Below are positions 1-64,000 of a stretch of 64,000 nucleotides of DNA, piece by piece. Under the pieces are notes generated by a model. That model made no database searches. It was not told the DNA's origin and saw nothing but the letters and a program-made list of their open reading frames with translations. The DNA lies in NCBI GenBank assembly GCA_963765495.1, contig CAVXWP010000008.1:480001-544000 (forward strand), in the 5' to 3' direction. The DNA is from Blastocatellia bacterium. Lineage in GTDB: Bacteria; Acidobacteriota; Blastocatellia; UBA7656. Position 1 is the stretch's first letter. Every line of letters begins with the position of its first letter. The position numbers and the translations under genes were made by a program.

Positions 1-237
1 AATAATTGCGACTGGCGGATTCCGTCTCGAAATAAGCCGGGGTAAATAATCCAAACCGGATTCTGCCGCAAGTTTTACATCCAACAAGACCACGCCAGGT
101 TCGTGTCTGTCCACAAGCAAATCTGCAATGGTTGTATTTTCAGCTTCGTAGACCGCAAGTCCCTCTTTCTCTAAGGCTCGCCTGATCCCGTAACGCGCTG
201 CCGGTTCATCATCAACTACCAGAACATTAGAATTCAT
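1..237 (-). CDS. Response regulator receiver protein, 5' part (runs off the window edge)
   Basis: Manual translation from ATG 237 (in-frame alternatives 252, 258): MNSNVLVVDDEPAARYGIRRALEKEGLAVYEA...VVLLDVKLAAESGLDYL, a typical REC domain. Not in the ORF track. Confidence 0.85.
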   Translation of the reverse strand, partial: MNSNVLVVDDEPAARYGIRRALEKEGLAVYEAENTTIADLLVDRHEPGVVLLDVKLAAESGLDYLPRLISRRNPPVAII

Positions 238-349
238 ATTCAGATTCGACATGAACATCACCACATTAATTGTTTTACGGAAAAAAGTTATCAGACCTAT
301 TTCACAGCCAGGATTAGCAATCGAAAAACCCGAGTTTTATTGATCTACC

Positions 350-1669
350 TCACAAATATGCCAACATGACTCTAATATCTCTTAGGTTATTCCCAGCTGG
401 GCCGGTATTGATGAGACCGCCAAGCGCACGAAAAAATGCATTCGAATCATTTCTTTTCAGAAAATCAGATGCATTGAGACCAATACTCTTCGCCTGAGAA
501 AAGGTACTCGCGTCAGCAACCGCGCCAGTCGCCGTAGAGTTGCCATCAATTCCATCGGTTCCACAAGATAAGATGGCAAAGCGTGCTAAATCTTGCTTCT
601 CGTGAAGATACAACGCGGAGTATAGCACAAATTCCTGGTTACGCCCTCCTGCCCCAGAACCTGAAACCGGACAGATAACCTCACCACCTGAAAGCAAACA
701 CGCAGGTTTTCCCCGCTCACCATTTGCAAGCGTAAGCAGCCTGTTTATTAATCCCTCCGCAACAGCCTTATACTTGAATTCAAAGGGCGTTTCAATTACT
801 TCGGTATTAAAGCCACGATGGATTGCTTCGATTGCGGCAATTCGCAAAACATCCTGGTTGTCGCCTAAAAGCAAATGTGTCGAAGGCTGATTACTATCCG
901 TAAAATCAGGCGGAAACGCTATACCCTTTTCTTCAGCAAAATAGTTTGCGACCGAGGGGGGAATCTTTCCCCTGAGATCGTACTTTTCTATGATAAACTC
1001 CTGCTCCGCAGGCTCCACCGATTCGGGCAATAGTGGATTCGATGCTATTGATCTAATATCATCCGGATTTACATCTGAGAAATACAAGGCTATGACCCTG
1101 GCATTCCTTGCCTGATATCCCAGCCTCCCCCCCTTTATCGCAGAAATTCGCTTTCGGATGAGGTTGATTTCTTTTATTGGCGCGCCGCAACCAACAAGTA
1201 TTTTGTTTAATTGTCTATAATCATCCAGGGTAATCCGAGGAGAGACGGGCCACTCTACCAGTGAAGACCCTCCACCTGAGATCAAGAATAATAGCAAGGT
1301 GCGATGATTAATGGTGTTGACTGTCTCAAGTATCTTACGACCTGCTTCGAGACTACTTTCGTTTGGAAGGGGATGTCCCCCTACTATGACCTCAGACTTC
1401 AGGTCGATGTTATGTCGTCTATCAGTTACAAGAATGCCACGACTCAATCTCTCCCCCAACAAAGACTCAACGGACGATCCCATCTTTAGGCTTGCTTTCC
1501 CAAAGCCGATTAAAACAATTTCCTCGTATTCAGAAAGATCAATATATTCATTATTTACAGACAGTATCTCGCCTTTAAGTTTAAGTTTCTTATTAATAAT
1601 CGTTGTGGGGTCAACGCTATCGAGCGTACTTAGATAAATTTGGGTTGCTTGTTCTTTAAGATCAAACAT
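350..1669 (-). CDS. Glycerate 2-kinase, MOFRL/DUF4147 family
   Basis: GFGKA, HPLP, LISGGGSSL, GGRNQE, GTDGIDG and TGPAGNNLRD motifs. Likely start MFDLKEQ at 1669. Confidence 0.9.
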   Translation of the reverse strand: MFDLKEQATQIYLSTLDSVDPTTIINKKLKLKGEILSVNNEYIDLSEYEEIVLIGFGKASLKMGSSVESLLGERLSRGILVTDRRHNIDLKSEVIVGGHPLPNESSLEAGRKILETVNTINHRTLLLFLISGGGSSLVEWPVSPRITLDDYRQLNKILVGCGAPIKEINLIRKRISAIKGGRLGYQARNARVIALYFSDVNPDDIRSIASNPLLPESVEPAEQEFIIEKYDLRGKIPPSVANYFAEEKGIAFPPDFTDSNQPSTHLLLGDNQDVLRIAAIEAIHRGFNTEVIETPFEFKYKAVAEGLINRLLTLANGERGKPACLLSGGEVICPVSGSGAGGRNQEFVLYSALYLHEKQDLARFAILSCGTDGIDGNSTATGAVADASTFSQAKSIGLNASDFLKRNDSNAFFRALGGLINTGPAGNNLRDIRVMLAYL

Positions 1670-1732
1670 ACAGCCTGTCGCCTGCTTGAAGGAAGCCGTT
1701 ATTTTCCAGGTATTAGCCAGACAAAACAAGCG

Positions 1733-2545
1733 TCAAAGGTTCGGCATAAGCCACAAGGGTATCCCGATTGCCCCCTGACTTAGGATGCGGGTTTGACCAA
1801 GTCCAGTAAGTGGACTGAGTAGTTTTTGTATAAACCCTTTTCTCGGCTGAATCAACAAAATGTCAGGTTTGCCGGTAATACCTGCCAGTGATGCTGCGCG
1901 CATACAGGCGTCTTCAAGATCACCTAAAGTATCTATCAAACCACATTTGAGAGCTTGTCGTCCTGTCAGAATTCTTCCGTCGGCAATTTGCCTGACTTTA
2001 TCTTCAGAGATACTCCTTGAGGCAGCGACAATCTCAACAAACTGGTCGTGGGAGTCATTGATTACCCCCTGCAAGAGTTCTTCCTCATCACTCGAAAATG
2101 ATCTGTACGTTGCTAACATATCTTTATGAGGGCCAGATTTGACGACCTTCGGAGAAATGCCCACCTTTTCGTAGAGAAGGCTGAGATTGTTTGATTTTAT
2201 TATTACACCGATTGAACCAGTCACAGTTCCCGGATTTGCAAAGATACAATCGGCGGCCATCGAGAGATAAACTCCTCCTGAGGCCGCGACATCTCCCATG
2301 GAAGCCACAACGGGCATCCCCTTCTCTTTCAGCCGTTTGATGGATGCAAATATCTCCTGACAGGCAGCAACACTCCCACCCGGAGTGTTTAATCGCAAGA
2401 TGATACTTCGAGCATTTTTCCGTTCCGCTTCCTTCAGAGCAGAAATTATTTTGCTGCGGCTTGCCCCATATGTATCCCCATCTGCGATGATTCCTTCAAT
2501 CTTTATGATCGCGACTCTCTTCTTTTGTTTGCCAAAGAATCTCAT
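1733..2545 (-). CDS. sppA: Signal peptide peptidase SppA, short S49 form
   Basis: RLNTPGG, AASGGVY, TGSIGV and DGRILTGRQA motifs. Confidence 0.92.
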   Translation of the reverse strand: MRFFGKQKKRVAIIKIEGIIADGDTYGASRSKIISALKEAERKNARSIILRLNTPGGSVAACQEIFASIKRLKEKGMPVVASMGDVAASGGVYLSMAADCIFANPGTVTGSIGVIIKSNNLSLLYEKVGISPKVVKSGPHKDMLATYRSFSSDEEELLQGVINDSHDQFVEIVAASRSISEDKVRQIADGRILTGRQALKCGLIDTLGDLEDACMRAASLAGITGKPDILLIQPRKGFIQKLLSPLTGLGQTRILSQGAIGIPLWLMPNL

Positions 2546-3030
2546 AGATTTGGAACGGTCTGACTGGCAGCATATACTCTAGCCAGGATTTCCTCCAGTG
2601 TTGCCTCATCAGCCTCACCACGGGCAGCAATCTGTCTCGCTCCCCTATCGCATTCATTCTGTAGCAGATGGTTGCTGTGTCCTCGCGTCCACGACCATTT
2701 GATTTTATGAGGACTCGATGCCCGGCTTAATCTCGACCAGAAATCATGATTTGACTTCTGCCTGAAATTTCCATTTTGAGTCTCAACTACATATTTCGAG
2801 TCTGTTATCACTTCAACGTCACAGGGAACTTTAAGAGCTTCAAGCCCGATTGCCGCCGCTACTATCTCGGCCTGATTATTGGTGGCAAAGCCCAGATATT
2901 CACCGACGACCTTATGACTGGCTTTCCCTTCTACACCAACATAGGTGAGTATCCCCACCGCGCCTGCACGAGCCTCTTTACCGCCATTTCCCAGTGAACT
3001 CCCATCGCATACAATAGTGACTTTCTTCAT
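2542..3030 (-). CDS. rnhA: Ribonuclease HI
   Basis: CDGSSLGNG, TNNQAE, TDSKYV and WTRGH...NECD motifs. Confidence 0.92.
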   Translation of the reverse strand: MKKVTIVCDGSSLGNGGKEARAGAVGILTYVGVEGKASHKVVGEYLGFATNNQAEIVAAAIGLEALKVPCDVEVITDSKYVVETQNGNFRQKSNHDFWSRLSRASSPHKIKWSWTRGHSNHLLQNECDRGARQIAARGEADEATLEEILARVYAASQTVPNL

Positions 3031-3189
3031 TTCAGGGACATTATATTTGATTGATAACTTTAAAGGAAGAGAGGTAATGGGGCTAATGTTGATTCTTAAA
3101 TCGATGGAAGAAATATTAAGAAGGGCATAGCTTATAAGGGTTTTACTCGTACAAGTTATGCCCCCGCTCTTCTGACGTTCGAGTTAATT

Positions 3190-5178
3190 CTAAAGATCGA
3201 GATCAGATGAACTGATCCTAAAGTTTTGCATTAACCTTAATATATCCTGGCGTATAGCGTCCCATCTACTTCCGAGGCTATCGGCGGTGCGGGTTGTAGT
3301 AGTCGTGAATACAGCGTCTGTGCGTCTCGCCTGTCGAGCAAGAGCAAGAGCGGCTCCCCGCTTCCCTTCTGAATCCGACAGTGAGGTGAGCAGTCTGGAA
3401 TATAACTGAGCCGCGTTTGCAAAACTGTCAATGGCAAAAAGCAGTTCTATTTCCGGCTCTCCATACCTGCCGCGTCCATTTAGTTCCACCCCCGTCCCAG
3501 TCATTTTAACGCCAAGTATCCTCTGGTATTCCGCCAGTAATTCTTCGGCCTGTCTCTGTAGACTCACCCCCGTCGATGCCGTCTGTATAGCTCCTGTCTG
3601 TACAGTTCCCATCTGAGTTGTCCCTGTCTGGACATTCCCCAGAGGTATTGATACATCTCCCCCGGCTCCGTGAACTATAACCTGATGAACATAATCCACT
3701 TTGTCTTTCACGTTTAGCTCTATTTGCCCTCGGGTCAACACTTGCGTAGCGATCCCGTCGGGCTGAACAGCTCTGGCATAAACTTCAAGGGTATCTCCAT
3801 TGACAACGTGTTCGCCGTACCATCGCCAGCCTCCGGTATTCGCCTGGGTCGCAATTACAATCCTGATCCCTCCCCCTGGTAAACGATTGGCATTGGCGGA
3901 AATGACATTTGCTAAGACTACTACTGGCTTTGAGGAAGCCTCGGGCTTACGACTATTTGAAACCGGCTCCGGTCGCCTTGTGACAGGGGGGGCTGTTCCC
4001 AACATCCCGAGACTCTTTGCCGTTCCCGGATCGAGGTCCCCTGTTTCCGGCAATTTGTTTTCGCGCTGATAAACCTTAAGAGCATTTGAAGTTCGGGGAC
4101 TCATCTGTCCATCAATAGGGCCTTCATAATATCCGCGATCCCGCAAAGCGCCCTGTGCCCGTCGGACCATTTCCGGCGAAGAGAGCGGAAGGTTTGAGGT
4201 ATCCGGGGCCGGTTCAGGTTCACTGCTCGCGTTATCTTCAACACTCGAGTCCGGCTGATTTGTTCCATCATCCGGGAACCGATCATCGGTATTCGGCTGG
4301 TCTGGGTCCGGGTCTGGTTGTCTTCGATCTGGCACTGGAGTGGGGTATGTCCTTTCAGGTTGACGATCTCTTCGATAACCACCGTTATCTCGGTCTGCAT
4401 CCCGACCTGGAACCGGACCAGGGTCATTACTACCTACCCCTTGATCCGGGTAAGGATCATTTCTGTCATCACGGCCAAAACCTGTTTCGGAGACGTTTCC
4501 ATCACTTATTTCTAGAGGCTGTCTTAAATTGATGCCGAATGGAGTCCCCTGCGGCACTTCGGCTTCTTCCCCCTTCGAGAGAAGTACTCCGGCAATACCT
4601 GCTCCTGCCCCGGCTATGCCTCCAAGAACGGCCCCCTTGCTACCGCCTGCTATTCCACCAAGCACGGCACCGATAGCGCCTCCACCACCAACAAAAACGA
4701 CATTACGCTTGTCGGCATCTCCTGATACTCTCCCTTCATCATCAATCTGGTCCCTCATCTCAGGATCATCCGAAGTCAGGGAACCGACAAGAGCGACGCG
4801 AGACCCGTTGGGGAAAATAAGCGTGTCAAAATCAATTGCAATCGAGCCGGACTTGCTCATGCGCTTCGCGGGCGTTACCTGTGTGACACGTCCCTCAACT
4901 TTCGACCCGGCTGGAATTGCGGTCCTGCCATTGACATAAACAGGGATTGTCACTGTGGCTGTAAATCTATCGCCAACGTGGGAACTTCTCGACCCCAGAT
5001 AGCTATCCATCCTCATACTTATCACTGTATCAGAAGGGATAGTCATGCTTCGGCCGCTATACTGGCGTGAGCCATTACGTGGGCGGGAATTTTGCGCGCT
5101 GGCCGATAGCCCGAGGGGGGATGTCAGGATGAACATTAACAAACATAAAATTAGTAGCCTCAGATGCTTAGATAACAT
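3190..5178 (-). CDS. Secreted protein with a TrbI/VirB10-like beta domain, glycine zipper, Pro/Asp-rich linker and peptidoglycan-binding domain
   Basis: Signal peptide from ATG 5178 with GGAGG RBS. VGDRFTATV...IPAGSKVEGRV, GAIGAVLGGIAGG, and PG-binding AQGALRDRGYYEGPIDG...YQRENKLPETGDLD. Confidence 0.7.
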   Translation of the reverse strand: MLSKHLRLLILCLLMFILTSPLGLSASAQNSRPRNGSRQYSGRSMTIPSDTVISMRMDSYLGSRSSHVGDRFTATVTIPVYVNGRTAIPAGSKVEGRVTQVTPAKRMSKSGSIAIDFDTLIFPNGSRVALVGSLTSDDPEMRDQIDDEGRVSGDADKRNVVFVGGGGAIGAVLGGIAGGSKGAVLGGIAGAGAGIAGVLLSKGEEAEVPQGTPFGINLRQPLEISDGNVSETGFGRDDRNDPYPDQGVGSNDPGPVPGRDADRDNGGYRRDRQPERTYPTPVPDRRQPDPDPDQPNTDDRFPDDGTNQPDSSVEDNASSEPEPAPDTSNLPLSSPEMVRRAQGALRDRGYYEGPIDGQMSPRTSNALKVYQRENKLPETGDLDPGTAKSLGMLGTAPPVTRRPEPVSNSRKPEASSKPVVVLANVISANANRLPGGGIRIVIATQANTGGWRWYGEHVVNGDTLEVYARAVQPDGIATQVLTRGQIELNVKDKVDYVHQVIVHGAGGDVSIPLGNVQTGTTQMGTVQTGAIQTASTGVSLQRQAEELLAEYQRILGVKMTGTGVELNGRGRYGEPEIELLFAIDSFANAAQLYSRLLTSLSDSEGKRGAALALARQARRTDAVFTTTTTRTADSLGSRWDAIRQDILRLMQNFRISSSDLDL

Positions 5179-5270
5179 GAGATTTACCTCCATCACAAGA
5201 AAACAGGTTGACCGGGAGATGATACACAGATGTTCTGACGCTCCTGACTCGCTCTTTTGTTGTCCGGTTG

Positions 5271-6998
5271 TCATAAATCAATTGGCAATCTCACCTGCAC
5301 CGTAGTCCCCTCACCGGGGTTGCTCTTTATAACCAGATCCCCCCGATGCATCTCAGCGATCTTCTTTGAGATCGCCATGCCCAGCCCTGTCCCCTTTTGC
5401 TTTGTTGTGTAAAAAGGTTCGAACAGCCGCCTGAGCGTTTCCGGGTCCATCCCGGTCCCGTGATCTATTACATCAACTCTTATCGAGTTCCCTTCCTCAG
5501 ACATTGTCTTCACCTCGATCTTACTTCCTTCATTACTGGCATCGATAGCATTTATTATCAGATTCAAAAATAGTTTTCTCAATTCGGTGGCGTCATAAAG
5601 ACCGTCTTGAATATCCGGGCGGAATTCCTTTTCGATCACAATTCCCTTGGCGTTCAACCGGTCAGCAAGCATAGGCATCATATCTTCGAGCAGGCGATTT
5701 ACGTTTACCTCAGACCTGTGCATCTGTTTTGGCCTTGCAAACTCCGATAGCTCCGAAACAATTTCAGTCAGATGATTGACGCTCCGTTCAATAACTTCAA
5801 TCGTTTCACCGATCTCGTTTCCATTTAAAGATATTTTACGTTTGAGGACCTCGGTGGCAAACTTGATGCTTCCAAGCGGGTTTTTCACCTCGTGCGCGAT
5901 TTGCGCGGTCATCTGCCCGACTGCCGTCAACGCGCGATTTCGTCGGAGTTCTTCCTGCGCCTGTTCAGCCGATGTAATGTCAACAAAGACCAGGATCAGC
6001 CCTCTTGACTCTTCACTGATCATCAAAGGCGATGAAGAGACATCAAAGAGTAACCCTCCTATCACTGCCCTACCAAGATAGCGGCTGAATTGTGGTTTCT
6101 CCTCAAGATCTGCGGCGATTTGCTCATTCCAGGAGTTTTTCTCCTTGAACAATCTTGTATAGCTCTGGCCAACCAGATCGGCAGAATCTATCCCGGGCAC
6201 ACTTCGAAACGATGCGCTTACAACCTCAATTCTGCCGTCTTGCCCCACCACTACAACTCCAGAGATCAAACTATCAAAGAGAGATTGAAGATAATCTCTG
6301 GCCTCTGAACTCTGTTTATAAGCAACTCCAAGATTATTGAGAGTCCGTCGAATTTCATAAAATGTTAAGGCAGCAATTACACCACCCACTATTAGAATGG
6401 CAATTGTCGCGAGCCGTATCTTTTTGCGCGCATTGTGACTTAAAAGCTCCGACCTTTCATCATTAAGCTGACGTTCGGTTGAGACAAGTGTTTCAAGATT
6501 CTTCATCGCCTGGATCAATCCCAGTCGCGCATTCACCCATATATCCGAGCGGTCGCCTGAGACACCATCCCAATATTCAGAGAATGAGGCTAAAAGGTCT
6601 TTCCATTCCTGAGTTTCAGAGAGGCTCGACTTTGATGCGGATTCGAACTGGGAATCGAGGTCCCGTTTCAAGTCTTTCAACCGTCGGTTCTGCACCCCGC
6701 CCAAAAGGCTCTTGTCGCCTTTTGCAAGCGGCTCGCGGGCTTCCGTCATAATCAAACGAATGATTTCGTTGGTTTCCAGAACGAGAATTCTATGGTTAGC
6801 CTCTACCTGATGAAATTCAGAGATATCTTCTTCTACAGTAAGGAGCGCGTGCTGGCTCCAAAACCCCAGCCCTCCAATCAGAATTAGCAAGAATACAAAC
6901 CCTACAAGCAAGACATTTCTGACAAGCGATTCTGCCTTGATCGGTATTATGCGTGAGCTGAGGTTTAGCTTATCCAAGTATTGTTTGGGCATATTCAA
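5271..6998 (-). CDS. Membrane PAS sensor histidine kinase (NtrB-like)
   Basis: Two TM segments, H-box AHEVKNPL, N-box NLIINAIDA, DHGTG, FEPFYTTK, GTGLG. Confidence 0.92.
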   Translation of the reverse strand: MNMPKQYLDKLNLSSRIIPIKAESLVRNVLLVGFVFLLILIGGLGFWSQHALLTVEEDISEFHQVEANHRILVLETNEIIRLIMTEAREPLAKGDKSLLGGVQNRRLKDLKRDLDSQFESASKSSLSETQEWKDLLASFSEYWDGVSGDRSDIWVNARLGLIQAMKNLETLVSTERQLNDERSELLSHNARKKIRLATIAILIVGGVIAALTFYEIRRTLNNLGVAYKQSSEARDYLQSLFDSLISGVVVVGQDGRIEVVSASFRSVPGIDSADLVGQSYTRLFKEKNSWNEQIAADLEEKPQFSRYLGRAVIGGLLFDVSSSPLMISEESRGLILVFVDITSAEQAQEELRRNRALTAVGQMTAQIAHEVKNPLGSIKFATEVLKRKISLNGNEIGETIEVIERSVNHLTEIVSELSEFARPKQMHRSEVNVNRLLEDMMPMLADRLNAKGIVIEKEFRPDIQDGLYDATELRKLFLNLIINAIDASNEGSKIEVKTMSEEGNSIRVDVIDHGTGMDPETLRRLFEPFYTTKQKGTGLGMAISKKIAEMHRGDLVIKSNPGEGTTVQVRLPIDL

Positions 6999-9900
6999 GC
7001 CCCGTCACTCGTGCCTCTTACTGAGACTACTCGATCTGTAAACCCTTCAAAAGCATCATCGTGGCTGATGACAAATAGCTGGTCGAAATCCTTTATCCGG
7101 CCTATCTGCTGAGCCAGATTCCTCCGGCGTTCCTCATCCATATTCGTCGTCGGCTCATCAAAGAAAGCAACCCGCATATCTGATAATTCCTTTAACAATG
7201 CAAGACGGATAGACAGCGCTGCGGCCATCTGCTCACCACCTGAAAGACTTGCAAATGAACGCTCATGGCCGTCCTCTTCCTGCACGACTTCGTATCCCAT
7301 GTCCCATCTTAGTGATACCATAGGATTGCCGGTAATTTCCCTATAGAGTTGATTGGCCTCGATTGAAATAGATTGGAGATGGGCCTCGGTGATAAAGGGG
7401 CCGGCTTTTCGCAAGATGTCACGGATGAATTCTGAAATCGAGAGCAATTGTTTACTTTGCTCACTGCGAACGAGCAACGATTCCATGCGATCCCTGACTT
7501 CTTTGAGCCGGTCGATTTCAATCTTTAATTCCTCTAGCCTGCTGAGAACCGACTTCAACTCTGTCGAGATAGAGGCGACCCGGTTTATCAATTGTTCAAG
7601 ATCAACTGCCAGGGCTAAATGCTTTTCGTAGTTGTATTTTGATCTCTTAAGTTCCAACTCTTCATTAACTTTTTCCAATTCCGCCCGAAATGTTTCCAGC
7701 TTTTCGTCTACCTCAGCTAGTTCGGCCTCTCGGGGTATCAAGAGGGCAGATATCGGTTGATTTTCGATATAAGTGAGGTAATCCCTCTCGGATGCTGCGC
7801 GTCTCTCCCGCTCGCTGAAAATGGCGTCGTCCAGCCCCTGAAACTCCTCTATTCTCCCCTTTAATTCTGTGACGATTAACTCAAGACTGCGGGACTTGTT
7901 TTCATAGTCTTCGAGCAGGCTACGAACTTCCTTCTCCTTTTCAATAGCATGGTTTAGCATTCGAACCCGCCCTCGCGGATCATCGAGCTTTCTGAGTTCA
8001 ACCTCAAGAGTAACCATTTCGGTAGTAAGGCCGCTATGAGAATCTATACGGGCTTTTATCTCGGTCTGCGCGTTTCGTCTCTCCGTGCCTTCGATCTTTA
8101 ATCGATCCAACCGTTCACGCAGAGGGCCTACGGCTTCATACTTACCCCTCGCTTCTTGAGCCTGAATCAACTGGTCATTTACCAGATTGAGTGCCTCTTC
8201 AAGTTTGCCGACGATCCCTTCGGAAACCTTCGAATCCTTTATCTCACCCTCTATGCGTGCAGCATCCCTGCGATTTATTTCCAGATCTTCCCGAATGCGT
8301 CCCAATTGAACGCGCTTTGAATCAAGGGCCGATGCTATTTTGAGAGCCTTTCTGGCTTCAGCAAGCTGGCTTAAGACCGCCTTCTTTTTAACTTCAATAG
8401 CGGCAAGCCGGTCAAGCGCGGAACCAACCTGGACTTTAAAGTACTGATCCAACCCCTCCCCTTCTCTCATATTGAGGCAACGCTGGGCCAGTAGCGGGCA
8501 AAGACCATCTTTTACCTGCGAGAGAATCTCTTTTTCTCTTTTAATAATTTCCTTTACCGCCGCCACCTCTTCTGTAACGGTCTGGCTATCAGCTTCAAGC
8601 TGAGGAAGCTTTTCAGCCTGCTTCTCCGCATCTCCACCCAGATCAATCTCTCTTTCCAGTGTGTGGATTTCTCCCTCAAATCGTGAGATGACATCCCTCA
8701 ACCGGTTGTATTCCCGCTTCCGCTCGCCAAGCCTTTCGAGTGCCACTCGCATTTCTCTAAGTTCAACTTCTGAGGACACACGCTTCTTCTCAAGCAGGGG
8801 GACGCTTTCGGCAGACTCCCTGAGCTTCTCCGCCTCATCAATCTGTCTGGAGATTCCGGCAAATTCTTTCCTCAAGGTCTGCAATTCCTTCTCCCCGGCC
8901 TGATACCTCTCCTCAAGGGCCCCGAGATGGCCTAATAGCTTTTGGACATCGCTCCGTCGTGTTTCGAGCCGCTCCTGCTCGCCTATCAACGGCCGCAATC
9001 TCTCAATCTCGGTCTTATCAGCCTCTATTTGCTTGAGGTTATCCCTCGTCCCCTGAAGTGATGCTTCAATCTGATAGCCCTCGCGTTCCTTCTCGCTAAG
9101 CTCTTTCTTGATTATGTCTCTTTCTCTTAATCTGGGCTCAAGCTCTGTAATTCGTCTGGTAGAATCATTATAAGACTCATAACCGGATGTGGAGGCTTCT
9201 ACGGCTTCCTGCGCACGTCTTGCCCTATCCACATCCTTGCGGAGATTTTCCCGACGTGCGGCTATCTCCTCGAGACGAGATGAGAGGGCTGAGAATTCAC
9301 CTGTCAGCCGCTCGATATCTTTTTTCAACTGATCCTGGGTGAAGAGGTCCGCGCGAATCATCTCGCGTTGTGATTCAGCTACGGCCAGGTCGGTCTCGAG
9401 TTGCGTTCTCAAGGATTCGAACCGAACATTTTCGGAGACCAGCCCCTCCAGAGCGGCCAACTCCACTTCGACTCGCGCAATCTCTTCCCGCGTCTCGTAT
9501 TCTCTGGTCTCAACCAATCTGACAATCGAACGCAAGTCCTCTGAGGATCGTTGATATTCATCGACTCTCAGCACCTTGTCGAAGCTGACCTTTCTCCGAG
9601 CCGGTTGATCGGCGAAATCCACCGCAAAGGTACCCTGTGGAACTCCTATTGTAGAGGTGAAGAGAGATTTCAGATCCACCCCCGGCTCCACGCCGAGATG
9701 TTGTTTGATCCAGCCACTTACCTGACTCTTTTGTTCAACAAGCCTCATCTTTGTAATGGGGTCATAGATATAATATCCCGAGCCTGTGTCACGATAGACA
9801 GTATATTCCCTGCCGTCGATGGAAGAGACGAAGGTAACACGGACCGCCCCTTTTTTTGCGCCTCGGCGGAGGAAATCCTCTTTCTTATATGGCAGGTGGT

Positions 9901-10066
9901 CAAACAACGCCCAGGCGATGGCCTCAAGGATGGTCGTTTTCCCTGCTCCGTTCGGGCCGCTAATCGCTGTCACACCCGGACTAAACTCGAAGTCGCCCGT
10001 CTCATAGCTCTTTATGTTTTCAAGCTCAACTCTGGAAATCAGCATAGGTTCTCTGCTCGCTGTCAA
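6995..10066 (-). CDS. sbcC: SbcC/Rad50-like SMC-family ATPase
   Basis: Walker A GPNGAGKT, long coiled coil, LSGGE signature, FFDEPT, ISHD. Confidence 0.85.
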   Translation of the reverse strand: MTASREPMLISRVELENIKSYETGDFEFSPGVTAISGPNGAGKTTILEAIAWALFDHLPYKKEDFLRRGAKKGAVRVTFVSSIDGREYTVYRDTGSGYYIYDPITKMRLVEQKSQVSGWIKQHLGVEPGVDLKSLFTSTIGVPQGTFAVDFADQPARRKVSFDKVLRVDEYQRSSEDLRSIVRLVETREYETREEIARVEVELAALEGLVSENVRFESLRTQLETDLAVAESQREMIRADLFTQDQLKKDIERLTGEFSALSSRLEEIAARRENLRKDVDRARRAQEAVEASTSGYESYNDSTRRITELEPRLRERDIIKKELSEKEREGYQIEASLQGTRDNLKQIEADKTEIERLRPLIGEQERLETRRSDVQKLLGHLGALEERYQAGEKELQTLRKEFAGISRQIDEAEKLRESAESVPLLEKKRVSSEVELREMRVALERLGERKREYNRLRDVISRFEGEIHTLEREIDLGGDAEKQAEKLPQLEADSQTVTEEVAAVKEIIKREKEILSQVKDGLCPLLAQRCLNMREGEGLDQYFKVQVGSALDRLAAIEVKKKAVLSQLAEARKALKIASALDSKRVQLGRIREDLEINRRDAARIEGEIKDSKVSEGIVGKLEEALNLVNDQLIQAQEARGKYEAVGPLRERLDRLKIEGTERRNAQTEIKARIDSHSGLTTEMVTLEVELRKLDDPRGRVRMLNHAIEKEKEVRSLLEDYENKSRSLELIVTELKGRIEEFQGLDDAIFSERERRAASERDYLTYIENQPISALLIPREAELAEVDEKLETFRAELEKVNEELELKRSKYNYEKHLALAVDLEQLINRVASISTELKSVLSRLEELKIEIDRLKEVRDRMESLLVRSEQSKQLLSISEFIRDILRKAGPFITEAHLQSISIEANQLYREITGNPMVSLRWDMGYEVVQEEDGHERSFASLSGGEQMAAALSIRLALLKELSDMRVAFFDEPTTNMDEERRRNLAQQIGRIKDFDQLFVISHDDAFEGFTDRVVSVRGTSDGA

Positions 10067-10197
10067 CTGGTGATTTTTCTGTGAGGATCAGTTAACTCAC
10101 ATTTGATTTTAACACGCACATTCTCTCATAAGAAATTGTCTTACTGTGCCTCAATGCGGGATTTGTGAATCAGGCCGATTTGGGATAGAGTGATGAA

Positions 10198-10482
10198 ATG
10201 GAAAAGCCGATAATTAGGGAATTCAAAGGTATTGAGGCTAGCACATCTCAATCTGTCGAGCTTGATAAGCGGAGCCAATATTATATATTCCCTGTGGATA
10301 CCATGGACCTTGAGCCGGGAGATGAAATCCTGGTCCTAGTTGAACAGGAGCCCCTTCTAGAGAAGGAGTCCTATGGTATCGTCTTCCGAATCACATCGAA
10401 ATCGACACCTGATGAAGATGAATTCGTATTGCAATATGGCGATAAGGTTTTAGTAGCTCAAAAGATGCCGGACTTCATCTGA
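10198..10482 (+). CDS. Hypothetical protein (94 aa, acidic)
   Basis: ATG ORF filling the gap between known genes; no motif recognised. Confidence 0.55.
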   Translation: MEKPIIREFKGIEASTSQSVELDKRSQYYIFPVDTMDLEPGDEILVLVEQEPLLEKESYGIVFRITSKSTPDEDEFVLQYGDKVLVAQKMPDFI

Positions 10483-10677
10483 TATTGATTCGCCACAACC
10501 CAGGAACAGATTGAAGCGATATAGACCGGGTTGATTTCAACAATAGTCATGTATAATATCGGTTTCGAGGACCCCCTCAGAATTTAACCCGTTGTGGGGA
10601 CCTCTCTGGTTGCTTCCTCCTCACAAGGCGTATGGCTTCGAGCCGGATTGAATATAATTCTCAGGTTGGATTTATAG

Positions 10678-11100
10678 ATGTCTGTCATTCTGATCACGCT
10701 GACAGCGGTATTTATTGTAGCGATAGCTTTGCATCTGTATAAACGGAACAAGGAAGCTCAAGCCGTAAAAATGGCCGATAATGAGTACAATATTGCGATA
10801 ACTCTCTGGAACTATGCTCGGTTGATAAAGGGCCAGATTGAAGAGGCCGTTTTAAGAGGGTCGGGTGTAATAGATTTTTCAAAAATCGCTGTCCCCCATA
10901 GTCAGGGCTACAAGGTGTCGCTTGAGCTGATCGGCAACACTTTCCGAGTGTACGCGGTTCCGGTCAAATACAGCAAAACAGGGCGACTCTCTTTTTATAC
11001 GGACCAAACCCTGACAGTCAGGGCGTCCGATCATGCAGGTGAGCGAGCGACGGTCCAGGATTTGGAGTACGCCGGGACTCAGGGTGCAAAATCAGCATAG
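10678..11100 (+). CDS. Membrane-anchored protein with a pilin-like C-terminal beta domain
   Basis: N-terminal TM. FRVYAVPVKYSKTGRLSFYTDQT resembles C-termini of acidobacterial pilin-like proteins. No prepilin cleavage motif. Confidence 0.55.
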   Translation: MSVILITLTAVFIVAIALHLYKRNKEAQAVKMADNEYNIAITLWNYARLIKGQIEEAVLRGSGVIDFSKIAVPHSQGYKVSLELIGNTFRVYAVPVKYSKTGRLSFYTDQTLTVRASDHAGERATVQDLEYAGTQGAKSA

Positions 11101-11145
11101 GGGATTGATTGAGATTTGACCTCATTTGGAAGGAGCACCAGACAG

Positions 11146-11469
11146 GTGGGAAAATACCCGACTGATATTAAAGAATTGTTTTCAGGGTTACCGCAAAGAT
11201 TTCGAAGCGGAAAGACCGACAGACCTCTTATCTATTATTTCTCGATTGACGAAGAGAAATGGAGCGTATCGGTGGGGCCGGAGTCGTGTCAGGTGATCGA
11301 GGGGAAAACCACCGACGAGGCGGATTGTTTCCTCAAAACATCCAGAGAGATGTTCGACAAGACCGTCCGAGGCGATTACACCCCTACGATTATGGATTTC
11401 ATGACAGGCAAGATAAAGACCAATCGCCCCGAACTACTTTTGACCTTCAGGGACATTTTCGGAGATTGA
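11146..11469 (+). CDS. SCP2 sterol/lipid-binding domain protein
   Basis: GTG 11146 after AGGAG. WSVSV...VIEG...ADC...FMTGKIK pattern. Confidence 0.7.
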   Translation: MGKYPTDIKELFSGLPQRFRSGKTDRPLIYYFSIDEEKWSVSVGPESCQVIEGKTTDEADCFLKTSREMFDKTVRGDYTPTIMDFMTGKIKTNRPELLLTFRDIFGD

Positions 11470-11480
11470 GAAACCGGACG

Positions 11481-13352
11481 ATGAGGCTGGGTGGGAATGA
11501 AAACAAAGCTCGACTCGCGATGGCTTTCTTCGTCCTCGCGTTGCTGCTCACCATTGGGCTGAGTCTGGCGCTTTATTCTCAGGCAAGGCAAGACCTGATA
11601 AATGAACGTCTGAAACGGGTCGAGTTAGAAGCCTCGCTCTTATCCACTCTACTTGGCGCAAATCAGGTGGATCGACCCGAAGTGCTGCTATTAGACTTCC
11701 TCCATCGCATCGGTTTTGAGGGTGCGGCAGCGCTCTTTTCAGAAAATGGCGAATTGATCGCCAAAGTCTCCACAATTGACCATGCACCCGAAATAAAATC
11801 TTATTCCTTGTCTCCGACACCCGACCGCGACGGGTCCACGGCTAACAGATATTCCAGTCCTCCCACCGCATCCCGACAGGAAAACGGCACCGACATTGTG
11901 GAGACATCAGTGGCAGGCGGACGTGTGCTGGTGCTGGCTCGCCGGTCTGATGATGATACATCCCCGGTTATATTCTATGTAGCAAGCTACCAGATCGTAG
12001 CCCTCGTTCTTGCCATAGGGCTTGTGTTGCTCATGATTCGATGGCTGCTTAGGCCCTATCATCGGATGGTAGAAGCCGCGCGAGGCAGTCCCGTGCTGGC
12101 GACCTCGACAATGAGCGAAGGTGAATTTGTCGTAGAGACTTTTCAGGCATTGATCGAGCAGTTGCACGACAAAGAACAGGAGCTTGAGCGCCTGCACGCT
12201 CTGGAAAGAAATCGAGCCGACCGAAGCGAGAAATTCAGCGAGCGCCTTGTAGCAAATATCCCGAGCGGTCTTGTTGCAATTGACGCGCGAGGGCTTGTCA
12301 CTTCGGTAAATATGCAGGCAAGCGAAATATTCGGTGTCACTTCCGTCCTTGGAGTTAGATATAACAAGGAGACAGGCAGTGGCGCGCTGCGGTCGCTTTC
12401 AGTTGACTATCACGCCTTCTTCAGGGCCGCGCCTCGTATGATCGAGATGATTTCGCAGTGCCTGGACGAGGGAACATCTTTCCGTCGAGGTGAAGCGGAG
12501 ATTACGGACCCCGACGGTCGGATCCGCCATCTTGGGCTAAGTATTTCTCCTATTGCCTACGGACAACAATCTGTAGAAGGCGCGCTCTGTCTTATGACCG
12601 ATCTGACTGAGGTCATTGAGTTGCGCGAGCGAATGAAGGCCCAGGAAAACCTTGCAAATCTTGGAGAGATGGCAGCCGGCCTCGCCCACGAGTTCAAGAA
12701 TTCGCTCGCCACTATTCAAGGATATGTCCAGTTGATTCAGGCTCAAACTGTTTCCGATCAATCGGTGGCGGTCTCAACCAGAACTCTCGACGCCACGCTG
12801 AATGAAGTCAGACTTCTTGGAAGACTTGTTACAGATTTTCTAAACTTCGCGAAACCACAACAATTGAACCTTGATCAGGTCAGCCTGGAAGAGATAATCC
12901 GGGAGTCGGTGGCCGAGACACTCCCAATACTCGAGGAGGCTGGTATCAAACTGAGATTGACTGGTGAATTCGCCAGTATACCGGGTGATGAATCTCTTTT
13001 GAGGCGCGCTTTCGTTAATCTAGTCAGGAATGCGGCCGAGGCCATAGACACTCAATCGGCAGACAAATTGATCGAGATAAGCGGTTCGACTGATAAAGGC
13101 ATCGGGCGGAGATTTGCGCACATCCGCGTGAGTGATACGGGTAGCGGTATCTCGCCTCAGGATTTAACGAGGATATTTATCCCCTTTTATACAACAAAGT
13201 CTCGAGGTTACGGGATTGGCCTGGCTATCGTTCAAAAAGTTTTCATAGCACACGGAGGAAGTGTTTCAATAGAACGAAGCGACGGCAATGGAACGATCTT
13301 TTCTTGTAAACTCCCCCTGTCGCACATCCAAAACACTGTGGAAGTTCAGTAA
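11481..13352 (+). CDS. Membrane PAS sensor histidine kinase (NtrB/PilS-like)
   Basis: True start ATG 11481 (the longer ORF overlaps the SCP2 gene). AHEFKNSL, NLVRNAAEA, DTGSG, FIPFYTTK, GIGLA. Confidence 0.9.
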   Translation: MRLGGNENKARLAMAFFVLALLLTIGLSLALYSQARQDLINERLKRVELEASLLSTLLGANQVDRPEVLLLDFLHRIGFEGAAALFSENGELIAKVSTIDHAPEIKSYSLSPTPDRDGSTANRYSSPPTASRQENGTDIVETSVAGGRVLVLARRSDDDTSPVIFYVASYQIVALVLAIGLVLLMIRWLLRPYHRMVEAARGSPVLATSTMSEGEFVVETFQALIEQLHDKEQELERLHALERNRADRSEKFSERLVANIPSGLVAIDARGLVTSVNMQASEIFGVTSVLGVRYNKETGSGALRSLSVDYHAFFRAAPRMIEMISQCLDEGTSFRRGEAEITDPDGRIRHLGLSISPIAYGQQSVEGALCLMTDLTEVIELRERMKAQENLANLGEMAAGLAHEFKNSLATIQGYVQLIQAQTVSDQSVAVSTRTLDATLNEVRLLGRLVTDFLNFAKPQQLNLDQVSLEEIIRESVAETLPILEEAGIKLRLTGEFASIPGDESLLRRAFVNLVRNAAEAIDTQSADKLIEISGSTDKGIGRRFAHIRVSDTGSGISPQDLTRIFIPFYTTKSRGYGIGLAIVQKVFIAHGGSVSIERSDGNGTIFSCKLPLSHIQNTVEVQ

Positions 13353-13458
13353 CAGGCCGTAGATGAAAGTAACAGAATCTATCCCCCTCAAGTTTTTGTA
13401 ATTCCATCCTTTCGTTACAACTCTTATGATCAGGAGGTTTATATTTTCTCATCAATAT

Positions 13459-13473
13459 TGGCAGGGGACTTGC
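13459..13473 (+). promoter_or_regulatory. Sigma-54 (-24/-12) promoter
   Basis: TGGCAGGGGACTTGC has exact GG-N10-GC spacing, about 50 bp upstream of the pilin-like gene. Confidence 0.7.
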
Positions 13474-13521
13474 TTTAATAGGGGTGTTTCTTTTCGGCCT
13501 GCTCCCTGACTGGAGGATAAA

Positions 13522-13986
13522 TTGCGAGATCTATTCGAGCCAAAGGATCATACTCGAAATCAGAACGGCCTCGGCATTATGGAGGTCATAGTAGGAGTTC
13601 TGGTTACCTTGATCGTGTGCTCGATCGGGCTTCACCTCTTAAAGATTGGATACGAACTATATAAACTCAACTGGACTACGAGGGTTGTGGCTGAAAAGCT
13701 TGGCGTTGCCAGAGAACTGGCTCTTGGACAGAATCAGAGCTACACAGTGCTATTCGACAGCGTAAAGGGGCGATATGGCCTGGATCACAACTGCAATGGA
13801 AGGCTTGACAGCATTGAAGCGGAAGATTTGCCCACAGGCATTACTCTTTCAGAAGATACGAGCATAACCTTTTCGCGTACGGGCAGGCTCGTAAAAGGTT
13901 CTGAGGAACCAAAGATCATAATCAGCAATACCAGGAAATCACGCACTGTCAGCGTATCATCGCTTGGTGCAATTGATATTGAATAG
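13522..13986 (+). CDS. FimT/GspH-like type IV pilin or pseudopilin
   Basis: Prepilin-like NQNG|LGIMEVIVGV (G-1, E+5), hydrophobic helix, ITFSRTG and VSVSSLGAI C-terminal motifs. Confidence 0.75.
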   Translation: MRDLFEPKDHTRNQNGLGIMEVIVGVLVTLIVCSIGLHLLKIGYELYKLNWTTRVVAEKLGVARELALGQNQSYTVLFDSVKGRYGLDHNCNGRLDSIEAEDLPTGITLSEDTSITFSRTGRLVKGSEEPKIIISNTRKSRTVSVSSLGAIDIE

Positions 13987-14030
13987 TCTGTCGCTAGACT
14001 GCATGGATCAGGCCGGAGTTGTCTGATCCC

Positions 14031-14065
14031 CGCGAGCGGGAAAAATTCCCGCTCGCGATTTTTTT
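14031..14065 (+). terminator. Intrinsic terminator
   Basis: CGCGAGCGGGAA-AAA-TTCCCGCTCGCG followed by A and T7. Confidence 0.85.
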
Positions 14066-14116
14066 CGGTTGACTTTATACCTACCGAGTTTTCCCTCCTT
14101 CAATCTCACTGTTAGA

Positions 14117-14635
14117 ATGTCAGAGTCGGAAGTGGCGCTCAAGGACCAGGAGGCACAGATTACCATCGAAGAAAGAATCGAACCTGTTGACAAGGGTCTG
14201 GACAGGATTAGCAATATCCTTGATCAGGCGATAAGAATCCCCGGTACAAACATCAGAATCGGGCTTGATCCAATAATCGGATTTATCGCCCCTTTTGCCG
14301 GGGACTCTATAACTGCTTTGATGTCCGTTTACATTGTGATTGCTTCGATACGATACGGCCTGCCAAAAGGAGTCATAGCTCGAATGGTTTTCAATATCGG
14401 AGTCGATTACGCCCTGGGCAGTATTCCTGTCATCGGGGACATTTTTGATTTCGCCTGGAAGGCCAATACGATGAACATGAAGCTCCTGAACAAATATGGC
14501 TCCGGCGATAGACGATCAAGCTGGAGCGACTGGGCGTGGTTATTCATACTTCTTGGCGCGCTGGGAGCGCTCATCTTTGGGCTGGTGGCAATAACGATCT
14601 ATGCCATTCACGCCGTAGGAATGAAATTTATTTAA
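14117..14635 (+). CDS. DUF4112 family membrane protein
   Basis: IRIPGTNIRIGLDPIIG, GD, IGDIFDFAWKAN motifs. Start ATG 14117. Confidence 0.88.
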   Translation: MSESEVALKDQEAQITIEERIEPVDKGLDRISNILDQAIRIPGTNIRIGLDPIIGFIAPFAGDSITALMSVYIVIASIRYGLPKGVIARMVFNIGVDYALGSIPVIGDIFDFAWKANTMNMKLLNKYGSGDRRSSWSDWAWLFILLGALGALIFGLVAITIYAIHAVGMKFI

Positions 14636-14713
14636 GGAATAGAAGGTCACCTGTGACGCCTAACAACTCGCCACAGATTTAGGCGTTACATGATCTTTTG
14701 AAAGGCGAATTGA

Positions 14714-16081
14714 ATGTGCGATACGATGGTCGCAACAGGTGAGGTCACTACTGACGGTGCGGTCTGGTTTGGAAAGAACAGCGACCGTGAGCCGGGCGAG
14801 GCCCAGGTTGTTGATCATCTCCCGCGAGTTACAAACAGAGGCGCTGAACCGCTTCGCTGCACTCATATTGAAATTGATCAGGTCAAGGAAACAAATGAGG
14901 TTTTACTCAGTCGCCCCTTCTGGATGTGGGGCGCTGAGATGGGGGTAAACGAGCACGGCGTAGCTATCGGGAACGAAGCCGTTTTCACGCGATTGCCAGT
15001 GGCAAAGTCGGGTCTAACGGGGATGGACCTGTTGCGTCTCGCGCTTGAGCGCGCCACCTCCGCTCAGGAAGCACTCACAACAATAACACGATTGCTTGGT
15101 GAACACGGTCAGGGTGGGAGTTGCGGGTTTCGCCCCAAAGGATTTCGATACCACAATTCTTACATCATAGCCGACCCTAAAGAGGCATGGGTCCTTGAAA
15201 CCGCAGACAGATTCTGGGCAGCCGAGCGAGTAATCGGGGTTCGAACAATATCAAACGCGTTATCAATCGGCAAAAACTTCGATATGATTTCGCCCAATGC
15301 ATACCCGTTCGCGCGTAGCCGAAACTGGTGCAAATCAACCGAAGACTTTGACTTTGCCCGATGCTTTGGCGACCCTTTTTACAAGGCGCTGAGTGGCGCT
15401 GCTAAAAGAAGCTATTGCACTTTGAAGAAGCTAACTTCGGGGAAAGCCCTCATAGGTCGGGATGACTTTATCGCCGCCCTTCGTGACCACTCCGGCACTC
15501 CTCCCGCAAGAGGATGGAGAATGCAGATGCCCTGTTCGCACGCCTCCTGGTGGCCTGCCAGGACCTCCGGCCAGACTACGGGTTCCATGATCAGTCGGCT
15601 TTCCTCGGACGGCTCGGCCTCCTGGCTTACAGGCACATCTTCACCGTGTTTGAGCATCTTTAAGCCGGTAAGACTCGGGGGCGAGGTCTTTTCTTCGGGT
15701 CCGAGGCCCTCGGACGGGTATGATCCCGATAGCCTGTTCTGGCGTCACGAGCGATTGCATCGCCTGATAGTTCGCGATTATCAGCGACTCAAGCCTTTTA
15801 TTGAAGCTGAAAGGGCCAGCCTCGAAGTAAGTATCCTTAAAGACAGGTATACCATGCCGGAGCAAGCATTTGTTGAATCCGCCTGGAATGAACATCGGGA
15901 GGTTCTACAGGAGTGGATAAAGAGAGTCGAATCAGAGGCGATTCGAAATCGAGGGGTGTCTCTGTTTAATCGGTTCTGGGCCGCACAGGATAAAATTGAT
16001 CGTATTCCTCAACACGTTCGATTTAAGAAGGAAGGCAAAGACAAAATAGGCGGTTCGAGGGAACTTACCATGCGAGAATGA
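14714..16081 (+). CDS. Peptidase C69 / secernin-like dipeptidase (Ntn hydrolase)
   Basis: N-terminal MCDT, FGKNSDREPGEAQ, WMWGAEMGVNEHGVAIGNEAV, GMDLLRLALER. Confidence 0.9.
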   Translation: MCDTMVATGEVTTDGAVWFGKNSDREPGEAQVVDHLPRVTNRGAEPLRCTHIEIDQVKETNEVLLSRPFWMWGAEMGVNEHGVAIGNEAVFTRLPVAKSGLTGMDLLRLALERATSAQEALTTITRLLGEHGQGGSCGFRPKGFRYHNSYIIADPKEAWVLETADRFWAAERVIGVRTISNALSIGKNFDMISPNAYPFARSRNWCKSTEDFDFARCFGDPFYKALSGAAKRSYCTLKKLTSGKALIGRDDFIAALRDHSGTPPARGWRMQMPCSHASWWPARTSGQTTGSMISRLSSDGSASWLTGTSSPCLSIFKPVRLGGEVFSSGPRPSDGYDPDSLFWRHERLHRLIVRDYQRLKPFIEAERASLEVSILKDRYTMPEQAFVESAWNEHREVLQEWIKRVESEAIRNRGVSLFNRFWAAQDKIDRIPQHVRFKKEGKDKIGGSRELTMRE

Positions 16082-16102
16082 AGCGGTGATTTCCTGCCCA
16101 GG

Positions 16103-17764
16103 TCAAACCTCGATAACAACAGGAATGATCATAGGGCGGCGGCCTGTATTCTTTTGTATATATCGCTTCAGCGCGACTCTTATCTTCTCCTTGATAACCG
16201 CCCAATCGATTCGCTCTTCGTGACTCGCCGTATTGATAGTCTCTTCGATAAGTTGCTTGAGCTCTTCAAGCAGGCCGGTGGGGTCTTCTTCGTGTATGAA
16301 ACCACGAGTCACAATTTCAGGGTCGGATTCGATTTCGCCTGATGTAGGATTTATTGCTACTATCGGAACCACGATCCCATCATAGGACAGGTGCTTTCGG
16401 TCACGAATAACCATGTCTTCGACTTCACCGTATGTGCCGTCTATCAATGTCCGGCCAACAAATTCCTTGGCCGTAACCCGTGCGGAGGTCTCATCGAGTT
16501 CAAGCACATCGCCGTTTTCTATGATGATGATATTTCGGGGCTCAACTATACCGAGTGTGCTCGCCCATTCCCTGTGGCGATAGAGCTGCCGGTACTCGCC
16601 GTGGATTGGAACAAGAAATTTCGGCCTTACGGCTTCGATCAGTATCTTCAGATCTTCCTGACTCCCATGCCCCGAACAATGTATTCGCGCGACAGAGCTG
16701 TCAATCACGCGGGCGCTCTTCTTGTAACAATGTGAGATGAGCCGGGAAATTGATCGCTCGTTGCCAGGTATATTTCGGGCAGATAAGACCACAAGATCGC
16801 CTTCCCCGACTGAAAGATTCTTGTGCTGGTCGGTTGCGAGTCTTGCCATCGCGGACCTCGGCTCACCCTGGCATCCGCTGGCAAGCAGCACAAGCTGGTC
16901 ATCATCCATCTGCCGGGCCTGAGCGGGTGTGACAAAGATGCCGTCCGGCACATCGAGTTGTCGAAGACTATCGGCAGTCTCGACATTTCTCAGCATGCTC
17001 CGACCCAGCAACGCAACATTGCGCCCGAACTCCTGAGCCAGATCCAGAACTATCTGTATTCGATGGACCGACGATGTAAAGCAACTCACGATGATGCGCC
17101 CGGTCGCTTCTTCAAAAATAGTTTCAAACGCCGGGATTACAGCGCGCTCGGAAAGCGTGCGTCCGGGACGCTCCGCGTTTGTCGAATCTGCGAGAAGCGC
17201 AAGAACTCCGTTATCGCCGTATTCGGATAATCGCTTCAGATCTATGGATGGCCCGACAACGGGTGTATCGTCTACCTTGAAATCTCCCGAATGTATCACT
17301 ATTCCAACCGGCGTTGTAATGGCCACGGCCGTGCAGGATGTGAGGCTGTGCGAGACGTGAATCCATTCGATTTCGAAATCTCCGACACTGACCGTATCCC
17401 CCGGCTCTATTGAATGAAGTTCGGCTATATCGGATAACCCGTGTTCAACCAGTTTGTTTCCGAGAAAGGCAAGAGTGAGATGTGTCCCGTAAACAGGGAC
17501 GTCAACGGCTTTCAACAGAAAAGGGACCGCGCCTATATGGTCCTCGTGGCCGTGGGTCAAAATGATAGCCGAAATTTCATCAATGTATTCTTCAATAAAA
17601 GAAAAATCAGGTATGACGATGTCAACACCGGGCATATCTTCTTCGGGAAATCCCATCCCCGCGTCAAGAATGATCGACGTGCCGCCGTAGCGTATGGCCA
17701 TCATATTCATACCAAATTGGCCTACCCCACCAAGCGGTATTATCTCCAGTTTGTCTGATTCCAT
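16103..17764 (-). CDS. rnj: Ribonuclease J
   Basis: [48 protein letters not shown]. Confidence 0.96.
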
Positions 17765-17819
17765 ATTTATTCTCTATCAGAGATGGTCCCGTGAGGACCG
17801 CAATGATTGATTATAGCAG

Positions 17820-18701
17820 TCAAGCGTCATTGACTGAACCTGTATTCTCATTATCAAAGAGAGCATGGTACAGGGCTCCGAACTCTTCCAGCGACAAAGT
17901 TTCGGCTCGACGGCGCGGATCAATTCCTGACCCGGTGAGCGATTCTTCTATCCCCTGCCTGATTCCCAACCTCGAAGCCGAGGCTTTCAGGTTGTTCTGG
18001 ATCGTCTTCCTTCTTTGTGCAAAAGCAGCTCCTACGAGTTGAAAAAAATGCTGATGATCCTCCAATTTGAGAACGGGTTCATTGCGGAGCGTCAGCCTGA
18101 GCACCGAGGACCAGACCCCGGGCACGGGTTTGAAAGCCGAAGGAGGGACATCAAATAGCTTGCTCGCTTCGCAGTAAAATTGAACGAAGACTGACATGTA
18201 GCCGTAGTCGCGACTCCCCGGCTCACTGATGATCCGATCTACAACCTCCCTTTGAAGCATCAAGGTCATATCGAAAATATCGTCGTGTGCCCCAAGAAGC
18301 CTTTCCAGAATCGGTGTCGAGATATAATAAGGAAGGTTAGCGACAACGCGCACACGCGGTTCTTCTTCTTTATCACTCAACCGTTGCTTATAACGGAGCA
18401 ACGCATCAGAGATCACCTCTCGCCATTCGATTTCGAGAGCATCGGCCCTGATCAAATCTATATTCAAACCGATGTTTGAGTCTGCGATAATCTCGCGAAG
18501 ATGCTCGATCAATCTTTCGTCGATCTCGATGGCGACGAGATACCCGCAGCGCGTTACTAGCTTTTGCGTAAGCGCGCCCTGACCAGGCCCAATCTCGATG
18601 ATGATGTCGTTTGTTCTCGGAGATACAGTCTCGATGATTCGACCTACGATTCGCTCGTCAGTCAGAAAATTCTGCCCCAGGCTTTTTCTCGCTCTAATCA
18701 A
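17820..18701 (-). CDS. rsmA: 16S rRNA dimethyladenosine transferase
   Basis: KSLGQNFL, EIGPGQG, ANLPYYIS, AFAQRRKT, RAETLS. Confidence 0.96.
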   Translation of the reverse strand: MIRARKSLGQNFLTDERIVGRIIETVSPRTNDIIIEIGPGQGALTQKLVTRCGYLVAIEIDERLIEHLREIIADSNIGLNIDLIRADALEIEWREVISDALLRYKQRLSDKEEEPRVRVVANLPYYISTPILERLLGAHDDIFDMTLMLQREVVDRIISEPGSRDYGYMSVFVQFYCEASKLFDVPPSAFKPVPGVWSSVLRLTLRNEPVLKLEDHQHFFQLVGAAFAQRRKTIQNNLKASASRLGIRQGIEESLTGSGIDPRRRAETLSLEEFGALYHALFDNENTGSVNDA

Positions 18702-19714
18702 ATCGCTTCCGGTTCGGCCTTTCGAAGATAGCCGGTTACTTCAATCCTGCCGCCAGATGGTGACACGTTCAGATCAGTAGTTTCAAAATCAAATCCGCAT
18801 TTTGAGATGGAGGCATCGAGTCTTGCGCGCGCCTCTGTGGAGATCACAAACGTTACTTTATCGAACCGTGAGAGATCGCGATCAAGCGATGTGTCAACGG
18901 GATCAAAAAGCACAAGACAGCCTGTTACATCAAATTTCGCAAGCGCAAAGGCGATTGTTGAAAACTCGGATTCGACAGGCAGGGTTTTGTTGTCGTGTGT
19001 CAGAAGTATGAGAGATTTATCCGACACTTGATGGTTTAGATTGAAGGCTCCGGCTTGTTTGATCGCTTCCATCGAACCGATGAGGATCGGACGCCTCTGG
19101 CGCTTATGCCTTAACGCCCTCTCAAGAAAGAGGGGGCTAATCGCTGATGTTGTGTTCAACATCAATGCGTCATAATCATCGGTCAGGTCGAGGAGTTGAT
19201 TTGAGGGGTTCCAATCTTCCAGCGCAGCGGAGGCCTGTCTGTCGAAACAGATGACAGAGTGAAGAAAAGCCCGCCCGGTTTTTATGAATGTAAGATAGCA
19301 TTCGTTGAGCCTGAGAGCTTCGAGCGCGCATAGTCCAAGATCAACTCTGATGCTTGCCTCTCTCAATCGTTTTATACCCTGACCATTTACACGCGGGTTT
19401 GGGTCCGGGATGGCGATCACAGCCCGCGAGATGCCTGCGCGTATGAGGGCATCCGTACAGGGAGGAGTCCGGCCCTGATGTGAACAGGGTTCGAGACAGC
19501 AATAGAGTGTTGCCCCCTGTGCCTTCTCACCCGCCATTTCGATAGCAACCGTCTCGGCGTGTTTGAGGTTTGCATATAGATGGAAACCTTCCCCTATCAC
19601 CTGACCGTCTTTGACAAGCACTGCTCCCACCATAGGGTTAGGGCTGACAAGCCCTCTCCCGAGCCGGGCAAGTTCCAGCGCTCTCTCCATAAATATCATG
19701 TCATCGTCCGGCAT
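18698..19714 (-). CDS. ribD: RibD pyrimidine deaminase with a divergent C-terminal domain
   Basis: PNPMVGAV, HAE, LEPCSHQGRTPPC, DPNPRVNG. Reductase motifs not recognisable. Confidence 0.82.
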   Translation of the reverse strand: MPDDDMIFMERALELARLGRGLVSPNPMVGAVLVKDGQVIGEGFHLYANLKHAETVAIEMAGEKAQGATLYCCLEPCSHQGRTPPCTDALIRAGISRAVIAIPDPNPRVNGQGIKRLREASIRVDLGLCALEALRLNECYLTFIKTGRAFLHSVICFDRQASAALEDWNPSNQLLDLTDDYDALMLNTTSAISPLFLERALRHKRQRRPILIGSMEAIKQAGAFNLNHQVSDKSLILLTHDNKTLPVESEFSTIAFALAKFDVTGCLVLFDPVDTSLDRDLSRFDKVTFVISTEARARLDASISKCGFDFETTDLNVSPSGGRIEVTGYLRKAEPEAI

Positions 19715-19732
19715 TAAATGTGGTTATAGTCC

Positions 19733-20806
19733 TCAAGCATTCGAAAGTGCTTTGCCTGGAATCGGGTAATCTTCGAGAGAGAAGGTTCCAAGCTTTAGTG
19801 AGGGCATGCCCGTCAACCCAAAACCGTGATTCTCGCCTCGGACGAGTTTTGGGTAGCCGGCCGCCGCTATCATCGCCGCGTTATCCGTGGTCAGAACCAC
19901 ACCGGGGTAATAGACGGGCGCACCCAGATCTGCTGCCTTCACCTCGGCCCGCAGGGCGCTATTACATGCCACTCCACCAGCCAGGATAATAGTACGCGGG
20001 CGATAACGCAGGCTCGCTTCCTTGAGTCGCATCATCAGAGATCTGATCACCTTATCCTGAAAACTGGCGGCAAGGTCCAGCACAAGACGCCCCGGATCGT
20101 TTGCGTCTTCGACGGGCTTTATTCCCTGCTCTCTCACAAACCGCAGGACGGATGTCTTTAATCCGCTGAAGCTAAAATCCAGACTTGGCGGGTCCATCCT
20201 CGGTATTGTGAATACGAGTTCAGCCCCTGACGGATCACCAAGCCCCGCCAGCCTGTCAATCACAGGCCCTCCCGGATACCCCAGACCCAGGAGTTTTGAA
20301 ACCTTGTCATAGGCTTCACCCGCTGCATCATCGCGAGTCCTCCCAATGACGGCGTAGCTCTCCTGCTCGGGAATAAGAAACAGGGTGGTGTGGCCGCCTG
20401 AAACCACAAGCGCGACGGCAGGATACTCAACCGGGGGATTTTCGAAGACCACGGAATAAATGTGCCCCTCGATATGATTTATCCCGACCAGTGGTTTCCC
20501 GGAAACTAGAGAGAGTGACTTGGCGAAACTCAGCCCCACAAGAAGCGACCCAATCAGACCGGGGCCTCTTGTCACTGCTATCCCGCCTATCTCTTCGAGT
20601 GATATATGTGCTTCATTGAGTGCTGCCTCTACGACCGAACCGATCTGATCCAGGTGCTCACGTGAAGCCAGCTCCGGCACGACTCCTCCAAAAGGAGCGT
20701 GTGTCTTGATTTGGGAGGAGATGATATTTGATCGGATAAACCTCCCCTCCTCAATGACGGCGGCGGCGGTCTCATCGCAAGAGCTTTCTATACCAAGCAC
20801 AAACAT
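19733..20806 (-). CDS. tsaD: tRNA threonylcarbamoyltransferase TsaD
   Basis: [54 protein letters not shown]. Confidence 0.97.
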
Positions 20807-20979
20807 TCAAATTCATTCTACACGACGAGCGACAAACATCGAAGTCCGGCAGGCAGTAACACTCCAACCTTTCTTTATCCCTCGGCAGCCGCTTATAATC
20901 TTGGCCCTGATGTTTAATAGGCCACAAGAATTGGTTCTCTGTCGTTGAGGATCAAAACAGGCGCGAGAGGAGTCATCAA

Positions 20980-21990
20980 ATGAAGGCAGCAATCGTACAC
21001 GAATACGGTAAACCGTTACAGATCGAAGATGTGGATGTTCCTACACCGGATAGCGATGAGGTGCTTATAAGGGTCGAAGCCTGCGGCGTATGTCATTCCG
21101 ATCTTCATCTTGCCGAAGGAGACTGGAAATCTCTGTACAAGATCATAAAGCACCCGCTGATTCCCGGCCATGAGATCATAGGCGAGGTAGTCGAAAGAGG
21201 CGAAGATGTGAAAGAGATTCAGAAGGGAGATAGAGTCGGCGTCGCCTGGGTATACTGGACTTGCGGGGAGTGCGAGCTTTGCCTCGAAGGAAGAGAAAAC
21301 CTCTGCCGCAAGCAGATGATAACAGGGGCGACGGTTGACGGAGGCTATGCCGAATATATCAAGGCGAAGGCAAGTCACGCATTGAAGGTTCCATCGTTAC
21401 TTGATTCCATCGAGGCCGCTCCCCTGTTTTGCGCTGGAGTCACCGTTTACCGGGCGGTAAAAAATTCAGGAATACGCCCCGGGCAAAGCCTCGCAGTATT
21501 TGGCATTGGCGGGCTTGGCCATCTCGCGGTACAAGTGGCCAAAGCCTTTGATGCTCAGGTCATCGCGGTTGATATTTCGGAAGAGAAACTGGAACTCGCA
21601 CGCTCGCTCGGCGCAGACCAGACTATGAATGCTTTAACCAATGATATCGTCAAAGAGTTTCGGCGCATGGGTGGAGCGCATGTCGTGGTAGTCACATCAG
21701 CGTCGAAGGCGGCTTATGAAAAGGCATTCTATTCAGTTCGATCCGGCGGGGCGCTGGTCGTCGTAGGGATGCCTGCCGAAGACCTTTCCTTCCCGGCAAT
21801 AATGATGCGCGAGATGACTATAAGCTCGTCGGCAACCGGAACCAGAGACGATTTACGAGAAACCCTGGAGATGGCTGCTTCGGGAAAGATACGATGCCGG
21901 GTGGAGACGGGTGATCTAAATGATATAAATGATATATTCGACCGCATGCGCCGGTCAGAGATAACCGGACGTGTGGTGCTAAAGTTTTGA
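20980..21990 (+). CDS. Zn-dependent alcohol dehydrogenase (AdhP-like)
   Basis: CGVCHSD, GHE, CGECELC, CAGVTVY, GIGGLG. Confidence 0.92.
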   Translation: MKAAIVHEYGKPLQIEDVDVPTPDSDEVLIRVEACGVCHSDLHLAEGDWKSLYKIIKHPLIPGHEIIGEVVERGEDVKEIQKGDRVGVAWVYWTCGECELCLEGRENLCRKQMITGATVDGGYAEYIKAKASHALKVPSLLDSIEAAPLFCAGVTVYRAVKNSGIRPGQSLAVFGIGGLGHLAVQVAKAFDAQVIAVDISEEKLELARSLGADQTMNALTNDIVKEFRRMGGAHVVVVTSASKAAYEKAFYSVRSGGALVVVGMPAEDLSFPAIMMREMTISSSATGTRDDLRETLEMAASGKIRCRVETGDLNDINDIFDRMRRSEITGRVVLKF

Positions 21991-22173
21991 TCTTAAATCG
22001 AAAAGACCCACGATTTCTTCGAGCGCACCGAAGCTGGCGCGAACCGCTCCCCCCCCAAGATTTTGCTCTAAACCACTTTCCAGGGGATAAATCCGAGGCC
22101 CGCTTGCCTGGTTAGAGCAGGCAAGTGAGCCTCCCCGTACTACGGATGGCAGTGGCCCGCTCACGCAGGCCGG

Positions 22174-22632
22174 TCAATCGTTCATAGATACTCGGGTCAT
22201 CCGCTCACCGGCTCGAATCTGTTTGACAACATCCAGGCCGTCGGTTACGCGACCAAAGACGGCATAATTCCCGTCGAGAAATGCTGCCGGTCCAAGTGTT
22301 ATGTAAAACTGAGAAGAGGCGCTATTGGGGTCCGATGACCTGGCCATAGCGAGCGCACCGGCCTCGCCGTGCTTTAGTTCGGGCGAGATTTCAAGCTTGA
22401 TCCGTCTTTCCCGCCCGGTTGCCGGATCTTCATAACCTCCTGTCCCGTTCCCCTTCGGGTCGCCACCCTGAATGACAAATCCCGGCTCATATCTGTGGAA
22501 TGTCAACCCATCATAGAACCCCTTTTCCACGAGGTCCACGAAGTTCCCTGCCGTGATCGGAGCTTTATCCAGAAATAGCTCAAGCGTAATCTTCCCCTTG
22601 GATGTCTCGATTGTAGCTGTTCGATTTGCCAA
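22174..22632 (-). CDS. Cyclophilin-type peptidyl-prolyl isomerase
   Basis: [38 protein letters not shown]. Likely TTG start at 22632 after a purine-rich RBS. Confidence 0.93.
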
Positions 22633-22982
22633 AACTCTTTCTCCCTTCCTCTTTGCGGATACAAAAAGATGCCGCATCTGGAATCTCTTTCAAACACTTT
22701 GACTCTATCACTTTGACAAGTTGAGTTACAAGTTTCGATCATTTGGCTGGCATTATTACCAGAGCCCTTCTGTCTTCAAATTACCTTTCAATAAACCTCA
22801 CCTTTAATTTCTCTGATACTGGCTGTCAGCGGATTAAAAATTGGATGGTCCTGCCTTGAAACCGTTGTATTTGAAAATCTGCAACAGGGTCTTGACTTAT
22901 TCGAGGCGTGAAGTTTACTATTTGGTGCCAATTGGCAAGATCACATCCTGGCTCCTTGTTTGTATAACTAGAAGGTCAACCC

Positions 22983-23756
22983 ATGATTTCAGTTGTCATA
23001 CCTGTATTTAATGAGGCGGCCACCATCGCCGAAGTAATCCATAAGGTCCAGTCTGTTGAAATACCCAAAGAGATTCTGGTAATAGACGACGGCTCGACCG
23101 ACGGCACCCGTGAATGTCTTGCCCGTCTTTCTGAGGAGTATGACAACCTCCACATCTTCCTCCAGCCAAAGAATCTGGGTAAGGGTGCAGCGCTGCGTAC
23201 GGGTTTTAAGCACGCAACAGGCGATTTTGTGATCGTTCAGGATGCAGACCTCGAATACGATCCGCTTGATTACCCTATACTTCTAAAACCCCTGATTGAG
23301 AAAAAGGCTGATGTCGTCTTTGGATCTCGTTTTTTGACGACTAAAGAGCATCGTGTTCTTTTCTTTTGGCATTCGGTTGGTAATCGCCTGCTCACACTCA
23401 TTTCGAATATGTTTACGAATCTGAATTTGACGGATATGGAGACCGGCTACAAGGTCTTCAGACGCGAAATCATCCAGGCGATAAGGCTCGAGCAAAACAG
23501 GTTTGGATTCGAGCCGGAAATCACAATGAAACTTGCAAAGATGAAGGCCCGCATTTACGAAGTCGGCATCTCGTACAACGGACGGACCTATGAAGAGGGA
23601 AAAAAGATTGGCTGGCAGGATGGGGTCAAGGCCCTCTGGTGCATAATAAAATACTACGTTGTCGGTCGTCGGGCCATTGGTCAGGCCGTTGAACCCGACC
23701 TGATACAACCCGCCTCCAAGCCTCACCAAACGGGGGATGCGCTCGATAACATCTAA
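22983..23756 (+). CDS. Glycosyltransferase family 2 (polyprenol-phosphate hexose synthase-like)
   Basis: [52 protein letters not shown]. Confidence 0.92.
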
Positions 23757-23822
23757 TTCAACCCGCAAGAGAACGGCGCAAATGAAAATGTGTGAAGAGT
23801 CGTTTTTTTCGCTCTCCAATCT

Positions 23823-25214
23823 TTAATAGGGTAGTGTTAAAGCCTCAATCTGCTTTGCGTCTTCATCAAAACAGACGATAGACCGCCCCGGCGCGCTCAA
23901 TTTGAATTCCCTTCCGTCGAGTTTAACCTTCTTGTTCAAAGGGCGGCTGCCGGTATTGAGCAGCGTGATTACGTTTCGTCCGTCTTCTGCCTTCACCATC
24001 CAATAGCTCTGGCTTCCACCGTGGAATTCAACAGGCGACCCGTTCCAGGCGAGTGTCGAGTAGAGCTGATATACCTTCCCTGCCGGAGTAAGATGCCACC
24101 CTTCCGAAAGCGCCTCTCCGGTCAACCTGGGATCACGCTGCCCGATTACCGTTGCCCGGCGCTTGGCGTTGGCGTAGTAGATGATCGAATGATACGGAAC
24201 CTCGTGTGTGTATATTGCTTCGATTTCAGGCGAAGCCATCAACTCAGCAACCCTGCGAGCGAATTCGATTGCATACTCATTGGTCAGATGCGGATTTCCT
24301 TCAAGGCTGGATTTGATATTGAACTCAGTCACGAGGTAACGCATATTTGAAGTAAATGGCTTCACAACACGATTGAAATACTCAACGGCATTGCGGCTCA
24401 CACCGCGTGAGTAGAGGTGCAGCACGCCGTAAATATCGGTCCTGTTCTTCAAATCAATCCGTGATGAAAGGGCTCTCAACATACGCTCATTCCAGACATC
24501 ATCAGATAGTCGAGTGGGGGTCTTGCTCTCTTTGCCAACAGTGAGGGGGAGGGCGAAATGGACACCCAGAGGCGTGAGTCGTTCGATCACATCTGCCGCC
24601 TTTGCAGCGTACTCTTCGGGTAGCCAGGGTCGAGGGTTTAGCCAGGGTTCATTCGACAGTTCTACGGCAAGAATTTTATCGAGAGCCTTTTGATTTATAA
24701 ATGACTGCATGACTTTTTCGGCGACATCAGGCCCCTCTTCAACATTTATTCCTATCACGACTGTAAAGTCGTACGCGGAGGTGTATCTTGCAACATCATC
24801 GATTGGAAACCAGGGGTATTCGTTTGGAAGGTGGTTTTCGGCCTTGACTCTCGCTGTAGCATCTGGGCTTACGGGGCTGTAAAACCCGCTGAAGCTTATC
24901 CTGAAACTTCTAACACCCGCATCTCTCAAAGAATCGGCCATCTTTCTTCCCGCGTCCTTGTTCTGCCATGCCTTGATCAGCGGAAATGGAGATTCGGCAA
25001 AGGCCATGTCGGCCCCAAGAACTGGAGCCCGAGTCAACCCATCAAGACTTCCCACCTCGGTAGTTACGGGTGCAAGGCCCGCCCGAGCGACCGGGACGGC
25101 GATCAACTGTAGCCCCTGCTGGCTCCATGCAAATATCAAAAGAGAGTACAACAGCATTTTCCGGGTCGTGATACTTTTTCTTGTCTTCATAAGTGATGTT
25201 TTGATTCTTCTCAT
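23823..25214 (-). CDS. Secreted putative clan GH-A glycoside hydrolase
   Basis: Signal-like segment, ELSNEP (acid/base) and VTEFN (nucleophile) pattern, C-terminal beta-sandwich. Start uncertain. Confidence 0.6.
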   Translation of the reverse strand: MRRIKTSLMKTRKSITTRKMLLYSLLIFAWSQQGLQLIAVPVARAGLAPVTTEVGSLDGLTRAPVLGADMAFAESPFPLIKAWQNKDAGRKMADSLRDAGVRSFRISFSGFYSPVSPDATARVKAENHLPNEYPWFPIDDVARYTSAYDFTVVIGINVEEGPDVAEKVMQSFINQKALDKILAVELSNEPWLNPRPWLPEEYAAKAADVIERLTPLGVHFALPLTVGKESKTPTRLSDDVWNERMLRALSSRIDLKNRTDIYGVLHLYSRGVSRNAVEYFNRVVKPFTSNMRYLVTEFNIKSSLEGNPHLTNEYAIEFARRVAELMASPEIEAIYTHEVPYHSIIYYANAKRRATVIGQRDPRLTGEALSEGWHLTPAGKVYQLYSTLAWNGSPVEFHGGSQSYWMVKAEDGRNVITLLNTGSRPLNKKVKLDGREFKLSAPGRSIVCFDEDAKQIEALTLPY

Positions 25215-25479
25215 TCGATTCCTGTTGCATGGCGAAGTACTACCAGGCACTTTGCAAGGAGATCCGCCAGGAACCCACGGGGTTCCGCGCGCAGGGTAGT
25301 CACGAATTCTCTCATCGCTATCGGAAAAATTTGATTTGTTGAAGTCTGATGTGAGGAGGGGTCCGGCGCTACCAAGGCCCATCAGTATAAGGATTAATTT
25401 CAGAAAGGGAGGGCAATCGAATCATTATTTCAATATTGATTGCCCTTCCCTGTGCGAACAGTTTGAAACGAGGCAGAAG

Positions 25480-27681
25480 CTATCTTCTACCGCTGCGAGC
25501 AGGGCGTCGGTCACGGTTTCCCGGATTGCGTCCGCGTCTTTCCTGATTATCTCTGCCCTGATCATTCGAGTCCGGTTCTTCTGCCGGCTCGCCTCTTTCC
25601 TCTCGAAGCACTGCACGGCGAGACAGACGAATCTTACCCGAGGGGTCAACATTGATCACTTTGACCAGTAATTGTTGTCCCTCGGTCAGCTCATCTCTCA
25701 CATCTCTGACCCTGTAATCGGCAATCTCCGAAACGTGCAGCAGACCATCGGTTCCCGGCAAAATCTCTACGAATGCGCCAAAATCGGCAATTCTTTGAAC
25801 CGTGCCCAGATAGGTTTTCCCCACCTCCGGCACAGCCGTAATCTCCTCGATTGCCTGTTTGGCTTCTTCCGCGGCTTTCAAGTTTGACGAAGCGATGTTT
25901 ATGCGGCCCGTATCCTCTACATCTATCTTGCACCCTGTCTTTTCGACGAGTCCACGGATGACCTTCCCACCCGGCCCTATCACTTCGCGTATCTTATCAA
26001 CAGGTATCTGAATGGTAAGGATTCGCGGAGCATACGGACTGATCTCTTCACGCGGAGCCGGAAGAGCAGCTTCCATCTTTTCAAGGATATACAAGCGCCC
26101 GTCGCGGGCCTGTTGCAGAGCGTCGGCCAGAATCTGTGGGTTGACACCTGTTACCTTGATGTCCATCTGCAACGCCGTAATCCCCTGGCGCGTCCCTGTG
26201 ACCTTAAAATCCATGTCTCCGTAATGATCTTCTGCGCCTGCGATGTCGGTCAGGATGGCGTATTTGTTCCCCTCCATTACAAGCCCCATCGCAACACCGG
26301 CGACAATGGATTTCAGAGGCACGCCCGCATCCATCATAGCCAGGATGCCGCCGCAAACCGACGCCATAGAGCTCGAGCCGTTTGATTCGGTAATATCCGA
26401 GACTATGCGCATCGTGTATGGCCATTCATCATCGGAAGGAAGTACAGGCTCAATGGCCCGGCGGGCAAGTGCCCCGTGGCCGATTTCTCGCCTGCTCGAC
26501 GAACCGATGCGGCCAGTTTCACCTACGGAAAAAGGAGGGAAATTATAGTGGAGCAAGAAGCGACGCTTTAACTCGCCTTTTTCAAGATCATCCATGTACT
26601 GCATGTCTTCGCTTGTGCCGAGGGTCGCCGTCACTATGGCCTGCGTTTCTCCACGTGTGAAGAGTGCCGATCCATGTGTCCGAGGAAGCCATCCTGTGTC
26701 AATCGAGATAGGCCTGATCTCGCTGAATCTGCGACCATCGGGGCGATGACGTTTTTCAAGTATGTCATCCCGGAAGACCCTCTCTTTGATTATCTTAAAT
26801 ATCGTACCCGCCATCTTGCGCTTTTCAGGTTCATCTTCCGGGTAGGCGGAAACGGTTTTTTCCTTCAACTCATCGAGGAGAGAATAGCTTTTCAGCTTGC
26901 CGTGTTTACCCGTGTCGAGCGCATCACGCATCTCTTCGGTAATACTGTTCTCAAGCTCGGCCTTCATCTCCTCATCTATTTGGGGCTTGATAACTTCGCG
27001 TTTGGCGATACCAAGCTTTTCGTACATCTCTCTTTGCAGACGGCAAATCTTCTTAATTTCGTTATGGCCAAACATCAAGGCCTCTACCATTACATCTTCC
27101 GAGATTTCCTGCGCGCCCGCCTCCACCATAACAATCGCTTCTTCCGAGCCCGCTACTATCAAGTTCAAAGATGAGGCGCGAATCTGATCATAGGTTGGGT
27201 TCACGATGAAACGCTCATCAACCAGTCCGACCCTGACTCCCGCTATGGGAGTCTCAAATGGTATATCCGAGAGGAAGAGGGCGGCAGAGGCCCCCGTAAT
27301 CGAGAGCACATCAGGGTCAAAATTCTCATCTGCCGACAAAACGAAGGCGATTATCTGCGTATCGCCCCTGTAGCCTTCGGTGAATAGAGGGCGGATAGGC
27401 CTGTCTATCAAACGCGAGGTCAACGTCTCTTTTTCGGAAGGACGGCCTTCTCGTCTAAAATAATTTCCGGGGATGCGCCCGGCCGCATATCCATACTCGC
27501 GGTATTCAACCGTGAGCGGGAAGAAATCGAGGTTTTCGCGTGGGGCAGCACCAACTGCCGCAACCAGGACAAGTGTATCTCCATATCGCACTAGCACAGC
27601 GCCATCGGCCTGTTTGGCCACCTTCCCTGTTTCAATCGAAAACTCTAAACCTCCAAGCTGTATTGATTCCTTCAACTCCAT
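25480..27681 (-). CDS. pnp: Polyribonucleotide nucleotidyltransferase
   Basis: FFPLTVEY, SRLIDRPIRP, RREIGHG, ESNGSSSMAS, GDMDFK, KH and S1 domains. Confidence 0.98.
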   Translation of the reverse strand: MELKESIQLGGLEFSIETGKVAKQADGAVLVRYGDTLVLVAAVGAAPRENLDFFPLTVEYREYGYAAGRIPGNYFRREGRPSEKETLTSRLIDRPIRPLFTEGYRGDTQIIAFVLSADENFDPDVLSITGASAALFLSDIPFETPIAGVRVGLVDERFIVNPTYDQIRASSLNLIVAGSEEAIVMVEAGAQEISEDVMVEALMFGHNEIKKICRLQREMYEKLGIAKREVIKPQIDEEMKAELENSITEEMRDALDTGKHGKLKSYSLLDELKEKTVSAYPEDEPEKRKMAGTIFKIIKERVFRDDILEKRHRPDGRRFSEIRPISIDTGWLPRTHGSALFTRGETQAIVTATLGTSEDMQYMDDLEKGELKRRFLLHYNFPPFSVGETGRIGSSSRREIGHGALARRAIEPVLPSDDEWPYTMRIVSDITESNGSSSMASVCGGILAMMDAGVPLKSIVAGVAMGLVMEGNKYAILTDIAGAEDHYGDMDFKVTGTRQGITALQMDIKVTGVNPQILADALQQARDGRLYILEKMEAALPAPREEISPYAPRILTIQIPVDKIREVIGPGGKVIRGLVEKTGCKIDVEDTGRINIASSNLKAAEEAKQAIEEITAVPEVGKTYLGTVQRIADFGAFVEILPGTDGLLHVSEIADYRVRDVRDELTEGQQLLVKVINVDPSGKIRLSRRAVLREERGEPAEEPDSNDQGRDNQERRGRNPGNRDRRPARSGRR

Positions 27682-27717
27682 AACATTCTCCTTCTCTCCG
27701 CTGCGCGCATGTGCGTA

Positions 27718-27780
27718 TACCCGCTATATTCGACCTGAGCAGGTCTCTGGCAGCGGGTAATTTGGCGCGCGATTGTAGCA
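27718..27780 (-). promoter_or_regulatory. pnp extended -10 promoter and 5' leader hairpin
   Basis: TGcTACAAT at 27780-27772. Stems TACCCGCT/AGCGGGTA (27718-25/27752-59) and GACCTG/CAGGTC. Confidence 0.6.
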
Positions 27781-27849
27781 ACTAAAAGATTTGACTCCAT
27801 TGGAGGCAATTCTTGCCCGTAGGGCATAGGGGTGTAATACACACAAATG

Positions 27850-27895
27850 AAAAAGCCACGGCATGCGGCCGTTCTTGCCGACCGCCTCCCGTGGC
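27850..27895 (-). terminator. Intrinsic terminator downstream of rpsO
   Basis: GCCACGG..GCGGTCG-loop-CGGCCGC..CCGTGGC followed by T5 on the - strand. Confidence 0.65.
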
Positions 27896-28085
27896 CATCC
27901 CTGCAAATGGTTTTTGTCTGAAAAATAAGGTCGCGTGCTTGAGCCGGAGCTATTGTCCAGACCTGACAACAGGACGGATATTCGATCCCTCAGATAACAA
28001 ATCCGGTTGCGCGCCAGAGAGCCGAAATCTTGCCGGGCCACAACACATGGCTTCAAAATGATCCGGCCTTTCAATGATTCGATCT

Positions 28086-28364
28086 CTATTTTCTTAAACC
28101 CAGACGACTGATGACTTCCCGATAACGGGCGGCGTCCTTGTGTCGCAGATAGTCCAGCAAGCGTCGCCGCTGGCTGACCAGTTTTAGTAATCCTCGCCTA
28201 GAATGATTGTCCTTCGCGTGTGTCTTGAAGTGTTCGGTGAGGCCGTTAATCCTTTGCGTGAGCAGAGCGACCTGGACCTCAGGTGACCCCGTGTCGGATG
28301 AATGTGTCCGATACTCACTTATTATTCCACTCTTAGCTTCCTTCGCTAAAGCCACTCTTGCCAA
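28086..28364 (-). CDS. rpsO: 30S ribosomal protein S15
   Basis: [31 protein letters not shown] start with AGGAGA RBS; canonical rpsO-pnp synteny. Confidence 0.98.
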
Positions 28365-28531
28365 TCTCCTCTAAACAAATAAATTTCGTTCTTCCAATTG
28401 AACCCAAAAAAGTTAACATACGCCGCAGTCTACTGTAAAGCCCCCGGGCAGATAAATTGACGCACCCGGGAAACCGAGCAACCCCTTTGCCGGGGCTATT
28501 TTCGAGTAATTTTCAGGCCGGATCCCAATAC

Positions 28532-29920
28532 TCAGCGTTGACCATCGACGAATATGCCGTTTTTTGCATAAAACTGTCTGATCTCTTCTCTTGACCTCAA
28601 CAAGCGATTCGACCCTAAAGTGAGAACCACATCACCCTGGGGTCGTTGAGCTTTCAATTTTTTCTCCCGCTCGATAGCTACAAAGTGCGCACCGGGCAGA
28701 TTGCCGGCCCCCAGATATTCAAGACCATAATCGACCTTTCCAAGTGCCTCAGCAAGCTCATGAAACATTATATGACTGACCGGGACACGCTGCATCGTCC
28801 GCATATTGAACCATTGTGCGATCTGGCTCAACGCAATCAGAGAATCAAATCCTTTTGGGGGCCTCTCGGTTTCGAGTTTCTCTCCCGCCCCCCGATATGG
28901 ATTGATTCGGCTATCGAAATTATTGTCAAGATTCAAACTTCCTGTCACCGGGACATCTCCCCCGGCAGTCGGGGCTGTCGGGCCAATATGTAAACGATAA
29001 CGATAATGGCTCCTGCAAATCTGGAGCAGGAGGAAGAGTCCTTCATTTGAGGAGAGATAGTCGGCAATCATCAGTGGAGCAATTTCATTTTTCTCCCCGG
29101 TCACTCCGGCCTGAGCCGCAAGGAGCGCATCATCTATATATACCCGGCCACTCATGTCAACCTTCAGCAGATCAAAGTCTCTCTCCCCGGCTATCCACCG
29201 CAGTCGAGCCATTACTTCACTGACATCTCCACTTATCCATAATCCACCTTCGGGAATCCGGCGAGTGGGCGGATTTGGCCTCTTCCCTGAGACGATATCG
29301 AGCGCGAGTCCAACGGGGTCCGGTCTAGGGAGGGGTTGAGGCAAAGACAACGGGGCATCAGCAAACCTGATCCTCGTGTCGTTGACCAGCGGCAGCGTAT
29401 TTCCAGACGCAATTGCCGGAAGTGATGCAAATAGAAGTAAAACATCTCTATGGATTGAATTTTGATGGTAGGATTGGGGAGTCACATTACCCGTCGGGTT
29501 GATACGCTCTTTATTGGTTGAGTGAATGTTTCCCAAAACCGTTTTTTCGGAGTTGTGCTCGCTTGATACCTCACGCCCACCCTTACTGAGGATTGCGCTA
29601 CTTTTCACAAAATAGTCATTGATCACTCCGCGGTTGAGCAATCTCTCACCGTATCTGCGAGCATCCTTTGCGGATATGAATGACCCGATGAGTATGCGAA
29701 TCCACATTCCCCGGCCTGGTATTTCAATCCTCTCGCGGGCCGGACTCTCTCCGGCGTTTATCAAGCCTTCAACAAAGAGGTTTGCAGATTCCTCGTCGGG
29801 AAATGCGGCCACTTGCAACGTATATCGTCCACCATGCCCTCCAGTAAATGACAAGGACGTCGAGGCGAAAAAAAGAATTATTGGGATTGCGGAAAGTCTC
29901 ACCCTGGATGAAAGCATCAT
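28532..29920 (-). CDS. Secreted SPOR-domain protein with an uncharacterised C-terminal domain (HELAE motif)
   Basis: Signal peptide, YTLQVAAF...WIRILIGSF...A SPOR repeat, C-terminal MFHELAE...GAH. Confidence 0.7.
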   Translation of the reverse strand: MMLSSRVRLSAIPIILFFASTSLSFTGGHGGRYTLQVAAFPDEESANLFVEGLINAGESPARERIEIPGRGMWIRILIGSFISAKDARRYGERLLNRGVINDYFVKSSAILSKGGREVSSEHNSEKTVLGNIHSTNKERINPTGNVTPQSYHQNSIHRDVLLLFASLPAIASGNTLPLVNDTRIRFADAPLSLPQPLPRPDPVGLALDIVSGKRPNPPTRRIPEGGLWISGDVSEVMARLRWIAGERDFDLLKVDMSGRVYIDDALLAAQAGVTGEKNEIAPLMIADYLSSNEGLFLLLQICRSHYRYRLHIGPTAPTAGGDVPVTGSLNLDNNFDSRINPYRGAGEKLETERPPKGFDSLIALSQIAQWFNMRTMQRVPVSHIMFHELAEALGKVDYGLEYLGAGNLPGAHFVAIEREKKLKAQRPQGDVVLTLGSNRLLRSREEIRQFYAKNGIFVDGQR

Positions 29921-30018
29921 ACCCCTCGTAGAAGTGGATTGCGCATTCTGCTCGGAAGATATTCCAGAACTACGTACAGAAGCGTCCGGGGGTGGGAAAT
30001 GACTTTAAGAGCAATTGC

Positions 30019-30060
30019 AAAAAATAAAGCGACCGAAAAGCCGCCGGGGCTTGCGGTCGC
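30019..30060 (-). terminator. Intrinsic terminator directly after a sigma-70 promoter
   Basis: GCGACCG/CGGTCGC plus inner AAGCC/GGCTT stems, then TTTATTTTTT on the - strand. Confidence 0.7.
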
Positions 30061-30073
30061 AAAGGCGCTTCCT

Positions 30074-30102
30074 ATGTTAGGTCATAACATTGTTGGTGTC
30101 AA
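30074..30102 (-). promoter_or_regulatory. Sigma-70 promoter
   Basis: TTGACA (30102-30097)-N17-TAACAT (30079-30074). Confidence 0.65.
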
Positions 30103-30114
30103 TAATTATAAGTT

Positions 30115-30278
30115 GCAAAGAAGGCGGAGCGCGGCTGAACCGACGGTCGGCCAGTGGTAGTTTGCCTACCAAAGATAAGAACCGTTTGTATTCTTGATCA
30201 GCATTGATGTAGACTGAGGTCTGATGAACCCCTGTTACAGCCGTCTCGAATGGTGGCAAGGCAGGGGTTTCTTTTTTT
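30115..30278 (+). ncRNA. Putative multi-hairpin sRNA or attenuated leader ending in a terminator
   Basis: Hairpins GGCTGA/TCGGCC, TGGTAG/CTACCA, AAGAA/TTCTT and AGAC/GTCT, then terminator GAACCCCTG/CAGGGGTTT + C + T7 (30226-30278). 5' end is a guess. Confidence 0.45.
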
Positions 30279-30476
30279 GCTCTGATGAACGAGTCAGACT
30301 GCGGTTTCAAGCGAGTTCTGTATATGGTGCTCGATCTGTACATGGTGCTTGAAAAGCTGATTCTGTTCACAAACCGCTCGGCCGACCCCGGATGAACGCT
30401 GCGCTTTCAGCCTCCATAAATGGAATGCGCAACGTGCGAGCAGGGCGAGGATCAGGTTTGAGCAAGAAGGTTCTTT

Positions 30477-31097
30477 ATGACAATTAAGTTTACCGATCAA
30501 AGATCGGAAGAAGTGAGCCGTTTCAGCGTAAGCACAACCGCAGAGGTTACTATTCAGATCGCCGAAAGAGATGGACATCAATTTATCGTGATCAAAGAAC
30601 AACAGCCCGCAGGGACAACGTCAACTACCGAGCATACGGTCGAGATCCCGGCGGCATTATTTCCTGAGCTAAAGCGCGCTGTTGCCAACCTTGAGGAAAG
30701 TTTCGCGGAAGAGCGCCAATCCGATCTGCAATCGGGAAGGCGTAATGTCAGTTTTGCCCATAAATCGGAAGAGGAATTTGCGCGTATCCTGGATTTCTAC
30801 AGCATAAAGTGGGAGTATGAGCCACGTACTTTCGCCATCGAGTGGGACGAGAACGAAAATGTCTCCAAAAGTTTCACACCCGATTTTTATCTCCCCGAAC
30901 ACAATCTGTATATTGAATTGACGACTCTTAAGCAATCGCTTGTTACGAAGAAGAACAGGAAGGTAAGAAGGCTTCGCGAGTTATACCCTGATGTGAACAT
31001 AAAAATTCTTTACGCATCAGACTATCAGAAGTTGATCGAGAAATTTGCCGCAAGCGGATATCAGCATTTCGAAGAGAGTAAAGAAGACCTCGATTGA
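30477..31097 (+). CDS. PC4-like N-terminal domain fused to a PD-(D/E)XK (T7 endonuclease I-like) domain
   Basis: N-terminal EVTIQIAERDGHQFIVIKE...IPAALFPELKRAV; C-terminal SEEEFARILDFY...WEYEP...FTPDFYLP...YIELTT. Confidence 0.7.
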   Translation: MTIKFTDQRSEEVSRFSVSTTAEVTIQIAERDGHQFIVIKEQQPAGTTSTTEHTVEIPAALFPELKRAVANLEESFAEERQSDLQSGRRNVSFAHKSEEEFARILDFYSIKWEYEPRTFAIEWDENENVSKSFTPDFYLPEHNLYIELTTLKQSLVTKKNRKVRRLRELYPDVNIKILYASDYQKLIEKFAASGYQHFEESKEDLD

Positions 31098-31143
31098 GCA
31101 ATGAGTCTTGAAAATTGAAAGTGGAGATCCAGAATTTTGAAGA

Positions 31144-31395
31144 CAAAAAAACAATCCCGAGTGATTCCAGCATCCGTTTCCAAAACCTCAATGATTATGT
31201 TCAGTTGCCTTGCGACAACCGATCCGCCGAGATCCAAAGGACCTTGGCGCCTGAGATTCTTGCGAACCTCAATCACTTCATTCAGGCTTCAGACCATTGC
31301 CTGCGCACCTTGCGGATTGCCTGCTCCGATCTGAATTTGGAAACATCAAACTAAAACCTCTCGGGATCGTACCTGCTTGTTTCCAACCAGGCACG
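31144..31395 (-). ncRNA. Unidentified structured non-coding RNA, about 250 nt
   Basis: 5' GAAA-capped hairpin, long interrupted closing helix of about 30 bp rich in G-U pairs, multibranch head with GCAA tetraloop hairpins, 3' U7 tract, and its own promoter. Confidence 0.8.
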
Positions 31396-31399
31396 GAGG

Positions 31400-31427
31400 A
31401 TATTATCATAGATTGTCTTTTTGTCAA
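31400..31427 (-). promoter_or_regulatory. Sigma-70 promoter of the ncRNA
   Basis: TTGACA (31427-31422)-N16-TAATAT (31405-31400) with extended TGn. No credible protein gene downstream on this strand. Confidence 0.75.
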
Positions 31428-31470
31428 CGAAAAAATGCAGACATGAAAGAAAATTTTCATTAAAATTTTT

Positions 31471-31998
31471 ATGAGTGGAAAAAACGAGATCGGAAAAGTG
31501 TTAATACCCCAGGAAAGGCTCCAGGAGCGGATTTCAGAGCTAGGCGAAGAAATCTCCCGGCTTTACGAAGAGAAAAATGTAACCATCATCGCGATCCTGA
31601 AGGGATCGTTTATATTTGCAGCCGATCTGTTGCGCGCAATCACCTCGGATGTGACCATAGACTTCATGGCAATCTCAAGTTATGGGCAGTCGGGCAGTGG
31701 TGTTGTCAGGATAACTAAAGACCTTGAAGAAAGCATTGAAGGTCGACATGTCATCCTTGTCGAAGACATTATAGATACAGGGTTGACCGCCAGTTATCTG
31801 CTACGCATACTCAGGCAACGCAATCCAGCCACCCTGGAGATATGCGCTTTGCTTGATAAGTCGGCTCGCAGAATAATCGATTTACCAATTGCCTTCCGGG
31901 GGTTCGATATCCCTGACCTCTTCGTAGTAGGCTATGGAATGGATTTCCAGCAGAGATACAGGAACCTTCCATATATCGCCGCTCTCAAGCAAAGATAG
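31471..31998 (+). CDS. hpt: Hypoxanthine phosphoribosyltransferase
   Basis: ILKGSFIFAADL, SSYG, LVEDIIDTGLT, FVVGYGMD, YRNLPYI. Confidence 0.96.
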   Translation: MSGKNEIGKVLIPQERLQERISELGEEISRLYEEKNVTIIAILKGSFIFAADLLRAITSDVTIDFMAISSYGQSGSGVVRITKDLEESIEGRHVILVEDIIDTGLTASYLLRILRQRNPATLEICALLDKSARRIIDLPIAFRGFDIPDLFVVGYGMDFQQRYRNLPYIAALKQR

Positions 31999-32013
31999 CG
32001 GGCCGATCCTGTG

Positions 32014-33159
32014 TCACGCATTACCCTGAACGTCCAGCAAATAACAGGAATGGGTTTTTATTAGCATCCAGACGCTTTTACCTATTACAAGGTCGAGATC
32101 CTCGATTGCCTGAGGAGTGAGGCTTGCGGTCCAGATCACTCCGGTCGAAACAGAGACGAGAACTCGATTGGCGCGTTGCTCGATATCGCTTATGCGCCCG
32201 CTTATGACATTTCGCGCAGAAGTCTTTATTGATCCTTGAGTGGTGATCAAAATATCGCCGGATGCTACAGCGATCTTTACGTGAGAGCCTTCGGGCTCGT
32301 TTCCCAACGGGACATCCAATAAAGTTACCCCCTGAGAATCTCCGAGTTCCACGGTCATGAAACCTCCCGCCGGATTTCTCGCTATGACTCGACCATCAAA
32401 AATGTTCTCTACACCAGTAAGCCTGGCGATGCTTGTGGTGATAGGCCGCCCGAGGACATCAAGAGGCTCGCCGGTCGCAACGATATGGCCTTGATCAAAG
32501 AGGATGACTCGTTCTCCAAGCGTAACCGCCTCTTCCCTGCTATGCGTTACGTAGATGATTGGGATTCTGAGGTTACGGTTGATCTTTCTTAAATCGGCAA
32601 TGATCCCAAGTTTGGTGCCCTCATCGATTGCGGAGAGCGGCTCATCAAGAAGCAGTATCTTCGGGTTACAAACAAGCACACGCGCAAGGGCAACGCGTTG
32701 AGCCTCGCCACCGGAAATGTCTCGCGGTCTGCGGTAGGCAGTATGGTCGATGTGCAGAGCTTCCATCATCGCCATCGCACGCCGTGTTCTCTCTTTTTTA
32801 TTAATCGAATTCATCCCAAATTCTACGTTTTCAAGCGAGGTGAGATGTGGGAAGAGAGCAAGGTTTTGAAAAACAAAGCCTACGGCCCGGCTCTTGATAG
32901 GAAGATTTATACCGAGTTGGGAATCAAAGAGAGGATCGCCATTAATAGTTATCCGGCCCGAATCGGGTCTTATGATTCCCGCAATTGATTTCAGGGTTGA
33001 GGTTTTGCCTGACCCGGATTTTCCGAAGAGGATCAACACGTCTGATTTAGCCTCGAACTCAAGGTCCAGAATGAATTCCCGCGATAATGCGTCCCGTCGG
33101 GTTGCAGGATCATTCGGATTCGAAGCCGCAAATTTTTTCTTTATCTTTACAGAGAGCAT
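32014..33159 (-). CDS. modC: Molybdate ABC transporter ATP-binding protein
   Basis: GKSGSGKT, ISGGEAQR, LLLDEP, TOBE domain with TSARN. Confidence 0.9.
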   Translation of the reverse strand: MLSVKIKKKFAASNPNDPATRRDALSREFILDLEFEAKSDVLILFGKSGSGKTSTLKSIAGIIRPDSGRITINGDPLFDSQLGINLPIKSRAVGFVFQNLALFPHLTSLENVEFGMNSINKKERTRRAMAMMEALHIDHTAYRRPRDISGGEAQRVALARVLVCNPKILLLDEPLSAIDEGTKLGIIADLRKINRNLRIPIIYVTHSREEAVTLGERVILFDQGHIVATGEPLDVLGRPITTSIARLTGVENIFDGRVIARNPAGGFMTVELGDSQGVTLLDVPLGNEPEGSHVKIAVASGDILITTQGSIKTSARNVISGRISDIEQRANRVLVSVSTGVIWTASLTPQAIEDLDLVIGKSVWMLIKTHSCYLLDVQGNA

Positions 33160-33187
33160 TAAGACTCGATCTCGAACAAAAGTAGAT

Positions 33188-33880
33188 TTAAGATGATTCC
33201 CTCGAAGTAAGTATATTTGTCAAAAACATGAGAAAGAGTGCAACCGCAGAGAGAATAAGCACAAGCGTAAACGCATAATCTTCCCTCCCGGCCTGGGTTG
33301 CATCATAGATAGCGATAGCAGCGGTTTGCGTGCGACCCGGGATATTTCCCGCCAGCATTAGCGTAGCCCCAAAGTCTCCAAGAGCTCTCGCGAATGCGAG
33401 CATGGCAGCGGCGGCGATACCACGCGCAGAGAGCGGCATAGTCACCCGCCAGAATACCTGCCATTCAGATTGACCAAGCGTTCTCGCCGCGTCTTCAAGA
33501 ACCGGGTCAACCGATTGGATCGCGGCTCTTGCGGTCTTTACGACAAGAGGCAGCGACCCGATGATCGCAGCCACGACTGCCCCCTTCCAGGTAAAGGCTA
33601 TATGCTGCCCCGTCAGTCTTTCGATAACACGCCCCAACCAGCCCGAGCGACTCAGGAGCACAAGCAGGTAATAGCCAAGCACAGTGGGCGGGAGCACAAG
33701 AGGCAGGGTGACTATGGCATCAAGCAATTCGCGACCGGCAAACGACTTTCGAGCCAGAATCCAGCCAAGCCAGACTCCAACTGCCATGACTATGACCGTC
33801 GAGACCACCGCAACACGAAATGACAACAGCAAAGGAAACAAGTCTATTTGATTCATCGGATGTTGAAGATACCACTCCAA
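33188..33880 (-). CDS. modB: Molybdate ABC transporter permease
   Basis: LPLVLPPTVLGYYLL, EDAARTLG, FARALGDFGAT, GNIPGRTQT. Confidence 0.95.
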   Translation of the reverse strand: MEWYLQHPMNQIDLFPLLLSFRVAVVSTVIVMAVGVWLGWILARKSFAGRELLDAIVTLPLVLPPTVLGYYLLVLLSRSGWLGRVIERLTGQHIAFTWKGAVVAAIIGSLPLVVKTARAAIQSVDPVLEDAARTLGQSEWQVFWRVTMPLSARGIAAAAMLAFARALGDFGATLMLAGNIPGRTQTAAIAIYDATQAGREDYAFTLVLILSAVALFLMFLTNILTSRESS

Positions 33881-33997
33881 AGAATTCTCATCAATTGATC
33901 AACCGAAAGCCCGACGACAAATTCCTGAAATATACTTCGACCTTGTGAAAACAACGTCGCCTCTTTAGGATAAATAGGCTGGACCGAAAGGCAGACT

Positions 33998-35218
33998 ATG
34001 AAGATAGCCATTTTGACAAACGAATATCCTCCAAACATTTACGGGGGCGCTGGAGTCCATGTTGAATACCTGACCAGAGAACTTGCTGCGCTCGAAGGTT
34101 CGCGGCAGGAGTTGGAGGTTTTGTGTTTTGGTGACCAGAACGAGCATATTGAAAACATCGTCGTGAAAGGCATAAACCCGGGATTCGGACTCCCGGCTCA
34201 GGATACCAGACATAAAAAACTCTTCGATACTCTTTTGAGAGACATAATGATGGCAGGTACTGTCGGAAGCGTCGATATCGTCCACTGCCATACGTGGTAC
34301 AGCCACTTTGCAGGTTGCCTCGTTAAGCAACTTTACGGCTGCCCGCTCGTTTTGACTACTCACTCGCTCGAACCTCATCGCCCGTGGAAGACCGAGCAAC
34401 TCGGGTCTGCGTATAGGGCTAGCACCTGGCTTGAAAGGACGGCATACGAAAATGCCGACGGTGTTATCGCCGTATCATCTTCGATGAAAAGGGATGTTCA
34501 GGAACTTTACGGCGTTCAGCCGGATAAGATAAGAGTCATTTACAACGGTATAGACCTGAACCAGTACAGGCCAACACCGAATAACTCGATACTTGAAGAA
34601 TATCAGATCAACCCGAGTACACCCTTCATCCTTTTTGTAGGACGTATCACGCGCCAGAAGGGTATCATTCATCTGGTCAACGCGATCAAGTATCTGGCTC
34701 CTGGCATACAGGTCGTCCTGTGCGCGGGCGCACCCGACACCGAAGAGATTGGCAGAGAGATGGCCGACAAAGTAGCGCAGGCGCGAGGCGAAACCAGTAA
34801 TGAAATAATCTGGATTTCTGATATCGTTCCTAAAGACAAAATCATCAGCCTTTACACTCACGCATCCGTCTTTGTTTGCCCTTCGGTTTATGAACCCTTT
34901 GGAATTATCAACCTGGAAGCGATGGCCTGCGAGACTCCTGTTGTAGCTTCGGCTGTCGGGGGCATACCCGAAGTAGTCGTTGATGGGGAAACCGGAATAC
35001 TGGTTCATTTCGAGCAGGTTGGTCCAACCGATTTTGAGCCGCAGAACCCCGACAGGTTTTCGCGCGACCTGGCCTCGGCTGTCAATGAATTGCTTGGTTC
35101 GCCTGAAAGGATATCGGCGATGGGTCTGGCTTCAAGAAAGAGAGTTGAAGAGTATTTTAGCTGGACCAGCATAGCCCGCCAAACACTCCAATTTTATAGG
35201 GATATAACAGGGGCATAA
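33998..35218 (+). CDS. glgA: GT4 actinobacterial-type GlgA (GlgM-like alpha-maltose-1-phosphate synthase)
   Basis: EYPPNIYGGAGVHV, HTWY, HSLEPHRPWK.EQLG, VGRITRQKG, CAGAPDT, YEPFGIINLEAMAC. Confidence 0.88.
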   Translation: MKIAILTNEYPPNIYGGAGVHVEYLTRELAALEGSRQELEVLCFGDQNEHIENIVVKGINPGFGLPAQDTRHKKLFDTLLRDIMMAGTVGSVDIVHCHTWYSHFAGCLVKQLYGCPLVLTTHSLEPHRPWKTEQLGSAYRASTWLERTAYENADGVIAVSSSMKRDVQELYGVQPDKIRVIYNGIDLNQYRPTPNNSILEEYQINPSTPFILFVGRITRQKGIIHLVNAIKYLAPGIQVVLCAGAPDTEEIGREMADKVAQARGETSNEIIWISDIVPKDKIISLYTHASVFVCPSVYEPFGIINLEAMACETPVVASAVGGIPEVVVDGETGILVHFEQVGPTDFEPQNPDRFSRDLASAVNELLGSPERISAMGLASRKRVEEYFSWTSIARQTLQFYRDITGA

Positions 35219-35222
35219 CGGA

Positions 35223-35280
35223 ATTTCCAGTATCCGCCGATTTTGGGTCATCAAATCTCAAATCGGCGGATACTGGAAAT
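35223..35280. terminator. 21-bp perfect inverted repeat between convergent genes
   Basis: ATTTCCAGTATCCGCCGATTT (35223-43) / AAATCGGCGGATACTGGAAAT (35260-80). Confidence 0.75.
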
Positions 35281-35284
35281 CAGA

Positions 35285-36382
35285 TCATTCGAAGACTCCC
35301 TTTATAGACACTTCGGCCTGAGGCATTTCGGGATCATTTGTTTCGATCACGAGCTTCCCATCGAAGTTACCGCGCGACTTGATCATCGCCTTATCTATCG
35401 AGAGATCTATTTTGTAGGACTCTCCGTCCTTCTCCGTGACAACATTCCATTTAATGAAAGGCAGGGTCGAGGTAACGCTCTTTATCTTCAATCCGGTTTC
35501 ACGAAGCCTGCGAACGTGGATGGATGGGAGGTTCCCTACGTTATTCTCGCCTTCCATCGGCATCTTCGGCAAAATTATCGCGCCGGGCGACACAAATACG
35601 AGAGGGAGAATCTTTACCTCAAGCGGTATGTCCATCTCAGGTTGCGCCTTGTCATCGGTTATGATCTTAAGCGTCTGAGTGTGCTCGCCAGGTTTGAGCG
35701 AAGGGTTTGTAGAGATGTTCAATTCATATCGTTTCCCATCTTCGATAGGCTGAAAATCTACGTAAAAATTTGTCCCGCCGGCCTGAACATCCTTTACATG
35801 GACAGATTTCCCCTCGGCCGCTCGCAAGTACATCGTTATTCGCGTGCTGGTTCCGAACAGGGCTGCCGAGACCCATCGGTCATTCGGCCAGATGCTTAAA
35901 GGGCCAGATGGTTTCGCAGGCGGCAGCGGCGGCGCAGGCGCAGCCTTTACCGCGTTAGGCGAATCAGGTGGCTTCTCAAATTTGAAGTAGGCCCGCAGAA
36001 CCAGATTAAACTGCAAGTGATCGGGATCATTGGTAGTTACGCTGGCAGACTTAGCAACCTCTCCGTTGTAGCCCGCCGTATGCGCGATTGCAAGTGTGAT
36101 TTTTCCCTCCTGACCAGGAGCGACGACTCCATCAAAGTCGGTTGCCGTGCATCCTCAGCCAGGTTTGACTGCTTTTATTATCAGGTCCGCCTTCCCTTTA
36201 TTCTTTACTTTGAAAGAATAAGAGAGCGATGAACCACTCTTCACTTCCCCGAAGTCATGAGTAAGGGAATCAATTGAGAGCTTTGGCAAATCCTCGCCCT
36301 GTGACTCCTTCCCCCTCTCTTGCGCGACAGCGACGAGGGCAAATGAAAGCAGGAGAACCAGCGAGATAAACGTTCTCTTCAT
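35285..36382 (-). CDS. Secreted DUF1573-like Ig-fold protein with an in-frame UGA (probable selenocysteine, U-G-C motif), 365 aa
   Basis: ORFs 36155-36412 and 35285-36016 are in the same frame with no other stop between them: HDFGEV...FKVKNKGKADLIIKAVKPG*GCTATDFDGVVAPGQEGKI...KSASVTTNDP. Confidence 0.8.
36121..36147 (-). promoter_or_regulatory. Putative bacterial SECIS hairpin
   Basis: CGGC-AACC-GACUUU-GAU-GGAGUC-GUCG; the apical-loop G lies 22 nt after the UGA. Confidence 0.55.
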
Positions 36383-36542
36383 ATTTCGCACCCCATTAGA
36401 AATTGAATTCATAAGCGCCGAAAGTTTAACAGATCACCAAAAGGATGTCAGCAATCAATTGAATGAGAGTGACATTTTTTGAGGTGCCTCGACATACGGG
36501 CCTGATGCGGCGCGGCCAACTGATGTGGTATTGTTAGCTCCG

Positions 36543-37529
36543 ATGAGAGTTATTCCACTGGGAACAAGCTCAGGCAAGCCTACACTGAAGCGCAATGTCA
36601 GCGCGCTGGCGGTAGCTCGCGAAGGCGAGTGGCTTCTGTTTGACTGTGGAGAGGCCACACAGATGCAGATCGCAAGGGCCGGTCTGAGTCATTCTAAGCT
36701 TTCCGCTATCTTTATAACGCATCTGCACGGAGATCATTTCAACGGGCTGTCGGGTCTACTCTCTACAATGGGATTAGACAACAGGACACATCGCCTGACG
36801 CTTGTCGGGCCACGCGGCATCGGAGATTATCTGAATACCCTTTCGCGGCTGAAGATCCTCTATGTGAATTACCCGCTCGTCTTGAGGGAGTACGATCCCA
36901 GCGACTATACGAGAGATGAGAAGGTGCGACAACCAAGATCACGAAGAGATCCGAAACCAGTTGATAGTGAGCCCTCATCAGGGCCTATTTACGTTTATGA
37001 GGAATCTGATTACACAGTATCAGCGATGCCACTTGATCATCGCATTTTTGATCTCGGCTACAGGATCGAAGAGCGTCTGAAACCGGGCCGATTCAATCTT
37101 GAGCATGCTCGCGCTCTTGGTATACCCGAGGGGCCTTTGTTTGGACAACTGCAATCAGGTAAAGAGGTCCGGCTGGCAAACGGACGGCTCATCAAACCTG
37201 AACAGGTTCTGGGCGAACCCAGACCGGGAAAGTCAATCGCCTATTGCACCGACACACGCCCCTGTAAGGCATCCATCGAGCTTGCGCGGAATGCTGACCT
37301 GCTCATCCATGAAGCGACATTCGATCAGGCGATGACGGCAGAGGCCGATCAGTATGGTCACTCGACCGCAGCCCAGGCTGCGAGTATCGCCCGAGAGGCC
37401 GAGGCAAAGCGGCTTTTGATAACGCACTTCAGTACGCGATTCCCCGACCCCGCGCCTTTACTGGAAGAGGCCCGCGTCGTGTTCCCTGAAACAATTCTGG
37501 CGCAGGATTTAACAGAGGTAGTCGTGTAG
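36543..37529 (+). CDS. rnz: Ribonuclease Z
   Basis: LGTSSG, FDCGE, THLHGDH, GIPEGP exosite, TDTRP, HEATF, HST, THFS.RF. Confidence 0.95.
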   Translation: MRVIPLGTSSGKPTLKRNVSALAVAREGEWLLFDCGEATQMQIARAGLSHSKLSAIFITHLHGDHFNGLSGLLSTMGLDNRTHRLTLVGPRGIGDYLNTLSRLKILYVNYPLVLREYDPSDYTRDEKVRQPRSRRDPKPVDSEPSSGPIYVYEESDYTVSAMPLDHRIFDLGYRIEERLKPGRFNLEHARALGIPEGPLFGQLQSGKEVRLANGRLIKPEQVLGEPRPGKSIAYCTDTRPCKASIELARNADLLIHEATFDQAMTAEADQYGHSTAAQAASIAREAEAKRLLITHFSTRFPDPAPLLEEARVVFPETILAQDLTEVVV

Positions 37530-37574
37530 TCGCAAGGCAAGGAAAATCGTTTTTGCTCGATAATATCCATCAAA

Positions 37575-37952
37575 ATGATCATCGCTATTGGAATAGATAT
37601 AGTAGAAATTTCAAGGATCGAAGAGACCATGGCCCGTCAGGGGGAAAGGTTTCTGAAACGTGTTTTCACATTGTCTGAAAGGGGCTACTGTGACGGTCGC
37701 TCCTCGCGGATTGCCAGTTATGCAGCAAGGTTTGCGGCAAAAGAGGCTGTTATGAAAGCTCTGGGCACGGGTTGGGACAAGGGGATAAGCTGGCAGGATA
37801 TAGAAGTCATTCGCGGCGAAAGCGGTCCCCCCTCTATACATCTGGCTGGTCTTGCGCTTGAGCGTTTCCATTCAGTTGGGGGAAAAAGAATTCACCTCTC
37901 ACTCTCACATTCTCGGGACACGGCCATAGCGCAGGTCATCTTTGAAACCTGA
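37575..37952 (+). CDS. acpS: Holo-ACP synthase
   Basis: GIDIVE, ARFAAKEAVMKALGTG, HLSLSH. Confidence 0.96.
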   Translation: MIIAIGIDIVEISRIEETMARQGERFLKRVFTLSERGYCDGRSSRIASYAARFAAKEAVMKALGTGWDKGISWQDIEVIRGESGPPSIHLAGLALERFHSVGGKRIHLSLSHSRDTAIAQVIFET

Positions 37953-38068
37953 TCCCTTTCTTAAATTCACAGGGCAGACAAAATACGGAAAACTTGACCA
38001 TATTATGCTCTGTCGTTATTCTTCCAATCGGTCTGCCAGCTCACATCAGTCATTATTTTTGGTATGTA

Positions 38069-38953
38069 ATGAAGAGATCATACTCGACAACCGAGCTTGC
38101 GAAGATGTGGGATGTAAGCGAGTCCACGATAAAGCGGTGGGCAGATGCAGGAATGTTGAAATGCCGGAAGACGGTCGGAGGACACAGGAAGTTTGATCTT
38201 GAAGGGGTAAATGAATTCCAAGCGAAAACCGGATTGTTTCCCTGCAAATTCTCGATTGAGAATTGTCAGGAACATGTGGCCAGAGAGATTGCCCGCATAG
38301 AGTCCCTGATCGCGGTTTCCGATTTTTCCACGCTCAAAGATACATACCGTCAAGCCGCGCTCGGCGGGAGATGCGATCTCACATCGACGATGCTCAGGCT
38401 TGCGACTCAGCAAGGAATCTCTTTCATAGACATCATAGAGAAGATCATTCGTCCGGCGATGATGGAAATAGGAGAGATGTGGCGCGCTGGAAAGGTGCAG
38501 GTCTACGAGGAGCATCTGGCTACATTTGCGACTATCCAGGCGCTCTCCGAGCCTTCTGCAACACTCAGCGAAAATTCCGATCCCGATCAGATTGCGATTG
38601 TGGGATGCTCAGAGAGCGAAATTCATCAAATGGCTTCGCTGATCGTTGGGCGCGTTCTGGAGGAAGCGGGCTGGTCGGTGATAGACATGGGCCCACACAC
38701 TCCGCTCTTTTCGTTTGCAGATGCCATCAACAGGCTAAAGCCTGGTCTCGTCTGTATCTCGATTACAATGATAGATAATCTGGAACGAGCCGCCCGAGAT
38801 TATGATGTCCTTCGACGTGCCGCCTCGGCCAACAACACAAAGATAATTCTGGGTGGAAAAGCCTTGAGCGATGAGGGAGCGCGAACCAGATTCCAGGGAG
38901 CCGCCTACGCTACCGATCTATACGAACTGATGGAGATTTTACAAAAGCTTTAG
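38069..38953 (+). CDS. MerR-type HTH plus cobalamin-binding regulator (CarH/LitR-like)
   Basis: STIKRWAD...TVGGHRKF HTH, IGEMW.AG.V.VYEEH, EIHQMA, Rossmann B12-binding domain. Start ATG 38069. Confidence 0.85.
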   Translation: MKRSYSTTELAKMWDVSESTIKRWADAGMLKCRKTVGGHRKFDLEGVNEFQAKTGLFPCKFSIENCQEHVAREIARIESLIAVSDFSTLKDTYRQAALGGRCDLTSTMLRLATQQGISFIDIIEKIIRPAMMEIGEMWRAGKVQVYEEHLATFATIQALSEPSATLSENSDPDQIAIVGCSESEIHQMASLIVGRVLEEAGWSVIDMGPHTPLFSFADAINRLKPGLVCISITMIDNLERAARDYDVLRRAASANNTKIILGGKALSDEGARTRFQGAAYATDLYELMEILQKL

Positions 38954-38960
38954 CGGTCGA

Positions 38961-39071
38961 TGATGCGGTGGGTGATGCGTGATGCGTGATTTAACAGTCT
39001 TGCAAGTATTCTTTAACTGGTGACATCTCTAATAGTCACGCATCACGCATCACGCATCATCCACCGCATCA
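38961..39071. repeat. 30-bp inverted repeat built of TGATGCG heptamers
   Basis: 38961-38990 versus 39042-39071 with one G-T mismatch, between convergent genes. Confidence 0.85.
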
Positions 39072-39082
39072 CGTATCTTGAT

Positions 39083-40612
39083 TCAAACAACGGCAATAAG
39101 TTCGCGCAGCGATAGGTCGGATTCGAGGTTGCGGAGCTTTGCGAATGCGGCAGCCTCGATCTGTCTTACGCGTTCTCTGGTTACAGACAAATCCTGGCCA
39201 ATCTCTTCCAGTGTCCGAGGCTCGGTCCCCGCATCCAATCCGAAATGCATTCGCAGGATTTTTGCTTCACGCGGTGTGAGCCGTGCAAGCGCTCGTTGTA
39301 TGGCATCTCTTCGGGATCGATCAACCGCGGAAAGGAAGGGGTTGGCGCTATTTCCGTCATCAATGAAGTTGACGGCTGTTTCCCCGTTATCGTTGGCCGC
39401 GACATCGAGCGGGATCGTATGGTGCGCATAGCCACGCGCTTCCTTAACTCTCTCAGCCTCAATATCGAGCCGTTCTGCGATCTCTACATTCGAAGGCTCC
39501 GATGCATTCTCGTCGCTCAGCGCGCGAGCAACCCGACCAACTCTGTTTATCAGGGTCAACTCGGAGGCGGGAAGCCTTACAACCCTGCTTTGTGTGTCGA
39601 GCGCACGAGCCATTGATTGTCTGATCCACCACATAGCGTAAGTGGAAAATCGAAATCCCCGTCGCCAGTCGAATTTCTCTACGGCGCGCATCAAGCCTAC
39701 GTTACCCTCCTGAATGAGGTCGAGGAAAGGCAAACCTCGGCCGGAAAACTGGCGAGCTACGGAGATCACAAGGCGCAGGTTAGAGACCGTCATGCGTTGT
39801 TTTGCCGCGTAGAGCGCCGCTGCTTCCCTCTTCACAAACCTGGCTAATTTATCAAGCCCTGCGGGCGTGGCCAATCGCTTATCAATGACTCTCTTGAGCG
39901 CGGCTTTGAGCTCGAAACCTTCAAGGTCGGCCTCAACCATGTCTACGGAATCGGTCGCCTCGCCTTCACGCGAAGCAAGTATCGCAGCCCGCTCAAGAAG
40001 CAAAGCCAGGCGGCGTTCGGTGGCTGGTGTAAAGGTGATCACTTTGAGGGCACGTGAAAGAAGTACCCTCGATCTCGATTGACTTTCGATGCTAGGTTTT
40101 TGATTCCGCGCTCTTCTAACAGATTTGCTTTGTCTTAAAGGACCAGTGGTTCGGGCAGAAAGAGAATTTTGGAATGCGGCAGCTACTAATTCAAGCGCCT
40201 TCAAAGCCTTTTCAGAAAGAGAGGCATCGAGGTCGGATGCAACATCTTCTGAAATACTTTCTACTATCTCAGCAATATTCTCTCCCTTTAAGAGAAGCGA
40301 ATCTTTGAGATGGAGCGAAAATTCAGCCACTATAGGCGAATGCGACAACAGCCGCATTAACCGCCCGCGTGCTCTTTCTATCTTCTTTGCTGCCTCGATC
40401 TCCCCGGACGCGTCAAGCATCGGGGCGCGGCTCGCCTCCCTCAAATAAAGTTTTAGCAGGTCCGTCTTATCAATCTCTTCTGCCTTTTGAGTCTCTTTCT
40501 CTTCGAGAAACTCATCTTCCTGCTCAAAAAAATCGGATCCTCCAAGGTGGGAATGAGCATCATCATACTGATTCTGGTCTCTTGCTGTCATAGCTCGTGG
40601 GTCCTCCGGCAC
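39083..40612 (-). CDS. RpoD/SigA-family sigma-70 paralog
   Basis: LKLYLREA (region 1.2), [51 protein letters not shown]...[10 protein letters not shown]. Confidence 0.92.
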
Positions 40613-40817
40613 CCCTTCATAGTTCCAATCAACCTGAAAGAACTCTTTATTCCCAGTGCCCCAACAATAGCTCAGAATTTATTCTACCAAATCGCTCAAA
40701 ACGTGCAAAATTAAAAATATTAATGCTGGAGGGTCTGTCTCGCTAATATCTCGATACAATTATACAAGACAAAAACGAGCAAAACGCTCAACACTCCGTC
40801 TGTTTTTTATTGAGGAA

Positions 40818-42263
40818 ATGAAGCGGGACCGTATAGAATTAATATTGATGCTAAGAGACAGGCCATTTCCCCGCTTTGTTCATCGTGTTTACATTCTATG
40901 GACGCTGGTTGGCTTCGCCTTTTTGATTTACCTCGAATCGCGTGGGTGGATAGGAGAGGCCGGAGAGGAGAAGTCAAAGGTTCTGAGGAGACAGGCAGTC
41001 AGGTTGCGAAACAGGCTGATCAGGCTTGGGCCGACGTTTATAAAAATGGGCCAGATGCTTGCTACACGGGCTGATCTTTTGCCGCTTGAATACGTGCAGG
41101 AATTGAGCGCGCTACAGGATAATGTGCCGCCCTTTTCCGATTCACAGGCGATGGCAGTGATCGAGATGGAAACGGGGCGGCCTATAGGAGAGATGTTTTC
41201 AGATATTGGAAGCAAGCCGATTGCATCGGCGAGTCTGGGCCAGGTCTACGCTGCGAGTCTATTCTCGGGTGAGAGGGTAGCGGTCAAGGTTCAGCGCCCG
41301 AACCTTGAGAGCATAGTGGCACAGGATATCGAGGCGCTCACCTGGCTTGGGCGGCTGGCAGACCGCTTTCCAGGGCTCTTTCCGGGCGCGGAATGGCTTG
41401 GGGCGATAAACGAATTTGACCGAGTGATTCATGAGGAGATGGATTACCGGCGCGAAGCGGAGAACCTTGAGCGATTCAAGGATAATTTCAGGGAATGGAA
41501 ATCAATCTTTGTACCACGCACGTTTAAGGAGTTTTCCAGCAAGCGGGTTCTGGTAATGGAATTCGTGAGCGGGACTCGAATCAATGACTTGCCCCGACTT
41601 GGGGCGAGCGGGCATAGCGCCCGACATTTAAACGAGCTGCTATACCGGGCATATTTCAAGCAGTTGCTCGAAGACGGCTTTTTTCACGCCGATCCTCACC
41701 CCGGGAATCTGCTTGTGATGGAGGATGGGCGTTTAGCCTTCCTCGATTTTGGGATGGTTGGAACCCTTTCTGCCGAGTTGCAGAGACAGATGATCGATGT
41801 ATTTTTTCATCTTTACTCACGAAACATCAATGCGCTTGTAGACGACCTGGTCGGGCTCGGTTTTCTAAAACCGGAGGCAGACATGGTTTCCTTCCGCACC
41901 GTCGTGGCCAATGTCTTCGCTCGCAAACTGAACCTGCCTTTGAGGGAGGTGAGAATCCGAGACCTTACCTATGATCTGGCCCCGATCATGTATGAGTACC
42001 CGATCACGACCCCTGCACGTTTCACATTTTTAATTCGCGCGATAATGACGTTAGAAGGCGTCAGCATAGTGATGAACCCCGATTTCGTCTTCTTTGAGGT
42101 TGCAGGCCCTTATGTTCGGGATTTCCTCTTCAAACGCGAGTCGGCAAGGTTAAGGCAGATGGCATTTGACTCATTGAAGGATGCGCAAACCGGGCGGTTT
42201 GAGTGGGACCGCCTCTGGACGATGGCGAAGATGGTTTTCTCGCTCGCGGTCGGACGAATTTGA
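40818..42263 (+). CDS. ABC1/AarF/UbiB family atypical kinase
   Basis: LGPTFIKMGQ, LQD, ASASLGQV, VAVKVQRP, FFHADPHPGN, LDFGM. Confidence 0.93.
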   Translation: MKRDRIELILMLRDRPFPRFVHRVYILWTLVGFAFLIYLESRGWIGEAGEEKSKVLRRQAVRLRNRLIRLGPTFIKMGQMLATRADLLPLEYVQELSALQDNVPPFSDSQAMAVIEMETGRPIGEMFSDIGSKPIASASLGQVYAASLFSGERVAVKVQRPNLESIVAQDIEALTWLGRLADRFPGLFPGAEWLGAINEFDRVIHEEMDYRREAENLERFKDNFREWKSIFVPRTFKEFSSKRVLVMEFVSGTRINDLPRLGASGHSARHLNELLYRAYFKQLLEDGFFHADPHPGNLLVMEDGRLAFLDFGMVGTLSAELQRQMIDVFFHLYSRNINALVDDLVGLGFLKPEADMVSFRTVVANVFARKLNLPLREVRIRDLTYDLAPIMYEYPITTPARFTFLIRAIMTLEGVSIVMNPDFVFFEVAGPYVRDFLFKRESARLRQMAFDSLKDAQTGRFEWDRLWTMAKMVFSLAVGRI

Positions 42264-42331
42264 GCGGAGACCGCTAGCACGTAGTTACATATCTCTGGAA
42301 TCGACTGCGATTGGTTTTCGACCGCCGGAAA

Positions 42332-43309
42332 TTATGATGCGGTGGGTTGGGAGCCCCAGAGCGCAGCCTGTAGTTCGTCAGCCAGTTCCGTAGCGCTATG
42401 TTGACGTTGCTTTGGATCTTTCTTTATTGCGCGGAGCACAACATTTGAGATGGCTTCGGGTATGCTGCTATTCACCTGATTGGGAGGCTTTGGCTGCTCG
42501 ATTACGTGCTTTACCATAACCTGCTGGTAATTCGGCGCTATGAATGGCACCTTCCCGGTCAGCATTTCATAAAGCATGATGCCAAGAGAATAAATGTCTG
42601 AATGGTAATCAATCTGCATCTGACTGCATTGTTCGGGAGACATGTAACTTGGAGTTCCCAGTACCGTTCCTGCAACGGTCAACCCCTGGCGATCTTTTAG
42701 CTTGGCTATGCCGAAATCGAAGACTCGCGCGGTCTCCCTGCCGTCAATTATATCGATCATCACATTTTCAGGTTTGAGGTCGCGGTGGATGATTTCGGCC
42801 TTATGGGCAACCGCGACTCCTGCGCATATCTGCGATCCAAGGTCCACGGCTCGAATCGGTGTAAGAGGGCCTTCTTTATCGAGCAGACCGCGCAGGGGAA
42901 CTCCCTCAATGTATTCCATTACCATGAAGAGGAGCCCGTCGGCGGTCTGCCCAAAATCATTTACCGGCACGATGTTGGGATGCCTTATTCTACCCGATGC
43001 CTCCGCTTCCTGTTTGAATCGCTCAGGCAGCGAGGGGTCAGCATCCGATTCAAGCATCAGAATTTTGACAGCCACCGGCTTGTTGATAAACGTATGGCGA
43101 GCCGCATATACGCCACCCATCCCACCTCGACCGATCAAACGTTCAAGCCTGTACTTATTCTCAAGCAATACTCCAACAAGCGGATCACTCTCTTTTGGAG
43201 GAGCCTCCGGCTGAACGACCGACCCGATCACTTCAAGTTGTCCGCCATCCCTGCGGCAAAACCTGGCTGAATCCTCGTATTCCTGATTGCACTTTGGACA
43301 TCGTTTCAT
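42332..43309 (-). CDS. Soluble Hanks-type Ser/Thr kinase with an N-terminal zinc ribbon
   Basis: CPKC...FCRRDG, GRGGMG, VAVK, HRDLKPEN, DFG, GTPSYMSPEQ. Confidence 0.93.
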   Translation of the reverse strand: MKRCPKCNQEYEDSARFCRRDGGQLEVIGSVVQPEAPPKESDPLVGVLLENKYRLERLIGRGGMGGVYAARHTFINKPVAVKILMLESDADPSLPERFKQEAEASGRIRHPNIVPVNDFGQTADGLLFMVMEYIEGVPLRGLLDKEGPLTPIRAVDLGSQICAGVAVAHKAEIIHRDLKPENVMIDIIDGRETARVFDFGIAKLKDRQGLTVAGTVLGTPSYMSPEQCSQMQIDYHSDIYSLGIMLYEMLTGKVPFIAPNYQQVMVKHVIEQPKPPNQVNSSIPEAISNVVLRAIKKDPKQRQHSATELADELQAALWGSQPTAS

Positions 43310-43703
43310 AAAAAACTCTTTCGATTCGCGCTTTTTAGCCTCTGGCGGAATCCATCCGTTAAGCGAGAGGCTCGATAATCAGGGCCTGTTCTTAGAGTAA
43401 CTCGAAGAGGAGCTGACGAGGGCAATTTAATGCAACTGAAAAAGACAAGTCAAGCCGAATGCCGGATGAGCCGGGAGACATTTCAACTCGCCATCCTATC
43501 AAGCTCAGGAAAGGTGATATACGATACAATTTAAATCTTCCGGTTCGCGGGGCGGGTAGCAAGTGGCAATATTGCAAATCCCTGCGCACAACCGACACAT
43601 CCGGCGTCTGATCTAAGATTCATTTGCAGGCGGATATTCTCCCTACCGCACGTGAGGCGGCCCCGAGGAGGCTTTAGCCCTATTCAAACGATTCAGAGCC
43701 TAT

Positions 43704-43718
43704 TGGCATAGTTATTGC
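43704..43718 (+). promoter_or_regulatory. Sigma-54 (-24/-12) promoter
   Basis: TGGCATAGTTATTGC has GG-N10-GC spacing, about 70 bp upstream of ATG 43790. Confidence 0.75.
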
Positions 43719-43789
43719 ACAAATATTGTAAACAGGGAGTTTTAGAGTGCCTTCGATCATATCCGACCTCAATGAAAGGAGAGATAACG

Positions 43790-45544
43790 ATGGCTAGAAC
43801 CGTAGCCGAAATCTTAATCGACAGGTTAATAGAATGGGGAGTGGATACAATCTTCGGGCTACCTGGAGATGGTATAAACGGGCTATTCGAAGCTCTGCGA
43901 ACCAATAGCGAGAAGCTGAGATTAATTCAGGTGCGCCACGAGGAAGCGGCTGCATTTGCTGCCTGTGGGTATGCCAAGTATTCGGGCAGGCTGGGTGTGT
44001 GCATGGCTACGTCAGGTCCCGGCGGGATACATTTATTGAATGGACTTTATGACGCGAAGTTGGATGGACAGCCTGTGCTTGCCATTACCGGCCACACGTT
44101 TCACGATCTGATTGGGACGCACTTTCAGCAGGACGTGGATCTTGACAAATTATTCATGGATGTGGCCGCATACAACGAGCGCGTAATGGGACCGGCCCAC
44201 GTCAATAATGTTGTGGACGAAGCGATAAAGACCGCGCTCTCGCAGAGGACTGTCGCCCACATCACTATCCCAAAAGATATACAGGATTGGAACGATTCAG
44301 ACGCCGAACGAACGAGCATGAATATCTCGAAGCACAGCGGGGATATATTTTCCGCGGCACATCCGCTGCCTCCTCCCGAACAGCTTGAGCAGGCAGCGGC
44401 CGTAATAAACAGAGGTTCAAAGGTAGCGATTCTTGCGGGAGCCGGGGCTCTGAGCGCGAGAGAGCAGGTGACGGAACTCGCCGAAAAAGTCGGAGGAGTT
44501 ATCATCAAGGCGCTCCTGGGCAAGGCCGTGGTCCCTGATGACAGCCCTTACACTACAGGAGGGCTTGGACTGCTTGGGACAGGTCCATCGACCGATGCGA
44601 TGTCCGGCTGTGATACGTTGATCATTGTCGGCAGCAGTTTTCCTTATATCGAATTCTATCCCAAACCTGGGAAGGCAAAGGCCGTGCAGATCGATATTGA
44701 TCCGGCGAGGCTCGGGTTGAGGTATCCAATCGAAGTTGGGCTTGTAGGCGACTGCATGGTTGTCTTGAGGGCGTTACTTCCTTTGATCGAGCGCAAGGAG
44801 GATCGAAGTTTTCTCAAAGAAGCGCAGAAGAATATGAACGACTGGAACGAGTTGATGGACGTGCGAGGAAGCCGTATGGACAGCCCCATGAAACCGCAGG
44901 TGGTCGTACATCGGCTAAATAGATTTCTGGATGATGACGCCATTATCGTGAGCGACACGGGAACAGTGACTACCTGGGCTGCGCGCCACATCAAGTTGCG
45001 AAAGAACATGCAGTTTTCGGCGTCCGGGACACTGGCGACCATGGCAAACGGGCTTCCGTATGCGATAGGTGCAGCCGTTGCCTTTCCTGATCGGCAGGTC
45101 GTCGCCCTAGTAGGGGACGGCGGGTTCACCATGCTGATGGGAGAAGTGGCCACTCTGGTCAAGTACGGGCTCGCTGTAAAGATCATAATCATCAAGAACA
45201 ACACATTGGGACAGATCAAGTGGGAGCAGATCGTGCTCGAAGGCAACCCGCAATTCGGGGTCGATTTGCAGCCTATAGACTTTGCCGCATTCGCGAGGTC
45301 CTGCGGGGTCCTTGGGCTCACTCTCGATGATCCGAGCAAGACAGAAATGGTCCTGGAGGAAGCGATGAATCACGATGGGCCTGCGATTGTTGAAGCCGTC
45401 GTAGACGCAAACGAACCTCCGATGCCCGGCAAGATCACAACGAAGCAGGCGCTGAAATTCGTCGAAGCGCTGGCGAGAGGCGAGAAAGACAGGTTCGATA
45501 TAATCGAGACTGTGATTGAAGATCGGGTGAGAGAGGTTATTTGA
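43790..45544 (+). CDS. TPP-dependent pyruvate oxidase/dehydrogenase-like enzyme
   Basis: FGLPGDGIN, VRHEE, TSGPGGIHLLNGLYDA, GDGGF...NN. Start ATG 43790 after AAGGAG. Confidence 0.9.
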   Translation: MARTVAEILIDRLIEWGVDTIFGLPGDGINGLFEALRTNSEKLRLIQVRHEEAAAFAACGYAKYSGRLGVCMATSGPGGIHLLNGLYDAKLDGQPVLAITGHTFHDLIGTHFQQDVDLDKLFMDVAAYNERVMGPAHVNNVVDEAIKTALSQRTVAHITIPKDIQDWNDSDAERTSMNISKHSGDIFSAAHPLPPPEQLEQAAAVINRGSKVAILAGAGALSAREQVTELAEKVGGVIIKALLGKAVVPDDSPYTTGGLGLLGTGPSTDAMSGCDTLIIVGSSFPYIEFYPKPGKAKAVQIDIDPARLGLRYPIEVGLVGDCMVVLRALLPLIERKEDRSFLKEAQKNMNDWNELMDVRGSRMDSPMKPQVVVHRLNRFLDDDAIIVSDTGTVTTWAARHIKLRKNMQFSASGTLATMANGLPYAIGAAVAFPDRQVVALVGDGGFTMLMGEVATLVKYGLAVKIIIIKNNTLGQIKWEQIVLEGNPQFGVDLQPIDFAAFARSCGVLGLTLDDPSKTEMVLEEAMNHDGPAIVEAVVDANEPPMPGKITTKQALKFVEALARGEKDRFDIIETVIEDRVREVI

Positions 45545-45559
45545 GAGTGAGCAGGAAAG

Positions 45560-46672
45560 ATGAACAGCAAGAATGAGGAAGCAATTTCGATAGAGAGGAT
45601 AGATGTTTCGGCTTATAGAGTGCCTACCGATTTACCTGAATCTGACGGCACATTAGAGTGGGATTCCACCACAATCGTCATCGTAGAGGCGAGCGCAGCC
45701 GGTGCTACAGGGATCGGTTACACCTATTCAAGCACATCTGCAGCAAAGTTGATAAAAGATAAGCTTGGCCGGGTTGTCGAGGGGCAGAATGCTATGAACG
45801 TGCCGGAAGCCTGGCAAGCTATGGTGCATTCCATTCGAAACCTTGGGCGGCCCGGGATCGCATCAACGGCAATCGCGGCGCTTGACATCGCGCTCTGGGA
45901 TTTGAAGGCTCACCTGCTCGGAGTGCCTCTCTCCACTCTCTTCGGGAGTGCGCGTAAAAATATCCCAGTATATGGGAGCGGCGGTTTTACATCGTACACG
46001 ATAGAGCAACTTCAGAAACAACTGAGTGGCTGGGTCGAGCAAGGGATTCCTCGCGTAAAGATGAAAGTAGGGCGCGAACCCGAAAAGGACCTCAGACGTG
46101 TGCGGGCTGCGCGAGAAGCAATCGGGCCGGATGCTCAGTTATTCGTAGATGCAAACGGTGCGTACAGTCGCAAGCAGGCGCTCGCATTTGCGGATGTCTT
46201 TTCAGATTTTGGCGTCACCTGGTTTGAAGAGCCCGTCTCATCGGATGACCTTGAAGGGTTAAGGCTTATACGTGACCGCGCGCCCTCGGGGATAGATATA
46301 ACAGCGGGCGAATATGGGTATGACCTGTTCTACTTTCAGAGGATGCTCGATGCCGGGGCGGTTGATGTATTACAGGCCGACGTTACCAGATGCGCGGGTA
46401 TGACGGAATTTCTTCGCGTAGGAGCCCTATGCCAGGCTCAACCAGTTCCGCTTTCCGCGCATACCGCGCCGACCTTGCATGTTCATGTTTGCTCATCGCT
46501 TCCAGTAGTCCGCCATCTTGAATACTTCCACGATCATGTTCGAATCGAAAGGATATTCTTCAACGGAGCACCTGAGCCGCGAAACGGCGTATTGCAACCG
46601 AACCTTACAAGGCCGGGAATGGGGCTTGAGTTAAGGAGAGCAGATGTCGAACAGTACAGAGCCAGTATTTAA
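45560..46672 (+). CDS. Mandelate racemase/enolase superfamily protein
   Basis: DIALWDL, KMKVG, VDANG, WFEEP, AGEYG, RPGMG. Confidence 0.9.
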   Translation: MNSKNEEAISIERIDVSAYRVPTDLPESDGTLEWDSTTIVIVEASAAGATGIGYTYSSTSAAKLIKDKLGRVVEGQNAMNVPEAWQAMVHSIRNLGRPGIASTAIAALDIALWDLKAHLLGVPLSTLFGSARKNIPVYGSGGFTSYTIEQLQKQLSGWVEQGIPRVKMKVGREPEKDLRRVRAAREAIGPDAQLFVDANGAYSRKQALAFADVFSDFGVTWFEEPVSSDDLEGLRLIRDRAPSGIDITAGEYGYDLFYFQRMLDAGAVDVLQADVTRCAGMTEFLRVGALCQAQPVPLSAHTAPTLHVHVCSSLPVVRHLEYFHDHVRIERIFFNGAPEPRNGVLQPNLTRPGMGLELRRADVEQYRASI

Positions 46673-46690
46673 AAAGAAAGTAGAGCTATC

Positions 46691-47074
46691 ATGAAAAACA
46701 AGCCAATTGGGAAGACGCGATGGGCCATAGCCGAAGGTTATATTCCAGATTGGAGCAACGGCCCCGAACCGGAGATGATCAGTCACGAGGCGGTTTGTCT
46801 GCTAAACACATCCGACAACGAAGCGCACATAGAGATTACGATCTTTTACTCAGACCGAGACCCGGCAGGACCATACCGGGTGACGGTTCCGGGCAGACGG
46901 ACAAAACATATCCGCTTTAACGAAATGAAAAGCCCTGAGCCGATACCTCGCGGGACCGATTACGCCAGCCTGATCGAATCGGATGTCCCTATAGTTGTTC
47001 AGCATACACGACTCGATTCCAGGCAGGCCGAAAATGGCTTGATAAGCACAATCGCTTACCCCGATCAATCATAG
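46691..47074 (+). CDS. Anabaena sensory rhodopsin transducer (ASRT) family protein
   Basis: IGKTRWAIAEGYIP, SHEAVCLLN, RRTKHIRFN, SDVPIVVQHTRLDSRQ. Confidence 0.9.
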   Translation: MKNKPIGKTRWAIAEGYIPDWSNGPEPEMISHEAVCLLNTSDNEAHIEITIFYSDRDPAGPYRVTVPGRRTKHIRFNEMKSPEPIPRGTDYASLIESDVPIVVQHTRLDSRQAENGLISTIAYPDQS

Positions 47075-47101
47075 CTTGAAAACGGAAACGGAAGGCAGGA
47101 T

Positions 47102-50100
47102 ATGACCGCAATCAATGTAATGGATTTTCCCACGACCAATATTGCCTACGGTTCAGGCAATTTAAAAAGGACCGATGTAGAGGTTGAGGGACTTGAAGCA
47201 GAGTTGCGCAAGAGGCTGCGCGGCGAAGTCCGATTTGATAATGGAAGCCGGGCGTTATACTCAACCGACGCATCAAACTACAGACAAATCCCCATTGGCG
47301 TTGTGATACCACGTGACAGCCAGGATGTGAGTGAGGCCATCGCGGTGGCGCGCCGGTTTGGCGCACCAGTTCTTGCGCGAGGCGGGGGTACAAGTCTGGC
47401 CGGGCAGTGTTGCAACGTGGCCGTTATCCTCGATATGTCGAAGTACATGAACAGGGTTATCGAAGTGGATACTGGCAGGCGGATCGCAAGAGTGCAACCG
47501 GGCACAATTCTTGATGATCTGCGCGATGCGGCGGAAAGATATAAACTGACGTTCGGACCCGACCCGGCTACGCACAATCACTGCACGCTTGGAGGCATGC
47601 TTGGCAATGATTCTTGCGGGATTCACTCTATCCTCGCGGCATATCACAGCGACGGAGCACGAACGGCGGATCAGGTCGAAGAGCTTGAGATATTGACCTA
47701 TGACGGGCTGAAAATGCGTGTAGGCAAGACGAGCGACGAAGAGTATGAGAGGATTGTTTACGAGGGCGGGCGACGCGGTGAAATTTATAAAAGGCTTAAG
47801 AATCTACAAGACAAATATGCTCGCGAAATCCGCGAAAGATTCCCCGACATCCCTCGCAGGGTATCGGGCTATAACCTCCCCTACCTATTGCCGGAAAACG
47901 GTTTCAATATTGCCCGCTCTCTGGTTGGCAGCGAAGGCACTTGCGTAACTATCCTCGAAGCAACAGTGGGGCTCATTCCGAACCCCGCTGCCAGATCGCT
48001 CCTTGTCCTGGGCTATCCTGATGTATACACGGCGGGCGACCACGTTCCAGAGATAATGCAATACAGACCAATCGGGCTTGAAGGGATAGACCACAGGCTC
48101 GTGACATACATGGAGCGAAAAGGGTTGCACACGCAAGACATTACCATCCTCCCGGAGGGGGGCGGATGGTTGCTTGTTGAGTTCGGCGGCAACAGCAAGG
48201 ATGATGCGGATGAGAAGGCGCGGCGTTTGATGGCGGAACTCAGAAAGAAGAGTGACGCTCCTTCTATGAAGCTCTTCGACGACGAGGAGGAAGAGAGTAA
48301 GGTTTGGGAGGTTAGAGAATCAGGGCTTGGAGCTACGGCGCATGTTCCGGGTATGAGCAGCACCTGGCCGGGATGGGAAGACTCATCGGTTTCGCCGGAA
48401 AAGCTTGGGGGGTATCTACGCGACCTTCGCAAGCTGTTCAACCGGTATGGGTACGAATGCGCGTTATACGGCCATTTTGGGCAGGGATGTGTTCATGTGC
48501 GTATCGATTTCGATTTGCTGACCCGCGAGGGCATTGATCAATACCTGGCCTTTATAAATGATGCGGCAGAACTTGTGGTCTCTTACGGCGGATCGCTTTC
48601 AGGGGAGCACGGCGACGGGCAGGCAAGGGCTGCGTTGCTCCCCATAATGTACGGCGAGAGGTTGATGGAGGCCTTTCGTGAATTCAAATCTATATGGGAC
48701 CCGGAATGGAAGATGAATCCGGGCAAGATAATCGAAGCCTACGCGCCGGATCAGAACCTGAGGGTCGGCAGCGATTACAAGCCCCGCCACCCTTCGACTC
48801 ATTTTCACTTTCCCGACGACAACGGAGATTTCGCAAACTCCACACTGCGGTGCGTTGGGGTAGGCAAATGCAGGAGGCTTGATGGCGGCACCATGTGTCC
48901 AAGCTTCATGGCTACACGCGAAGAGGAGCATTCGACAAGGGGTCGCGCGCGGATGCTTTTCGAAATGCTCGAAGGCGATGTAATAGGCAAAGACGGCTGG
49001 CACGATGAGCATGTTAAAGAGGCGCTCGATCTATGTCTTGCCTGTAAAGGGTGCAAGAGTGATTGTCCTGTAAACGTAGATATGGCCACATACAAGGCCG
49101 AATTCCTTTCACATTATTATGAAGGACGACTCAGGCCTCGGTCCGCCTATGCATTCGGCTTGATCTACTGGTGGTCACGGGTGGCATCGATGATGCCCGG
49201 TATAGTTAACTTCTTTACGCAGACACCCGGTTTGAGTCTCGCGACCAAACTGTTTGCAGGAGTCGCAAAGGAGCGTCGGATACCTCGCTATGCCGGGCAA
49301 ACATTTAAGGAATGGTTCCGAAACCGCAAGTATCCTTTGAGGAATGGACCCAGAGCCATTCTATGGCCCGATACATTTAACAACCATTTCCACCCTGAAA
49401 CTGCGAAGGCCGCGGTCGAAGTTTTGGAGTCGGCGGGTTATCAGCTAATTGTACCCGAACGATCTCTTTGCTGTGGCCGCCCGCTATACGATTATGGATT
49501 TCTCGATCTTGCCCGAAAGATGCTTGAAGAGATTCTCGAGAGATTGCGCGACGAGATTCGGGCCGGGACTCCAATCATAGGGCTTGAGCCCAGTTGCGTG
49601 GCAGTCTTCCGCGATGAGCTTCCGAATCTTTTCCCCTTCGACGAAGATGCCGTCAGGCTCAAGGGCCAGGTATATCTCTTCAGTGAGTTCCTCCAGACGA
49701 CCAACGGGTATGAGATTCCCCGCCTTCATAAAAAGGCCATCGTCCACGGGCATTGTCACCACAAGGCGATAATGGGACTGGACGATGAAAGGAGTATCCT
49801 GGACAGACTGGAACTGGATTATGAGATTCTCGATTCCGGTTGCTGTGGGATGGCCGGGAGCTTTGGGTTTGAGGGAGGAGACCATTATGACGTTTCAATA
49901 AAGGCAGGCGAGCGAGTGCTGTTGCCCACGGTCAGAAAAGCTGCAAAAGAGACCCTCATCATAGCAGACGGTTTCAGTTGCAGAGCCCAGATTTCGCAGG
50001 CTACAAACCGTCACGCACTACACCTCGCGCAGGTCATCCAGATGGCGATCAGGGAGGGGCCGGATGGCTCTGCATCTGCATACCCCGAAGACGGCTACAT

Positions 50101-50221
50101 AACAGATTCAGATAATTCCATGCCCTCGACGATTCTACGTATAGCAACGGCCGCATGTGCAGGGATAGTTGCGGGCGGGGCTATCGGATGGTTGTTTATG
50201 AAAGCGTGTGGGAAGAGATGA
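47102..50221 (+). CDS. FAD-linked oxidase fused to 4Fe-4S and CCG domains (GlcD/GlcF-like)
   Basis: RGGGTSLAGQ, GEHGDG, CVGVGKC, CLACKGCKSDCP, CCG motifs, HGHCH. Confidence 0.9.
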   Translation: MTAINVMDFPTTNIAYGSGNLKRTDVEVEGLEAELRKRLRGEVRFDNGSRALYSTDASNYRQIPIGVVIPRDSQDVSEAIAVARRFGAPVLARGGGTSLAGQCCNVAVILDMSKYMNRVIEVDTGRRIARVQPGTILDDLRDAAERYKLTFGPDPATHNHCTLGGMLGNDSCGIHSILAAYHSDGARTADQVEELEILTYDGLKMRVGKTSDEEYERIVYEGGRRGEIYKRLKNLQDKYAREIRERFPDIPRRVSGYNLPYLLPENGFNIARSLVGSEGTCVTILEATVGLIPNPAARSLLVLGYPDVYTAGDHVPEIMQYRPIGLEGIDHRLVTYMERKGLHTQDITILPEGGGWLLVEFGGNSKDDADEKARRLMAELRKKSDAPSMKLFDDEEEESKVWEVRESGLGATAHVPGMSSTWPGWEDSSVSPEKLGGYLRDLRKLFNRYGYECALYGHFGQGCVHVRIDFDLLTREGIDQYLAFINDAAELVVSYGGSLSGEHGDGQARAALLPIMYGERLMEAFREFKSIWDPEWKMNPGKIIEAYAPDQNLRVGSDYKPRHPSTHFHFPDDNGDFANSTLRCVGVGKCRRLDGGTMCPSFMATREEEHSTRGRARMLFEMLEGDVIGKDGWHDEHVKEALDLCLACKGCKSDCPVNVDMATYKAEFLSHYYEGRLRPRSAYAFGLIYWWSRVASMMPGIVNFFTQTPGLSLATKLFAGVAKERRIPRYAGQTFKEWFRNRKYPLRNGPRAILWPDTFNNHFHPETAKAAVEVLESAGYQLIVPERSLCCGRPLYDYGFLDLARKMLEEILERLRDEIRAGTPIIGLEPSCVAVFRDELPNLFPFDEDAVRLKGQVYLFSEFLQTTNGYEIPRLHKKAIVHGHCHHKAIMGLDDERSILDRLELDYEILDSGCCGMAGSFGFEGGDHYDVSIKAGERVLLPTVRKAAKETLIIADGFSCRAQISQATNRHALHLAQVIQMAIREGPDGSASAYPEDGYITDSDNSMPSTILRIATAACAGIVAGGAIGWLFMKACGKR

Positions 50222-50310
50222 TTTTTTTGACTGGCTTAACAAGATTTACGGGATTTCCCCAATCATTTTTGAATCCTCTAATACTAAATCTTTTCAGATG
50301 AGGCCGATGA

Positions 50311-51612
50311 TTAAGACATCCATTCGGCGACAGAAGAGTCTCTGCGGATAATAGTCTCGTTGCGTTCAGGGCCGGTTGAGATCATACCAACCTGCGCGCC
50401 CGTCAGTTCTTCTATCCGCTTGACATAGCTTTTGGCGGCCGTAGGCAAATCGTCGTACTCAGTGATCCCGCTTGTATCGGTCACCCAACCGGGATGGGTT
50501 TCATAGACCGGGACGCATTCGGCGAGAATGCTTGCACCGTAGGGCATTTCATCCAGCCGCTCACCGCGAAAATCGTAAGCTATACATATTTTGATTTCAG
50601 CGAGCTCATCAAGCACGTCGAGTTTTGTCAGCGCGATGGAATCAAACCCGTTCAGCATAGTCGAATAGCGAACGACCACGGCATCAAACCACCCGGTACG
50701 ACGGGGCCTCCCCGTTGACGCCCCATACTCGTTTCCGCGTTTTTGCAGGTGCGCCCCTGTTGCATCCAGGAGTTCGGTAGGGAACGGCCCTCCGCCAACA
50801 CGGGTAGTATAGGCTTTCGCAATTCCGAGCGCCCCCGTTAGATAGCGGGGAGCAAGGCCGCTCCCCGTCGAGGCCCCTCCTGCCGTCGCATTTGATGAAG
50901 TGACGAATGGATATGTGCCATGGTCCACATCCAGCATGGTTCCCTGAGCCCCTTCGAGAAGAATGTTCTTCCCTTCTTCAATCGCCCTGTTTAGCAGCGC
51001 CGACGTATCCCGCACAAAAGGTTTTAGTCGGAGAGCCCCGGTCAAATAGTCGTCAATGACGCTGACAACATCAAGAGGCTCACAGTCGAGCGACACGAGT
51101 TCACGGTTTGCGTCTTCTACATACTGTCGCAATTTCTCGTTCAGCAGATCGGGATAGAGGAGGTCCCCGGCGCGTACGCCTGTCCGGGCCGCCTTGTCTT
51201 CGTAAGCAGGGCCGATGCCGCGCATGGTGGTCCCTACGGAGTTTGCTCCGAGTTTCTGTTCACGAGCGCAATCGAGCGAGATATGATAAGGCAGAATCAG
51301 ATGAGCTCGACTTGATATAAACAGACGATTCTCGCATTCGATTCCCATCTGGCGGAGTTCTTCAATCTCGGCGTTGAAGGCGGACGGCTCAACCACTACA
51401 CCGTTTCCGATAACGCACAAGCATTCCTCGTGAAGAATGCCGGAAGGGATAAGATGAAGGACAAATTTGCGGTCGCTTATTCGGACCGTGTGGCCCGCAT
51501 TATGGCCACCTTGATACCTTGCAACGACACTGAAATAAGGGGCTAAGATGTCAACGACTTTCCCCTTGCCTTCATCTCCCCATTGCGCTCCTACTACGAC
51601 TATATTCTTCAT
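50311..51612 (-). CDS. purA: Adenylosuccinate synthetase
   Basis: QWGDEGKGK, GGHNAGHT, EGAQG, GTYPFVTSS, TTRVGGGPFPTE, TGRPRR. Confidence 0.98.
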   Translation of the reverse strand: MKNIVVVGAQWGDEGKGKVVDILAPYFSVVARYQGGHNAGHTVRISDRKFVLHLIPSGILHEECLCVIGNGVVVEPSAFNAEIEELRQMGIECENRLFISSRAHLILPYHISLDCAREQKLGANSVGTTMRGIGPAYEDKAARTGVRAGDLLYPDLLNEKLRQYVEDANRELVSLDCEPLDVVSVIDDYLTGALRLKPFVRDTSALLNRAIEEGKNILLEGAQGTMLDVDHGTYPFVTSSNATAGGASTGSGLAPRYLTGALGIAKAYTTRVGGGPFPTELLDATGAHLQKRGNEYGASTGRPRRTGWFDAVVVRYSTMLNGFDSIALTKLDVLDELAEIKICIAYDFRGERLDEMPYGASILAECVPVYETHPGWVTDTSGITEYDDLPTAAKSYVKRIEELTGAQVGMISTGPERNETIIRRDSSVAEWMS

Positions 51613-51829
51613 AAGAGTACGGCCTCGGTGCCTCATCGCAACCTCCACAGACTTGAAACCCTCTCCTCAAGGCGGTTGAGCACCCGAGGATCGACCAGAT
51701 CATTGGAAGCCGGGAATGGAGGAGAAACCCTCCTGAACAGACAGGCAGGCGCACACAGACAATGGCCGGATATGCGCCTGCGATCTTATTTGAGCAGGCA
51801 AGGATTGGCCTGCTTACATATGCTGAGAG

Positions 51830-52165
51830 CTACCCTCCAATGGCGCGGTCAATCATCCGGGCAATATTATCCTTGGATGTCACCCCGACGACACGGTCTG
51901 CTTCATTCCCGCTCTTAAAGAGAATAAGGGTAGGAATCCCCTTGATGCCGAGTTGTTGCGCGGTCTGGTTATTGTCATCTACATTGAGCTTATAGACCTT
52001 CGCCTTACCTTCGTACTGTTGAGCAACGGCCTCGACAGTGGGCGCGAGCATGCGGCAGGGCTGGCACCAGGCGGCCCAAAAATCTACGAGCACAGGCACA
52101 TCCGATTGCAAAACATCTTTTTCAAAATTCTCATCCGTGACTTCATTCACAAAATCGCTCATCAT
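51830..52165 (-). CDS. trxA: Thioredoxin
   Basis: [17 protein letters not shown]. Confidence 0.93.
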
Positions 52166-52260
52166 TTACCTCCAAATATTATTGCCGGTTAGAAGGGCCG
52201 GTTCCTGAAACCCGAAGCATTCCACACTCGGAAGGTTAAATTCAAACTCCGGCCGCAAAA

Positions 52261-53709
52261 TCAATCTGCCACAGCAGTATCTGACTGCGCGAGCCTTTCA
52301 TAAACTTCTTCGTAGAGCCGGGCCGATTTCTCCCAGGAATGATCGGCCCGCATTCCGTTAAGCATCAAAGCGCGCCAGAGGTCGCGGTCAGCATAAATCA
52401 GCAGCGCTTCATAAATTTTTTCAAGCAACCTGTAAGGATCGTAATCAAAAAACTTAAACCCTGTCCCCATCCGGGTCGTCCGGTCGAAGTTCTCTATGGT
52501 GTCGTCCAGACCGCCAACCGCGCGAACAATCGGCACCGTGCCGTACTTGAGCGAGTACATCTGGTTCAAACCGCAGGGCTCAAACAGAGACGGCATCAGA
52601 AACATATCCGCCCCCGCTTCGATAATGTGCGCCATCTCATTCGACAAACCAAAGTATACGCCTACATCGGAGGGTCGCGCATCCCTGAGAGCTTGAAACT
52701 CGTGTTCATAGACGCCTGAGCCCGACCCGAGCAGGATAAAAGCGACACCTCTATCCAGCATCGGGCGGGCGATTTTCAGCATCAGGTCTATTCCCTTCTG
52801 ATCGGTGAGCCTCGAGATTGCGGCGACTACAGGACGGTCAAGATTCTCCGGCAAACCGAACCGAGCGAGAAGATCGCGTTTACATTCCTGTTTGCCGCTC
52901 AGGTCGCGGGGGGAAAACCTGGCCGAAATGAGGGGGTCAATCTCTGGATTCCACACATCGTAATCGACACCATTGAGGATTCCAAAAAGATCACTGCTCC
53001 GGTAGCGGAGCACGCTATCCATTCCCTGCCCCGCAATCGGGGTTTGAATCTCACGGCTGTAACGGGGGCTGACGGTTGTGATAGCGTCGGAGAAGACCAG
53101 CCCCGCCTTCAGGGCCGACACCAGACCATAGTATTCAATTCCGCCGACTGGTGAATTCAACCACGAAGGCAACCCGCAATTGCCGAGGAAATCGGGGTTA
53201 AAAAGGCCGGAAAAGGCTATATTATGAATAGTAAATACTGTGCGCGTGCGAGCAAATGCAGGGTCCGAGGCATAGGTAGTCTTCAAATATGCAGAGACAA
53301 GGCCGGTCATCCAATCATTCAGGTGAATAATGTCCTGCCTTTCGCCAAGCGCCTTTGCCAGTTCAACAACCGCGCGGCTGAAGAAGGCAAATCTCTCAAC
53401 ATCGTCCCTTTCGCCATACAATGAGCCTCGGGAAAAATACCGGGGCGCATCAATAAAATAGACTGGAACAGGTCCTGAGCGATCTATGTAAACATCGGAT
53501 TCATAGAAGGTAAAATTAAAAGGAACAAGAAGTTTGGCGGGCAGGGCTTCTGAATGTGAAAGTATGGCATCAAGATTATAGCGTGGCATCACTATTCTGA
53601 CTGTGTGCCCAAGCCGGGCGAGGGCTTTTGGCAGAGAGGCTGAAACGTCAGCAAGGCCGCCGGTCTTTGCGTATGGCACAACTTCTGACGCCGCTAATAG
53701 GATGTTCAA
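52261..53709 (-). CDS. glgA: Glycogen synthase (GT5)
   Basis: KTGGLADV, HLNDW, TIHN, GILNG, QKG, PSLFEPCGLNQ, GGLDDT. Confidence 0.93.
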   Translation of the reverse strand: MNILLAASEVVPYAKTGGLADVSASLPKALARLGHTVRIVMPRYNLDAILSHSEALPAKLLVPFNFTFYESDVYIDRSGPVPVYFIDAPRYFSRGSLYGERDDVERFAFFSRAVVELAKALGERQDIIHLNDWMTGLVSAYLKTTYASDPAFARTRTVFTIHNIAFSGLFNPDFLGNCGLPSWLNSPVGGIEYYGLVSALKAGLVFSDAITTVSPRYSREIQTPIAGQGMDSVLRYRSSDLFGILNGVDYDVWNPEIDPLISARFSPRDLSGKQECKRDLLARFGLPENLDRPVVAAISRLTDQKGIDLMLKIARPMLDRGVAFILLGSGSGVYEHEFQALRDARPSDVGVYFGLSNEMAHIIEAGADMFLMPSLFEPCGLNQMYSLKYGTVPIVRAVGGLDDTIENFDRTTRMGTGFKFFDYDPYRLLEKIYEALLIYADRDLWRALMLNGMRADHSWEKSARLYEEVYERLAQSDTAVAD

Positions 53710-53974
53710 ACATTAGCTCCCACAGTCTAAAATTTGTGTTACCTCAGAATCAAAAATAGTATTAGACCGCGCAAGACATTGTCAAGAAACCGATATCGAG
53801 CAATTTCGAGAAAAACAGGAGCCAGAAAATTCTCAGAAAATTCTTTGCGTACTTTTAGCCTTTGCGAGAACTCGTTTCCTTCCAAGGCAAAAAGTATAAA
53901 ATTTTTCTTAAAGAATCGGAGGGGGCCTGCTGTAGCTTGATCGGGGCAGGAAAATGCGACCTCGGGCCATCGCT

Positions 53975-54826
53975 CTATTCAAGGATGCTGTATCTGTGCT
54001 CTCTATCTTCTGATTTTCTTAGCGGCTCAACCGCTCCAAACCTTCGATTACGGGATTGATATTCGAGTAATGCCCGTAAGAATTCGGCCTTTCTGAAATC
54101 AGGCCATAGTGTTTGCGTCACATAGATTTCGCTGTAGGCGATCTGCCAGAGCAGGAAATTGCTGATACGCATCTCGCCGCTTGTGCGAATTAGGAGGTCC
54201 GGGTCAGGCAGCTGTGAGGTGTAAAGTGATCCTGCAATCATCCGTTCATCAATATCGCCGGGGCGGATATGACCTTCGACCGCCTGTCGGGCCAAGTCCC
54301 GACAGGCTTCGGCTATCTCTGCCCGTCCGCCATAATTGAGGGCGATACTAAGCGTCAGACCCGTATTCTTGCAGGTTACTTTCTCGGCGTGTCGAATAGC
54401 CTTGAGGACGGAAGAGTCGAACTGATCGCTTCGACCTATCATCTGGAACCTTATGTTGTTCCTCTGCAAATTATCCAATTCTTTTCTTAAGAACTCCTTC
54501 AGCAATCGCATCAAGGCTTCTACCTCGAAACGCGGGCGGCTCCAATTTTCGGTAGAGAAGGCAAACAATGTGAGACAGGAGAGCCCAAGCTGTGCAGAGG
54601 TTTCTACCGCTTCGCGAACCGAAGCCGCCCCCTGCCGGTGACCCGAAACACGAGGCAGACCTCTTTTTTTAGCCCATCGACCGTTTCCGTCCATGATGAT
54701 TGCGACGTGGGAAGGAAGCCTGGAAGAATCCAGTCGCTCGATCAGGAAATGCTCTATCGATTCGCTGTCATGAGTGATATTAAATTGCTTCACAAGAATC
54801 CCTGCTCCTTTTTTGGAGAATTTCAA
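53975..54826 (-). CDS. uppS: Undecaprenyl diphosphate synthase
   Basis: HVAIIMDGNGRWA, FSTENWSRP, NYGGR, DLLIRTSGEMRISNFLLWQ. Start uncertain. Confidence 0.96.
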   Translation of the reverse strand: MKFSKKGAGILVKQFNITHDSESIEHFLIERLDSSRLPSHVAIIMDGNGRWAKKRGLPRVSGHRQGAASVREAVETSAQLGLSCLTLFAFSTENWSRPRFEVEALMRLLKEFLRKELDNLQRNNIRFQMIGRSDQFDSSVLKAIRHAEKVTCKNTGLTLSIALNYGGRAEIAEACRDLARQAVEGHIRPGDIDERMIAGSLYTSQLPDPDLLIRTSGEMRISNFLLWQIAYSEIYVTQTLWPDFRKAEFLRALLEYQSRNRRFGAVEPLRKSEDREHRYSILE

Positions 54827-55431
54827 TCTAGGGGATAAAGGTCGATCCTCTTCCTGCCATAAACAATTGTGTCCAGGAGATCACCTATTAGCCCGGCCTC
54901 GGAAATCCTAAGAGCCGGACGTTTTAGGCCGTCGGGTGCGTCAAAAACGATTTCAGTAACGCAATCAGTTCCGGCAGGAAGCGGTGTGGAACAGGACTGG
55001 AAAGACGATTGCTCCGAGTCGAGCGCAGCCTGCCCGGATGGCGCGAGGGCGTGTTCATTCCCGAAATCATCTATAAAGAGGGCATATGACCTGTTGAATT
55101 TGTAATCCACTCGTTTCGCGTGATTCGCTATGCGAAGAGTCACAATGTAAAATGAGCCCGAGGGCCAGACACTTGCGGCTCCCTCGCCAAGCGATTTTGC
55201 TTTTCTCACTCCCAAAACCGAGAAGGCGAAATCATCATATTGGATCTCCTGATTTAGTCCAACTATCTGGGTCCTGCGATTGAAGACGGCAAGGAGCACC
55301 AGCAGGATCAGCAATAATCCAATTCCAATCCCGAGGATGATCAAGACCTTCTTTAAAAACGGGGTCAACCCTTCCTCCTGTTGAGGCGTGCTTTTCGCCC
55401 CCCTCTTCTCTTTCCCCTTCCTAACTTTCAA
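54823..55431 (-). CDS. Membrane-anchored DUF4352-like protein
   Basis: One TM, then FYIVTLRIAN...LFIDDFGNE...IVFDAP beta-sandwich pattern. Confidence 0.6.
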   Translation of the reverse strand: MKVRKGKEKRGAKSTPQQEEGLTPFLKKVLIILGIGIGLLLILLVLLAVFNRRTQIVGLNQEIQYDDFAFSVLGVRKAKSLGEGAASVWPSGSFYIVTLRIANHAKRVDYKFNRSYALFIDDFGNEHALAPSGQAALDSEQSSFQSCSTPLPAGTDCVTEIVFDAPDGLKRPALRISEAGLIGDLLDTIVYGRKRIDLYPLD

Positions 55432-55727
55432 ACCCCTGATCCCTGCTTATATGGATCGTTATCAGACTGAGCGACCGTTTCGGGGGCGATGGTAATGAAA
55501 CCAGCCCGAGGACGGGTATCGGCATCAAAGGTCTTGCCACATGCTTCCCCGGGTGATTACTCTCTTGCTTACACCTTTCGGAATGCGGATTGCGGGTCGT
55601 AGAATTGAGCACCGGTCTATTCAGTCAATAATTTCGACCCGCATCACCGCCCTACGCAGGTATGATAGCGATTTGACGTGTGAGATGAATGAGCCAGGCA
55701 TGAGAAAAGTGTGAGAAGATTTTATTT

Positions 55728-58492
55728 ATGAGCCACTCTGGGACAATGGCGGGGGGATACCGCTTCGACAACTTCTTTATTGACCCGGCCAACAGACAGC
55801 TATGGCGTGACGGGGAGCCCGTTGCCTTGAATTCCAAGTACCTGGATGTGCTTTTGCTTCTGATCAGGCACAGGGGGCAGCTTGTAGAAAAGCAGCATAT
55901 ATTCGATCAGATTTGGGAGGGCGTGTTTGTAACGGATTCGGCCCTGACACAGTGTGTTAAGGATATTCGCCGTCAGCTTGGCGATGACGCCTCAAATCCG
56001 CGTTACATAAAGACGATCCCAAAATATGGGTACATGTTTATAGCTGAGGCGATTGAGGCCACGGACCAGGCGGCTGAATTGTGGCCTTCGGCCCAATCGA
56101 TTGCTCATGAAAAGATGGCTCAGGTTCCGTCTCCTCGTTCCCGCCCTTATAAATTTTTGGATTATTATGCGGAGGAGGACGCCCAGCTTTTTTTGGCCGG
56201 GAGCACGAAATAGAGACTATCTGTTCGCAGATAAGGTCCCGGCGTTCTTTCATCCTCCACGGCAGGTCGGGGGTCGGCAAAAGCTCGATAATCAGGGCGG
56301 GGGTTATACCCAGACTCAAGACCGAAGAGCATCTCGTTTTTGTCATTCGTAGCTTTACCGACCCGGCGCACCAGATTCTTACATCCCTCTCTCATCTTTT
56401 CGAGACTGAAAGCGGGACCGAACTCGAAATCGAATCTCTGATCAAACGGATCGGAGACGAGGGACAAGGGCGGCTATTGATATTTTTCATGGATCAGTTT
56501 GAAGAGTTTTTCCTGTCTCAGTCAGAGGAAACAAGAAATAGATTTATCAAAGTAATTGCCGCTCTTTCGGCAGGCGGGGCTTTGCCGGTACGCCTTGTTT
56601 TTGCCTTGCGCGAAGACCTGCTCGCCGAAATGACTCAATTAAAGAGAGCCATTCCTGAGATATTTCATCACGAATACAGATTAAAGAGGCTGGATCGTAC
56701 CCAGGCGGCGTGTGCAATAACCGAACCGGCGCTTGCTTCCGGGTGCAGCTACGAGCCTCAGCTTGTCGAACGATTGTTGGATGACCTCGCAGATCATGAG
56801 GGGGTAGACCCGCCGCAGATGCAGATTGTCTGCGACAGCCTCTATGACGCTAGAGATGAAAGAGGTCTGCTCACCGAAGCATCATATGAAGAGTTGGGAA
56901 CCGCCTCCGGCATACTTGCAGGGTATCTTGAACGAGTCTTACGCCGATTTAACGCTCCCGATCTGATCACGGTAAGGGGGATTTTAACTACCCTGATTTC
57001 ACCCGGGGGGCAGAGACTCGTATTACGCCCGTCAGAGCTTGAAGCGCGAGTAAGAATCCTGACCGGCAACAAATCGGGGGCGATTGGGAAGTTGGTTGAC
57101 GAGTTGGTTACGGCCCGCGTTGTCAGGCGGCGCAGTCTTGAGGGGGAGTCGTGGCTGGAACTGGCGCACGATTTTCTCACCCCTGAAATCAGCCGATGGA
57201 TAACGGAAGAAGAGAGGTCGCTAAAGAAGGCGCGCGCCGTCATCGAGCGCGCCCTTGAAAACTACAGGTCTCACAGGCTTGTGGTTGACGGAGACACCCT
57301 TGATTTGCTGCTCCCGTTCGGAGAACAGCTTGCTCTGACGGGCGAGGAAGCGGACCTTCTGGTACTGAGTCTTGTCTCACGCGCTTATGAAGTGCCGAGC
57401 TGGCTGGTCAGGTTTTCTCCCTCTTCTGAAGAGATCATCTCGCAGGCGGCAACGCACGCCGATGCCGAGGTTCGGCTTAGCGCCATCGCGGCTTCTCAGA
57501 TAAGCCCGGGGGATAAGACAAAGGTGATGCTTAGAAAGGTGGCGCTCTGGGATGCGGACCTCGGCGCAAGAAAGGCCGCCAGCATTGCCGTCGCTACCAT
57601 TTACGGCGATCAGTGCCTTGACCTGTTTTCAGTGGATGAGCAGGGGCAGGATATAGGGATCATTCGCCGGGCTGTCAGTCTGGCTATGATTCGTGATCAG
57701 GATAAGAGCCTGATTCGGCTATCTGACCTGACATTGCCGGTCAGTCTGCTTGTAATACTGGGGCTCGCCTGGGTCAGGCTTCGCAGGGATGGGAGGGAGA
57801 TAGTTCACCAGGCGTTAGGGGGGATGTTTGGAGGGGTCGCCTCCGGTTTTTTTGGAGGGCTGTTGCTTGGCGTATTGCTTTCGATGGCCCGTCACGCGTC
57901 AGCAGTTGAAACGCTCTCATTCGTTCTGGTGCTTGTCAGCATGGGGACATTTATTGGCGCGATAGGCGGTATGGGTGTGAGCATTGGGATGATCGCTGCG
58001 TTACATATCACCTACCGTCACAGCAGGTGGTGGTCGGTGGCCGGAGGCACAGCAGGCGGGGCGCTGATTGGGGGAAGTTCAAAGCTGCTGGGGGTCGACA
58101 CATTGAAGGCCCTGTTTGGGCAGAACCCGACGGGGCTGACAGGGGCATTCGAAGGGGCTGTAATTGGGGCGGGCGTTTCGCTCGGGGCGATTCTTGCGGC
58201 GCAGATTTTTGGCGAGTCAAGGGCATGGCAGAGAGTCGTTGGGGCAAGTCTCGGGGCTATGTGCGCAGGAATCCTGCTGACCGTCATCGGAGGCAATCTC
58301 TTCAGCGGAAGCCTTGAAATTGTGGCCCGCTCATTTGCCGATTCTCAAATCAGAATGGACCCTCTCGCCCCATTTTTTGGTGAAGGTCACTTTGGACAGA
58401 CAACACAGATAGTTATGGGCGCGCTTGAGGGCCTGCTTTTCGGAGCAGGTCTCTCTCTTGGTATCGAAACGAGAAAGAAGAAAGAAGGTTGA
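55728..58492 (+). pseudogene. Winged-helix + STAND-type P-loop NTPase + HEAT-like + multi-TM protein, interrupted by a -1 frameshift at T7 (56188-56194)
   Basis: The first frame gives a CadC-like wHTH and PYKFLDYY.EEDAQLF. The -1 frame continues FGREHEIE...HGRSGVGKSS..RAG...FFMDQFEE...LRED...ELAHDFL into ORF 56477-58492. Confidence 0.8.
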
Positions 58493-58499
58493 ATTTCAG

Positions 58500-58643
58500 C
58501 AGCAATTCTCGGTTTAGAAATTCTGTCTTAACAAAAAGTGAACCACGAAATACACGAAGCACACGAAATAGAAGAATTATTCGTGTATTTAGTCTGTTTC
58601 GTGGTATATCCCGGTGCGATTTCCTCTAAACCGAGAATTGCTG
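58500..58643. mobile_element. MITE: 144 bp, 19-bp perfect TIRs, 9-bp target-site duplication
   Basis: CAGCAATTCTCGGTTTAGA (58500-18) / TCTAAACCGAGAATTGCTG (58625-43), flanked by GAATTTCAG at 58491-99 and 58644-52. Confidence 0.85.
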
Positions 58644-58703
58644 GAATTTCAGACAGGATTCTTGTCAAATCCAATCTAATCCTCTTAATCCTGTCTGAAA
58701 TTC
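58644..58703. repeat. REP-like palindrome with 17-bp arms overlapping the pip stop codon
   Basis: GAATTTCAGACAGGATT / AATCCTGTCTGAAATTC. Confidence 0.8.
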
Positions 58704-59647
58704 AAATCCCGGAACTTGTCTGTAGCCCGGATCAAACCATCCACGATGCCGGGCTCGAAAGCCGAATGCCCCGCGTCAGGGACTATTTTCAACTCCGCTT
58801 CGGGCCAGGCTCTGTGAAGGTCCCAGGCGCTCATCATCGGACAGACGACATCATAACGCCCCTGCACGATCACTCCGGGTATATGGCGAATTTCCCCCAC
58901 ATTGTCGAGCAATTGATCTTCCGATTCCATGAAGATGTTGTTGATGAAATAGTGGCATTCGATGCGCGCAAGCGAGACCGCCTTATGAGGATCGGCAAAG
59001 CTGTCGATTAGATTTTGATCGGGAATGAGTTTTGACGTACTCCCTTCCCAGATGCTCCATGCGCGCGCGGCTTCGATCCTCACGGATTCATCTTCGCTCG
59101 TCAATCGCCTGTAGTATGCTCCCATCAAATCGTCGCGCTCATCTTCGGGGATGACTTTTAGAAACTCTTCCCAGACATCTGCGAAGATGGAATTTGCGCC
59201 ATCCTGATAAAACCAGCCCAGTTCCCTTTTGCGACAAAGGAATATGCCTCGAAGCACGAGCGCCACTACGCGATCCGGGTGTGTTTCCGCGTATGCGAGC
59301 GAAAGCGTGCTGCCCCAGGAGCCGCCGAATACGAGCCACTTATCAATACCGAGATGTGTTCGGAGACGCTCGATGTCGGCCACAAGATCCCAGGTCGTGT
59401 TCTCTTCGAGAGAGGCGAAGGGTTTGCTCTGCCCACAACCCCTTTGATCAAACAGGACGACTCGATATGTTGAAGGATCGAAGTAACGGCGGTAATCACT
59501 GGAGAGACCGCCACCCGGCCCTCCGTGAAGAAAGGCGGCGGGTCGCCCGGTCGGGTTACCACACTGCTCATAGTAAAGCGTGTGTACCGGAGAAACCCGA
59601 AGAAATCCTTTATCAAAAGGTTCTATTGGGTCATACATTGTTCTCAT
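58685..59647 (-). CDS. pip: Proline iminopeptidase
   Basis: HGGPG, FDQRGCG, GGSWG, LRGIF, QGRYD, AGHS. Start ATG 59647. Confidence 0.96.
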   Translation of the reverse strand: MRTMYDPIEPFDKGFLRVSPVHTLYYEQCGNPTGRPAAFLHGGPGGGLSSDYRRYFDPSTYRVVLFDQRGCGQSKPFASLEENTTWDLVADIERLRTHLGIDKWLVFGGSWGSTLSLAYAETHPDRVVALVLRGIFLCRKRELGWFYQDGANSIFADVWEEFLKVIPEDERDDLMGAYYRRLTSEDESVRIEAARAWSIWEGSTSKLIPDQNLIDSFADPHKAVSLARIECHYFINNIFMESEDQLLDNVGEIRHIPGVIVQGRYDVVCPMMSAWDLHRAWPEAELKIVPDAGHSAFEPGIVDGLIRATDKFRDLNFRQD

Positions 59648-59684
59648 AGTCTGGTTCCTCAACTTGACCTTGCAGGTTCGACCT

Positions 59685-60191
59685 TCATTCCGGGGCGATC
59701 CTGGCAAGCGATGTCTTGATCCGCAGTATAGTTTTCTCTCCGAGCCCCGGAACAGAATATAACCCCTGGCCTTCGACAAAAGCCCTGAGGTCATCAAGGC
59801 TCTGAATACCGAATTCTCTATGCAACAGTTGAGCGGTCTTCAGTCCGATCCCCGAGACGCGTTTCAAATCAAGCACTGTGACCGGGGTTTCCTTCTTTAA
59901 TTCTTCCAGGGCCGGAGCAGTCCCGGTCCTGATAATATCGACAATCTGGAGGGAGAGAGTTTTCCCGATTCCGGGCAATTTTTGCAAATTTGCTATGCCG
60001 CCACGGCGGGCTATTTCCGGCAGCGAATCATGCATATCCTCTATGGTTTCGGCTGCCAGTCGATAGGACCTCACTTTGAATGGGTTTTGGTCTTTGAATT
60101 CGAGCAGGTCGGCTATCGTATGGAAGACTCTGGCAATGGCGAGGTTATCAACCGAAAAAACAGTGCCATTTTCAGGGTCGAGGTCCGTCAT
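59685..60191 (-). CDS. Stand-alone PolX N-terminal helix-hairpin-helix domains
   Basis: NLAIARVFHTIADLLE...NPFKVRSYRLAA, LPGIGK, VSGIGLKT, VPGLGEKT. Ends before the palm domain. Confidence 0.8.
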   Translation of the reverse strand: MTDLDPENGTVFSVDNLAIARVFHTIADLLEFKDQNPFKVRSYRLAAETIEDMHDSLPEIARRGGIANLQKLPGIGKTLSLQIVDIIRTGTAPALEELKKETPVTVLDLKRVSGIGLKTAQLLHREFGIQSLDDLRAFVEGQGLYSVPGLGEKTILRIKTSLARIAPE

Positions 60192-60213
60192 GAAAGGAGA
60201 AGGTGATTTGCGG

Positions 60214-60251
60214 TCTGTGATCCGTGGCAAGCTCTTGCCACGGATCACAGA
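60214..60251. repeat. Perfect palindrome with 18-bp arms
   Basis: TCTGTGATCCGTGGCAAG-CT-CTTGCCACGGATCACAGA. Confidence 0.85.
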
Positions 60252-60303
60252 GGGCCAAAGATTCAACTCGAAACTAAGCTCTAAATTCAGTCTGAAGTTG
60301 AGC

Positions 60304-61461
60304 CTATCTGGGTGTCGACCGAAGGACATGGATAACCATGTCGGTTCCGGGATCGAGAATTAAATCCTTTTCGCCGTCTATATAAACCGTTCCGACACCG
60401 CCCGCGCCGCCGATGACGGCCCCGAGGAGAGCGCCTTTACCGCCGCCCAGAATTCCGCCGATGACCGCTCCGGCCGCAGCCCCTACGCCGCCGCGCACTT
60501 GCGAATCTCTGGACCGGCTGCCGGTCTCTACGTTCCCTTCCTCATCAACTTTTTTTACGGTCTCGGAGTCAATGATCTTATCAAGCTGAGCTTCGATTGA
60601 TGAACTGCGTCCGTCCTTGAGAGTCAACGAATCGAATGCGATTCCAAGCTCGGTCTTGCCCGTCACCTTCCCTGATTTTTTGAGTGTGGCAATATGCCCT
60701 TCGATCGTAGCGCCGTCATAGGGAGACGGAGAGACAACCACGGCAGTGAATTTATCGCCCACGCGGTTGTTCTTTGTATCAATTGGCGTAGTAAGCCGAA
60801 TCTGCATTTCAGTATCGCGTGGTATATCGAGCGAGATTTCCGGCTCTCGTGTAGTGCGTGGGCGGCGGGAATCATTATCCCTTCGCGAGTCATTATCTCT
60901 TCGCGAGTCATTATCCCTTCGCCTCGACGGATCATCGCTTCGTGCCGAGTCATCCCTGCGGCGATTTGGATTATCTTGCCATTGCTGCTGTTCTCTGGCG
61001 CGCTGTGCATCGGCAAGGGCCGCGGCCTTTGCCAGCACTTCACCATTTGCGGGAACTCCCTCATTGCGGGTGCGCCCGTAATACCCGTCTACGTACCCGA
61101 GTTCGAAACCGAGATCATATCCCTGACGATACTCTTCGGATGTAGCATACTTCTGGTCATAGCGCTCCTCGCGCCGCTGATAGGCTTCCGAGCGTTTGAA
61201 ATCCTGTGGGACAGCCTTTCGCCAGTCGGCTCCGCCCGATGTAAAACCATCCCCATAACCAAGCGTATATGCTTGATCGTAAATGCTCATGGGTTTGGGG
61301 GGCGGCGGTAATTTTGATTTTGCGGGCGCGCGTTTGGGTGCTCTTTTCTGTAAAAGCGGGGTTGCTGATCCGGCAGGTGCCAGGCTCGACAAGCCCAGCA
61401 CCACTACGAGCACTGCCGGGATTATCGGATTGAACCATCGAAGCTTACTCTTGCGTTCCAT
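60304..61461 (-). CDS. Secreted protein with YxxGY repeats, RRDNDS tandem repeats and a TrbI/VirB10-like glycine-zipper domain
   Basis: Signal peptide, AYTLGYGDG/YRQGYDLG, 18-bp tandem repeats, VGDKFTAVV, GAAAGAVIGGILGG. Confidence 0.7.
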   Translation of the reverse strand: MERKSKLRWFNPIIPAVLVVVLGLSSLAPAGSATPLLQKRAPKRAPAKSKLPPPPKPMSIYDQAYTLGYGDGFTSGGADWRKAVPQDFKRSEAYQRREERYDQKYATSEEYRQGYDLGFELGYVDGYYGRTRNEGVPANGEVLAKAAALADAQRAREQQQWQDNPNRRRDDSARSDDPSRRRDNDSRRDNDSRRDNDSRRPRTTREPEISLDIPRDTEMQIRLTTPIDTKNNRVGDKFTAVVVSPSPYDGATIEGHIATLKKSGKVTGKTELGIAFDSLTLKDGRSSSIEAQLDKIIDSETVKKVDEEGNVETGSRSRDSQVRGGVGAAAGAVIGGILGGGKGALLGAVIGGAGGVGTVYIDGEKDLILDPGTDMVIHVLRSTPR

Positions 61462-61600
61462 CGGTTTTTCTTCCTCCTGTAAATTGAGCCATGAAAGCCT
61501 GAAGAAATCTCTCCCGCGCATCGAAATATATGACAGGCAGCATCCCTACGCTCAGGCAACGTGATTAGATGCTATCACTTTTATAAAAAGCATGCGACCC

Positions 61601-61634
61601 GGTCAGTGGCCACCGACCACTGACCACCGACCAC
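61601..61634. repeat. CCAC(C/T)GA heptamer tandem repeat with hairpin
   Basis: GGTCAGTGG-CCACCGA-CCACTGA-CCACCGA-CCAC. Confidence 0.65.
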
Positions 61635-61746
61635 AGTTTTTTCCCGCCTGGATTTGAGGTATCATAATACCGCATCAGAATGTAGCTTCGAACTGGAAAG
61701 AATTAAGCTGCAAATTTCAAATCAATCGGCACTTGGAGGTCAGATT

Positions 61747-63912
61747 ATGCGACGACGCTTGAGCTTTCTTCTCATCATTTTTTTGATTTCGCTCGTCTCT
61801 GCCCAGGCCCAGAAGCGAGCCTTCACTCTTGAGGACCTTTACCGCATTAAATCCGTCTCAGACATTCAGGTGTCACCGGATGGAAAGTCGATACTCTATA
61901 CTATTTCAACATCCGATTTACCTCGCGCAAAGCGGAACTCTCAGGTCTGGATAATGGCGAGCGACGGAGGCAATGCGCGCCAGATGACTCGCGGCAGCAG
62001 TTCTTATTCCGCCCGGTTTTCACCGGACGGGAAATGGATTTCTTTTATAAGCTCGCGAGACGGGAACGCAAATCTATATGTGTTGCCGCTTGACGGGGGA
62101 GAGGCCAGACAGGTCACTCATGTCTCTACAGGGGTTGCCGACCCTCTCTGGTCGCCTGATGGAAAATCAATCGCCTTTACGACGGATGTCTATCCAGAAT
62201 GCGGCGCAGATGACCAGTGCAATAAGAAAACAGGGGACCGCTGGAGCGAGGGACCGTTGAAGGCGCACATGGCTGACGACCTTCTATACAGGCACTGGAC
62301 AGGATGGAAAGACGCCACCCGCACTCATATCTTTCTGGCTGATGCTCAAACCGGCAAAGTGAGGGATATGACCCCGGGCGACTTTGATGCGCCTCCGTTC
62401 TCGCTTGGCGGGCCGTTAAGCTATGATTTTTCACCCGACGGTATGGAATTCATTTACGCTTCGAATCACGACAAGAATCAGGCCAGTTCGACAAACAGTG
62501 ATCTATGGTTGACCTCGATCAAGGATCCGAGCGCAAGTCCAAGAAACATAACCGCTGCAAACCCGGCCTACGATGGCAGCCCTAAATATTCGCCGGACGG
62601 AAAATTCATCGCCTATCGAACGCAAAAGATACCCGCATACGAGTCGGACCTGTTTCGCATCGCGCTTTATGAGCGAGCTACGGGAAAGACATCGGTCCTG
62701 ACTGAATCATTCCAGAACTGGATTGATGATTTCGAATGGTCTGAGGATTCGAAGACGATTTACTTTATTGCGCAGGGCGCAGGGGCGACACCGCTTTACA
62801 GGTTGGATTTGAGTTCGGGCGCGGTCTCGGAGATGCTCAATGATAAGAGCATAGACGCCTTCAAATTTGGGCCAAACGACAATCGGCTGATTTACATCAA
62901 GCGAACCGTAGGCCAGCCGTCGGAAATTTACAGCGCGGGGGTGACGGGCGGAAAGGTTTCTACAGGGGCTCAAATCACGCATATAAATGACGCGCTCGTA
63001 AGCGAAGTAGACATTCGCCCGGCAGAGACGATGTGGGTAGAGGGTGCCGAAGGGGCCAAGGTGCAGGTGTTCGTGGTGAAACCTCACAACTTTGACCCTA
63101 ACAAGAAATACCCGTTTATACTCAATGTGCATGGCGGGCCGCAGGGCCAGTGGACGGACGGATTCCGAGGCGACTGGCAGGTATATCCGGGCGCGGGTTA
63201 TGTGGTGGCATTTGCAAATCCGCACGGTTCAACCGGGTATGGTCAGGCATACACCGCGCAGATTTCGGGCGACTGGGGCGGCGATGTTTTTGAAGACCTG
63301 ATGAAAGTTTCGGATGCGATGGCAAAGCTCCCCTATGTGGACAACTCACGCATGGGCGCGATGGGCTGGTCCTATGGCGGATATATGATGATGTGGTTCG
63401 AAGGCCACACCGACAGGTTTAAGGCGATAGCTTCGATGATGGGCATCTATGATTTGAGGTCGTTTTACGGGGCTACGGAAGAACTCTGGTTCCCCGAATG
63501 GGATTTGAAGGGGCAGCCGTGGACATCCGATCTCTATGAAAAGCTTTCGCCTTCCAATTCGGTGAAAAATTTTAAGACACCGGCGCTTGTGATATCGGGA
63601 GAGCGGGATTACAGGGTTCCATACACGCAATCCTTGCAATTTTATACGGCGCTACAGAAGATGGGGGTCCCTTCACGCCTGCTCATTTATCGGAATGCCG
63701 GGCACTGGCCAAGCTGGTACGAGATGGCGCTTTATTACACTGCCCACCTCGAATGGTTCAACAAATATCTTGGTGGTGAAGCGCCTCCATGGACTACGGA
63801 AGCATTCCTCAGAAACGCCGTTTTCGATACCGACACAGGGCAGCGCATCCCGCCCGAATCACCCGAGGCAAACGGCGGGACATCGAAGGCTATGAAACCG
63901 GCTCAAAAATAG
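61747..63912 (+). CDS. Secreted S9 family peptidase with PD40 beta-propeller
   Basis: Signal peptide, SPDG repeats, VHGGP, GWSYGG, DYRVP, GHW. Start ATG 61747 after GGAGG. Confidence 0.93.
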   Translation: MRRRLSFLLIIFLISLVSAQAQKRAFTLEDLYRIKSVSDIQVSPDGKSILYTISTSDLPRAKRNSQVWIMASDGGNARQMTRGSSSYSARFSPDGKWISFISSRDGNANLYVLPLDGGEARQVTHVSTGVADPLWSPDGKSIAFTTDVYPECGADDQCNKKTGDRWSEGPLKAHMADDLLYRHWTGWKDATRTHIFLADAQTGKVRDMTPGDFDAPPFSLGGPLSYDFSPDGMEFIYASNHDKNQASSTNSDLWLTSIKDPSASPRNITAANPAYDGSPKYSPDGKFIAYRTQKIPAYESDLFRIALYERATGKTSVLTESFQNWIDDFEWSEDSKTIYFIAQGAGATPLYRLDLSSGAVSEMLNDKSIDAFKFGPNDNRLIYIKRTVGQPSEIYSAGVTGGKVSTGAQITHINDALVSEVDIRPAETMWVEGAEGAKVQVFVVKPHNFDPNKKYPFILNVHGGPQGQWTDGFRGDWQVYPGAGYVVAFANPHGSTGYGQAYTAQISGDWGGDVFEDLMKVSDAMAKLPYVDNSRMGAMGWSYGGYMMMWFEGHTDRFKAIASMMGIYDLRSFYGATEELWFPEWDLKGQPWTSDLYEKLSPSNSVKNFKTPALVISGERDYRVPYTQSLQFYTALQKMGVPSRLLIYRNAGHWPSWYEMALYYTAHLEWFNKYLGGEAPPWTTEAFLRNAVFDTDTGQRIPPESPEANGGTSKAMKPAQK

Positions 63913-64000
63913 AGATGACAAGTTTGCCCCGCCTCTCCGGTCGCGCAAAATATGAGGAAAAAACCTGCAAGACATTTTGCGTGGCTGGCGGGCCGGGCGC

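Follow-up and report, generated by a model that had tools for sequence, protein, structure and literature searches.

A candidate family of structured noncoding RNA encoded antisense between an endonuclease-I-like gene and hpt in uncultured Blastocatellia

Results

The locus and the ends of the RNA gene

The window, by which we mean the whole stretch of 64,000 nucleotides of Blastocatellia DNA analyzed here, carries two + strand genes whose spacer holds a further element on the opposite strand. The first gene (30477..31097) codes for a 206-aa endonuclease-I-like protein, the C-terminal ~105 aa of which resemble T7 endonuclease I (PDB 3cae, E 1.6e-6; Pfam PF05367, E 2e-5, below cut-off). The second, hpt (31471..31998), codes for a hypoxanthine phosphoribosyltransferase (TIGR01203, 204 bits against a cut-off of 150) and is one of three Hpt-like genes in the source genome. 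Within the spacer, on the - strand, lies a predicted RNA gene of ~249 nt (31146..31394), measured from its predicted +1 to the end of a U-tract, its two ends being placed by the promoter and by that U-tract. The endonuclease-I-like gene is its convergent neighbor and hpt its divergent neighbor.

A sequence-only reading of this DNA had placed a TTGACA-N16-TAATAT promoter with an extended TG on the - strand, with +1 near 31394, and direct reading and a promoter scan bear this out. The sigma-70-type promoter (31400..31427, - strand) has its -35 TTGACA at 31427-31422, its -10 TAATAT at 31405-31400 and the TG at 31408-31407, and ranks best of the 6 sites found in 30300-32100, with 10 of 12 matches plus the TG. 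TTGACA together with a -10 of the TGTGnTAnnAT type is kept in all 19 aligned homologues, second copies counted. The A/T-rich tract that lies 5' of the -35 (31429..31460, - strand, including GCATTTTTT at 31438-31430) looks like an UP element and may act as one; a GCAyTTTTT tract and more A/T runs recur 5' of TTGACA in the homologues. The same tract is directly upstream of the hpt start codon (31471, + strand), and this ATG is ~75 nt from the predicted +1 of the RNA and ~40 nt from its -35. In the latter interval, neither the promoter scan nor the comparison of homologues gave a convincing conserved promoter for hpt, so that the two transcription units could hardly avoid interfering with each other.

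The other end had been read as a U-tract, and one is seen at 31151-31145 (- strand, terminal UGUUUUUUU), terminator-like and directly after the helix that closes the RNA. A T-run after the closing helix recurs in homologues and is weak in the long forms of 400-520 nt described below. The terminator scan does not call this 3' end, because the 'loop' of the closing stem is ~200 nt. Viewed as an independent sRNA gene, the locus has a promoter present in every aligned homologue and a U-tract following a helix, with a terminator that the scan leaves uncalled.

Predicted fold

The - strand RNA (31400-31144) folds to -118.6 kcal/mol, while its shuffles give -77.4 +/- 4.9 (z = -8.41, with 0 of 200 shuffles equal to it); the + strand of the same region reaches -72.1 kcal/mol (z -2.53), and 3 of 200 shuffles are as good. 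In the minimum-energy fold, supported by covariation, the RNA starts with a 5' hairpin, P1 (31368..31395), capped by a GNRA loop that is GAAA here. The whole RNA is then closed by P2a/P2b, in which a nearly invariant 5' strand, AUCCCGAG-A-GGUU... (31350..31367), pairs with ...AAUC-A-CUCGGGAU (31154..31171), the U-tract being directly next to the latter. A conserved internal loop, UUGAAA opposite GGA, separates P2b from P2c (31336..31345 paired with 31184-31175, that is 31175..31184). P3 (31288..31335) is a long hairpin, interrupted by internal loops and tipped by C-GCAA-G, and P4 (31274..31287 paired with 31199-31185) closes a head junction from which P5 (31251..31272, GCAA loop), P6 (31225..31249, 10-11 bp, with a variable loop of the UUUG/UUCG type) and P7 (31201..31222, GCAA loop) project.

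Most of the helices proposed in the sequence-only reading reappear in this fold and covary in relatives: the 5' hairpin, the AUCCCGAG/CUCGGGAU and GUUUCCAAA/UUUGGAAAC helices, the CC-GCAA-GG tip, and the hairpins UGAGGUUC-GCAA-GAAUCUCA, CGCC-A-AGGUCC-UUU-GGAUCU-C-GGCG and CGGUUGUC-GCAA-GGCAACUG. The proposed GGUUUUAGU/GCUGGAAUC helix stands in part: it is present in the minimum-energy fold, but its outer part lacks covariation support and only GGUU/AAUC is conserved. Two other pairings, CAGGC/GCCUG and UUCAG/UUGAG, fall outside the consensus, which pairs UCAGAU with GGUCUGA in P3 and GCCUGAAUGA with UCAUUGAGGU in P4, and the repeat of GCAGGCAAU noticed in the head belongs to this genome only (1 of 19 homologues). 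Up to four GNRA loops had been expected and four are found in the RNA of this genome. The G-U pairs taken as strand-specific are real: all 44 sequences have G-U at one pair, and at five further pairs 32 to 39 of them have G-U or U-G.

Covariation and conservation

Homologues with compensatory changes, which that reading had named as a check on its fold, are numerous. A MAFFT alignment of 19 homologues contains 75 pairs, 46 with compensatory changes. When 44 distinct sequences were aligned to a covariance model (CM), R1, by which this locus scores 225.7 bits, 93.9% of cells were paired and 48 of the 75 pairs had double changes. The same count averaged 28.7 in shuffles, with 0 of 500 as high, and 10-25 in slid controls, although these shuffle statistics overstate significance, since the genomes are related and hence not independent samples; the CM alignment is biased towards its model, and the MAFFT alignment shows the same picture.

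The changes are spread unevenly over the helices. P1 (helix 1) is paired in 99.2% of cells and has double changes in 5 of 9 pairs; its loop is GCAA in 39 of 44 relatives, with an invariant top UUG/CAA. Seven of the 14 pairs of P2a/P2b (helix 2) never vary and 3 have double changes, and the 15-mer CGATCCCGAGAGGTT of P2a is identical in 36 of 44 sequences. Double changes occur in all 10 pairs of P2c (helix 3), in 12 of 16 pairs of P3 (helices 4 and 5), whose loop is CGCAAG in 43 of 44 sequences, and in 4 of 9 pairs of P4 (helix 6; 95.4% of cells paired). P5 (helix 7) has them in 6 of 8 pairs, its loop being GCAA in 29 and GAAA in 15 of the 44, and P7 (helix 8) in 8 of 9 pairs, with a CGCAAG loop in 43 of 44. 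P6 folds as a 9-12 bp hairpin in 38 of 38 distinct segments and has a loop that varies freely. Judged from these alignments, the conserved core is the P1 5' hairpin, the almost invariant closing helix P2 with its A-A mismatch and internal loop, and P3-P5. Blocks of the RNA are nearly invariant across genera whose neighboring proteins share just 50-80% of residues.

Covariation with conserved G-U pairs fits the - strand only, which argues for selection on one RNA strand. A protein-coding reading was rejected: no reading frame stays open, or keeps its register, across the homologues on either strand, and the long open antisense frames differ in register and have lengths that 4-50% of composition shuffles reach.

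Length variants

Natural variants differ mainly in the head. In forms of ~205 nt a 50-nt deletion takes out P6 and P7; one variant of 321 nt has a 77-nt insertion in P7, and one long form holds a 52-nt hairpin unit in 5.4 tandem copies. RNAs of 400-520 nt, with tandem P5-like GCAA hairpin modules, occur in two genera, the modules being separated in long forms by purine-rich linkers. Extra head modules range in number from 0 to >5. The distal head has been plastic in evolution, as these sequences show: it can drop P6 and P7 and can multiply P5-like modules.

Distribution and copies

The CM matched 49 of 53 genomes of one uncultured Blastocatellia family from soil. In a sample of the class, 33 of 34 genomes of this RNA-bearing family gave a match, and none of the 116 genomes drawn from nine other families did. 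Among loci selected by pattern, the CM confirmed 41 of 44 public genome contigs, almost all of them Blastocatellia MAGs by title, and 17 of 80 metagenome loci. With model filters off, the endonuclease-I-like/hpt loci of nine other Acidobacteriota families scored no more than 8.7 bits, and the hpt loci of four RNA-less genomes of the family and of one sister-family genome no more than 7.3 bits. Two tandem relatives of ~290 nt, scoring 13.8 and 12 bits and with an identical closing motif, are present at the same locus of G136, a MAG assigned to another family (10.3 Mb, 6% contamination), where placement of the contig is uncertain because the other 8 genomes of its assigned family hold only a ~50% hpt paralogue. 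As far as we searched, the RNA thus appears restricted to one Blastocatellia family plus a divergent tandem version in one other MAG.

Both BLAST and the CM find one copy of the RNA in the source genome; a few genomes have 2-3 copies, and no genome of the family has more than 3. With just 60-67% identity to the first copy, second copies still have the promoter and the structure. Their neighbors are heterogeneous (Cys/Met PLP enzyme, MetE-like, GH2, NRPS-like and GntR genes), and one group, in three genomes of one genus, precedes a Cys/Met PLP enzyme gene on the same strand by ~105-155 nt. We took the link to the methionine pathway suggested by the Cys/Met PLP enzyme and MetE-like genes as coincidence.

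A split operon

In other Acidobacteriota families the endonuclease-I-like gene is followed by hpt on the same strand at 9 of 9 loci (8 of 8 without the unpublished genome G216), with 12-65 nt between tblastn matches and no RNA. In the RNA-bearing family the gap is ~370 nt and the RNA is inside it on the opposite strand. The RNA had first been noticed simply as upstream of hpt; seen more widely, its gene interrupts, on the antisense strand, an operon whose two genes adjoin in other Acidobacteriota, the endonuclease-I-like gene being the first and hpt the second gene of the ancestral arrangement. All 17 primary loci have the endonuclease-I-like gene next to the RNA, and 16 of the 17 have hpt there; of 17 metagenome loci, 14 have hpt alongside. 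In the genome G007 hpt is not beside the RNA, and in one genus the endonuclease gene has moved off while the RNA stays. The four RNA-less genomes of the family also lack the linked hpt copy, their best match being 51-54% identical.

Comparison with known RNA families

The whole 64-kb window was searched on both strands with the 4227 models of Rfam 15 at gathering thresholds, and no match was obtained, which favors the novelty suggested in the sequence-only reading. With E up to 10, the region 30900-31700 gave only three weak, unrelated matches, all on the + strand (E 2.7-5.4). That reading had also seen no sign of a tRNA, tmRNA, RNase P or SRP-type RNA, and RNase P RNA, tmRNA and SRP RNA were indeed found at other loci of the genome. 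RNase P RNA (RF00010) is at C1:530752-531254 (268.8 bits) and tmRNA (RF00023) at C4:61346-61703 (156.6 bits), and neither identity was retained for the RNA described here. The same applies to SRP RNA (RF00169/RF01854), located at C8:893500-893596 (56 bits), and to 6S RNA (RF00013), located at C2:347817-348004 (46.8 bits, cut-off 46.4); the RNA here is multi-branched, and neither family matches it.

Y RNA or YrlA was discarded as an identity, as no Ro60/TROVE gene (PF05731) was found in the genome, which is 97.9% complete, and the locus has no Rfam match. No CsrA gene (PF02599) was found in the genome either, and the loops of our RNA are GCAA or GAAA, so that a CsrB/Rsm sponge was discarded as well. 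Acido-1 (RF01686) and Acido-Lenti-1 (RF01687), which are Rfam families according to an excerpt of PMC2864571, are set apart by their Rfam models alone, neither of which matches. A MITE or other dispersed repeat, the alternative that the earlier reading had kept in view, is at odds with the single copy in the source genome and with the compensatory changes in 48 of 75 pairs. A cis-regulatory leader fits the locus poorly, as the next gene at the primary locus is convergent and only some second copies precede a same-strand gene; no alternative terminator/anti-terminator pairing was evident. The absence of Rfam matches, the homologues, their covariation and the single copy together support the class of undescribed structured ncRNA that had been proposed from the sequence.

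Our search for literature on Blastocatellia noncoding RNA found none. Among the matches listed, papers on UBA7656/Onstottus dealt with MAGs and ecology only, and conserved 11-mers of the RNA used as search words led to items that were primer-type by title.

Discussion

From the observed sequence features, covarying structure, distribution and genomic context, we favor, with about even confidence, an explanation in which this locus encodes a new, strongly expressed, stand-alone structured ncRNA of ~250 nt that would act in trans and would probably bind protein. Transcription would be driven by the RNA's own strong promoter, made of the A/T-rich tract, the consensus -35 and the extended -10, and would end where the 5'/3' closing helix meets the U-tract. 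The product would work as a stable, abundant molecule whose invariant P1/P2 platform is recognized sequence-specifically by a protein partner, and whose head offers a variable number of repeated hairpin modules. This would amount to a scaffold- or sponge-like role comparable to that of 6S, Y or CsrB-type RNAs, to which the RNA bears no homology. Action in trans is favored because second copies keep promoter and fold at the low identity given above beside unrelated genes. Sequence-specific recognition, beyond mere stability, is suggested by the contrast between the conserved elements (the P2a 15-mer and the GCAA loops of P1, P3 and P7) and the free loop of P6, although the near-invariance of both P2a strands could also reflect a terminator role.

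The fixed antisense place of the primary copy between the operon genes is equally expected of a cis-antisense regulator. On this account, the main rival to ours although we consider it unlikely, an RNA gene inserted backwards in the operon spacer would set the level of hpt, and of the upstream gene with it, through transcriptional interference, through pairing with the operon's read-through transcript, or through both, and its fold would serve for stability. The contiguous operon of other families as against the wide gap with an RNA on its other strand, the regular adjacency of the two genes, the short stretch from the RNA's -35 to the hpt ATG, in which no conserved hpt promoter is evident, and the joint absence of RNA and linked hpt copy from four genomes all agree with it. 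However, one block deletion can explain that joint absence, and the 48 covarying pairs of 75 and the conserved GCAA loops speak for a maintained multi-helix fold that antisense action would not require. Furthermore, second copies away from hpt retain promoter and fold, and the RNA is retained where the endonuclease gene has moved off, while in G007 hpt is not adjacent. The second copies have also been considered under a ligand-sensing element, in which the core would be an aptamer and the closing helix with the U-tract a ligand-stabilized terminator, read-through yielding an antisense RNA to the endonuclease-I-like gene or, at second copies, a downstream mRNA. Such an element would account for a closing helix that abuts the U-tract, for conserved junction nucleotides, for a convergent gene 50 nt beyond the U-tract and for the group of second copies upstream of the Cys/Met PLP enzyme gene. 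We nevertheless judge it very unlikely: no anti-terminator pairing is evident, no Rfam riboswitch matches, the contexts of second copies are heterogeneous, and a head that tolerates the loss of two helices or the gain of at least five extra modules does not resemble a multi-way junction holding a ligand pocket.

The neighboring gene itself points to another possible partner. PyrR is a protein of the PRTase fold, and its motif sits in a loop-and-bulge setting (terminal loop, upper stem, purine bulge) of the leader. By analogy, the linked Hpt paralogue might bind the invariant GAUCCCGAGAGGUU of P2a in a PyrR-like manner, a proposal that to us has very little probability. Of the 14 positions of this invariant 14-mer, 12 agree with ARUCCAGAGAGGYU, the consensus of PyrR sites in pyr leaders as it stands in an excerpt of PMC7430163, a match that was noticed post hoc. 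The neighbor is indeed a PRTase, one of the three Hpt-like proteins of the genome, and linked paralogue and RNA are present or absent together in the family. Against this, RF00515, the Rfam model for PyrR, has no hit in the region (E up to 10) or in the genome, the motif is mostly base-paired in a long helix instead of lying in the PyrR setting, and the linked Hpt scores as an ordinary HGPRTase, with no basic shift (pI mostly 5-6 and net charge ~-2, the same as the Hpt of RNA-less Acidobacteriota). The RNA also differs from the PyrR binding site in that it is not a leader and lies on the strand opposite the PRTase gene, which codes for an HGPRTase and not for PyrR. Least credible to us, with hardly any weight, is that the RNA diverged from a family already known (6S, SRP, RNase P, tmRNA, Y RNA or Acido-1) or that it is a mobile or DNA-level element such as a MITE or a palindrome. 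The long 5'/3' closing helix recalls 6S and Y RNAs, and a few genomes do have 2-3 copies; however, the four universal RNAs are elsewhere in the genome above Rfam thresholds, neither an Rfam match nor a TROVE gene was obtained, the RNA is single-copy in the source genome, and covariation that includes G-U pairs indicates selection on one RNA strand.

A trans-acting RNA of the kind that we favor would have several relatives in organization. As in 6S and Y RNA/YrlA, a long, conserved closing helix with interruptions joins its 5' and 3' ends, and its distal part varies more; as for 6S and Y RNA, protein binding is proposed, here with an abundance that the strong promoter suggests. It differs from 6S, a rod with a central bubble that this genome encodes separately, in its multi-branched head, and from Y RNA/YrlA in having neither a tRNA-like module nor an Rfam match. 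Its long forms share with CsrB/RsmZ-type sponge RNAs a variable number of repeated hairpin modules, although the loops are GCAA here and GGA there, and the common 255-nt form has only three such hairpins. Comparative genomics has also yielded orphan, lineage-restricted structured ncRNAs, among them Acido-1, Acido-Lenti-1 and Bacteroidales-1, as an excerpt of Weinberg et al. 2010 (PMC2864571) reports. To the extent that this excerpt describes them, our RNA is like these in being a stand-alone gene and no mRNA leader, in belonging to one mostly environmental lineage, and in being defined by covariation with no assigned function; it matches none of these families in sequence or structure by the Rfam searches and is larger than Acido-1-type families (~250 nt, 8-9 helices), with 4 conserved GNRA loops and a head with 0 to >5 extra modules.

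One further reading places the RNA closer to the large ornate RNAs. It is also possible, though in our opinion improbable, that we are dealing with a particle RNA of a previously unseen kind, in which the P1/P2 platform and the conserved GCAA loops would mediate tertiary or intermolecular docking, and self-assembly alone or with a lineage-specific protein. The invariant CCC:GGG tract of the closing helix might, for example, serve as a receptor for GCAA loops, and the size of the particle would have been tuned in evolution by gaining or losing GCAA hairpin modules, giving the forms of 205, 255, 320 and 400-520 nt. The raiA motif, OLE, ROOL and GOLLD are large ornate ncRNAs with many GNRA loops, and RNA-only assemblies have reportedly been described in recent work on large ornate RNAs. 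The RNA described here is like these four in its stable tetraloop-capped helices around multi-way junctions, its strong conservation and its lack of an assigned biochemical function, and differs in being smaller, from a different phylum and without Rfam homology to them. If this reading were true, a major soil phylum would hold a small and tractable counterpart, in principle, of the RNA-only ornate assemblies.

The homologue set is a ready seed alignment for a new Rfam family, the size of ~250 nt suits chemical probing and cryo-EM, and the natural length variants tell the core from the modular parts. The Acidobacteriota, one of the most abundant groups of bacteria in soil, consist mostly of uncultured lineages; to our knowledge, almost nothing is known about their ncRNAs. 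The backwards placement of this RNA gene in an otherwise contiguous operon is a natural experiment on the birth or insertion of an RNA gene and its effect on the host operon. Together, the strong, rRNA-like promoter, the near-universal presence in the family, the extensive covariation and the near-invariant blocks are signs of an important cellular RNA.

Results

A structured RNA gene set backwards between two genes

A 373-nt gap between two + strand genes houses the RNA gene on the - strand. Upstream of the gap lies the endonuclease-I-like gene (30477-31097), coding for a protein of 206 aa whose C-terminal domain weakly resembles T7 endonuclease I, and downstream lies hpt (31471-31998), the hypoxanthine phosphoribosyltransferase gene. 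The predicted RNA promoter (TTGACA at 31427-31422, 16 nt, TAATAT at 31405-31400, with TG before the -10) was also the best promoter-like site found by a promoter scan of 30300-32100, with 10/12 matches, and an A/T-rich tract lies upstream of it. With its start predicted at ~31394, the - strand RNA forms a 5' hairpin and then a single large domain, closed by a helix of the RNA's two ends with UUGUUUUUUU directly after. Dinucleotide shuffles of the RNA strand fold to -77.4 +/- 4.9 kcal/mol and the strand itself to -118.6 kcal/mol (z -8.41; 0/200 as good); the complementary strand gives -72.1 kcal/mol (z -2.53). The description made in the sequence-only reading was therefore accurate in nearly all details, with few exceptions.

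That reading had also suggested a possibly undescribed ncRNA class. This was supported by Rfam 15 (4227 models), which gave no match at gathering thresholds over the whole 64-kb window, and a permissive-filter scan of 30900-31700 gave just three chance-level matches, all on the other strand. The source genome has its four universal RNAs at other loci: RNase P RNA (268.8 bits), tmRNA (156.6), SRP RNA (56) and 6S RNA (46.8, barely above its cut-off). The Rfam models of Acido-1 and Acido-Lenti-1, two Acidobacteria motifs of Weinberg et al. 2010 (PMC2864571), did not match the RNA locus either. No conserved reading frame was found on either strand of the RNA, and our literature search on RNAs of this Blastocatellia lineage found nothing in print. 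The many dispersed copies expected of a MITE were not seen, the stretch being single-copy in the 7.3-Mb genome.

Homologues show compensatory changes

By BLASTN, full-length relatives with 67-72% identity were found in the same taxonomic family alone, with matches in 17 of 24 other family genomes (one of them spurious, a 32-nt match within a coding region) and in 0/16 outside. All 19 extracted homologues are 254-258 nt long, and all have TTGACA, a TGTGnTAATAT-type -10 and a T-run at the end. A structure-blind MAFFT alignment gave a 75-pair consensus with compensatory double changes in 46 pairs, and from it we built the covariance model R1. When 44 distinct full-length sequences were aligned to R1, 93.9% of cells were standard pairs and 48/75 pairs had double changes, so that the homologues with compensatory changes sought by the sequence-only reading do exist. 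Column shuffles gave a mean of 28.7, with 0/500 as high, a control that overstates significance because the genomes are related; when partners were slid by 1-3 columns, 10-25 pairs had double changes. The R1-based alignment is biased towards the model, and the MAFFT result nonetheless agrees. Furthermore, hairpin P6, unpaired in the model, folds in 38/38 distinct segments with many compensatory differences. Several G-U pairs, which had been read as working on the RNA strand only, are indeed conserved, one of them in 44/44 sequences, and on the other strand each would become an A-C mismatch.

An invariant platform and a plastic head

The top of the 5' hairpin P1, UUG-GCAA-CAA, is invariant. In the closing helix, CGAUCCCGAG-A-GGUU pairs with GAUC-A-CUCGGGAUCG around an A-A mismatch (P2a/b), the 5' strand being an identical 15-mer in 36/44 sequences; next comes an internal loop, likewise conserved, with UUGAAA facing GGA, and beyond it all ten pairs of P2c covary (10/10). 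A three-way junction bears the long hairpin P3, tipped by CGCAAG in 43/44 sequences, and leads to P4, which closes a four-way junction with P5, P6 and P7. The loop of P5 is GCAA in 29 and GAAA in 15 of the 44 sequences, that of P6 is free to vary (UUUG, UUCG, UCAC, GAAA), and P7 carries CGCAAG in 43/44. That P1, P3 and P7 retain GCAA, against a drifting loop in P6, argues that these loops would be recognised by something and be more than stable caps.

The distal part, or head, also changes in length. Second-copy variants of ~205 nt have lost exactly P6 and P7 through a 50-nt deletion, and P7 is extended by a 77-nt insertion in one variant of 321 nt. At the hpt locus of two genera the RNA is 400-520 nt long (loci L112 4018-4535, L113 3977-4498, L114 2801-3237 and L115 4076-4500); R1 initially gave these forms as two weak tandem matches. 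They retain the promoter, P1, the closing helix and P3, and their head consists of tandem ~52-nt purine-rich units, each with a C-GCAA-G hairpin (5.4 copies with 87% match in L112). By eye, the unit looks similar to a sister genus's P5.

The RNA is restricted to one family

R1 matches were found in 49/53 genomes of the family and, in a class sample under stricter filters, in 33/34 of its genomes and 0/116 from nine other families. The RNA is missing from four genomes of the family: a pair from the same genus, a single one from a second genus, and another that is just 75% complete. Nothing closer than 51-54% identity to this hpt was found in them, the level of the other paralogue, so that the whole block seems to be absent. 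One genome per species, for 185,579 species, was scanned with an exact pattern, and of the 44 contigs retrieved R1 confirmed 41, with titles almost all of Blastocatellia or Acidobacteriota MAGs, 'Candidatus Onstottus arcticum' (Blastocatellia incertae sedis) and 'Chloracidobacterium sp. UBA7656' among them; the pattern had hit the other three (Acidobacteriaceae, Marinilabilia, Planctomycetia) by chance. Four of the confirmed contigs, from public MAGs (L037, L047, L052, L056; 171-245 bits), are titled 'uncultured Clostridia bacterium', which looks like a placeholder or wrong taxonomy, a labelling matter; on L037 (G011 contig) the family's hpt and endonuclease-I-like genes were matched as well. 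When metagenome contigs were scanned with a looser pattern, 80 loci came up, 17 of them confirmed by R1. Every carrier of the RNA is uncultured.

The RNA gene splits an old operon

At the primary loci the endonuclease-I-like gene adjoins the RNA in 17/17 cases and hpt in 16/17, the sole case without hpt being genome G007 (L078 1700-3257), where small - strand ORFs of 85-153 aa stand in its place. At the metagenome loci hpt adjoins in 14/17, 11 of these also with the endonuclease gene where the contig is long enough. Outside the family, the C-terminal domain of the 206-aa protein was found at 53-65% identity in 32/398 sampled Acidobacteriota genomes (35/401 including the family and the source genome). 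In all nine loci examined from other Acidobacteriota families (L138-L146; 8/8 without G216, a genome flagged as unpublished), hpt follows the endonuclease-I-like domain gene on the same strand, with 12-65 nt between the tblastn matches of the two genes, and no trace of the RNA was found there. Consequently, the two genes are an old operon, split in the family by a ~370-nt spacer with a backwards RNA gene. The family's endonuclease-I-like protein is longer by ~90 aa at the N-terminus, an extra part that matched no protein family.

The -35 of the RNA is only ~40 nt from the hpt start codon and no convincing conserved hpt promoter was found between them, so that hpt is probably transcribed across the RNA promoter; its transcription may perhaps span the entire RNA gene. 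The source genome has three Hpt-like genes, at C8:511471-511995 (window 31471-31995), C7:56262-56753 (L133) and C13:110903-111388 (L134). One of them, distinct from the RNA-linked hpt, lies in a canonical tilS-hpt-ftsH cluster and codes for the most divergent protein (121.5 bits, under the HGPRTase cut-off of 150); the other two score ~205-209 bits against that cut-off.

Second copies and tandem cases

With R1, a further copy elsewhere was found in at least 8 family genomes; the second match in G011 lies in tandem with the first at the primary locus. Promoter and fold are preserved in the second copies, which share 60-67% identity with the first, and the genes beside them are unrelated: an amidase with a Cys/Met PLP enzyme, a MetE-like gene with GH2, an NRPS-like gene, and GntR. 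The second copy of one genus is followed, after ~105-155 nt, by a Cys/Met-metabolism PLP enzyme gene on the same strand, and in another genome a second copy is convergent with a MetE-like gene (L116 2810-4324, L117 4002-5567, L021 1369-2883); these two methionine-pathway neighbours may be a coincidence. The tandem duplication on G011:C178 (L019/L013), with copies ~1.47 kb apart, has doubled the 5' part of the RNA with its promoter and also a 3' fragment of hpt (residues 140-172).

In one MAG assigned to another family of the class (L121 3198-4050), two structured relatives of the RNA, each ~290 nt, stand in tandem between the endonuclease gene and hpt (fold z -6.1 and -5.1). The same closing motif, GUCCYRAGAGGU ... 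UCACUYRGGRYC, recurs in both; there is a single promoter, and a U-tract behind the second RNA only. This MAG has 10.3 Mb and 6% contamination, the origin of the contig is uncertain, and the block was absent from the rest of its assigned family, so that we do not build upon its taxonomy.

Discussion

At the sequence level, these comparisons show selection on an RNA-level fold with a conserved, apparently strong promoter, a closing helix and a U-tract, and they delineate an invariant P1/P2 platform, a modular head and a fixed place within a split operon. We suggest that the RNA would be abundant and stable, that a partner, most likely a protein, would bind the invariant A-A-mismatch duplex, the internal loop and the P1 tip, and that the head would display GCAA hairpin modules in varying number. 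To this reading as a whole we give an even chance. The 6S, Y and CsrB-type RNAs work in principle in the mode proposed here. Membership in these classes failed: the source genome has a separate 6S RNA, and neither TROVE nor CsrA was found in it.

Genomic context strongly supports a different role, cis-antisense or transcriptional interference on the endonuclease-I-like/hpt operon. Some such action is probable alongside any other role of the RNA; as the main explanation we consider it unlikely, since second copies retain promoter and fold beside unrelated genes, and it is mainly these copies that speak for an RNA acting in trans rather than for antisense action confined to the locus. A ligand-controlled terminator or antisense switch is improbable, given the plasticity of the head. 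No better are the prospects of a PyrR-like pairing with the neighbouring PRTase: the invariant GAUCCCGAGAGGUU agrees with the PyrR site consensus ARUCCAGAGAGGYU (PMC7430163) at 12/14 positions, but the motif of the RNA sits in a helix, the Rfam PyrR model does not match and the RNA-linked Hpt proteins resemble ordinary acidic HGPRTases. That the RNA belongs to a known family, or is a mobile element, is the least credible account, with no more than chance-level matches in Rfam and the stretch single-copy in its genome.

The RNA family is undescribed and has a distinct architecture, and its kind is a familiar one, the stand-alone, lineage-restricted structured ncRNA. What places it above the average new motif is that its length variants delimit the core from the modular head, and that it is inserted into a phylum-wide operon.
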